Below, in pieces: positions 1 through 39,741 of a stretch of DNA of 39,741 nt. The DNA lies in contig JBCBHD010000001.1 in NCBI GenBank assembly GCA_038526115.1, positions 1 through 39,741 on the forward strand, given 5' to 3'. This stretch comes from Pseudomonadota bacterium. GTDB lineage: Bacteria > Pseudomonadota > Alphaproteobacteria > Sphingomonadales > Sphingomonadaceae. Both the position numbers and the translations under genes were made by a program. The notes below the pieces were generated by a model. The model ran no database searches, was not told the DNA's origin, and saw only the letters and a list, made by a program, of their open reading frames with translations. The number at the start of each line of letters is the position of its first letter. Positions within the stretch are counted from its first letter, which is position 1.

Positions 1-30
1 ATCGTTGTGAGTGGCCGCCAGATCAATCAT
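1..30 (-). CDS. 5' end of the next RiPP-cluster gene (MIDLAATHND...), truncated by the window edge
   Basis: ATG at 30-28 overlaps the TGA (29-27) of the upstream gene as ATGA, and the frame stays open to position 1. The product cannot be identified from 10 codons. Confidence 0.6.
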   Translation of the reverse strand, partial: MIDLAATHND

Positions 31-1721
31 GCTGTTTCACCCGCCCACACAATTGCGTAACGCTTCGCGATTGCGCCAAAATCGAAATCAATCAGCCGAG
101 GCAAAGTTTCGTCGAACGGCTCTGATCCGGTTAATTGAAGCCCCAGATCGTTCGCCGCAGTCTTGTCCATCGGGCCGAGCACATGGGATACGCAAGCGTC
201 TCCCAAAGCTTCCAACAGCGCAGCTTGGGGCGAACCGGAACAAACCTGAGCCAGAATACTCCCGGCAATCAGAACCTTGGCAACATGGACTGTTCCAGCA
301 GCATCAGAGCCCGCCAGCACTTGGATGTCTTTATCAACCAGGAGGCCAAGCAATTGATGCAGTTTGTGCAGCGTTGGGTCTGCAAAGCCGTCAGCAGGCA
401 CCGGCGAAAAGGAAACGGTAGCGTCATTGTAGCCAGCTGTTGCCTTCGCGTTCGCCGCAGCTGCCTGTGCAGTTGTACCTGACCCCAGAGCACCAGCTTT
501 GCCCTCCAGAGACGGAGTACTTGCGCAATAGGCCAAGAGCGCTTTCTGGATCGCCCGTTCGCGCGCTTCGTGGCCGGTAAAGCCCCACCCCCTCACTTCG
601 CCAAGCGGCGAGCGATCAAGGGCTGAGAATACACGCAACTTAACGACAGAAAACGGAACCTGCGGACAATCCTCATCGATTGCCTCGACGATACCGGTGA
701 TAGGGTGAAAGAGCGCCTCGTCTTCAAGGAAGGCATCAGCTTCCTCTTCATCGTTGCGAGGCGCTGCTGACCCTTCAGTGCTGGCTGCTCCAGGAATTGC
801 CTCACCGATTTCAGGCTGAGCAGAAAGGGTGAGTGGTTCAAATCCAGAGTTTCCATCAACAACATGGAGCCTGCCGCTCGCGAGTGGAACTGCCAATCCG
901 GCTTCACGGCCGAGCGCAGCAAAAGCAGTCGCAGCAGCCGCCAGTGCGATGCGCTGATCGGGGATCGGTGTTTGAGCGAGCGCACCTTCCAGTGGCCGGA
1001 TGGAGCTCCGCCAACGGTCCAGCGTGACCTGTGGTCTTTCGTTGAGAAGTCCGACCGCAAGCTGACCACAAATTCTCCCGACAAACCACGTTTCCGAGGA
1101 GCTTGGCAGATCGCCAATGTCCTCATTATTGCCAGCGATATGCACCGTCAGAGCATCCGTAGGGGCCGAGTGTAGCGCGTCAGAGATCGTCAATTCCGGA
1201 AACCGACTGCGAAGTTCTGAAAGCGCATCAGCGAAAGCTGGATCAATTAGCGCTTCTGCGGCAGCTCCACGTAGCGATATACTCTGTGCCGCGGTTTCGG
1301 CGAGAGCTCGGATCATGTAAACAACGCTCTTGGGATCGCCGCTCAATACAATATTGCGCGATTGCCATGATTGCATGACCGACCCAGGCTTATCGCAATT
1401 GTCGGCGACGAAGCTCCAGAGATTGGCAAAGCGCCGTTCCAGGCCCAATTCCCAAACCGGATCATCATCATTACGATGCCGCAGAAGCTCATTGTCATCG
1501 AGATCCTGAACCAGCTTCGCTGCAACCGGGCGCACAGGATCCGGGAATTTTCCGAGCAAGGTCGGCAGTGCGATACCCTGATCCAGTCCCTGGATGATCA
1601 CGCGTGCCAGTTCGTAAGCTTTCTTGCCTCGCAACATGACCGGAGCACCACCGCCGCGAAACACCGCTCCATCTTCGCTACGGCCGAAAAATACGCTCGA
1701 TTTTAGAGACAGTTGTGCCAT
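27..1721 (-). CDS. Ocin-ThiF-like thiazole-bacteriocin maturation protein (TbtF-like partner of the YcaO cyclodehydratase) with N-terminal RRE
   Basis: N-terminus LKSSVFFGRSEDGAVFRG...LRGKKAYEL...LDQG...LVQDLDDNELLR fits the RRE of Ocin-ThiF proteins. The C-terminal half has the family pattern LFHPITGI...QVPFSV...GFTGHEARERA...ALLAY. SD AAGGAG lies 7 nt before ATG 1721 (alternative start 1724). Confidence 0.75.
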   Translation of the reverse strand: MAQLSLKSSVFFGRSEDGAVFRGGGAPVMLRGKKAYELARVIIQGLDQGIALPTLLGKFPDPVRPVAAKLVQDLDDNELLRHRNDDDPVWELGLERRFANLWSFVADNCDKPGSVMQSWQSRNIVLSGDPKSVVYMIRALAETAAQSISLRGAAAEALIDPAFADALSELRSRFPELTISDALHSAPTDALTVHIAGNNEDIGDLPSSSETWFVGRICGQLAVGLLNERPQVTLDRWRSSIRPLEGALAQTPIPDQRIALAAAATAFAALGREAGLAVPLASGRLHVVDGNSGFEPLTLSAQPEIGEAIPGAASTEGSAAPRNDEEEADAFLEDEALFHPITGIVEAIDEDCPQVPFSVVKLRVFSALDRSPLGEVRGWGFTGHEARERAIQKALLAYCASTPSLEGKAGALGSGTTAQAAAANAKATAGYNDATVSFSPVPADGFADPTLHKLHQLLGLLVDKDIQVLAGSDAAGTVHVAKVLIAGSILAQVCSGSPQAALLEALGDACVSHVLGPMDKTAANDLGLQLTGSEPFDETLPRLIDFDFGAIAKRYAIVWAGETA

Positions 1722-1737
1722 CATCCAGCTCCTTTCT

Positions 1738-2844
1738 TTACGCCGGAGCCAGCGCATCTTCGCCCACTGAGCGAAGATGAGCGAGCGTGACGAGGTGACA
1801 CATGCCGAAACGTTCAGCGGGAGAAACTGAGACGACCGGCAAGATCGAATAGAATGCGTTGATCAGAACCCGGTAGGTCTGGAATTCGCGTGAGCTGAAG
1901 AACTCATGATCCATCGTTCCGTTGTCGAAGATTGTATCGAGTGTTTCGCCCGCTTCTATCGCGCGCTCCTCCACACCTGCCTGGGCGAATGCATCGCGGT
2001 GCTGCTCCTCGGCAACGTTTCCTCGGAATGCACCAGGATTGTAGTAGAACCAGCTATCGTCCTTCTCGATGGCGGAGACGATGTCGTCTTTCGTGTCAGC
2101 CATCACCTGCTTCCAAGCGACGAAAATCTGCTGGACCACAGGAGCAAACCGTGCCTCAACGGCATCGCCTGGGCGCCCATCCATCACATGCGTAAACAGA
2201 TGCTGCGAGCTTTGCGCGATGCGATCAAAGTTCGCCCGGACCGCGCCGGTTTTGTCGTAATTGGCGAAGAAGAAATCGGCATGCGCCTGGAGCGACATGT
2301 AGCCTCGCTCAATGCCGTGGGGCTCAAGCTGATCAGCCGTGTGCGCCAGCATCGCCGCCAGAGCCAACGTAGTTGCGGACTTGTTTTCCTGCTTGAGCTC
2401 GGCGAGGTCGAGCAGGATTGGGGCTACGCGATTGAAGAACGCAACATACGTTGGCTGTAAGGCTTCGTGTCCATCCACCAGACGTGGCGCACGATATTCG
2501 GCAATCTCGACAGTGTTGTCCTTGCGCATTGGCGTCAATTCTTCGGTCACACCTTCCAGGGCCGCGAGCTTGCGCGAATGAGCGAGGTGCTCTTCCTCGG
2601 TGAAGGGAGAAACAGACGGGTTCGCAGCGATCCATCGTTCGATAAGCGACTTTTCTTCGGTCAAATCGACCGGCTCATCACTGCCAACTGAAAGATCAAT
2701 ATGAGGGCCTTTGACCCAGCCAGATCGTATAAGGACAGTGGCTGATGGATACCTCGCCCTCAGTTGATCATAGGCATCTCTGACCGGCCCCGTGAGCAAG
2801 GATAGACGGTCTTTCGCGTGATAATTTATGCGCAAACAAGCCAT
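1738..2844 (-). CDS. Thiopeptide pyridine synthase ([4+2] cyclase, TbtD-like; Lant_dehydr_C fold)
   Basis: Blocks are colinear with TbtD-type enzymes as I recall them: RINYHA, GWVKGPHIDL, NPS...RKLAALEG...PMRKDNTV, SLQAHADFF, FQTYRVLINAFY...SPAERFGMCHLV. Length 368 aa; lies directly downstream of the LanB gene. Confidence 0.75.
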   Translation of the reverse strand: MACLRINYHAKDRLSLLTGPVRDAYDQLRARYPSATVLIRSGWVKGPHIDLSVGSDEPVDLTEEKSLIERWIAANPSVSPFTEEEHLAHSRKLAALEGVTEELTPMRKDNTVEIAEYRAPRLVDGHEALQPTYVAFFNRVAPILLDLAELKQENKSATTLALAAMLAHTADQLEPHGIERGYMSLQAHADFFFANYDKTGAVRANFDRIAQSSQHLFTHVMDGRPGDAVEARFAPVVQQIFVAWKQVMADTKDDIVSAIEKDDSWFYYNPGAFRGNVAEEQHRDAFAQAGVEERAIEAGETLDTIFDNGTMDHEFFSSREFQTYRVLINAFYSILPVVSVSPAERFGMCHLVTLAHLRSVGEDALAPA

Positions 2845-2850
2845 TGAAAA

Positions 2851-5568
2851 CTATCCCTCTTCTCTGGAAATTTCGAATTGGACCTCGCAGGCATGCGCCG
2901 CGCCATTCCATTCTTGACCACCTGTTCCAATCTCCGGCAAAACCTCTTGGAACAGCAGGGCACGCGGACGGCGACGCAAACGTCGGCGCAGACTGGCTAC
3001 CGTCATTGGCATGTCGAGCGAGAGGTAAGCTGGTTTGAAATCCGTAGTGTCGGCCATTGCGACTTCGTCATCATCGCCTGATCCGAAGAAGTCATCACGC
3101 AACGCAACGAGACGTACAAAGTAGTCCTTACGATCGCCAAGCCGAGCAAAGAACGCGTGCATCTGCTTGAAGTATTCGGCTTCATCGAGCTGCGGATCAG
3201 GAAGATCGCGGGCAGGCGAAAACCAACTGCGGCGCGAGATCACGCTTTCGCCAAAGCTTACGCGCGGAAGCAGAGTGAGTTCACTCGTATTCAGCAAACC
3301 GGCAAAAAGCAGGTCTTGCCAAAGATCAAGCACCAGACCCTGAAGGTTCATCCGGCCCAACACCTGATAAAGGTTGGGCAGAACCATCATGTTCAGGAAG
3401 CCGAAATACATCGCTGAAAGTTTGCCGCCTTGAGCGTCGTAGAAGGCAAGCCGGTCAAGTTCAGGATCGTAGCCGACCTCCATGGTCGAGACGCTCACCT
3501 TCTCCGTAGAACCGTAGTTGGCTCGGCGACCAGGGATCTCGAGCTCAGCATCAACGAAACGTGGGTGAATATTGGCGTTGAAGCCGAATACTCCCGGAAT
3601 TTCGACCGGCCTGCCGCTCCCAGCGAGGCGATCAAGATACGAGCGAACCTCGCCGATCTCATCGTCAGATTGGTGGCGCAGGAACCGCGACATCAGCATG
3701 GAGTGGCCGCTGTACCAGCGGTTCAGAACAAACCGCTTGCCAGTTGCGCCGCCATCATCGGTCTGCCCGATCACGGTGTAGGAAGTCGAACGTTTGCGAA
3801 CAACTTCAGGGATATACGCCAACATGCGATCGACAAAGGCATCGTCCAGGACAATGTCTTTCCCAGCTTCCATCCGGCGCTGGATCTCCGCGAAGAAGAT
3901 ACGCTTACCTTCAAGGAGCTTCGCAGCTGTCGGGCATATCTCAGCGAGTTGCTTCTCTTGCTCTTCGAGCGGAAGAACAGTCATGCGAGTCGCAATTTCC
4001 TGTGCTTCATCGGCAATGGATTCAACACAGTCGACAGCTACAACCCGCGCATCATCTCCATATCTTTGACGGAAGAGTGCCGCCGAAACCGCCTGTACGA
4101 TATGATTATAATCGAGCAGCGGAAGAAGATCGGCATACCGGTGCAGATCGTTAAGAGCGGTACCGACATAATCAGTCGAAACGGCTGTGGTTTCCCCCGA
4201 TATCTGACAGTCTTCATAGAACAGAGGCGATTTCGGATCGTTCGGGATCTCAGCGTTGATCGCGTTGCAAAGCTCGCCATAGGCAGCGTGGATACTTTTC
4301 GAAGCCTCGCCACGTTCGGTGTGACTGGCCGCCCCATAAGCCTCGGTTTCCGATACGAGCCGGTCAAGGATGGCCGCCGCATCCGGGATGCGCTGTGCCA
4401 GAACCTTCGAAAGATAGGCTGGAACATCTTCTTGTTCGAAGACCGGGATTGAAGGAACAATCAGTCCAACCCGCATCGCATTGGCGATATAGCCTGCAAA
4501 CTGGTTGGGATCGTCCGGGAAAGGCTCGCCTTTGAGAGCCGCGAAGAGTTCCTGTAGAGTTTGGCCTTGTTTTTCAGCCATTTTGAGGTGCTCTACCAAC
4601 GCAAAGAGACGCGGGTTGAGAGCCAGCCGTTGCTGGGGCTGATACACGCCCCAAGTACGACCACTTGAGCCGCCTTTGGCGTACATTTCCTTGAAATCGA
4701 TATGCCCATCAGCGGCTTCAGCGGTGGGATTGAGCATCAATGGATGGCTCTGACCCCAAAATGCGAGACTCCGGGCTAGAGTTGCCAGCACATGGTCCAG
4801 CGCACGACGGCTCACCTCTGACACACCGACTATCGGCAGCCCGTCGACCACTGGATGTTGATCGGTCTCGTCAGTCCATTGACCGACGCGAATAGGCGTG
4901 AAGAAGCTGAGCGGGCTGACTTTGACAGTAGCGCGGGTGAAGTAATTAAACAGCGCGCTGTCCAGGTTTCTTCCGCGCTTGCCGGTAAATTTCTTTGGAT
5001 TTGCAGCAGCAGCCTCAAGATCCGCAACCACCTTGGGGGCGCTGAAGGCAACGGCTTTCAGGAAATCGGGTTCTTTGCGACAGGCCTCGCGCAAAGCTTG
5101 GCTCAATTGCTCGTTGCTCGATGTGAAAATAGTCTCGAAAGCCTCGCGAGCATCGGTCAGACCTGTGATAGCGTTGTCCGCTGTTCGAACCGCTTTGGCC
5201 ACAGGTGCGAACTCATCGGCCACCCATCCGTCACAATCCAACTTGCTCGTCTTGCCATTAAACAGGTTTCGCTTTGCCTTGAGCAATTGGCGGCGCTTGT
5301 CCTGATCCAGTTCATCGATGCCAATCACAGGCTCCAGCAGATCGCAGGCGACCTGTGCCGCATCGCTCTGCAACACCTCAAGAGCTTGAATGGAGTCCAA
5401 CTGGTCGCGAGCACCTTTGCTGTTCAACGCCTTGGTCGTGTCGAAAGACAGCGCAGCAAGCCGAAGGACAATGTGCGGGTGGTGCAGCAATGCCTGTTCT
5501 GTTTTTGTTGAAGAAAGCTCTTCATCAGGACTTTCGTCACGGGCTTCTACAAGCGTGAAATTATCCAT
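2851..5568 (-). CDS. Split lantibiotic dehydratase, tRNA-Glu-dependent glutamylation domain (TbtB-like)
   Basis: LanB motifs LRLAAL, YFTRATVKVSPLSFF, FYED, FNANIHP, LPRV...ISRRSW, FKPAYL, FQEVLP and terminal CEVQFE are present. About 905 aa, ending without an elimination domain. GAGGAG lies 8 nt before ATG 5568 (alternatives 5574/5577). Confidence 0.88.
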   Translation of the reverse strand: MDNFTLVEARDESPDEELSSTKTEQALLHHPHIVLRLAALSFDTTKALNSKGARDQLDSIQALEVLQSDAAQVACDLLEPVIGIDELDQDKRRQLLKAKRNLFNGKTSKLDCDGWVADEFAPVAKAVRTADNAITGLTDAREAFETIFTSSNEQLSQALREACRKEPDFLKAVAFSAPKVVADLEAAAANPKKFTGKRGRNLDSALFNYFTRATVKVSPLSFFTPIRVGQWTDETDQHPVVDGLPIVGVSEVSRRALDHVLATLARSLAFWGQSHPLMLNPTAEAADGHIDFKEMYAKGGSSGRTWGVYQPQQRLALNPRLFALVEHLKMAEKQGQTLQELFAALKGEPFPDDPNQFAGYIANAMRVGLIVPSIPVFEQEDVPAYLSKVLAQRIPDAAAILDRLVSETEAYGAASHTERGEASKSIHAAYGELCNAINAEIPNDPKSPLFYEDCQISGETTAVSTDYVGTALNDLHRYADLLPLLDYNHIVQAVSAALFRQRYGDDARVVAVDCVESIADEAQEIATRMTVLPLEEQEKQLAEICPTAAKLLEGKRIFFAEIQRRMEAGKDIVLDDAFVDRMLAYIPEVVRKRSTSYTVIGQTDDGGATGKRFVLNRWYSGHSMLMSRFLRHQSDDEIGEVRSYLDRLAGSGRPVEIPGVFGFNANIHPRFVDAELEIPGRRANYGSTEKVSVSTMEVGYDPELDRLAFYDAQGGKLSAMYFGFLNMMVLPNLYQVLGRMNLQGLVLDLWQDLLFAGLLNTSELTLLPRVSFGESVISRRSWFSPARDLPDPQLDEAEYFKQMHAFFARLGDRKDYFVRLVALRDDFFGSGDDDEVAMADTTDFKPAYLSLDMPMTVASLRRRLRRRPRALLFQEVLPEIGTGGQEWNGAAHACEVQFEISREEG

Positions 5569-5580
5569 CGTCATCACTCC

Positions 5581-6303
5581 TCACATCCAGGACAGGAAAC
5601 GACGGATCACGAGCAGGGAAATACCAGCCCAGATTAGCGAACCGACGACATTGATAAGAGCATCGGGTGTGAAGAGAGTGCCTTCAAAACCGGCAACCAA
5701 TACCCGGAGTGCGTGATAGCTGGGGGAGAAAACGTCGACGTATTCTGCCCAATCCAGCCATGGTCCCATGTCCGGCCTGGCGTCTGAGAAGAAGACCAGA
5801 ACATAGCTCAGCACTGAAGCCAGCGCGAACATTGATGCACTGCGATTGACGAAACAGGCCGGTATCAATCCAAACAGGAAAACTGCACCAGCTGCGACAG
5901 GGATCGCAATCAGTCCTTGAAGATAATTGACCTGCGGCAAAGCTCCGGTCATCGCGACTGCCAGTGCTGACAAAAGTGACAATCCGATCACCACCAGCAC
6001 GAAACCCCGGATCGCGTTCGATAGCGCAATTCCGACGGGGCTTATCTGGGTAACCAATATTCGCTTGTAAAAGCCGGCCTCTCTGTACGTCACAACTTGC
6101 GTCGCGAGCGTGAATGTCGCCACAAAGACCATGATCAGACCGATCATCAGCGGCAAGTAAAATGCCGCCGCCTCAGATCCGCCAGACACTATAGCCGAAC
6201 CATAGATCATGTTGGGCGCAAGGAAGGTGAAAAAGACCGCGATAAAGGTCTTGAAGAACAGTTCGAGCTCGAACCTCGAAAACGCGAGAAGTGACTGGAC
6301 CAT
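5581..6303 (-). CDS. ABC-2 type exporter permease
   Basis: About 6 hydrophobic segments and the ABC-2 signature YREAGFYKRILVT. Its start overlaps the ATPase stop (TAATG). Confidence 0.85.
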   Translation of the reverse strand: MVQSLLAFSRFELELFFKTFIAVFFTFLAPNMIYGSAIVSGGSEAAAFYLPLMIGLIMVFVATFTLATQVVTYREAGFYKRILVTQISPVGIALSNAIRGFVLVVIGLSLLSALAVAMTGALPQVNYLQGLIAIPVAAGAVFLFGLIPACFVNRSASMFALASVLSYVLVFFSDARPDMGPWLDWAEYVDVFSPSYHALRVLVAGFEGTLFTPDALINVVGSLIWAGISLLVIRRFLSWM

Positions 6304-7061
6304 TAAACTGCCTCCACCAGACGACTGTAGGCACCCTGCAACGTGGAAATTCCGTCGGGCATGCCCTCCAAAAGTGAGGGGACGCTGCCGTCAGCAACAA
6401 TTTGTCCCTGGGCGATAACGATGACGCGGCTGCACAGCCGTTCGACTTCGTCCATGAAATGACTGGTGAGCAGCAGAGTACGATCGCCATCGCGCTGCCA
6501 GTTCTCGACAAACGTCCAGAGCTCTTCGCGGGCGATTGGATCGAGACCGGTGCTGGGTTCATCCAGAATGAGAATTTCCGGATCATTGATCAGTGCGAAG
6601 GCGAGCAAGGCGCGTTGCTTCAAGCCTCCGGAGAGTTCGGAGAGCCGCTTTTTCAGGTGGTCGGTCAAGCCAAGGCGTTCGACCAGGTCTCCATAGTCGC
6701 GAGGCACCCCGTAAAGATCGGAGTAAAGCTTCATGTAGCGACCTACGCGAACATGCGGGAACAAGGCAGCTTCTTGCAGCTGTACGCCGATCGTCGAGAC
6801 AATTTTCGGGTTGCTCGGCACATCGTGGCCAAAGATGCTGACGCTGCCACTGGTTGCTTTGCGCAGGTTGACAATGATCTCGACTAGAGATGTTTTACCG
6901 GCGCCATTCTGACCGATAACTGCAGCCGCTTCACCGCGAGGAATAGAAAATGAAACATTGTCAAGCGCGGTCAGCTTGCCGTATTTTTTCGTGAGCGAAC
7001 GCACGGTTATCGCATCACTTCGCCGACCAATACCAAACGAACTAGGATCCTGTTGTATCAT
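6303..7061 (-). CDS. ABC exporter ATP-binding protein
   Basis: Walker A GQNGAGKT, signature LSGG, Walker B ILILDEP, H-loop TSH. GAGGA lies 8 nt before ATG 7061. Confidence 0.92.
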   Translation of the reverse strand: MIQQDPSSFGIGRRSDAITVRSLTKKYGKLTALDNVSFSIPRGEAAAVIGQNGAGKTSLVEIIVNLRKATSGSVSIFGHDVPSNPKIVSTIGVQLQEAALFPHVRVGRYMKLYSDLYGVPRDYGDLVERLGLTDHLKKRLSELSGGLKQRALLAFALINDPEILILDEPSTGLDPIAREELWTFVENWQRDGDRTLLLTSHFMDEVERLCSRVIVIAQGQIVADGSVPSLLEGMPDGISTLQGAYSRLVEAV

Positions 7062-7155
7062 GATCGGTGTCCTCATCTTGCGACGACAAAGCATCGCGTT
7101 GCCAAAAAAGTCGCTCTTGATGCGAAGTGCCTCTCCGCATCAGCTTGTCGGCAAA

Positions 7156-7450
7156 CCAATATAAGTAACTGACAATTATGTGATTTCTTGATCACGTAAA
7201 TTGTCTGACAGTTGTCTCTTCAGTTACATCCAGTCGTCTGCTCAACAGATCATTGGAATTTGGGCGTAAACAGGCCTACATTCGGTCTAAGTCGGTTCGA
7301 GTCGTAGGCTTCGGACCCAAATTATTGCCAAGCTGGCGAAACTGCGCCGGACGCTTGCGTCCACCAGACTTCACGCCCGACGCAGTTGGCTTGAGCAATT
7401 CCGGACCGGACGGGACGTGTCGCTTGCGATACGCGCCTGTCTGGTTCGGA
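7156..7450 (+). ncRNA. Candidate structured RNA: four abutting hairpins, antisense to the RiPP operon
   Basis: Hand-paired stems: 7165-7172/7220-7227, 7171-7177/7199-7205, 7257-7264/7316-7323, 7272-7279/7304-7311, 7340-7346/7381-7387, 7400-7414/7436-7450. Non-Watson-Crick pairs in the stems are G-U on the + strand, and there are two G(CUUG)C loops. Expression is not shown. Confidence 0.45.
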
Positions 7451-7467
7451 CCCTTAGCTCATCGGCT

Positions 7468-7665
7468 TCATTTCAGCTCGAACACACAGCACGATGTCGA
7501 ACCGCAGCATGAGCCGGAAGCACAAGAGCTGATGGCACTCGACGCGCCGGTTTCAGGCATTGCCATCGCGTCACCAAGAGCGATGACTTCGAGATCGGCA
7601 AAGTCCGACAGCTCGAATGATTCGTCGAACTGCGACATGTCGAATTGAATTGCTCCTTTAGTCAT
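7468..7665 (-). CDS. Thiopeptide-type precursor peptide 3 (65 aa; core SSAISSCASGSCCGSTSCC-VFELK)
   Basis: Acidic leader ending LEVIALGDAMAMPETGA, Ser/Cys-rich C-terminus, SD TAAGGA; paralog of the two upstream genes. Confidence 0.9.
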   Translation of the reverse strand: MTKGAIQFDMSQFDESFELSDFADLEVIALGDAMAMPETGASSAISSCASGSCCGSTSCCVFELK

Positions 7666-7675
7666 TGCTCAGTCC

Positions 7676-7867
7676 TTACTTGAAGACGCAGCAGGACGTT
7701 GAAGCGCAGCACGAGCAAGAATTGCACGAGCTGATGCCGCTCGACGCGCCAGTTTCAGGCATCGCCATTGCATCGCCCAGGGCGACGACTTCGAGATCGG
7801 CAAAGTCAGACATTTCCGAAGCAAGATCGAAAGTATCGACGTCGAAGTTAAGAGCTTCTGCTTTCAT
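7676..7867 (-). CDS. Thiopeptide-type precursor peptide 2 (63 aa; core SSGISSCNSCSCCASTSCC-VFK)
   Basis: Start MKAEALNFD at 7867 with TAAGGA 8 nt upstream. A 48-residue block is identical to precursor 1. Confidence 0.9.
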   Translation of the reverse strand: MKAEALNFDVDTFDLASEMSDFADLEVVALGDAMAMPETGASSGISSCNSCSCCASTSCCVFK

Positions 7868-7878
7868 GTTCTTCATCC

Positions 7879-8076
7879 TTACTTGAGATTGATGATGCAG
7901 CATGAAGTTGATGCGCAGCATGAGCAGGAGTTGCACGAGCTGATACCGCTGGAAGCGCCAGTTTCTGGCATTGCCATCGCATCACCCAGAGCAACAACTT
8001 CAAGATCAGCGAAGTCGCTCATTTCAGAAGCAAGGTCGAACGAATCAACATCAAAGCTCAGTTCTTCAGTCCTCAT
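7879..8076 (-). CDS. Thiopeptide-type precursor peptide 1 (65 aa; core SSGISSCNSCSCCASTSCC-IINLK)
   Basis: Start MRTEELSFD at 8076 with GAGGG 7 nt upstream. The leader ends in PETGA|S, like the (L/M)PExGA|S junction of thiopeptide precursors. Confidence 0.9.
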   Translation of the reverse strand: MRTEELSFDVDSFDLASEMSDFADLEVVALGDAMAMPETGASSGISSCNSCSCCASTSCCIINLK

Positions 8077-8142
8077 AGTATTACCCTCATAATTAAACCC
8101 CACCTTGGGGCCTTTACGGTCTGGCTACTGCCGGACTTCATT

Positions 8143-8171
8143 AAAATGAGTAACTATATTTTCTCTGTCAA
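8143..8171 (-). promoter_or_regulatory. Candidate sigma70 promoter of the RiPP operon
   Basis: Perfect -35 TTGACA (8171-8166), a 17-nt spacer, and a weak -10 CATTTT (8148-8143) that keeps -11A and -7T. Lies about 65 nt upstream of precursor 1. Confidence 0.45.
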
Positions 8172-8229
8172 TAGAAAAAATGAGGTTTTTTCAGATACTT
8201 ATTTCGTAAATGCAAATACTCCCGTCTTC

Positions 8230-8293
8230 TTCACCAAATTATGTTTGATGAATACTGACAGGAATAGATCGTCGCCAAATCAATGTTTGGCGA
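8230..8293. promoter_or_regulatory. Two related imperfect palindromes, candidate operators
   Basis: TTCACCAAA-TTATG-TTTGATGAA (8230-8252) and TCGCCAAA-TCAATG-TTTGGCGA (8272-8293). Confidence 0.35.
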
Positions 8294-9073
8294 TTAATTT
8301 ATGCTGCGCGCAAAAGTGCGCTGGCTAGTCAGCCAGTGTCGCAAACATCTTGTGAAGAAGAATTCGGGATTGCGCCTCTCCAAAAAAGGAAGCCAATCCC
8401 GTCCAACAGACCCTCGATTTGAATACGGCTATCACTCGAAAATTCGCAAGTCAACGAATAGTTCGAAATAATGTTACCCTAAATAAGCATACGAACTGGT
8501 TTCTCCAACGTTTGGTCGAACTTTTGGGTTATGAATAAGTGCAGATCAAAATTTTCGGGGAATGTATCCTCATACACCCCAGGCTAGATCTAACGTAACT
8601 CGGCTCTACCAAGCTTTTTACATTCAAGTTCATTTATACTTATCAGTATTATTTAAGATACGCCGTACTATTCATATGACACGTTATGAAGTCCATTCGG
8701 TTTGACACATTGCGTGCGGCCCCATCGAACTGCAGTCGAGTAGACCGAGTTGTCGGGAAGCATGCAAACTGCGGAAAAAATTGATGATTTTCATTCTTTC
8801 CGCTGGCTCGCATTGCGGTGATCATGATCGCACCAGTCCGCGCGCACTTGAAATGGTTCGCCGTTTCACAAGCAGGTTTTTTGCGATTGCGGCAGCGCAG
8901 TGTGATCTGGACTGAAAATGCTGCGGCGCACTGTTCACACAATAAGTGTCAAGCTGGAGTAAGAGTCGAAACCTCTAGAGCGATCACTTCCAGCAGCCGC
9001 ACACCCCATCTGTTTGCTTCGATTGAGGTACAATGCACTTCCACCCAATCCGAGAATCTGCGACCATGTTGTG

Positions 9074-9787
9074 ATGCATCTTTTCGAGCTTCTCGTAGTC
9101 GCACATGTCTTAGCCGGCACAACCGGTCTTCTCGCTTTCTGGATCCCAATCGTGACACGAAAGGGGGGCCGGTCGCATCGCACTTGGGGCCGAGTCGCGT
9201 GCTTTGGTTTTATGATCGCGGGCGCTCTCGCCGTCGCCATGGCGTTATTGTCATTATACGGGCCAGAACACCGGATTCCTTCGTTCACCGATCGGGAGCT
9301 ATTCGCAGGCCTGTTTGGCTGGATGATGCTGTATCTGGGTCTGCTTACCATTGGTTTCGCCGATTACGGCTTGGCAGTGGTCAAGCACTCGCGTGATCGG
9401 CAGAGCCTCAGGCGGACGCGATATCAGCTAGTGATAGCGTCGGTTGTCGTGTCCGCCGCTTGGTGTGGTGTTTACGGCTACTTGATCGGCGAAGTGCTGA
9501 TGATCGCTGTCGCCTTGCTCGGACTTGTCGCGATGACCTTGCAACAAGTCTTTATCTGGCGCGCTACAGTGTCACGCATAGCCTATGTCGGTGAGCATTT
9601 CCGTGCGCTTCTGGGCATGGGAATCTCTGCGTACACAGCGTTCATGGCGGTCGGACTGATTCGCTGGATACCTGAAGAGGTGTTCAATCCCCTGATTTGG
9701 GCTGGTCCAAGCATCGTTGGCGTGGGCCTGATCATCTATTTCACGCTTCAGGCGAAACAGAAGCAAAAGGCCCGCGTGCGCAGCTGA
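9074..9787 (+). CDS. Integral membrane protein (DUF2306-like)
   Basis: Multiple TM segments; HVLAG...RKGGRSHRTWGR and EHFRALLG...AYTAF patterns. Start placed at MHLFELL. Confidence 0.65.
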   Translation: MHLFELLVVAHVLAGTTGLLAFWIPIVTRKGGRSHRTWGRVACFGFMIAGALAVAMALLSLYGPEHRIPSFTDRELFAGLFGWMMLYLGLLTIGFADYGLAVVKHSRDRQSLRRTRYQLVIASVVVSAAWCGVYGYLIGEVLMIAVALLGLVAMTLQQVFIWRATVSRIAYVGEHFRALLGMGISAYTAFMAVGLIRWIPEEVFNPLIWAGPSIVGVGLIIYFTLQAKQKQKARVRS

Positions 9788-9802
9788 TCCACCCTGTTTG
9801 CC

Positions 9803-10480
9803 CTAAGTGACAGACCACATCCGCATAAGATTGGCGATGTTCTTGTCGAGCGTGAGAAGCTCCAGCGAATTCGAATCAAGCTTTTGCCGCAGCGAAACGC
9901 GCAAGTTCTCCAGATCGAACAGCAATTCGCGTTGCGCCTGATCGGCGACAAGGCTCTCGATCCAGCCCACACAGACGATTCGCTCTCCGTTAGTAACCGG
10001 ACGCACCTCATGAATGCTTGTTGCGGGATACAGCACCATAAGCCCGGCCTTGGGCTTCACCTCGGACATCATCCCAGCGGAATGAATCGCCAATTCACCG
10101 CCCTCGTAGCTTTCGGGATCGGATAGAAACAGGGTGAAGGCGATGTCGGTCCTGAGCTTTACGCCGTCAGCACCCATGATCGCATTGTCGACATGCGGGC
10201 CATAATGGCCTTCATCCGCCGTTTTGCTGATCATGAGCTTGCTTATACGTCTTGGTCTTGCCGCGGCTCTCACGATCGAGTTTTCACTGACCAGAGGTCG
10301 CACCTGTTCTTCGACTTCACGCCCGACTGCATCGGACATGTCGGCCTGCAGATTCTGCTTCACTTCAGCGGCAACCTTTCCTGCCGTCGCACGCCCATCG
10401 CGCCAACTGAGCGCTTCTATCCGCCTTTGAAGGGCGGTAAGTTTAGCCTCGTCATCGAACGCCTTGATTGTCAGGATCAT
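9803..10480 (-). CDS. PKHD-type Fe(II)/2-oxoglutarate dioxygenase (PiuC/YbiX family)
   Basis: WRDGRATAG, HYGPHVDNA (HxD), RTDIAFTLFLSDPESYEGGEL, HEVRPVTNGER, WIESLV, NLMRMWS. 225 aa from ATG 10480. Confidence 0.9.
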   Translation of the reverse strand: MILTIKAFDDEAKLTALQRRIEALSWRDGRATAGKVAAEVKQNLQADMSDAVGREVEEQVRPLVSENSIVRAAARPRRISKLMISKTADEGHYGPHVDNAIMGADGVKLRTDIAFTLFLSDPESYEGGELAIHSAGMMSEVKPKAGLMVLYPATSIHEVRPVTNGERIVCVGWIESLVADQAQRELLFDLENLRVSLRQKLDSNSLELLTLDKNIANLMRMWSVT

Positions 10481-10566
10481 CGCACGCCGTATCCGATATT
10501 GAGTTGCACCTTTGAGCCCTCGCATTATTGTTTGGGCAACGCAGGAATATCCTTGGAGCAAGCGCA

Positions 10567-11352
10567 ATGAAAGTCGCCTTAAAGACATGGACCGGGCTTG
10601 GTCTGGCTACAGCTTTGGTAGGCGCGGGGCTGGCAGGCTGTGCGGGCGAAGGCGGCGAGAACGGCGAAACTACGCCAGCGACCCAGGGCGGGGAATCTGG
10701 CGAAAGCGGCGGCGAGGCTGGAGAAGGCGAAGGCGGCGAGTCTGGCGAAAGTGGCGGCGACATCGGGAAGCTGCCTTTGCCGAAACGGGTGGTGTTCATG
10801 TCGGGCCATGTTGCTGCAGGAATTGCGCTCTACCGCGCTGGGAATAGCGAAGCCGCCGCTCCGCATCTGCTCCATCCAGTCTCTGAAACGCACGCCGATG
10901 AGCGAGCAGGTCTTGCCGAGCTAGGATTTGACGCATCGCCGTTCGAATCGGTTTCTGCAGCGCTTGAAGCTGGAAAGCCAGCCGAGGAGATCGAACCTCA
11001 GCTGAATGCTGCCGAAGCCAATATTGCCAAGCTCAGACAAGATGCCGGCGGTGATACGGCCGAATTGATCAGATACCTGATGGAAGTTGCATCCGAGGAA
11101 TACGCTATTGCGGTGCCGGACACATCTGTTGTTGACCCGGCTGAATATCAGGATGCGTGGGGTTTTGTCGTTATCGCACGTGAACTTGCTGACGGTCTGG
11201 ATGCGCCAAAGGCGTCTGAAGTCCGCACGACCCTCGACACTATGCTCAGTCTCTGGCCGGACGATGCACCTATCCCGCCAGACAACCCCGCTTCGGCGGG
11301 GCAGGTCTCGGCACTGGCTTCGAGGGTGGCGCTCGACCTGCCGCAAACCTGA
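10567..11352 (+). CDS. Lipoprotein with Gly/Glu-rich linker, putative metal-binding protein
   Basis: Lipobox LAGC, GE(S/G)GE repeats, and motifs MSGH, HLLHPVSETH, EEY and EYQDAWGF. SD GGAG precedes ATG 10567. Confidence 0.7.
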   Translation: MKVALKTWTGLGLATALVGAGLAGCAGEGGENGETTPATQGGESGESGGEAGEGEGGESGESGGDIGKLPLPKRVVFMSGHVAAGIALYRAGNSEAAAPHLLHPVSETHADERAGLAELGFDASPFESVSAALEAGKPAEEIEPQLNAAEANIAKLRQDAGGDTAELIRYLMEVASEEYAIAVPDTSVVDPAEYQDAWGFVVIARELADGLDAPKASEVRTTLDTMLSLWPDDAPIPPDNPASAGQVSALASRVALDLPQT

Positions 11353-11361
11353 CAGGGGAAT

Positions 11362-12009
11362 TCAGTCTTCGCCGGCAATTCCTTTCGCGAGGAGTGTGTT
11401 AACTGCGGTTGCGACCTCCTCCGGCGAAAGCGGAGCTGCTTCGTCTTCCCAAACTACGTAACGCAGGCCAACAAAGACGTTCATTCCCATCAAGGCCCAG
11501 GCTTCGAGTTCGCCGAGATCCTCGCGAAATTCCCCGCTCTTGCCACCAGCTTCGAGTCGCGCTGCGATCCGGCCGGCGATAGTTTCGTAGTGACGCCGGT
11601 AACTTGCCGGATCGACGAATTCCGCTTCGTCGATGATGCGATAAATTTCACGATGTTCCTTCGCGAATTGCAAGAAGGCCGTCAGCGCAGCTTGCTCGAT
11701 CTTCAGCGCACCCATGTCCTTTGAAAGCGCGGCGCGCGCACTGCTCTGGACCGTCGCGCTCATATCGGCGACCAACGCCCGGAACAATGCATCCTTACTG
11801 TCAAAGTAGGTGTAAAAACTGCCCAAAGCGACGCCTGCGCGGCGAGTGATCGAACTGACAGACGCTTCGTGAAAGCCCTTTTCACCAAATTCGATAGCGG
11901 AGGCATCAAGCAACTTGCGCAAGGTTTTTCGGCCTCGCTCAGTGCGCGGCACCTTGCTGTCTGTGACCCCCGGCGAACTTTGTGCCGGGCTACCGGCTAT
12001 CTGGTCCAT
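11362..12009 (-). CDS. TetR/AcrR family transcriptional regulator
   Basis: HTH FGEKGFHEASVSSITRRAGVALGSFYTYFDSKDALF; purine-rich SD before ATG 12009. Confidence 0.9.
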   Translation of the reverse strand: MDQIAGSPAQSSPGVTDSKVPRTERGRKTLRKLLDASAIEFGEKGFHEASVSSITRRAGVALGSFYTYFDSKDALFRALVADMSATVQSSARAALSKDMGALKIEQAALTAFLQFAKEHREIYRIIDEAEFVDPASYRRHYETIAGRIAARLEAGGKSGEFREDLGELEAWALMGMNVFVGLRYVVWEDEAAPLSPEEVATAVNTLLAKGIAGED

Positions 12010-12065
12010 TCCCCTACTCCTCGACCTGTGCGTAGGCGGCCCAGCGGTACGAGACAAGTCTAAAC

Positions 12066-12088
12066 TTGAAAGTTGGTTCAACTTTCAA
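12066..12088. promoter_or_regulatory. Perfect inverted repeat, probable TetR operator
   Basis: TTGAAAGTTG-GTT-CAACTTTCAA between the divergent tetR and TBDR genes. Confidence 0.7.
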
Positions 12089-12128
12089 TATTGAGATTGG
12101 TACAAGAGGGTTTGGAGAGGAACCAGCC

Positions 12129-14489
12129 ATGAACACTGTACTTCGCACCCAAGCGATACTGCTTGCCGGCTGCGCCAGTCTTGCCACCGTATCGACTCAG
12201 GCTTTTGCTCAGGATGCAACCGGCAGTGCGACGATCGGTGACAACGAGTTCGTAGATGAGGACACAGGTCCGGGAATCATTGTCACCGCACGCAGGCGTG
12301 AAGAGGCACTTATCGATGTGCCGCTATCAGTCACGGCAATCACGGGCGATTCGCTTGAGCAGCAGGGTGTTCAGTCCCTTACCGAGGTTGCCCAGCAGGT
12401 GCCGAACATCACGCTGGAGGTGAGCCGCGGGACCAACACCACGCTCACTGCCTTTATCCGCGGCGTTGGCCAGCAAGACCCAGTGGCTGGCTTTGAAGCA
12501 GGCGTCGGTCTCTATATTGATGATGTCTACCTGAACCGGCCGCAAGCAGCTGTTCTAGACATATATGATGTTGAGCGGATCGAGGTTCTGCGCGGCCCAC
12601 AAGGCACATTGTATGGTCGCAACACGATCGGTGGCGCGATCAAATATGTCACTGCGGAATTGCCTGACGAAACCAGTGTCAGCATTCGCGGCACCTACGG
12701 CTCTTTCGATCAGGCCGATCTGATCATTAGCGGATCGACCCCGATAACCGACAGCCTCAAGATTGGGGCCAGCGGCGCTCGGCTTTCACGCGGAGGTTTC
12801 GGTGACAACCTCAATCTCGGCACCGAAAACTACAACAAGGATGTGTGGGCAGCACGCGGAACTATAGAGTTCGACAACGGGCCGGTTTTCGTCCGTTTGT
12901 CCGGCGACTACGTGCTTGATGAAAGCGAAGCGCGACAAGGCGGTCGGTTGATCACCAGCCTGTTTACCGGCGCGCCGGTGCTGGACAATGTGTTTGACAC
13001 CCGTGCAGGCCTCGACGTCGTCGATCAGGAAGTCGAAGCCTATGGTGGCGCGCTGAATATCGCGATCGAACTGACGGACACGCTGACGCTCAAATCAATC
13101 ACCGGCTATCGTGAAGACAAATCGACCACGCCGATCGATTTTGACAGTCTGCCCGCAGCGGATCTTGATGTGCCAGCGATCTACGAAAACGATCAATTCA
13201 GTCAGGAGCTTCAGCTGCTGTATGAAGGCGACCGGCTTTCCGGCGTCTTGGGCTTCTACTATCTGGACGCCAACGCCTTCACCGCATTCGATGTTGCACT
13301 GTTCAACACTGGCGATCTGATCAACCTGCCCGGTCTTAACGCACAAACTCTGGGCGATGTTGGAACAAAGACATGGTCTGTTTTCGGCGACTTCACTTTT
13401 GATGTAACAGACACCCTGAGCATTTCGGTAGGCGGGCGCTACACCAATGATGAGCGCACCAGCCGAGTTTTGCGCACCACCTTTATTGGCGGGTTCTCGG
13501 ACCTCTTTGTGCCTGGCAGCGCAGCGATCCCAATCGCAACCACCAGCGACTTCGAAGGCAGCGAGACCTTTGAAGACTTCAACCCACGTGCTTCGATCAG
13601 CTGGCAACCAACGCGCGATCACAACATCTACTTCACCTATTCCCAAGGCTTCAAAGGTGGCGGCTTCGACCCGCGGGGACAGACGACCGCCGCACCAGAC
13701 CTCGACGGTGATGGTGATGTGGATTTCGATGACCAGTTCGAATTCCTGCGGTTCGCTCCGGAAACGGTGGACAGCTATGAATTGGGGTGGAAAGCTTCGC
13801 TGCTCGACAATCGCCTGAATATCAGTCTGGCCGCATTTCTTGGCTCATATGACGATGTTCAGATCCCCGGATCGGTCGGGCTCGACACCAATGGCGATGG
13901 AGTGAATGACAGTTTTATCGGAATCACGTCGAACGCGGCCTCTGCCGACGTGAACGGTTTGGAGTTCGAAGGTAATGCACTGGTAGGGCGCGATTTCTGG
14001 GGCGATGGCAGCCGCTTGAACGTCAATTGGTCGCTGGGCGTGCTGGATGCGAGTTTCAACGAATTCATCGATGCGTTCGGTGTTGATGTCGCGGACCAGC
14101 GAGTGTTCCAGAACACGCCTGACGTAACAGCCCATATGGGATTCGTGCTGGGCGTGCCTGCAGCGGACGGCATGATCGATTTCATCGGCACGGCTGCCTT
14201 GCGCGGCGATGCGAGCCAATTCGAAACGCCCAATCCGTTCCTTGATCAGGATAGTTTTGTGTTGGTCGACGCCAGCATCGTCTACACCAGTGACAGCGGG
14301 CTTTTCTCAATCGGCGGTCACGTGAAGAACCTGTTCGACAAGGAATACATTGTCGCCGGGTATAATTTCGTCGCCGGCGGCACGCCTCCGGGCACTCCAT
14401 TTGTATCGACGCTTGGCCTCGAAGGCACGCTCACGGGGTTCTATGGCGACCCAAGGCGGTTCTTTGTGACTGCCGAAGTGAATTTCTAA
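12129..14489 (+). CDS. TonB-dependent receptor
   Basis: Signal peptide ending AFAQ, TonB-box region IIVTARRREE, plug motif DVERIEVLRGPQGTLYGRNTIGGAI, C-terminal F. SD GAGAGGA. Confidence 0.95.
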   Translation: MNTVLRTQAILLAGCASLATVSTQAFAQDATGSATIGDNEFVDEDTGPGIIVTARRREEALIDVPLSVTAITGDSLEQQGVQSLTEVAQQVPNITLEVSRGTNTTLTAFIRGVGQQDPVAGFEAGVGLYIDDVYLNRPQAAVLDIYDVERIEVLRGPQGTLYGRNTIGGAIKYVTAELPDETSVSIRGTYGSFDQADLIISGSTPITDSLKIGASGARLSRGGFGDNLNLGTENYNKDVWAARGTIEFDNGPVFVRLSGDYVLDESEARQGGRLITSLFTGAPVLDNVFDTRAGLDVVDQEVEAYGGALNIAIELTDTLTLKSITGYREDKSTTPIDFDSLPAADLDVPAIYENDQFSQELQLLYEGDRLSGVLGFYYLDANAFTAFDVALFNTGDLINLPGLNAQTLGDVGTKTWSVFGDFTFDVTDTLSISVGGRYTNDERTSRVLRTTFIGGFSDLFVPGSAAIPIATTSDFEGSETFEDFNPRASISWQPTRDHNIYFTYSQGFKGGGFDPRGQTTAAPDLDGDGDVDFDDQFEFLRFAPETVDSYELGWKASLLDNRLNISLAAFLGSYDDVQIPGSVGLDTNGDGVNDSFIGITSNAASADVNGLEFEGNALVGRDFWGDGSRLNVNWSLGVLDASFNEFIDAFGVDVADQRVFQNTPDVTAHMGFVLGVPAADGMIDFIGTAALRGDASQFETPNPFLDQDSFVLVDASIVYTSDSGLFSIGGHVKNLFDKEYIVAGYNFVAGGTPPGTPFVSTLGLEGTLTGFYGDPRRFFVTAEVNF

Positions 14490-14587
14490 GGCGCTCGCCT
14501 AGGGGTCAGCGCCTCTCTCCAAACCCTTGCGCTAACCCCACCCCAACAAGTCTTTCAAATCGCTGCGGCAGGCTCTAAGCGCTGCGC

Positions 14588-15865
14588 ATGCATGACATTC
14601 GACTAATCCGAGACGATCCCGATGGTTTTGACGCTGTTCTTGCACGGCGCGGTGCGGAACCAATCGCCAAAGCGGTTGTCGCGCTTGATGAAGAGCGCCG
14701 AAAGCTCACCACTCAGCTTCAGGAAGCACAATCACGCCGCAATGAGGCGTCAAAGGCAATCGGACAGGCCATGGGTCAGGGCGACACCGAAAAGGCCGAA
14801 GCTCTGAAAGCCGAGGTTGCTGAACTCAAGAAAACGATGCCAGATCTAGAAGAACGCGAGCGTACCGTTGCTGAGCAATTAAGGGCGACGATGCTGGCTT
14901 TGCCCAATTTGCTTGATCCTTCTGTACCAGACGGTGAAAGCGAGGAGGACAATGTCTTCCTGCGGGATTGGGGTGAAAAGCCGAGCTTCGATTTCGAACC
15001 TCAGGAACACGCCGACATTGCGCCCGCGCTGGGAATGGACTTCGAAACAGGCACAAAGATCTCGGGGGCGCGGTTTACTTTCCTGCGGGGAGACATCGCA
15101 CGGCTGCACCGTGCATTGGGCCAGTTCATGCTGGATACCAACACCGGCAAGCACGGATACACGGAATGCAATCCCCCGCTGCTGATCAATGAAGAAGCAG
15201 GCTATGGCACGGGACAGCTTCCAAAATTTGCCGAGGATCTGTTTCGCACCACCGATGGGCGACTGCTGATCTCCACATCGGAAATGACATTAGGCAACTC
15301 ATTTCGCGAGCAGATATTCGCCGAAAGTGATTTCCCGATGCGCGTGACAGCACTGACCCCATGCTTCCGCTCCGAAGCAGGGGCTGCAGGACGCGATACT
15401 CGCGGATTCATTCGTCAACATCAGTTCGAAAAGGTCGAATTGATCAGCGCGGCCTTGCCAGAGAAGGCCCCAGAAGAGCTTGAAAGGATCACATCGATTG
15501 CAGAAGGGCTGCTTCAGGCGCTTGGCTTGCACTACCGCGTGGTTGCTCTTTGCGCCGGCGACATGGGCAATATGATGAAGACCTATGATCTCGAAGTCTG
15601 GCTACCCGGCCAGGGCGCCTATCGCGAAATTAGCTCGTGCTCCGACGGCGGCACCTACCAACCTCGCCGGATGAATGCACGGTATCGGCCTGAAGGGGAG
15701 AAAAAGACCGAATTCTTCCATCTATTGAATGGCTCAGGTCTAGCAGTTGGTCGAACACTGGTTGCGATCATGGAGAACTATCAGCAAGCCGATGGTTCAG
15801 TGCGGATACCCGAGGTACTTATCCCTTACATGGGCGGTGTGACCAAGCTGGAGCCAACGTCCTGA
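14588..15865 (+). CDS. serS: Serine--tRNA ligase
   Basis: N-terminal coiled coil, CFRSEAG, RQHQFEKVE, KTYDLEVW, REISSCS, LNGSGLAVGR. Confidence 0.96.
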   Translation: MHDIRLIRDDPDGFDAVLARRGAEPIAKAVVALDEERRKLTTQLQEAQSRRNEASKAIGQAMGQGDTEKAEALKAEVAELKKTMPDLEERERTVAEQLRATMLALPNLLDPSVPDGESEEDNVFLRDWGEKPSFDFEPQEHADIAPALGMDFETGTKISGARFTFLRGDIARLHRALGQFMLDTNTGKHGYTECNPPLLINEEAGYGTGQLPKFAEDLFRTTDGRLLISTSEMTLGNSFREQIFAESDFPMRVTALTPCFRSEAGAAGRDTRGFIRQHQFEKVELISAALPEKAPEELERITSIAEGLLQALGLHYRVVALCAGDMGNMMKTYDLEVWLPGQGAYREISSCSDGGTYQPRRMNARYRPEGEKKTEFFHLLNGSGLAVGRTLVAIMENYQQADGSVRIPEVLIPYMGGVTKLEPTS

Positions 15866-16629
15866 TGCGGATCCTTCTTACCAATGACGATGGCTACCAC
15901 GCGCCCGGTTTCGAAGTTCTCGAAGAGATTGCGCGGCAATTCTCGGACGACATCTGGATTTGCGCCCCGTCTGAGGAACAATCCGGTGCAGGTCATTCGC
16001 TAACTCTGAATAGCCCGGTCCGCTTACAGAAATTTACCGAACGCCGCTTCGCCGTAACCGGGACACCGACTGACAGCGTCATGATGGCGCTTCGCGAAGT
16101 GATGGACGGGCCTCCCGACTTGATCCTTTCTGGCGTCAATCGCGGCGCCAATCTTGGTGATGACATCACGTATTCAGGGACGGTCTCTGCCGCGATCGAA
16201 GGGGCGCTTGCAGGTATCCGCGCCATCGCGCTGAGCCAAGTATACTCACGCGAGATGAACAGCGATGAAGAGATGTTCGGCGCAGCCCGTGAATGGGGAC
16301 CCAAAGTCATACAACCGCTGCTTGATGCGCCCTTTGCGGAGAGAACTCTGGTCAATGTGAATTTTCCACCACTCGCAGCGAAAGACGTGAAAGGCATCCG
16401 CGTTGTCCGGCAGGGTTTTCATGACTATTCACGGGGCTCTATTGTCGAGGGAAAAGACCCACGCGGCCATCGATATTTCTGGTTTGGGCTTCATGCCATC
16501 GAGCACACGCTCGATCATGGCACCGATCTGGAAGCCATCGATGACGGCCATATCGCGGTGACACCACTGCAACTCGATCTGACCCATTATTCATCGATTG
16601 ATACGCTGGCTGGACGTTTCGAGGCCTAA
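15865..16629 (+). CDS. surE: 5'/3'-nucleotidase SurE
   Basis: MRILLTNDDG, GTPTDSV, SGVNRGANLG...YSGTV. Confidence 0.96.
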   Translation: MRILLTNDDGYHAPGFEVLEEIARQFSDDIWICAPSEEQSGAGHSLTLNSPVRLQKFTERRFAVTGTPTDSVMMALREVMDGPPDLILSGVNRGANLGDDITYSGTVSAAIEGALAGIRAIALSQVYSREMNSDEEMFGAAREWGPKVIQPLLDAPFAERTLVNVNFPPLAAKDVKGIRVVRQGFHDYSRGSIVEGKDPRGHRYFWFGLHAIEHTLDHGTDLEAIDDGHIAVTPLQLDLTHYSSIDTLAGRFEA

Positions 16630-16649
16630 GGCTCTAAAGATACGCGCGA

Positions 16650-17729
16650 ATGGCTAACAAGCAGATCGCAACAGGGGGCTCATCCAAGCAGCCGCGGCTA
16701 AGCAAGCGTCGCTTCAAGCCCTTGCGCCGTGCGGTTAAGCTGCCCGTGTGGGGCGACCTCAGCATTCGCCTTGGTGCTGCCCTGTTCCTGATTTTCATAG
16801 TGGTGATGATCCACTGGTTTGATCGCGGTGGTTTGGTCGATAATTTCGATGGCGAGGTCAGCTTTCTCGACATCGTCTATTTCACCATGATCTCGATCAC
16901 CACCACTGGCTTTGGCGATATCGCCCCGATCAGCGACCGCGCTCGTCTGATCGAAGCGGTGATCGTCACACCGATCCGATTTCTGGTGTTCTTCATTTTC
17001 GTAGGCACCGCCTACAATTTCATCATCAAGCGCAGCTGGGAGAAGTGGCGCATGGCCAAAATCCAGGATCAATTGAGCGGCCATGTCGTCGTACTCGGCT
17101 ATGGCATATCAGGCTCGCAAAGCGTCGAAGAACTGATCGAACGCGGCAGCGACGCCAGCAACATCGTGGTTGTTGATCCTAGCGAGGAACGACTGCACGA
17201 AGCAGAGAAACTCGGCGTCAACGTGATGGCCGCGGACGCAACACGAGATGAAACGCTAAAGGCAGTGCGTATTCATGAAGCCAGCAGTGTTCTGGTTTCT
17301 GCAGGGCGCGATGACACATCAATCCTAATCGTCTTGACCGTGCGCCATCTGGCTCCGCGCGTTCCGATTAGCGTGGTCGTGCGCGCAGACGACAACGAAT
17401 TGCTGGCGCGCCAGGCAGGCGCGAACAATGTCATAAACCCGGTCCGTTTTACCGGACTTCTGCTAGCGGGCAGCGCGCAAGGAACTCACATTGCCGATTA
17501 CCTTGCCGACCTTGCTTCCGTTACCGGCCGGGTCCAATTGGTCGAACGCGTCGTCGATAAAGACGAATGCGGCTGCTCGATCGCAGAACTTAAGACCGGT
17601 GGCCGGGGATTGCGGATCTACCGCAACGGGCGGGCCATCGGCTTTTGGGAGGAAGAGTGTCAAAGTCTCCAGCCCGGCGATGTAATCGTGGAAATTGTGC
17701 CTTCCGGGAACGGGAATGGGGACGGCTAG
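16650..17729 (+). CDS. Potassium channel protein with RCK (TrkA-N) domain
   Basis: Pore filter TTTGFGD between two TM helices, followed by the Rossmann motif VVVLGYG. Confidence 0.9.
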   Translation: MANKQIATGGSSKQPRLSKRRFKPLRRAVKLPVWGDLSIRLGAALFLIFIVVMIHWFDRGGLVDNFDGEVSFLDIVYFTMISITTTGFGDIAPISDRARLIEAVIVTPIRFLVFFIFVGTAYNFIIKRSWEKWRMAKIQDQLSGHVVVLGYGISGSQSVEELIERGSDASNIVVVDPSEERLHEAEKLGVNVMAADATRDETLKAVRIHEASSVLVSAGRDDTSILIVLTVRHLAPRVPISVVVRADDNELLARQAGANNVINPVRFTGLLLAGSAQGTHIADYLADLASVTGRVQLVERVVDKDECGCSIAELKTGGRGLRIYRNGRAIGFWEEECQSLQPGDVIVEIVPSGNGNGDG

Positions 17730-17818
17730 GTCCTCACAAAGCCAGGAAGAGAACTCCTACGCTAGATGGTATTCCGAGCACTCATGTCTCAGCTGCCACG
17801 GTCCCGCAGCATCAAGGA

Positions 17819-18460
17819 TCAGCAAACCCTCGCGCGATAGAGATAGAATGCCTTTCGTAGACCGGCCTTATCCAACGCATCACCCAAATCGCCGCTGAGG
17901 AAGAACGACTTAAACAGAGTCTGATCCACCCAAACATCCGCTCCGTCAGTCGCGAGATTGCTCACGGCGATGTTGTCATCAGACATAGTCCAGGGAAGAT
18001 TCCAAATCCTACCCGTTCCTCCAAAGGTATCTTTCTCGGGAGTTTGATCAGGCAAAAAAGCACTCTTGGAATTTCCGAAGACCAAGCTGAAGTAATCTTC
18101 AGCCAGCTTCGTTGTACCATCCCCATGGAAGACACCATCCACAACCGGATACAGCGCCCCGGCCCCCAAATCGAACTGGGAAATTATGTCGGCAGCTTTC
18201 TCGGAAACGATGACATGCCCCTTGGCCAAGAAAAGGTCCGGCGTGCCCTTTTCTATGCTTGTCCGCACTTGGCTTTGGTCATCAACATCTGACACAATCT
18301 TGATAGGACACTGCTCAACCGGGACTGGCATTCCGTATTGGTTTAACTGAACCCCCGTGTGCTCAAACTTATCCTGCGGACAAGGATACTCGACCACGAC
18401 ATCCAGGCCTAAAGTTGCGACATCGTTGAGCGCGCTGCTCACCCATACGTGTTGATCCAT
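17819..18460 (-). CDS. Hypothetical protein resembling the Imm11/DUF1629 immunity family
   Basis: VIVSEKAADIISQFDLG and DVWVD...FFLSGDLGDALDKAGL resemble Imm11-type patterns. Start uncertain (ORF extends to 18583). Confidence 0.5.
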   Translation of the reverse strand: MDQHVWVSSALNDVATLGLDVVVEYPCPQDKFEHTGVQLNQYGMPVPVEQCPIKIVSDVDDQSQVRTSIEKGTPDLFLAKGHVIVSEKAADIISQFDLGAGALYPVVDGVFHGDGTTKLAEDYFSLVFGNSKSAFLPDQTPEKDTFGGTGRIWNLPWTMSDDNIAVSNLATDGADVWVDQTLFKSFFLSGDLGDALDKAGLRKAFYLYRARVC

Positions 18461-18583
18461 GTGTCTACCTGCTTCGTCAAAGGATGTACTCGATTCACCA
18501 ATCGGTGCGGCGCTTGGATATTTGTCGCATAGTAGCCCTCGGCCTAAAATCCGGTTACGCCCGCTCGCATTTGACCGAGACAT

Positions 18584-18982
18584 TCATCGGAACAACAACA
18601 TTGCCCCGCCCATTGCGGCCATGCCTACAATCATGTGTCCGGCATCAATGATGAAGTGCTTAAAAGTCTTGCGCAGGTAGAGGTAGTGAATCCCGACCGC
18701 CGGGATCATCACGCCAACAGCAAAGCCGACCGCCATCATCATAACGACATGTTGTGCCGGGTTGGTCCGCTCGAGCAGATGCCAAAGCACCATCGCAATC
18801 AGCATTTCGAACAGGAGTGTCAGACCAAATAGCACGGCCATATTGCCGCTCTGAACGTCTTCATCGGACATGCCCGCCGCGTTTTGCCAAGCCTTGCTGA
18901 ATAGAACCCCGTACCAGATCGCACCTACGATGAAGAACGCGGTTGCTCCGGCAAGAACCGGCCAAAGTGCGAAATCATTCAT
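18584..18982 (-). CDS. DUF1761 family membrane protein
   Basis: GAIWYGVLFSKAW, four TM helices, C-terminal IDAGH. SD GAGGAGG. Confidence 0.8.
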   Translation of the reverse strand: MNDFALWPVLAGATAFFIVGAIWYGVLFSKAWQNAAGMSDEDVQSGNMAVLFGLTLLFEMLIAMVLWHLLERTNPAQHVVMMMAVGFAVGVMIPAVGIHYLYLRKTFKHFIIDAGHMIVGMAAMGGAMLLFR

Positions 18983-19055
18983 GTTTCCATCCTCCTCAGG
19001 CTACCGACGTGTTGGTAGCGCAATCGATTGATACGGTGTAGAGGCGCGGCCAATC

Positions 19056-20423
19056 ATGAACACCACCTCCCTCCCCGATCAGAAACGCGTCGGCATGGTC
19101 AGCCTTGGTTGTCCCAAGGCCCTGGTCGATTCTGAGCGCATCCTGACCCGCTTGCGCGCCGATGGCTATGCAATGTCGCCTGACTACGAAGGCGCAGACG
19201 TTGTGCTGGTGAACACCTGTGGCTTCCTCGATAGCGCAAAGGAAGAGAGCCTTGCCGCAATCGGCGAAGCGATCTCCGAAAATGGCCGCGTGATCGTGAC
19301 CGGCTGCATGGGTGAAGAAGCCGAAGCGATCCGGGCCGCTCACCCCCAAGTTCTCGCCGTGACCGGAGCGCATCAATATGAGGCTGTTGTGGAGGCTGTG
19401 CACGAGCACGCGCCGCCATCGCAAGGACCGTTTGTCGACCTGATCCCTCAGCCCGACGTGAAGCTGACACCGCGCCACTACAGCTACCTCAAGATATCCG
19501 AAGGCTGCAATCATTCCTGCTCGTTTTGCATCATCCCGGACCTTCGCGGAAAGCTAGCGAGCCGCCGGATTGATGCGGTGCTTCGCGAAGCCGAGAAACT
19601 GGTTGCCGCAGGAACCAAAGAGCTGCTGGTGATCAGTCAGGACACCTCAGCGTATGGAGTGGATACCCGCCACGAGGAACGCGATTGGAAGGGTTCGCCC
19701 GTTCGCGCCCATATGACCGATATGGCGCGTGAGCTTGGGCAATTGCGCACCACCGATGGCACGCCGCCTTGGGTACGGCTGCACTATGTCTACCCTTACC
19801 CGCATGTCGACAAGGTCATCCCGCTGATGGCTGAGGGGCTGCTGACGCCCTATCTCGACATTCCGTTTCAGCACGCCTCGCCCAGCGTCCTCAAATCCAT
19901 GCGCCGCCCGGCTAATGAAGCGAAGGTGCTCGACAGGTTGAAGAACTGGCGCGACATCTGCCCGGATATTGCAGTACGATCCAGCTTCGTAGTCGGCTTT
20001 CCCGGCGAGACAGAAGAGGACTTCCAGTACCTTCTCGATTGGCTCGAAGAGGCACAACTTGACCGGGTAGGAGGCTTTCGATTTGAGCCGGTAGAGGGCG
20101 CAGCCGCCAATGCCCTGCCTGATCCAGTCCCAGAAGAGGTAAAGGAAGAGCGCTACCAACGCCTGATGGAAGTGACTGCCCGGATCAGCGCCGCCAAGCT
20201 CGCCGCCAAAGTCGGTCGCGCAATCCCGGTCATCATCGATGAAGTCGGGGAGCCGGATGAAGACGGCGATATCGGCGCAACCGGTCGCAGTCAGGCAGAC
20301 GCGCCTGAAATCGATGGAGCGGTGTATCTGCGCAATGTCCCGGAAACGCTGACCGCTGGCGATATTGTGACGGCGACAGTGGAAGAGGCCGACGCGCATG
20401 ATCTGTTTGGGGTGATCGCTTAG
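19056..20423 (+). CDS. rimO: Ribosomal protein S12 methylthiotransferase RimO
   Basis: [17 protein letters not shown], radical [12 protein letters not shown]-terminal TRAM region APEIDG. Confidence 0.97.
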
Positions 20424-22117
20424 GCTTCGCTCTTTTGATCTGATAATGCGCGGATACGCGCCATTATCATATCGGTTTGGTCCTGAAGCAGAAAGCTTCC
20501 GGCGTCCGCAACGAATTCAATTGGCTCGAAGCCGAAATTTGCGCTCGCTCGCTCAGCTTCAATCGGGCTGATTGTGGCATCGTTTTCGCCATAGATCATG
20601 TGCACTGGGACTGTGATGTCCCGGCAATACTTGCTCCAGTCGGCTGCCCAAGTGATCATCGTCTCGGCGGTCCCGACGAATCGCCCACGCACCACATAGG
20701 TCGCCGCGCTCCGAAGCATTCGGACCATAGCGGGTTTCTGGATCGCTGCGAGCTCACGATCACATCCGCGATAGAACTCTTCCACGAAACGATGGAATTC
20801 GCCCGTCCCAATCGTCGCCAACATGGCCCTTTGATAAATCTTGGCAAAAGTCGGCGCGATCCGCACCAGCCTGACCTGCCGTCGATGAGCGGGACGATAG
20901 GAAGCCATGCCCTGCGCATCGAAGATAGGCAGAAAACTCCCTGCGCCAATCGCGGACACAACCATGTCCGGATGTTTCTGCACGAATGCAAACATGTACG
21001 GCGCACCCGCCTGAGTCGTCAGAGTGGAGCAGCGTTTCACGCCAAGATGCTCCAGAAAAGCCGGTAGCCGCTCCGCAAACTCCGCCACGGCCTTCATGCC
21101 TTGTGTGTCAGCAGTGGTCTCACCGTGATGTGGTCGCCATGGCGCAATGATACGAAGCCCAAATCGCCGTGCCGCATTGGCAACTTCCGGGGTTAGGAGC
21201 GCGCCTTCGATCGGGTGAAAGTAGAGGATTGGAATTCCACCTGGATCGCCGTGTTCTTCCCAGGCGATGCATTCATTCTCATTCGGCCGGAAATGTTTGT
21301 CGCAACGGTGTTCTTCAACATCCAGTCGCTCTGCGGGCATTTCGAGTGAATGCACAAACCCGGCATAGAGCAGCAGCAGTTCTTCTTTGGAATTGATCGA
21401 CAGTTTGCGTTGCAACGCCTTCATCTGATTGCGGGCCGTTCCCAACGATCTGCCGCGCTTATCGGCGAACTCTCTTAAAGAGCCTCCTGTTACCAGATGG
21501 CGAACCAACGCGATCTCCGTTTCAGTCAGTCGCAGTGCTTGGCTGAATGCTTCGCCGCTGCGTTCGCTCCAACGCAGGCGCACTGCATCAAAGCCGATGA
21601 TCGTGTCGGCATCACGGTGATGCAGTCTCGCTGTGAACCAAAGACCTTTTTCATCCTGTTCACTGGTATGCAGACGGAAAAAGCCACCAAAGCCCTCATT
21701 TTCATCAAGCGCGGTGCCATTCTTCAGCAAATCGACCAGTCTTTGCCGATCATCCGCTTCGCTCGCTGGCTCGAACAGCCAAGCGGGTAACTCGCGGTCT
21801 GTAGCGATTTGATCGTTCGCAAAGACAGCATTGTTGGCAAACGCGATCCGGAACTGTTGGTCGATAGCCAAATCGAAACTGAGTCTATCAGTCTTCTGCG
21901 TGTTCAGGTTGCTGTGATCCAGCCGATCATTGGGAAAAACATTTTCAAGGATCTCTGCCGCGTTGCTGAAATGCAATTCGACCGATTCGCCAAACGCGCC
22001 GGTTGATCCTTCAAACTCGCTCAGGTCATGAAGCAGATCGACAAGGACACCCGGGCGCGTAACAGCCGTGTAGGCTCGCGCAACGATCGCTTCGAGATCT
22101 GTTTTTTCATCAGCCAA
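20420..22117 (-). CDS. LuxR-type HTH fused to an alpha/beta-hydrolase fold
   Basis: [46 protein letters not shown]; hydrolase region [30 protein letters not shown]. Probable TTG start at 22117 (ORF extends to 22243). Confidence 0.8.
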
Positions 22118-22272
22118 GTTCGGTATCCGCTTCGTGTGTCCGCTCAGCTCGCAAGCCACAGGAATTGGCCAGTGGCTTAAAGCATCGTAGCCAACCTGCA
22201 AAAGCCAAGACGAGAATGCACCGGGACAATGCACCCTCGCCAAAGCAAACCATCAGACAAGTTGCAATACAG

Positions 22273-22587
22273 TTACTTCACGCAGTATTTGCCGCTCGTC
22301 TTCAAGCCAGTGGGGCAATCGCCATTGCGCACTTCTGCGTAATCACCGCTGTCACCCACACAGTATTTTTGCGAGCTCTTGAAGCCTGTCGGGCAGCTGC
22401 CGACTTTAACGATCGCGACCATCCCGCTGGTGGAAACGCAGCTTGATCCTTTTGATTTGAATCCGGTCGGGCATGAGCCGTTTTTCGCCACTTCTGTTGA
22501 GCTGGATTGCGCAGCAGCTGGAGAGACCAGCATCGGAGCAGTTCCAAGGGTGAGAGCCGCTGAAAGCAGCGCGATACGAATACGCAT
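22273..22587 (-). CDS. Small secreted protein with three Cys-pair repeats
   Basis: Signal peptide ending PAAA-Q, then repeats NGSCPTGFKSKGSSCV / VGSCPTGFKSSQKYCV / NGDCPTGLKTSGKYCV. SD AAAGGA. Confidence 0.8.
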   Translation of the reverse strand: MRIRIALLSAALTLGTAPMLVSPAAAQSSSTEVAKNGSCPTGFKSKGSSCVSTSGMVAIVKVGSCPTGFKSSQKYCVGDSGDYAEVRNGDCPTGLKTSGKYCVK

Positions 22588-22617
22588 GAATTTTCCTTTC
22601 TTGTGAGAATTCAAAGC

Positions 22618-22660
22618 GGCGACCTGCCTCATTCAGTTAGAGCGACAGAGGCAGGCCGCC
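22618..22660 (-). other. Intergenic stem-loop between the two secreted-protein genes
   Basis: GGCGACCTGCCTC...GAGGCAGGCCGCC, a 13-bp stem whose single mismatch is G-U on the minus (coding) strand. Confidence 0.5.
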
Positions 22661-22722
22661 ACACACGCCGAGACCGGGGATCGCTTTCCGGCAGCGCGAC
22701 GTGATTGGGTTAAGATCAGCGA

Positions 22723-23580
22723 TCAGCTTCCCGGACCGCGCCTGAAAGTGAAAGCCAAGGCAATCTGGCCGGTGTTCTTGTTGTAGTGCTGGCAGAAGAA
22801 ATCGGTGCCTGGATCGGTGTGGAGCGATGGCATGGCGAATGTCAGCATCGACCGTCCGCGGCCATCCAAGTACTTTTCGTAAGCACCGGAACGGCTTGAA
22901 TTGCTGCCAGCGGCAGTCGGTGTGTAGCCCAGTGAATGGCCTGTATGGAGCATCACGTCTTTGCCCTTGTATCCATCGGCGGGCGGACGCGTTCCGCGGT
23001 TCAGCTGCTCGCTGCCATCATAAGACACGCATTGCAGATCATAATCGTATTTGTTGCCAGCATACTTTGCCTTGTCGAGTTCGACATAAAGAACGTCGCC
23101 AACTCCCATTGCAGGGAAAAGACAACCGCTCTGGGCTTTGACTGGCTGGCGATCAATCAGACCCGTACGTTCTTCTGTGTTTAGACCCTGACTGAATGTG
23201 TACGTGCCACCTTTTGCAATGAACGCATTGCCGAGACCCAACTTGGCGCAGTTGATCTGTTGGACATATTTGGCAGGGGCCGGTCCAGCTTTGCCTTTAT
23301 GACCCTTATAGCGCGACGACGTGCGTAGCCGTGCGTTGCGCTCTGACCTGATCCCGCTGATTGTATTCGGGCCGCCGGAACGCGTTGATCCGTTGACCAC
23401 GGCGTCGACTGCATCAGCAGCTTGTTCAGCCTCTTTCTTCTTCTTGTTGGCTTTCTTGAGACCCTTTTTGATTTTATCGAAAGGCCCAGCCGCTTCCGCC
23501 GGTGCAGGAGCGAAAACACTGGTGGCCACCATTCCGGTAGCAAGTGCACTGCCCGCAAGCGCTATCATTATTCTGTTCAT
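22723..23580 (-). CDS. Secreted basic hypothetical protein
   Basis: Signal peptide MNRIMIALAG...PAEA, Lys-rich N-terminus and four Cys. No family recognised. Confidence 0.65.
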   Translation of the reverse strand: MNRIMIALAGSALATGMVATSVFAPAPAEAAGPFDKIKKGLKKANKKKKEAEQAADAVDAVVNGSTRSGGPNTISGIRSERNARLRTSSRYKGHKGKAGPAPAKYVQQINCAKLGLGNAFIAKGGTYTFSQGLNTEERTGLIDRQPVKAQSGCLFPAMGVGDVLYVELDKAKYAGNKYDYDLQCVSYDGSEQLNRGTRPPADGYKGKDVMLHTGHSLGYTPTAAGSNSSRSGAYEKYLDGRGRSMLTFAMPSLHTDPGTDFFCQHYNKNTGQIALAFTFRRGPGS

Positions 23581-23739
23581 GGATACGATCCTCGAAGCTT
23601 GGCCGCGGCCACAAGGCCAACAGCGCGTTAAAGAGGATTGCCTGTTAGGATCGGCCCATGTGCTCCTGAATATCCCAGATGGGACAAATCGCATGGATAT
23701 TTTTCAGGAACCTGCTCCAGGCTCGGAAATATTGATCTT

Positions 23740-24537
23740 ATGTCGATTACAATTGGTTCAAAGTTCGCCTTCCATCTCAACCAACGGACTGATGCGCTGC
23801 TGCAATTCGAAGTTGCTGCTTTGCCAGAACAGCACGTGGTCGACAGCGAAACGCAGATTGGCGGTGGGATAGAATTCACGAAAGTTCCGGCACAAGATGA
23901 CATAGGTGAACGCCTGTGGCTTCGCGCAACCGGACGGATCGAAGTCAATTATCGCGCGAAAGTTGAAACGGATCGCATGCTCGCGCCGCTGGACCAATTG
24001 GATGCGTTGCCGCTCAAAGATTTACCCGGTGAAGCTGTCCAATATCTGTTTGATTCAAGATATTGCCGGGCTGATGCCTATCAAACGCTGGTTGAGAGCG
24101 AATTTGCCGGAACGCAGGGCGGAACGCGCATCGCCGCCATCCGCGATTGGATCGCAAACTCGTTTGAATATTCTCCCGGCGCAAGCGATGTCGGCACGGA
24201 TGCTTCCGACAGCTTCATCGCTCGGCGCGGGATCTGCCGCGACTATGCCCACGTCCTGATCCTGCTGGCCCGAGCCTCGGCAATACCGGCGCGTTATGTC
24301 GCGTGCTATGCGCCCGGAGTAACTCCGCAGGACTTTCACGCCATCGCTGAAGTGTTTCTGGCCGACCCAGAAATCCAAGGAGGCGGCACCTGGCAATTGG
24401 TCGATGCAACCGGGATGGCGGACCTTTCGAAAGCTGCGAAAATTGGTATCGGGCGCGACGCCGCCGATGTGAGCTTTCTAACGACTTTTGGCCCGATGCA
24501 GTTCCTGTCGAGCTCGGTTCATGTAACTGAAGATTAG
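23740..24537 (+). CDS. Transglutaminase-like family protein
   Basis: YLFDSRYC, GICRDYAH (catalytic Cys), DFHAIAEV, WQLVDAT. Confidence 0.9.
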   Translation: MSITIGSKFAFHLNQRTDALLQFEVAALPEQHVVDSETQIGGGIEFTKVPAQDDIGERLWLRATGRIEVNYRAKVETDRMLAPLDQLDALPLKDLPGEAVQYLFDSRYCRADAYQTLVESEFAGTQGGTRIAAIRDWIANSFEYSPGASDVGTDASDSFIARRGICRDYAHVLILLARASAIPARYVACYAPGVTPQDFHAIAEVFLADPEIQGGGTWQLVDATGMADLSKAAKIGIGRDAADVSFLTTFGPMQFLSSSVHVTED

Positions 24538-24544
24538 CGCTGGA

Positions 24545-25579
24545 TTATGCGCTGCCGCGCTTCAGCAGCTTCACTGGAACACGTTGGATGCTGGGATGCG
24601 GACCATCGCCAGTTACCGCTTCCACCAACATGCGACCTGCCTGATCCAGATCGGGTTCAATCGTGGTTAGCGGCGGCGTGGTCAGTTCACTGGCTGGAAT
24701 GCCATCAAAGCCGGCGATCTTCACATCATCGGGGATCGTGATATTCGCGGCTTGCAAGGCTTCCATCACTCCGAACGCGAGTGCATCGCACACTGCGAAG
24801 ATGCCATCAAACGTGGTGCCTTCTTTCAACAGGGTCTCGGCCGCCAGCCGTCCTTGCTCGCGTCGTGCACCGCCTGGCTCGATCTCCGCAAGATGCGCGG
24901 TAACGCCGAGTTCGCGGGCGCGCGCCAGAAAAGCATCGACACGCTCTGAAAACTGACGCTGCACACTGGTATGCGAGCCGACACAGATCAACTCATTGCA
25001 ACCCTTTTCAACCAAATGCTCCGCTGCCAGACGCGCCCCCGCTTCGTTGTCCGAAGAAACCCAGTCAAGATCTCCAAGAGGCGAACCCCAATAGGCCACC
25101 GGCTGGGTTGTCTCGCCAATCTTGCGAAAATACTCCCAAGCTGCCCTGTTGGCTGTAGTCCCGATAACAATCAGGCCTTCTGCTTGCCCACGCTCAACAA
25201 AGTGTCCGAACAGTTTGTCTTCTTCGGCTTGCAGCGAAACCAGCACTTCAAGGTCTCGCTCCGCCGCGGCGGCGCAGATCCCGCCTAGCAATGCATACGA
25301 GAATGGATTGACGTCGCGAGCCCCGCCTCCCGGTTTGCAAATTACTACCGTTGCCAGAGTGCCTGTGTGGCCACGCCGCAAGCGAGCAGCGCGTTCATCT
25401 ACAAAATATCCGAGTTCCTTCGCTGCCTTGAGCACTTTCTCTCGCGTGGCTGCGCTGATCATATCCGATCCGGAAAGCGCACGCGAAACGGTCGGCTGGC
25501 TGACGCCAGCACGCTCGGCTACTTCAAAACTTGTCACCCTTCCGGGTTTGCGTGTCGCATCTGTCTTGGGCGCGTCCAA
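24545..25579 (-). CDS. LacI family transcriptional regulator
   Basis: HTH TSFEVAERAGVSQPTVSRAL; sugar-binding domain IPDDVKIAGFDG, PPLTTI. TTG start. Confidence 0.92.
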   Translation of the reverse strand: MDAPKTDATRKPGRVTSFEVAERAGVSQPTVSRALSGSDMISAATREKVLKAAKELGYFVDERAARLRRGHTGTLATVVICKPGGGARDVNPFSYALLGGICAAAAERDLEVLVSLQAEEDKLFGHFVERGQAEGLIVIGTTANRAAWEYFRKIGETTQPVAYWGSPLGDLDWVSSDNEAGARLAAEHLVEKGCNELICVGSHTSVQRQFSERVDAFLARARELGVTAHLAEIEPGGARREQGRLAAETLLKEGTTFDGIFAVCDALAFGVMEALQAANITIPDDVKIAGFDGIPASELTTPPLTTIEPDLDQAGRMLVEAVTGDGPHPSIQRVPVKLLKRGSA

Positions 25580-25627
25580 AGCCTGATCCCTCCGGCAAAG
25601 CGCACGTCGACGCAGACGCCGCTCATT

Positions 25628-25641
25628 TGAATAGCTATGCG
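25628..25641. promoter_or_regulatory. Candidate LacI-family operator
   Basis: Imperfect palindrome TGAATAGCTATGCG (core ATAGCTAT) between the divergent lacI-like gene and zwf. Confidence 0.35.
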
Positions 25642-25719
25642 AGCTATGGCCCAGTTTTGCGCATCGCGCTAGGAGGCAGTCACAATGTTCCAGAGCTGCG
25701 CCGTTGGGAGATCCGTTGA

Positions 25720-27183
25720 ATGGCCGCGCCCGTAATTTCCGCTGATCGTTTGCTGCTTTTTGGAGCCACCGGCGATCTCTCTCGCCGCATGCTTTTGCCT
25801 TCGCTCTGTGCGATGGATGCGGACGGCCTGTTACCCGAAAACCTTCGGATAATCGGCACTGCGCGCAGCGATATGACCGACCAGGATTTTCGTCAGATGG
25901 CGCGCGAAGCGCTGGAAACGTTCCTGCCGGATGAGCGCCGCGGCGGGATGGCAGAATTTCTCAACAAGCTGTCTTACCAATCGCTCGATGCAACAACTCT
26001 GGAAGGTTTCGACGCGCTCGCCGCGAAAGTCGGTCCATCGCAGAGCGAAGAAGGCGACGGTGGGCTGGCGATTTTCCTTTCGACCGCGCCCAGCCTGTTT
26101 GGGCCAACCATTGCCGGATTGCAGCATGCGGGTTTGACCGGCGATAACGTCAGAATCGGACTGGAAAAGCCGCTGGGTACGGATTTGGAAAGCAGCTGCG
26201 CAATCAATGATGCGGTGGCTGAAGCCTTCAGCGAAGACCGGATCTTTCGTATCGATCACTATCTCGGCAAGGAGACGGTGCAGAACCTGCTCGCGCTTCG
26301 CTTTGCCAATATCCTGTTCGAACCGATCTGGAACTCGAACTATATCGAGCATGTCCAGATAACCGTTGCTGAAACGGTCGGTCTGGAATCGAGAGTGGCC
26401 TATTACGACGATAGCGGTGCGCTGCGCGACATGGTGCAGAACCATATGCTGCAATTGCTGGCGCTGGTCGCGATGGAGCCGCCGACCAGCTTTGACGCAA
26501 CGGCTGTGCGCGATGAAAAGGTCAAAGTGCTGCGCGCTCTGCGCAAAGTGGACGCCAGCGAAACGGTGACCGGACAATACCGGGCCGGCGCGATCAACGG
26601 CGAAGCTGTTCCAGGCTATGATGAAGAACTGGGCAAAAACAGCCACACGGAAACATTCGTCGCACTCAAGGCACATGTCGATAACTGGCGCTGGAAAGGC
26701 GTGCCATTCTATTTGCGCACCGGGAAACGTCTGCCTGAACGCGTGACCGAAATCCTGGTACAATTCCGCTGCGTGCCGCACTCCATCTTCGAAGGCATGG
26801 GCGCAGGCATGCAGCCCAACAAGCTGTTGATCGGCATTCAGCCCGAAGAGAATGTTACGCTTTCCTTCATGGCCAAGGTTCCGGGTCTTGGGGTCGATGG
26901 CGTCAAACTGCGCGAAGTACCGCTTGAAATCACCATGCCCGATGCCTTCGTCGGCCAGCACCGCCGGATTGCCTATGAACGGCTGTTGCTCGATCTGATC
27001 GGCGGCGATCAAACCCTGTTCGTGCGCCGCGATGAAGTGGAGGCGCAGTGGCAATGGGTCGATGCGATCCGCGCCGTCTGGGAGGACGCGGGCATCACGC
27101 CCAAGACTTACGGCGCCGGCACTTGGGGGCCTAGCGCCGCGATAGCATTGGCTGAGCGTGACGGAGTGAGCTGGCATGAGTGA
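25720..27183 (+). CDS. zwf: Glucose-6-phosphate 1-dehydrogenase
   Basis: [33 protein letters not shown]. Confidence 0.97.
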
Positions 27184-28984
27184 TCTCAACGATACTATTC
27201 ACCGCGTCACGCAGCGGGTGATCGAGAATTCGCGCACCAAGCGCACCGCCTATCTCGAGCTGATGAAGCGCGAAGGCGATCGCAAGCCTGAGCATAAGAA
27301 TATCGCCTGCTCCAATCTCGCGCACGCCTTTGCTGGGGCGCTAGAGGATCAGGACGCGATGAAACGCAAGCGCGGCCCCAATATCGGGATTGTGACCGCG
27401 TATAATGACATGCTTTCGGCTCACCAACCCTATGGCCGCTATCCTGACCGGATGAAGATCTACGCCCGCGAAGTCGGCGCGACCGCGCAAGTTGCAGGCG
27501 GTACACCAGCAATGTGCGACGGCGTCACCCAGGGCGAAGACGGAATGGAGCTTTCACTGCTCAGCCGCGATGTAATCGCCTTATCAACCGGCGTCGCCCT
27601 GTCGCACCAGATGTATGACGGGATTGCGTGCCTTGGTATTTGCGACAAGATCGTACCCGGCCTGCTGATGGGCGCGCTGCGTTTCGGGCATTTGCCAGCC
27701 GTTTTCGTGCCATCAGGCCCGATGCCATCGGGCATTTCGAACAAGCAAAAGCAGGAGACCAGGCAGAAATACGCTGCGGGCGAGATTGGCCGGGATGCTT
27801 TGCTCGAAAGCGAGCTGGGCAGCTACCACTCGCCCGGCACCTGCACTTTTTACGGCACGGCCAATTCCAATCAGATGATGATGGAAATGATGGGCCTGCA
27901 CATTCCAAGCGCGGCCTTTGTCACGCCGGGAACCAAGCTCCGGCAAGAGCTCGATCGCGCGGCGGTGCATCGCCTCGCAGAGTTGAGCGGGACCACCGAA
28001 CGCACTCTGGCGCAGGTTGTCGATGAAAAGGCAATCATCAACGCAGCCATCGGATTGCTGGCAACCGGCGGATCGACCAACCACGCCATCCATATCCCGG
28101 CGATGGCGCGCGCTGCCGGCATCGTGATCGACTGGACAGATATATCCGAGCTTTCCAGTGTCGTACCGCTGCTGGCACGAGTCTATCCCAACGGTTCTGG
28201 GGACGTGAACCAGTTCCACGCCGCGGGCGGCATGGCTTATGTGATCCGCGAACTGCTGGACTCTGGTCTTGCGCATCGCGACATTCTTACCGTGAGCGAA
28301 AGCGGGATGGACGCCTACACATCCGAGCCGGTTCTGAATGATGATCAAGAGCTTGGATGGTCGCCCGTTGGCGAGACCCGCGATGAGGCCATGTTGCAGC
28401 CGGTATCCAAGGCGTTCCAACCCGATGGCGGGATGAAACTGCTGACTGGCAATCTCGGCCGCGCCTGTTTCAAATCATCCGCTGTCGCGAAAGAGCGCTG
28501 GACGGTGGAGGCGCCCTGCCGCGTATTCGAGACGCAGCACGATGTTGTCGCCGCGTTCAAGGCTGGCGAGCTCGACAAGGACATTGTCGTGGTTGTCCGG
28601 TTCCAAGGACCACGTGCGAACGGGATGCCTGAACTTCACGCCCTCACACCATCGCTCGCCGTGCTGCAGGATCGCGGACACAAAGTCGCGCTGGTGACCG
28701 ATGGCCGCATGTCAGGCGCGAGCGGAAAGGTTCCCGCCGCCATCCATTGCACTCCGGAAGCCAAAGGCGGGGGTCCGCTTTCCTTACTGCAAGATGGCGA
28801 TATGGTCCGAGTGTGCGCCGAGACGGGCGAACTTTCGACCAGCGCCGATCTCGCATCGCGTGCGGCTGCGCCAGATCCGCAGCTTGAATGGGGTGTTGGC
28901 CGAGAATTGTTCCGCATGATGCAAACCACCGCCGATGGAGCCGAACAAGGCGCGTCAGCGATGCTGGCGAGCGCGGGGCTTTAG
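27176..28984 (+). CDS. edd: Phosphogluconate dehydratase
   Basis: [53 protein letters not shown]. Confidence 0.97.
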
Positions 28985-28988
28985 AAGC

Positions 28989-29972
28989 ATGAGCGATTCG
29001 ACCGACATAGTCGCCGTCGATATCGGCGGAACCCATGCACGCTTTGCCATCGCGACAATTGGCGATGACGGCGCAATAGAACTCGGTGAACCGACCACGC
29101 TCCACACCGAGGACCACGCCAGCTTCCAGACAGCTTGGGAAGACTACCAACAGCGGATGGGTGGCAGCCTGCCGGGAGCGGTATCGATGGCGGTCGCAGG
29201 TCCGATTAAGCAGGACATAATTCGCTTCACCAACAACCCCTGGATCATTCGGCCACCACTGATCGAGGAAAAGCTCGGCTGCGCTCGGTTCACGATCGTG
29301 AATGATTTCGCCGCTGTCGCGCATGCCGCATCTCGTGCACCCGCCGAACAATTCCTGCATCTTGCTGGACCTGACATGGAATTGCCCGCGACTGGCACAA
29401 TTAGCGTGCTTGGCCCGGGGACCGGCCTTGGTGTCGCGCATTTCTGGCGCGGTCCAAACGGCGCATCGCACGTGCAAGCCACAGAAGGCGGTCACGGCGA
29501 TTTCGCTCCGGTTGACGCGATTGAAGACGCTATCCTAGCCCGCTTGCGAAAGCGCCACACCCGCGTATCGGACGAACGGATCGTTTCGGGACCAGCGATA
29601 GTCGATATCTATCACACGCTCGCCGCCATAGAGGGCCGCGCGGTCAAGGAACTTGATGATATCGAGATCTGGACCGCCGGTATTGAAGGCGCAGACAGCC
29701 TTGCTTCTGCTGCTGTGGACCGGTTCTGCCTCGCTCTCGGATCTGTGGCAGGCGATATCGCGTTAATTCAGGGGGCGAGCGGCGTGGTGATTGCAGGCGG
29801 GCTCGGCTATCGCATTCGCGAAACCCTTTTAGCCTCCGGCTTCGCTTCGCGCTTCGCTGCCAAGGGCCGGTTCGCAGGAATGATGGCGGGCCTGCCTGTC
29901 AAACTCATAGTCCATCCACAGCCGGGCCTTTATGGCGCAGCGGCTGCTTTCGCACAGGAACATTGCGCATGA
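28989..29972 (+). CDS. glk: Glucokinase
   Basis: VDIGGTHARFA, FTNNPW, NDFAA, GPGTGLG, TEGGH. Confidence 0.95.
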   Translation: MSDSTDIVAVDIGGTHARFAIATIGDDGAIELGEPTTLHTEDHASFQTAWEDYQQRMGGSLPGAVSMAVAGPIKQDIIRFTNNPWIIRPPLIEEKLGCARFTIVNDFAAVAHAASRAPAEQFLHLAGPDMELPATGTISVLGPGTGLGVAHFWRGPNGASHVQATEGGHGDFAPVDAIEDAILARLRKRHTRVSDERIVSGPAIVDIYHTLAAIEGRAVKELDDIEIWTAGIEGADSLASAAVDRFCLALGSVAGDIALIQGASGVVIAGGLGYRIRETLLASGFASRFAAKGRFAGMMAGLPVKLIVHPQPGLYGAAAAFAQEHCA

Positions 29973-32761
29973 CCGAGACAATGAAGCTGGACACCGTTCC
30001 GGACCTGCTCGAACGTTTAAAAGATCTGCACGCCCGCACCCGCGAAACGCCGCTGTTCAATCCGGTGTTTCAGCTTGGCCTTGAGATTTCGCGTGCGCTT
30101 GAAAGCGGCGCAATGGAGCTTGGCGCAATCGAAGCGCTGGTCGAAGAGCTGGAATGCGCCAGTTTGCAGGCCCGTGCGACACGATTGCAGCGCAACCTGT
30201 CTCCTGTCACTCTCGATGAAAACAAGGCTGAATTGCGCGAAGCGATGGCGGCAACGGGCGATTTCGATGCCTTCAAAGCGCATTGGGAAACACCATTTCT
30301 CCACGCAGTATTCACCGCACATCCGACCTTTCTGCTGACGCCGAACCAAACGGCTGCAGTGGCGCGAGCAGCCAGCAGCAGCGACGCTGTTGACCGCTCG
30401 GTTTGCAGCACAGGTGGTGAACGCCCTGCAGTCACGCTCGACTTTGAGCATGGTGAAGTGGTGAATGCGCTAGCCAACGCGCAGGATGCCCGGTCAAAGA
30501 TCGTGCAGGAAATGCTTGAGCACGCCTCGCGGCAATTCCCTGATAACTGGCAGGAACTATCACTGACGCCATTCCGATTTGCCAGCTGGGTTGGCTATGA
30601 CATGGACGGCCGGACAGATATCAAATGGTACACATCCATCCGCTTTCGACTGTCAGAAAAGGCACAACGGCTTGCGCGCTATGCGACTGAACTTGAAGCG
30701 ATAAATCCTGCACATCCATTGCTTCAGCGGCTCCACTTTGCGTCAGATCATGCCGCATCAAGCGCAAAGGATTTTGCCGAAGACTTGTCCACGCCGCAGG
30801 ATCTTTCCGAAGCAGCCAATCGCTTGACCGCCGATGATCCGGCCAAGCTCACTTCACTGGCACCGCTGATCGAGCAACTCGAAGCGGAAGCCCGCAGCTC
30901 AAGCACTGAAATGGCGATACAGCTCAAAACCCTCGCCGCCGGAATGCGGGCTGACGGGCTGGGCATGGGCCACATCCATTTCCGCGTAAACGCCAAGCAA
31001 TTGCACAACGCGATCCGCAGCAGGCTTAAGGATCCCACAACGCTCGATCTCGCCAGCAAAGGCGCGATGTCGACCCTGCGGCAGATGCTGGAAGAGGTGC
31101 AGCCGCTGCGGACCAATTTTGCCAGCCTTGCAATCGAAAGTTCGACCGCGATCCGGCAATTCCTCGCAATGGCGCAGATCCTAGAACATATCGACGCCGA
31201 CACGCCGATCCGCATGCTAATCGCCGAGTGCGAGCAGCCTTCCACCATCCTTGCATCGCTGTATTTCGCCAAACTGTTCGGCATCGAAGACCGCGTCGAT
31301 GTGTCACCATTGTTCGAAACCGAAAGCGCACTGGAGCATGGCGGGCGTTTCCTCGACGCGTTGTGCATGGAAGATCAGTATCGCGACTATGTAAGACTGC
31401 GCGGACGGGCCTGCATCCAAACCGGTTTCTCGGACGCCGGACGATTTGTGGGACAAATTCCGGCCAGCCTTGCGATTGAACGCCTGCAGGGGCGCTTCGC
31501 GCAGGCTCTGGCCAAGAACCAGCTTTCCGATGTCGCCGCGCTGATCTTTAATACCCACGGGGAAAGCATGGGGCGCGGCGCACATCCCGGCGGGTTCGGC
31601 GACCGTCTGACATGGCCGATGAGCGAATGGGCGCGCAGTCGCTTTGCCCGCAACGGGATAGCGCTCGAACCCGAAGTCAGCTTTCAGGGCGGCGATGGCT
31701 ATCTCCATTTCGCCACGCCGGAACTGGCAAGAGCCACGCTGACCCGAATAATCTGCGAAGAGCCGCCGCGTTCTGAAGTGTGCGCCGATCCTCTGTATGA
31801 ACGGACCGACATCAGCCTCGATTTCTATCGTGCGATCCGCGCTCATCAACGCCAGCATCTGCGCAGCGCAACGTATTCGAGGGCAGTTACCGCATTCGGG
31901 CTGGGCTTGCTCAATTCGACTGGAAGCCGCGTTTCGCGCCGACAATCAGACCTGTCTGCAGATCGCGATATGAACTTGCGACAGATCCGCGCAATTCCCC
32001 ACAACTCGATCCTGCAACAGCTCGGCTATCCGGTGAATGTCATTGCCGGTATCGGAAGCGCGGCGGATGGCAACTATGAAGAGCTCGCTGCACTGATTGA
32101 GGAAAGCCCAAGAGGCCAGCAGTTGATCAAGCTCGCTCGCGCATCGAATGCACTTGCGAGCATCAAGACTGTGGCTGCTCACGGCGAATTGTTCAACTCC
32201 GCCTATTGGGCCAGCCGCCCCTATCGCGGAACCGAGCCTCACCTTTCCAATGCGTGTGAGACGCTGGCGGAGTACCTGACCAAAGATGATCGAACCGGCG
32301 TGTTCCGTCGCTTGGCTTCGCGTTTGCGGGTGGACGCGTTGAAATTCCACCGGCTGCTCGACCTGCTGCCAGCAGAAGAACCGGACGAAACCCGCGAAAG
32401 AACAAGACGGATGATCGGCGCGGCGCAAGCCCTGCGTTTGGCTCTGATGCAGCACATCTTCTTAAAAGCGGTTTCGGTGCCGGTGTTCAGCCGGGCGAAC
32501 GATATCAGCCGCGAAGATGTTCTGGAGATGGTGTTTTCCCTGCGAATTGACGATGCGCTTTCGCAGATGCGCCGTGCTTTCCCGACGCACTTCCCTTCCG
32601 CGCAGGATTTCGCGCTCGATGCAGCAGCGGACTATCCGGACAGCGGGACAGAGGGATACGCCAAGATCGGCAGCGACCTTATCGACCCGATTGAGCGCGC
32701 ACATGCGCTGTCATTGCGGATCGGCACGACCATCGCCAACCATTTTGGCGCGCATGGCTAA
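29969..32761 (+). CDS. ppc: Phosphoenolpyruvate carboxylase (divergent type)
   Basis: VFTAHPT, SWVGYDMDGR, PLFET, GFSDAGR, GESMGRG, QIRAIP. ATGA overlap with glk. Confidence 0.85.
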   Translation: MTETMKLDTVPDLLERLKDLHARTRETPLFNPVFQLGLEISRALESGAMELGAIEALVEELECASLQARATRLQRNLSPVTLDENKAELREAMAATGDFDAFKAHWETPFLHAVFTAHPTFLLTPNQTAAVARAASSSDAVDRSVCSTGGERPAVTLDFEHGEVVNALANAQDARSKIVQEMLEHASRQFPDNWQELSLTPFRFASWVGYDMDGRTDIKWYTSIRFRLSEKAQRLARYATELEAINPAHPLLQRLHFASDHAASSAKDFAEDLSTPQDLSEAANRLTADDPAKLTSLAPLIEQLEAEARSSSTEMAIQLKTLAAGMRADGLGMGHIHFRVNAKQLHNAIRSRLKDPTTLDLASKGAMSTLRQMLEEVQPLRTNFASLAIESSTAIRQFLAMAQILEHIDADTPIRMLIAECEQPSTILASLYFAKLFGIEDRVDVSPLFETESALEHGGRFLDALCMEDQYRDYVRLRGRACIQTGFSDAGRFVGQIPASLAIERLQGRFAQALAKNQLSDVAALIFNTHGESMGRGAHPGGFGDRLTWPMSEWARSRFARNGIALEPEVSFQGGDGYLHFATPELARATLTRIICEEPPRSEVCADPLYERTDISLDFYRAIRAHQRQHLRSATYSRAVTAFGLGLLNSTGSRVSRRQSDLSADRDMNLRQIRAIPHNSILQQLGYPVNVIAGIGSAADGNYEELAALIEESPRGQQLIKLARASNALASIKTVAAHGELFNSAYWASRPYRGTEPHLSNACETLAEYLTKDDRTGVFRRLASRLRVDALKFHRLLDLLPAEEPDETRERTRRMIGAAQALRLALMQHIFLKAVSVPVFSRANDISREDVLEMVFSLRIDDALSQMRRAFPTHFPSAQDFALDAAADYPDSGTEGYAKIGSDLIDPIERAHALSLRIGTTIANHFGAHG

Positions 32762-32929
32762 GGTTCCTACAAGCTGCTGAGACTTTGGCGAAAGTCGCCT
32801 GCCTAAGCTCAACAAACGGCAGTGTAACAAAGCTTTACGTTAACGAATTGCCCTGCCCTCCGTCCCTTGGAGGGACGCGGCTTCGTTAGCCTCTGGCGAT
32901 AACGCGCCTAACAAGGCATAATAGTACGC

Positions 32930-33835
32930 ATGACAAAGGGACTCAAACCGATCCACATCGCCGCGGCCGCCGCAATTGCTGCAATGACCGGCGGCGCGAC
33001 TATTGCCATCGGACAATCTTCAGCTGGTGATGCCGCTGATGCTGCCGAGCAAGTTGCGAGCGAAGCCGAAGATGCCATTCGCTCGATTGATCCGACCACA
33101 GGCGGTGAGTCGCTGGTGGTCGATCCGAGCCTGCCGACACCATACGGTCCGGAAGTTGAAGCTGGCGCTTCGCCTGAACCATTCGAGCCGGGCCTTCCAC
33201 CGCTGGCAGATGCGCCTGCCACAGGATCTGAAGCCGCCGCCGAAGAGGCCGCGCCGCGCGGGCCAGCCGCGAGGATGATTTCAGAACCGCAGGTGCAAGC
33301 TCTGCCAAAGCCTCAGCCGAGCACCCGTGTTCCTGCTCAATCGCGCCAAGCGGCCAAGAAGAAAAGCAACGATCCCTTCGTGGTGAAGAGCATTCTCCCT
33401 GTGGCTGGCACGATCAAGTATGGCGAGTGGTTCTGGGATGAGTCCCGCGCTCCGAAAACCGGGAAACTCGTGATTACCGTTGATTTGGAAGCCCGTGTCA
33501 TAAGTGCGTTCCGCGATGGGCATGAGATTGGCACCGCCGTGGCTCTGCTCGGCACACGCAGCCATCCGACTCCAATCGGCACTTTCCCGATCCTGACTAA
33601 GGAAAAGGACAATGTCTCGGAGAAGTACAACAACGCTCCAATGCCTTGGACGTTGCGCCTGACATGGGATGGCATTGCGATCCATGGTTCGCCCGTTATC
33701 AATGGCTATGCCAGCCATGGTTGTGTGGGTGTGCCAGATCCTTTTGCTGAAAAGCTATTTGCTGCTGCCAAGCGCGGCGATCGGGTCGTTATAACCCGTG
33801 GCAAAATGATCAGCGTAGGCGACAAGATCAGCTAG
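32930..33835 (+). CDS. L,D-transpeptidase (YkuD domain)
   Basis: HPTPIGTF, APMPW, AIHG...SHGCV catalytic motif. N-terminal signal/anchor followed by a Pro/Ala-rich linker. Confidence 0.92.
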   Translation: MTKGLKPIHIAAAAAIAAMTGGATIAIGQSSAGDAADAAEQVASEAEDAIRSIDPTTGGESLVVDPSLPTPYGPEVEAGASPEPFEPGLPPLADAPATGSEAAAEEAAPRGPAARMISEPQVQALPKPQPSTRVPAQSRQAAKKKSNDPFVVKSILPVAGTIKYGEWFWDESRAPKTGKLVITVDLEARVISAFRDGHEIGTAVALLGTRSHPTPIGTFPILTKEKDNVSEKYNNAPMPWTLRLTWDGIAIHGSPVINGYASHGCVGVPDPFAEKLFAAAKRGDRVVITRGKMISVGDKIS

Positions 33836-33857
33836 TATAGGAGCCCGATCTCCGCTT

Positions 33858-34853
33858 TCAGTGGCGGGTTCGAGGGGGCTCGGGTGTGAAGGTCCACACA
33901 CGCATTGTTACGCCTGTTCGCTTGATCCGCTCAGTGCCCGGCACGATCAGCACTCCGCTGAGTGACGCGTTCTCGCCGCGCCAAAGCCGATTATATGCTC
34001 GGCCCGCTTCGCTTCGGCTGGCTACGCCGCCTAGATCACCAATGATACGATTGATGGTCTCAATTGCGACGATGCGAGGGACGTTCACAAAATAGCGGAA
34101 CTGATGCGTGTCATCGCGATGGACCATCTCTTCCCAGTCGATTTGAGCGTACCATTCGATCGCCCGCCAAGCCTCCGCTAGATATTCAGCACTCAGCGAA
34201 AGCGCTTCGGCATCAAGCCATGGATTTTTCGCGAGGTGTTCACGCACGCGCACACGGTCAAAGGTGCTATCCGCATTGGAAGGATCACGCACAGGCGCGA
34301 TGTTCGCATCCGCGACAATCTGTTCAAGGTCAGACTTGGTCCAGTCCAGCAACGGCCTCAATAAGGGCGTTGCTCCTTCGCCGAGCTCACTGGCAGCGCG
34401 TACTCCCGCCAAACCAGAAAGACCGCTGCCTCTGGCGAGCCGCATCAACAAGGTTTCCGCCTGATCATTAGCGTGATGCGCTGTTGCCAACGCACCGAGG
34501 CCGCTTGCATCCACCCATTTCACCAAAGCATTGTACCGTGCCTCTCGCGCCTTTGCCTGAAGATTGCCGGCGGCGACTTTCACCGAGATTGGCAAAAAAG
34601 GGATGTCCCGTTCTTCGCATAGGCGTTCGACCAACGCGACTTCGTCTGCTGCCTCAGATCGTAATCCGTGGTTGATGCTCGCCACGGCAATTTCGCCCGG
34701 CAACGCCTCATGAGCCAGCAACAGCAAAGCTATGCTATCCGGGCCACCCGACACAGCTAGGCCGAGTGGCCCCGTGCGCTCGTCGGTCGGCCACAGAAGC
34801 TCAAGCCGCTCAGCAAAACGACGCGTTAGGTCGGGATCGACTTGGCTATCAAT
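33858..34853 (-). CDS. tilS: tRNA(Ile)-lysidine synthetase; start codon uncertain (ATT at 34853 proposed)
   Basis: LGLAVSGGPDS, NHGLR, AREARY, TAHHANDQAETLLMRLARGSG, DPSN...RVRVR. The frame is open up to 34883 with no ATG/GTG/TTG before the PP-loop. Confidence 0.9.
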   Translation of the reverse strand: MDSQVDPDLTRRFAERLELLWPTDERTGPLGLAVSGGPDSIALLLLAHEALPGEIAVASINHGLRSEAADEVALVERLCEERDIPFLPISVKVAAGNLQAKAREARYNALVKWVDASGLGALATAHHANDQAETLLMRLARGSGLSGLAGVRAASELGEGATPLLRPLLDWTKSDLEQIVADANIAPVRDPSNADSTFDRVRVREHLAKNPWLDAEALSLSAEYLAEAWRAIEWYAQIDWEEMVHRDDTHQFRYFVNVPRIVAIETINRIIGDLGGVASRSEAGRAYNRLWRGENASLSGVLIVPGTERIKRTGVTMRVWTFTPEPPRTRH

Positions 34854-34883
34854 GAGCGCCCCCTGCGTACGAAGCCTTCGCGT

Positions 34884-35858
34884 TTATCCGCAGGTTACCT
34901 TACCACGACTGGATTCGTACTTGGCAGAAAGCCTGCCGCTCGCAACAGCAGGATAGGTTTCCCCGAATTCTGCAAGAGCGATGCAGGCGCGATTTGTGTC
35001 TTCGAGCGCGATCATCGCCTCGGCAAGGTAAAGCAAACTATCTGGTGCACGAGCGGAGGTGCGATCGGCCTGATAGTTCCGCAGAAACCACCGCGCTGCA
35101 TCCTCTGCCATACCATCATCCAGGAACGCCCGGCCCAACAGGTTGCGCCCATAAGTAGTGCGCCAGTGAGAGGGGTACTTCTCAACAAAGTCGGACAATT
35201 GCTGGCGCGCTTCCGGATAGAAGCCAGCATTCCAGAGGCGGAAGCCATAGGAATATTCATCGTCACCGGCATCATCGCTTTGCGGCTTTGTGATGGCCTG
35301 AACGGCGGCCAACCGCTCAGCCGTCGGCCCAGCCACGGGTTCTGACGAAGTGGTGGTTTCGATCTGCCGCGATGCTCCCGCTGTCGATGCCGAAGATGCA
35401 CCCCCGGTCATCACAGACAAATTGGAGTCAGTTGTGTTTTCGGCATCGGTGGCCGCAATTTGCGGAGTGCCTTGCCCAGCCTCCAAGGCTGCCAGGCGAG
35501 TATCGAATTGGGAGAGCGAGTTCGTGTTTTCCTCGGATATCGAGGTGAGACGCTGCAATTGCAGTTCAATTGCATCTAGCCGGGCGAGAATATCAGTCAC
35601 AGCCGTTGTGGATGTGGTTGGCCGTGCTGCAGTTGAACCGGTTGTCTCGCTACCAGAAATCTGCGGTTCGAAGAAGCGACCATCACCACCAGGAAACACG
35701 TTGCGCTGCAAGGCGCGGATTTCCGCTTCAATCTTGCGGAGTCTGGCTTCGGATCCTTCGTCCTGCGCCAGTGCAGGAACTGGGCTGGTCGCCAAAGTCG
35801 CCGCCCCCAAAGTGACTGCAATCAGACGGGTCGCGGTTTTTGCGGTGAGGTTTTTCAT
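34884..35858 (-). CDS. CpoB/YbgF-like periplasmic coiled-coil + TPR protein
   Basis: Signal peptide, coiled coil RLDAIELQLQRLT...EE, TPR YSYGFRLW...LLGRAFL...APDSLLYLA...ACIAL. Its position upstream of tilS is typical. Confidence 0.8.
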   Translation of the reverse strand: MKNLTAKTATRLIAVTLGAATLATSPVPALAQDEGSEARLRKIEAEIRALQRNVFPGGDGRFFEPQISGSETTGSTAARPTTSTTAVTDILARLDAIELQLQRLTSISEENTNSLSQFDTRLAALEAGQGTPQIAATDAENTTDSNLSVMTGGASSASTAGASRQIETTTSSEPVAGPTAERLAAVQAITKPQSDDAGDDEYSYGFRLWNAGFYPEARQQLSDFVEKYPSHWRTTYGRNLLGRAFLDDGMAEDAARWFLRNYQADRTSARAPDSLLYLAEAMIALEDTNRACIALAEFGETYPAVASGRLSAKYESSRGKVTCG

Positions 35859-36057
35859 ATCTCGTCGGGCTCCCTCTGTGGCATCAACGGCCGAACGGCG
35901 AGTGCGGGTTCACGGCCTCAAAATGCCGATCGCAGCCGAACTGGCCGATCTTTCATGCTGCTAAGCGCATGAACATCGCCCAAATCTGTGACGGTTGGCG
36001 GCACCCAAGTCGAGACCGGGATGCATCTTATACGCAGCAGAAAGTGTTAAACCGTGT

Positions 36058-36891
36058 TCAGTTCGGTGCAGGAAGAGCGCTGCTTGGCACATCAGCCCGC
36101 GCCAGCAATGCCGCGGCAGAGATGGGCGTATCGCCAAGAGTGATCGGTTCTTCGGATAGCTTCGGCACTGATTGGCCATCAATCGTGATAGCAAAAGCAT
36201 CGGGTCGACCGGTGTTAATCCGCGGTTCCAGAGCATCGGTTGGCAGCTCGTAGCTCTCACCACTGGTCATCTGCTTTTCGAGCAAACGCTCTCCGCCATC
36301 TTCGTAGAAACGAACCCAAATGCCGTCTTCCAGCGCGGTGAATACAACTTGCCCAGCTGAATTGGCAGCGATTTCCGTTTGTCCATTAGCGCCAGCTTCG
36401 GAAGCCAGCTCTCCTTCAGACGTCTCGTTCTGATCGCTTTGAGCGATCAGTGAGCCAGGCCCACTGCCAGCTCCAAAATACGTACTGACAAACGTCACTA
36501 CGCCAACCGCGAGGAGCAAAGCCGCGAATGCCCCGAACCACGCCAACCCTGCAGACGGCAATTTTGCTGAGTCACCCGGTTCCATACCCGCTGCAAGTAC
36601 TGCGTTATGCGATTGCATATCGGCCAATTCGCTTCGCACTTCGTCGGCGATTTCAGCATCATCCAACCCGACTTCTCGCGCATAGCTGCGCGCAAATCCG
36701 ATCGCATAAGTGCGCGATGGCAGCGAATCGAAATCGCCTGCCTCGATTGATTGCAGATGGCGGACAGGAATTCTTGTCTGAGCAGTGATGTGCTCAAGAT
36801 CGACCTTCATGGCCTCGCGCGCAGCACGCAGTCTGTCACCTGCCCCCATCAGAGGCAGTTCTTGTACTGCACTGTCTTGTTCGTCGCTCAT
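36058..36891 (-). CDS. rodZ: RodZ-like protein (HTH, TM, DUF4115)
   Basis: GDRLRAARE...TRIPVRHLQSIEAG...YAIGFARSYA, a single TM helix and a C-terminal WVRF domain. Confidence 0.8.
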   Translation of the reverse strand: MSDEQDSAVQELPLMGAGDRLRAAREAMKVDLEHITAQTRIPVRHLQSIEAGDFDSLPSRTYAIGFARSYAREVGLDDAEIADEVRSELADMQSHNAVLAAGMEPGDSAKLPSAGLAWFGAFAALLLAVGVVTFVSTYFGAGSGPGSLIAQSDQNETSEGELASEAGANGQTEIAANSAGQVVFTALEDGIWVRFYEDGGERLLEKQMTSGESYELPTDALEPRINTGRPDAFAITIDGQSVPKLSEEPITLGDTPISAAALLARADVPSSALPAPN

Positions 36892-37079
36892 GACCCAGCC
36901 CACGTTTTGTTGTGGTTGTCTGTATATGTACGCACAAAATCGCTACTTGTGCCTGCTGTCAACGATTCGCTGAAATTCTAAGGCAATTGATCAGTTGAAC
37001 CGCGCTACAGCACAGTTGATCTGGGTAATTGGGTTGGTGCGATACTGGTGCGGGGCCAGCCGAAACCTCCAGATGGAAA

Positions 37080-39350
37080 TCAATCGACCTCGATCTCGCG
37101 CGCTTGCGCCCAAGCACTCAGCTCTGCGCGCATGTCTGTTCCAGGATTGTTGAGCCACCCAGTTACAGCCTCAGATAATTCAGCAAGATCGACTTTCCGC
37201 ACGAGTTCCTTGATCGGCCCAACAGCCGCAGGCGTAATCGACAACCGCCGAAAACCGATCCCTAGCAGGGCGAGTGCTTCGAGCCGTCGACCACCCATTT
37301 CGCCGCAAACTCCAACATCCACCCCGCTCCCTTCAGTCGCCTGGGAAACCCGGCGCAGGAAACGCAGGATCGATGGGCTGAGCCAGTCATATCGCTGCGC
37401 GATCTTGGGATTGGCGCGGTCTGCCGCGAATAGGAACTGAGTCAAATCATTGGTGCCAATCGACAAGAAGTCCAGTTTCGGTAGCAGCAGATCAAGCACT
37501 TCCGCCAATGCCGGGACTTCCAGCATCGCGCCGTAATGGATTGCATCAGGCAAGAGTTTCTTGTGCTTACGCAGAAATGCGAGCTGATCTTCGAAAACAG
37601 CCTTGGCCGCATCAAACTCCCAAGGTTCCGACACCATTGGAAACATGACGTACAGCGACCGGCCAGCACTTGCTTCGAGCAGAGCGCGAGCCTGCGCTTT
37701 CATAAGACCCTGGCGTTCGAGGGCGAGCCGTAAGGCACGCCAGCCCATTGCGGGATTCTCGTCATTCTCGGCCACTTCAGACGCCAAATATGGAACCGCC
37801 TTGTCGCCGCCAATATCGACGGTACGGAAAATGACGGGTTTATCGCCAGCGGCGTCCAGCACATCGCGATAAAGACGCATCTGGCGTTCACGTTGCGGCA
37901 GCGTGGCTGAAACAAGGAACTGGAATTCAGTGCGAAACAGGCCGACGCCATCGGCTCCGGTCATGACCAATGAACTGATATCGTCGCGAAGTCCGGCATT
38001 CATCATGACCTGAATGCGGGTGCCGCAGCGTGTAAATGGTTCGACCTCGCGCAGTTCAGCGTAGGTCGCCTGCTTTTCTCGCGATTTGGCAAAGCGCGCT
38101 TCGAACGCTTCGGCTACCTGTGTCGATGGGCGCACCGTCGCATTGGCCGCATCTGCATCGAGCAAGATCTCATCGCCATCGCGAATGATGCCGCGAATAC
38201 CCTTGGCTTGGCCTAAAACCGGGACCCCCATAGCCCGCGCAACAATCACGACATGCGCGGTGAGCGATCCTTCTTCCAAGATGACGCCTTTCAACCGTCG
38301 CCGATCATACTCAAGCAGTTCTGCGGGGCCGAGATTGCGCGCTATCAGGATGGTGTCGCGCCTCAATCCTTGCGATGCTGCAGTTCCAAGCTGACCTGAA
38401 ACGATCCGAACAAGCCGGTTTGCCAGATCTTCCAGATCGTGCATCCGGTCCGCCAGCAGCGGATCGTCAATCTCGCGCATCCGCATTCGGGTATGTTGTT
38501 GCACACGCTCAATCGCAGCTTCCGCTGTAAGCCCGCTGTCGATCGCTTCGTTAATGCGGCGCGACCATCCTTCGTCATAAGCGAACATCTTGTAGGTCTT
38601 GAGCACTTCCTCATGCTCACCGCCGATGCCGAATTCCGCTTGATTGGAAAGCGTATCGATCTGCTCACGCATCTTATCGAACGCTCTGTAGACCCGTTGG
38701 CGTTCCGCCTCGATATCTTCCGCCACGACTTGGGTGATCTGCACGCGAGGCTGATGATAGACGGCCTGACCAGCGCCCAGACCTTTAACGAGCGCCAGAC
38801 CGTTGATCGTCTGTGTTCCTGTCTGCCCTTGGCTAAGCCCGCGGGCCTCTTCCTCATCGACCAGCTCTGCATTGGCGATGAGCTCAGAGAGGACCATTGC
38901 CGTCGTCTGAAGCGCTTCGATTTCAACATCTTCGTAGCGGCGCGGTTCAAGATGCTGCACGCAGAGCACGCCCACCGCCCGTTCGCGATAAACGATTGGA
39001 ACACCGGCAAAGGAATGGAATTTCTCTTCGCCGGTCTCGGGGCGATACTGGAAGTCCGGGTGGGCTTTTGCTTCGGCAAGGTTCAGCGTTTCGACATTGT
39101 CGGCAATAGTGCCGGTCAAACCCTCGCCGATCGCCATCCGTGTCACGTGCACGGCGCTTTGATTGAGACCACGGGTCGCAAAAAGCTCCAACATGCCTTC
39201 GCGAAGCAGGTAGATCGAACACACCTCGCTAATGAGGCACTCACCCACAATCTCGACCACACGATCCAGTTTGCCCTGCGCGTGCATGCGCGAGGCCATA
39301 ACCTCGTGAAGGCCGGTGAGAATCTGACGGGCGGAAGCGGCAGCGGTCAT
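37080..39350 (-). CDS. ptsP: PEP-protein phosphotransferase EI-Ntr (GAF + enzyme I)
   Basis: GAF EVCSIYL...ATRGL, TAHVVIVARA, GVGLFRTEF, SIGTNDLTQF, CGEMG. Confidence 0.96.
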   Translation of the reverse strand: MTAAASARQILTGLHEVMASRMHAQGKLDRVVEIVGECLISEVCSIYLLREGMLELFATRGLNQSAVHVTRMAIGEGLTGTIADNVETLNLAEAKAHPDFQYRPETGEEKFHSFAGVPIVYRERAVGVLCVQHLEPRRYEDVEIEALQTTAMVLSELIANAELVDEEEARGLSQGQTGTQTINGLALVKGLGAGQAVYHQPRVQITQVVAEDIEAERQRVYRAFDKMREQIDTLSNQAEFGIGGEHEEVLKTYKMFAYDEGWSRRINEAIDSGLTAEAAIERVQQHTRMRMREIDDPLLADRMHDLEDLANRLVRIVSGQLGTAASQGLRRDTILIARNLGPAELLEYDRRRLKGVILEEGSLTAHVVIVARAMGVPVLGQAKGIRGIIRDGDEILLDADAANATVRPSTQVAEAFEARFAKSREKQATYAELREVEPFTRCGTRIQVMMNAGLRDDISSLVMTGADGVGLFRTEFQFLVSATLPQRERQMRLYRDVLDAAGDKPVIFRTVDIGGDKAVPYLASEVAENDENPAMGWRALRLALERQGLMKAQARALLEASAGRSLYVMFPMVSEPWEFDAAKAVFEDQLAFLRKHKKLLPDAIHYGAMLEVPALAEVLDLLLPKLDFLSIGTNDLTQFLFAADRANPKIAQRYDWLSPSILRFLRRVSQATEGSGVDVGVCGEMGGRRLEALALLGIGFRRLSITPAAVGPIKELVRKVDLAELSEAVTGWLNNPGTDMRAELSAWAQAREIEVD

Positions 39351-39424
39351 GCTGACACTGGCCTAGGGTTCGGACTGAAGTCCCGCAAGCCCAAGGCTTG
39401 CCCAAAGATCAAATCAGGCGCTTT

Positions 39425-39592
39425 TCAATTGCGCGTGATCTCTTCCTTTAATCGGAGCTTTTGTTTCTTGAGAGCCTGGATCGTCGCAGTGTCAGGCGCT
39501 GGCCGGGCCATTTCTTCACGAAGCTGAGCTTCGAGACCAGCATGCTTATGCTGGAGCGCATTGACGTGGGAGGAAGCTGCGGACGACGCCAT
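39425..39592 (-). CDS. YdcH/DUF465 family small protein (55 aa; below the ORF-track cutoff)
   Basis: Hand translation MASSAASSHVNALQHKHAGLEAQLREEMARPAPDTATIQALKKQKLRLKEEITRN; SD AGGAGA. Confidence 0.85.
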   Translation of the reverse strand: MASSAASSHVNALQHKHAGLEAQLREEMARPAPDTATIQALKKQKLRLKEEITRN

Positions 39593-39741
39593 AGAGGTTC
39601 TCCTTATATCAAGTCGGGGGGCTGCCCCCCGGGGAGCGACTCGTCCAGCGCGGACGAACCGCAGAAGGTGATCAAACCATAAGATGATTAACTTGCAAAC
39701 CTCTTCATTCGGGTGAAACGGTGTTTCCGCGGTGAGAAGCG

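What the first reader, a model, noticed from the sequence alone, without database searches (positions are those of the whole stretch)
1..8076. Thiopeptide-type biosynthetic operon in an alphaproteobacterial (Sphingomonadales-like) chromosome
Seen: one co-oriented, tightly coupled operon with three Ser/Cys-rich precursors, an ABC exporter, a split LanB glutamylase, a TbtD-like protein and an Ocin-ThiF/RRE protein, continuing off the window. Established: the combination of split LanB, pyridine synthase, F-protein and YcaO defines thiopeptides, and characterised producers are Actinomycetota and Bacillota. Inference: this Gram-negative host encodes a thiopeptide whose core I cannot match to any I know (thiocillin, thiostrepton, thiomuracin, GE2270, berninamycin, lactazole, cyclothiazomycin).
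Basis: partly seen in the sequence, partly recalled or inferred. Interest (0 to 1): 0.92.

Follow-up and report, generated by a model that had tools for sequence, protein, structure and literature searches.

The report
Thioamide thiopeptide cluster in marine Erythrobacter
A marine Gram-negative bacterium carries a gene set predicted to make a ring-shaped, sulfur-rich antibiotic-type peptide (a thiopeptide, likely with an added thioamide), whose 19-residue core is almost letter-for-letter the same as in gut, mouth and soil bacteria of other phyla; the family was already listed in genome surveys, but no product of it turned up in the papers searched.

Summary
In detail: three precursors, ABC exporter, LanB glutamylation domain, pyridine-synthase homolog and probable F protein on one strand of an Erythrobacter MAG contig end. 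An assembly contig touching both pieces and full synteny with cultured E. crassostreae WH158 support the join. The 368-aa protein folds like PbtD/TbtD and keeps the aromatising Tyr, though it scores under the NCBIfam cut-off. So: very likely a thioamide-bearing thiopeptide cluster. It is less new than claimed: the same 19-residue core was already in the RODEO2/RiPPER thiopeptide lists (Enterococcus, Clostridium, Actinomyces, the gammaproteobacterium Aquimonas), and Sphingomonas wittichii was listed with another core. What is notable: a core nearly invariant across phyla (43 of 54 homologs within one change), no product found in the literature searched, a Gram-negative branch that adds thioamidation and MacAB-type export, relatives with LanB-pyridine-synthase fusions, and a possible 47-membered ring (known natural range 26-35). 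Testable in a cultured strain.

The parts
7879..8076 (-). Precursor 1 (65 aa; 41-aa leader, core SSGISSCNSCSCCASTSCCIINLK)
   Evidence: PF19409 58.7 bits, NF033400 52.2 bits, both over cut-off; RBS
7676..7867 (-). Precursor 2 (63 aa; same 19-residue core, 3-residue tail)
   Evidence: PF19409 58.7 bits, NF033400 52.9 bits
7468..7665 (-). Precursor 3 (65 aa; variant core with Ala3, Ala8, Gly10, Gly14)
   Evidence: PF19409 53.3 bits, NF033400 48.6 bits
7062..7467 (-). Structured intergenic region with several long hairpins; possible mRNA-stabilising or attenuating element (inferred)
   Evidence: fold z = -4.72, 0 of 100 shuffles as stable; no Rfam match at E <= 0.1
6303..7061 (-). ABC transporter ATPase (ORF extends to 7094; 7061 has the RBS)
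   Evidence: PF00005 E 7e-28; 54% to E. crassostreae cluster ATPase
5581..6303 (-). ABC-2 type permease
   Evidence: PF12698 E 2.8e-4, below cut-off; 48% to E. crassostreae cluster permease
2851..5574 (-). Split LanB glutamylation domain (TbtB-like)
   Evidence: PF04738 E 1.4e-16; PDB 6ec7 E 2.5e-19
1738..2844 (-). Pyridine synthase ([4+2] aza-cyclase) homolog, 368 aa, Tyr332 = PbtD Y293 / TbtD Y319
   Evidence: NF045556 161.6 bits, below cut-off 325; PDB hits only PbtD/TbtD; AF2 pLDDT 89.7, top 10 Foldseek rows PbtD/TbtD; residue table
27..1724 (-). Probable Ocin-ThiF-like F protein with N-terminal RRE (ORF extends to 1757)
   Evidence: no Pfam/NCBIfam hit; best PDB profile hit PbtF RRE 8t19, E 0.096; ESM Atlas 0.95 to a thiazole-bacteriocin maturation cluster; weak leader-binding prediction
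1..30 (-). First 10 codons of the next gene, inferred to be the fused C-D azoline-forming YcaO whose last 340 codons end contig C143
   Evidence: ATG overlaps F stop; E. crassostreae has a 630-aa YcaO at this position; a 6,919-nt assembly contig extends 859 nt past window position 1 and a record of the same length and depth shares 30 nt with the end of C143

Best explanation
This is the front half of a biosynthetic gene cluster, in a marine Erythrobacter genome, predicted to make a pyridine-closed thiopeptide that likely also carries one or more backbone thioamides. Shown by sequence: gene content and order. Inferred from characterised homologs: (1) the F protein binds the 41-residue leader; the fused YcaO and SagB-like oxidase turn Cys (and some Ser/Thr) into azoles; (2) the LanB N-terminal domain glutamylates remaining Ser/Thr with Glu-tRNA and the stand-alone elimination domain makes dehydroalanines; (3) the JAB protease cuts the ThiS domain off the ThiS-rhodanese-MoeB fusion after its Gly-Gly, MoeB/rhodanese make ThiS-thiocarboxylate, TfuA releases the sulfur and the second YcaO installs a thioamide, site unknown (non-Ser/Cys residues such as Gly3/Ile4 are candidates); (4) the pyridine synthase joins Dha1 to an internal Dha and expels the leader as its amide. 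Two sites fit the lactazole-type S-x-S-C motif: Ser11 (29-atom ring) and Ser17 (47-atom ring); I put them about even, with a slight lean to Ser17 because precursor 3 has Gly10 and conservation ends at Cys19; (5) an ABC-2 exporter and a MacAB-type adaptor/ATPase/permease set would move the product across both membranes; a RiPP radical SAM C-methyltransferase on contig C186 may add methyl groups. Most likely role: antibacterial competition; the mode of action is open because the core lacks the Asn3-type EF-Tu motif and no target-copy or rRNA-methylase resistance gene was seen among the cluster genes read.
For: Precursor HMMs over cut-off. C143 (L007) holds TIGR03604 YcaO 237.7 bits over cut-off, SagB-like protein (TIGR03605 E 5e-4; Atlas structure TM 0.78 to a SagB/ThcOx cluster), Prok-JAB, ThiS+rhodanese+ThiF, YcaO closest to TIGR03266 and to PDB MJ1094, TfuA (PF07812 E 2.7e-43; PDB 6xp8), and TIGR03891 elimination domain. 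Each is single-copy in the genome. Join: (same-length, same-depth record; depth about 14.5-16 over both pieces in run X1) and identical gene order in E. crassostreae WH158 and same gene set in one locus of complete genome G048. Pyridine synthase: 12 signature positions shared by 9 of 9 family rows and 17-19 of 19 rows that pass the NF045556 cut-off, while 5 of 5 elimination domains differ at N110, N329, Y332, R345, C349; Y332 aligns with the Tyr mutated in PDB 8ejz/8ejy, shown catalytic for TbtD (PMC12018205). Quick tree: the 5 elimination domains form their own clade (100), window family elsewhere. ThiS ends in Gly-Gly as a free protein in L018 and is internal, next to a JAB gene, in the window genome, E. 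crassostreae and G048. TfuA/ThiS role: PMC13063428; JAB release of fused ThiS proposed in PMC1779556. Leader-F prediction: score 0.35 vs best control 0.01, weak support; mark reached by 116 of 157 solved and 2 of 215 mismatched pairs, but only 18 solved ones at <= 0.60; contacts agree >= 64%, partner pLDDT 50; may reflect likeness to solved PbtF.
Against: No product, transcript or protein data. NF045556 score is half the cut-off (161.6 vs 325). The His of the TbtD/PbtD His-Trp motif is Gly in all 25 family rows and His in 18 of 19 cut-off rows; its importance is recalled, not tested. The tree is the quick version and places the elimination clade on a long branch inside the TbtD-like rows, so rooting is unresolved. 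F and SagB identities rest on sub-threshold hits. The C1-C143 join is not a single aligned contig: the shared 30-mer lies in inverted orientation, and X1 may be the source of the MAG. The C143-C186 link rests on synteny only. Which residue is thioamidated, and whether at all, is not shown.
Confidence: 0.72

Rival explanations
1. Linear azole/dehydroalanine peptide (goadsporin- or coryneazolisin-like): the 368-aa protein no longer cyclises, and a host protease removes the leader.
For: Sub-cut-off NF045556 score; His-to-Gly change in the HW motif; very Ser/Cys-rich core with variable tail, like coryneazolisins, which lack a [4+2] enzyme (PMC4603692).
Against: A separate elimination domain exists, so the 368-aa protein is not needed for dehydration; it keeps 12 pyridine-synthase signature residues including the catalytic Tyr in all family rows; fold matches PbtD/TbtD first; no leader peptidase or acetyltransferase among the cluster genes read.
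Confidence: 0.08
2. A thiopeptide without thioamide: the TfuA-YcaO and sulfur relay act on something else or are passengers.
For: Firmicute members have the same core, yet only one Firmicute TfuA-YcaO cluster was found in a global survey (PMC8120280), so the core is probably made without thioamide there; two other thiopeptide-like clusters in the family (G236, G773) have no TfuA.
Against: The module sits between SagB and the elimination gene, translationally coupled, and is kept in all 4 sufficiently long family loci read (window genome, E. crassostreae, G048, L017) plus L018; 7 of 14 pyridine-synthase hits on contigs >= 10 kb share a contig with, or an identical longest-contig length to, a close TfuA hit (indirect). 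Thioamide thiopeptides exist (saalfelduracin, thiopeptin, Sch 18640).
Confidence: 0.1
3. Different ring topology: an internal Ser (5 or 6) is the two-electron partner, as recalled for thiostrepton-type peptides, giving a 26- to 35-atom ring with residues 1-5 either kept as an N-terminal arm (the thioamide site) or lost with the leader.
For: Ser6-Cys7 resembles the usual Ser-Cys start; Ser6-Ser17 would give 32 atoms, inside the known range (PMC7210931); TsrL is a structural hit.
Against: Leader ends in a PETGA junction directly before Ser1, as in listed thiopeptide and pyritide precursors; residues 1-7 are near-invariant while leaders diverge to 5-9 of 25 identical in Gram-positive members; TsrL ranks below PbtD/TbtD; no quinaldic/indolic acid genes or peptidase seen.
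Confidence: 0.07
4. Binning or assembly artefact: the cluster comes from another (e.g. Gram-positive) organism.
For: MAG is 83.7% complete, 4.6% contaminated, 381 contigs; cluster is rare among relatives.
Against: C1 carries the cluster and Erythrobacter housekeeping genes on one contig; an independent assembly record spans 6062 to beyond 9500; GC and GC3 of cluster genes (0.53-0.58; 0.53-0.63) are close to host genes; a cultured Erythrobacter has the same cluster.
Confidence: 0.03

Closest known systems
Orphan 'thiazolyl_B' thiopeptide clusters in the RODEO2/RiPPER lists (E. faecalis, E. ureasiticus, C. cellulovorans 743B, A. oris, E. rectale, G. orientalis, Aquimonas voraii)
   Same: Same 19-residue core (identical to E. 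faecalis/E. ureasiticus rows), often several precursor copies; in the six Gram-positive species the precursor lies about 4.1-4.6 kb from the [4+2] gene, as here.
   Different: Alphaproteobacterial host; PETGA-type leader rather than SETAA-type; TfuA-YcaO, JAB and ThiS-rhodanese-MoeB in the operon (their absence in Firmicute members is inferred from PMC8120280, not tested); MacAB-type second exporter. No product found for any member in the searches run.
Thiomuracin / GE2270 (TbtA-G, PbtA-G)
   Same: Split LanB, F-dependent fused YcaO, SagB-type oxidase, pyridine synthase with the same catalytic Tyr; Cys10-Ser11-Cys12 would give the same 29-atom ring.
   Different: About 20% identity of the cyclase; below the NF045556 cut-off; Gly/Ala, not Asn, at core position 3; second candidate site Ser17; thioamide module.
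Saalfelduracin, thiopeptin, Sch 18640 (thioamide thiopeptides)
   Same: TfuA-YcaO pair inside a thiopeptide cluster.
   Different: Those come from Actinomycetota and (recalled) are thiostrepton-type bicycles with quinaldic acid; here no such genes, a PbtD/TbtD-like cyclase, and a cluster-encoded sulfur relay with JAB and a ThiS-rhodanese-MoeB fusion.
Lactazole
   Same: Leader type, non-Cys residue at position 2, Ser-azole-Ser-Cys motif at the four-electron site.
   Different: Far higher Cys/Ser content, two candidate motifs, extra tailoring and export genes.
PDTC / thioquinolobactin sulfur relay (PdtFGH-type JAB + E1-rhodanese + ThiS)
   Same: Same three activities in one operon (PMC1779556).
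   Different: ThiS is fused N-terminally to rhodanese-MoeB, and the acceptor is predicted to be a RiPP backbone via TfuA-YcaO, not an acyl-adenylate.

Membership tests
Thiopeptide BGC | Ser/Cys-rich precursor with thiopeptide leader and Ser1 | tested here: met
   3 of 3 over PF19409, NF033400, TIGR03892 cut-offs
Thiopeptide BGC | [4+2] cycloaddition enzyme distinct from the elimination domain | tested here: met
   PDB sequence and fold hits PbtD/TbtD; 12 signature residues incl. catalytic Tyr; reciprocal HMM scores vs the C143 elimination protein
Thiopeptide BGC | Split LanB (glutamylation + elimination) | tested here: met
   PF04738 in window; PF14028 125.5 bits and TIGR03891 93.8 bits on C143
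Thiopeptide BGC | Azoline-forming YcaO | tested here: met
   TIGR03604 237.7 bits on the 340-aa C143 fragment; full-length ortholog in E. crassostreae also has TIGR03882
Thiopeptide BGC | Ocin-ThiF-like F protein with RRE | tested here: inconclusive
   no HMM hit; PbtF RRE best PDB hit at E 0.096; Atlas 0.95; weak complex support; own fold without alignment unusable, pLDDT 39.9
Thiopeptide BGC | FMN-dependent azoline dehydrogenase | tested here: inconclusive
   TIGR03605 19.6 bits vs cut-off 78.4; Atlas structure TM 0.78 to SagB/ThcOx cluster
Thiopeptide BGC | Product has a macrocycle closed by a six-membered N-heterocycle | not testable with these tools
   needs chemistry
TbtD/PbtD equivalog NF045556 | Score >= 325 bits | tested here: not met
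   161.6 bits; E. crassostreae ortholog 171.5. Filed as a divergent pyridine-synthase clade, not as this equivalog.
TfuA-YcaO thioamidated RiPP | Adjacent TfuA and thioamide-type YcaO | tested here: met
   C143 2642-3886 and 1236-2645, overlapping stop/start; PF07812, TIGR03266 best, PDB MJ1094 and 6xp8
TfuA-YcaO thioamidated RiPP | Thioamide in the product | not testable with these tools
   needs MS
Goadsporin/coryneazolisin-type linear azole peptide | Absence of a [4+2] enzyme | tested here: not met
   a [4+2] homolog is present
JAB + ThiS + E1-rhodanese sulfur relay | JAB with metal-binding motif, ThiS with Gly-Gly, E1 and rhodanese in one operon | tested here: met
   PF14464, PF02597, PF00581, PF00899; HSH...SxxD motif and internal GG

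The most novel reading that the evidence does not exclude
Marine Erythrobacter make the first Gram-negative thiopeptide to be characterised: a thioamide-bearing pyridine macrocycle of 47 atoms (Ser1-Ser17), larger than any natural thiopeptide ring (26-35), fed by its own JAB-activated ThiS sulfur relay; its core is held invariant across at least four phyla because it hits a conserved target different from the L11/23S and EF-Tu sites, with the Gram-positive members making the same scaffold without thioamide.
Probability: 0.25. Interest if true: 0.82.

Novelty: new variant of a known kind. Interest (0 to 1): 0.58.

Why it matters
Thiopeptides are described as produced predominantly by Actinobacteria (PMC7136475), and the searches run found no characterised Gram-negative producer. 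Here a complete, syntenic cluster sits in a cultured Gram-negative strain (E. crassostreae WH158), which makes the question directly testable. A core that barely changes between marine Erythrobacter, soil metagenomes and human-associated Enterococcus, Actinomyces and Eubacterium implies strong selection on one structure and function that nobody appears to have described. The pair 'same core with and without TfuA-YcaO' would be a natural experiment on what a thioamide does. Enzymes from a Gram-negative host may also ease thiopeptide expression in E. coli, where a 96-cluster refactoring effort got no thiopeptide product (PMC9576775). Relatives with LanB-pyridine-synthase fusions would be mis-annotated as class I lanthipeptide dehydratases.

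Tried and rejected
No exact overlap between C1 and any other contig end. Single-protein scan of genome contigs found nothing; the alignment scan found 1 locus; metagenome scan 3 loci. Precursor not found in the plasmid collection. Rarity: pyridine-synthase match in 2 of 300 other family genomes; NF045556 in 1 of 100 genus genomes (G773, a different cluster) and 1 of 400 class genomes (20.7 bits, not pursued beyond); PF19409 in 0 of 400 phylum genomes: not found in those searched, not absent. Pfam nitroreductase search of the genome missed the SagB-like gene. Single-sequence fold of the F protein was unusable. One alignment call failed on a wrong frame. Promoter/terminator scan of 7000-9100 gave no more than shuffles. 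No Rfam match. No RNA holder listed. Joints and adapter-like loose ends in the laid contigs were treated as library artefacts, not as biological inversions. Core motifs were found in 0 main texts and not in the one Malit supplement file held as text, whose logos are pictures and whose tables were not held. Schwalen 2018, Liu 2021 and Donia 2014 were not held; they, and subscription journals, may say more about this family. The careful tree did not finish; only the quick tree is used, 57 selected rows. Rejected: reading the 368-aa protein as a second elimination domain; Gram-positive contamination.

Full report
Observation. The window is the first 39,741 bases of contig C1 of a 3.05-Mb MAG (381 contigs, 83.7% complete, 4.6% contaminated). 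Bases 1-8076 hold, on the minus strand, three 63-65-aa precursors, an ABC ATPase, an ABC-2 permease, a 907-aa LanB glutamylation domain, a 368-aa protein and a 565-aa protein, and the first ten codons of a further gene. All three precursors pass PF19409, NF033400 and TIGR03892 and have 41-residue leaders. Such Cys/Ser-rich stretches are rare in this genome (27 of 3,808,753 windows, 7 of them these cores). The host is Erythrobacter: 2 of 8 window housekeeping proteins looked up share 90% clusters with named Erythrobacter records, the flank matches 100 of 100 genus genomes searched, and the holders are four marine metagenome runs of one study.

The missing half. Searching the genome for YcaO and PF14028 pointed to one contig, C143 (8,148 nt). 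On one strand it encodes the last 340 residues of a TIGR03604 YcaO, a SagB-like protein, a JAB protease, a ThiS-rhodanese-MoeB fusion, a second YcaO closest to methanogen thioamide-forming YcaOs, TfuA, a stand-alone elimination domain and the start of a membrane-fusion-like gene. There is no exact overlap with C1, but three lines support the join. (a) Erythrobacter crassostreae WH158 has the identical order precursor-ABC-permease-LanB(N)-cyclase-F-YcaO(630 aa)-SagB-JAB-ThiS/Rhd/MoeB-YcaO-TfuA-elimination at 29-59% identity, followed by adaptor, ATPase and two permeases of MacAB type; complete genome G048 has the same gene set in one locus. (b) In run X1 a 6,919-nt record of depth 16 covers window 1-6060 and extends 859 nt to the left; a record of the same length and depth shares 30 nt with the end of C143. 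The 30-mer is inverted; my hand reading is that a short inverted repeat produced a chimeric branch that broke the assembly, and that about 0.84 kb, the N-terminal part of a ~630-aa YcaO, is missing (inference). (c) Depth is about 14.5-16 on both pieces. X1 may be the MAG's own source. Contig C186 starts with the end of one MacB-type permease and a second one (42% to the E. crassostreae cluster permease) and then a convergent TIGR03975 RiPP radical SAM C-methyltransferase (624.6 bits); metagenome locus L017 has such an enzyme inside its cluster, E. crassostreae has none over cut-off. This link is by synteny only.

Is the 368-aa protein a pyridine synthase? It scores 161.6 bits on NF045556 (cut-off 325) and 23.9 on PF14028, while the C143 elimination protein scores 38.6 and 125.5. 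Its only PDB sequence hits are PbtD and TbtD; an AlphaFold model (pLDDT 89.7) has PbtD/TbtD as the top ten Foldseek rows, then TsrL, then LanBs. Tyr332, invariant in 25 of 25 aligned family rows, aligns with the Tyr changed in the PbtD Y293F and Y293A structures and with TbtD Y319, whose mutants stall before aromatisation (PMC12018205, passage). Twelve signature positions are shared by 9 of 9 family rows and 17-19 of 19 rows that pass the cut-off, and five of them differ in 5 of 5 elimination domains. Against: the His of the TbtD/PbtD His-Trp motif is Gly in the family, and the quick tree, while separating the elimination clade (100) from the window family, cannot root the set. The F label is weaker: no HMM hit, PbtF RRE as best PDB profile hit at E 0.096, ESM Atlas neighbours at 0.95-0.96 including a thiazole-bacteriocin maturation cluster, and weak support for leader binding (0.35 vs best control 0.01; see Best explanation).

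The core. Of 58 precursor hits, 54 are not the window's own; 18 are identical to precursor 1 over the first 19 core residues, 25 differ at one, 5 at two, 4 at three or four, 1 has an insertion and 1 is truncated; tails after Cys19 vary from 3 to 15 residues. Named rows include Actinomyces oris, Lentilactobacillus diolivorans, Enterococcus faecalis, a Vulcanimicrobiaceae MAG and E. crassostreae; the three Gram-positive rows share 16-18 core residues but only 5-9 of the last 25 leader residues with the window. Lactazole needs Ser1 and a Ser-Ser-Ser-Cys motif (PMC7210931, passages); here Ser9-Cys10-Ser11-Cys12 and Ser15-Thr16-Ser17-Cys18 both fit, giving 29 or 47 ring atoms (formula calibrated on lactazole Ser12 = 32). 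Position 10 is Ser in 7 rows and Gly in precursor 3, whereas 15-17 are unchanged in all in-register rows, which leans to Ser17; known natural rings are 26-35 atoms, which leans to Ser11. Unresolved.

Sulfur relay. The ThiS domain ends in Gly-Gly inside the fusion in the window genome, E. crassostreae and G048, each with an adjacent JAB gene; in L018 ThiS is free and ends at Gly-Gly, in L017 free with a short extension. TfuA-type YcaOs use thiocarboxylated ThiS (PMC13063428, passage) and JAB release of fused ThiS was proposed from comparative genomics (PMC1779556, passages). ThiS and ThiF genes near TfuA clusters are known (PMC8120280 supplement parts 3-4; PMC9576775); the legends of that survey's thiopeptide figure list no JAB or ThiS. 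The closest named TfuA homologs are all Gram-negative (Lysobacter silvisoli, Bowmanella dokdonensis, Paucibacter sp. APW11, Aquimonas voraii, Glaciecola sp., E. crassostreae, Teredinibacter waterburyi among the 120 listed of 4,123).

Prior knowledge. The RiPPER supplement (PMC6511847; rows seen through searches, file cut when stored) reproduces the RODEO2 thiopeptide list and holds this core family in six Gram-positive species and Aquimonas voraii, a different thiopeptide precursor in Sphingomonas wittichii and a related one in Lysobacter sp. cf310. The C. cellulovorans cluster was noted as a putative thiopeptide in 2014 (PMC4289311, passages). So neither a Gram-negative nor a Sphingomonadales thiopeptide cluster is new as a prediction. 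I found no product of this family and no characterised Gram-negative producer in paper searches; the library lacks most subscription journals, and Schwalen 2018 itself was not held. Other papers seen as passages only: PMC7136475, PMC7369419, PMC10676384, PMC9247985, PMC4603692, PMC8549736, PMC7327761; PMC8120280 also section 13. Statements on thiostrepton-type topology and on the His-Trp motif's role are recalled.

Distribution. The cluster is sporadic: 2 of 300 family genomes, 1 of 100 genus genomes (another type), 0 of 400 phylum genomes for the precursor, while the closest genus relative G773 keeps the right-hand flank with a different neighbour. This fits horizontal spread; no donor is claimed. 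A profile search found 514 representatives at E <= 0.001, among the best 150 nine proteins of 1,263-1,299 aa in which LanB(N) is fused to the cyclase; G048 has the same fusion. Pfam reads them as full LanB, but the two scanned score 188-200 bits on NF045556 and the four aligned keep the catalytic Tyr.

Verdict. A real, probably intact thiopeptide cluster with a thioamidation module in a marine Erythrobacter, belonging to an already listed orphan family. New variant of a known kind; interest 0.58, because the family is cross-phylum invariant, chemically undescribed as far as searched, possibly has an unusually large ring, and can be tested in a cultured strain.

Noticed in passing
L012:1385-5140 (-) (G048); P0237, P0239, P0240, P0241, P0243, P0245, P0250, P0253, P0255: Natural fusions of the LanB glutamylation domain to the pyridine synthase (1,250-1,300 aa) that Pfam reads as full-length class I LanB; the C-terminal part keeps the pyridine-synthase Tyr, with Lys for Arg345.
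   Followed up: partly
L034:1445-3328 (-) (G000 contig C186): RiPP radical SAM C-methyltransferase (TIGR03975, 624.6 bits) convergent on a MacB-type permease that matches the tail of the E. crassostreae cluster; probably the far end of this cluster.
   Followed up: partly
window 7062-7467 (-): Strongly structured intergenic RNA (z -4.72) with three long hairpins, two capped by GCAA-type loops, between precursors and enzymes; no Rfam match.
   Followed up: partly
L029:785-10993 (G773, same genus): A second, unrelated thiopeptide-like cluster with a short Cys/Ser core and a degenerate [4+2] gene that lacks the GPH and His188 motifs; no TfuA in that genome.
   Followed up: partly
L013/L014 (G236, same family): A third thiopeptide-like cluster with a different core and acidic tail, intact-looking cyclase (NF045556 118.9 bits) and no TfuA.
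   Followed up: partly
L017:5463-16557: Metagenome cluster of the same family rearranged, with free ThiS, two radical SAM enzymes (648 and 780 aa) and at least two precursor copies.
   Followed up: partly
window 8100-9000: AT-rich (44% GC) non-coding stretch upstream of the precursors with no regulator gene; the E. crassostreae cluster also has AT-rich DNA around its precursor.
   Followed up: no
L007:1236-2645 (-): TfuA is 469 aa: the TfuA domain plus a ~250-residue helical C-terminal extension conserved in a large, mostly Gram-negative clade.
   Followed up: no
L033:6417-8637 and 11746-13353: Downstream of the E. crassostreae cluster lie genes that look like phage tail tube and sheath proteins and a TIR-like protein (by eye, not scanned).
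   Followed up: no
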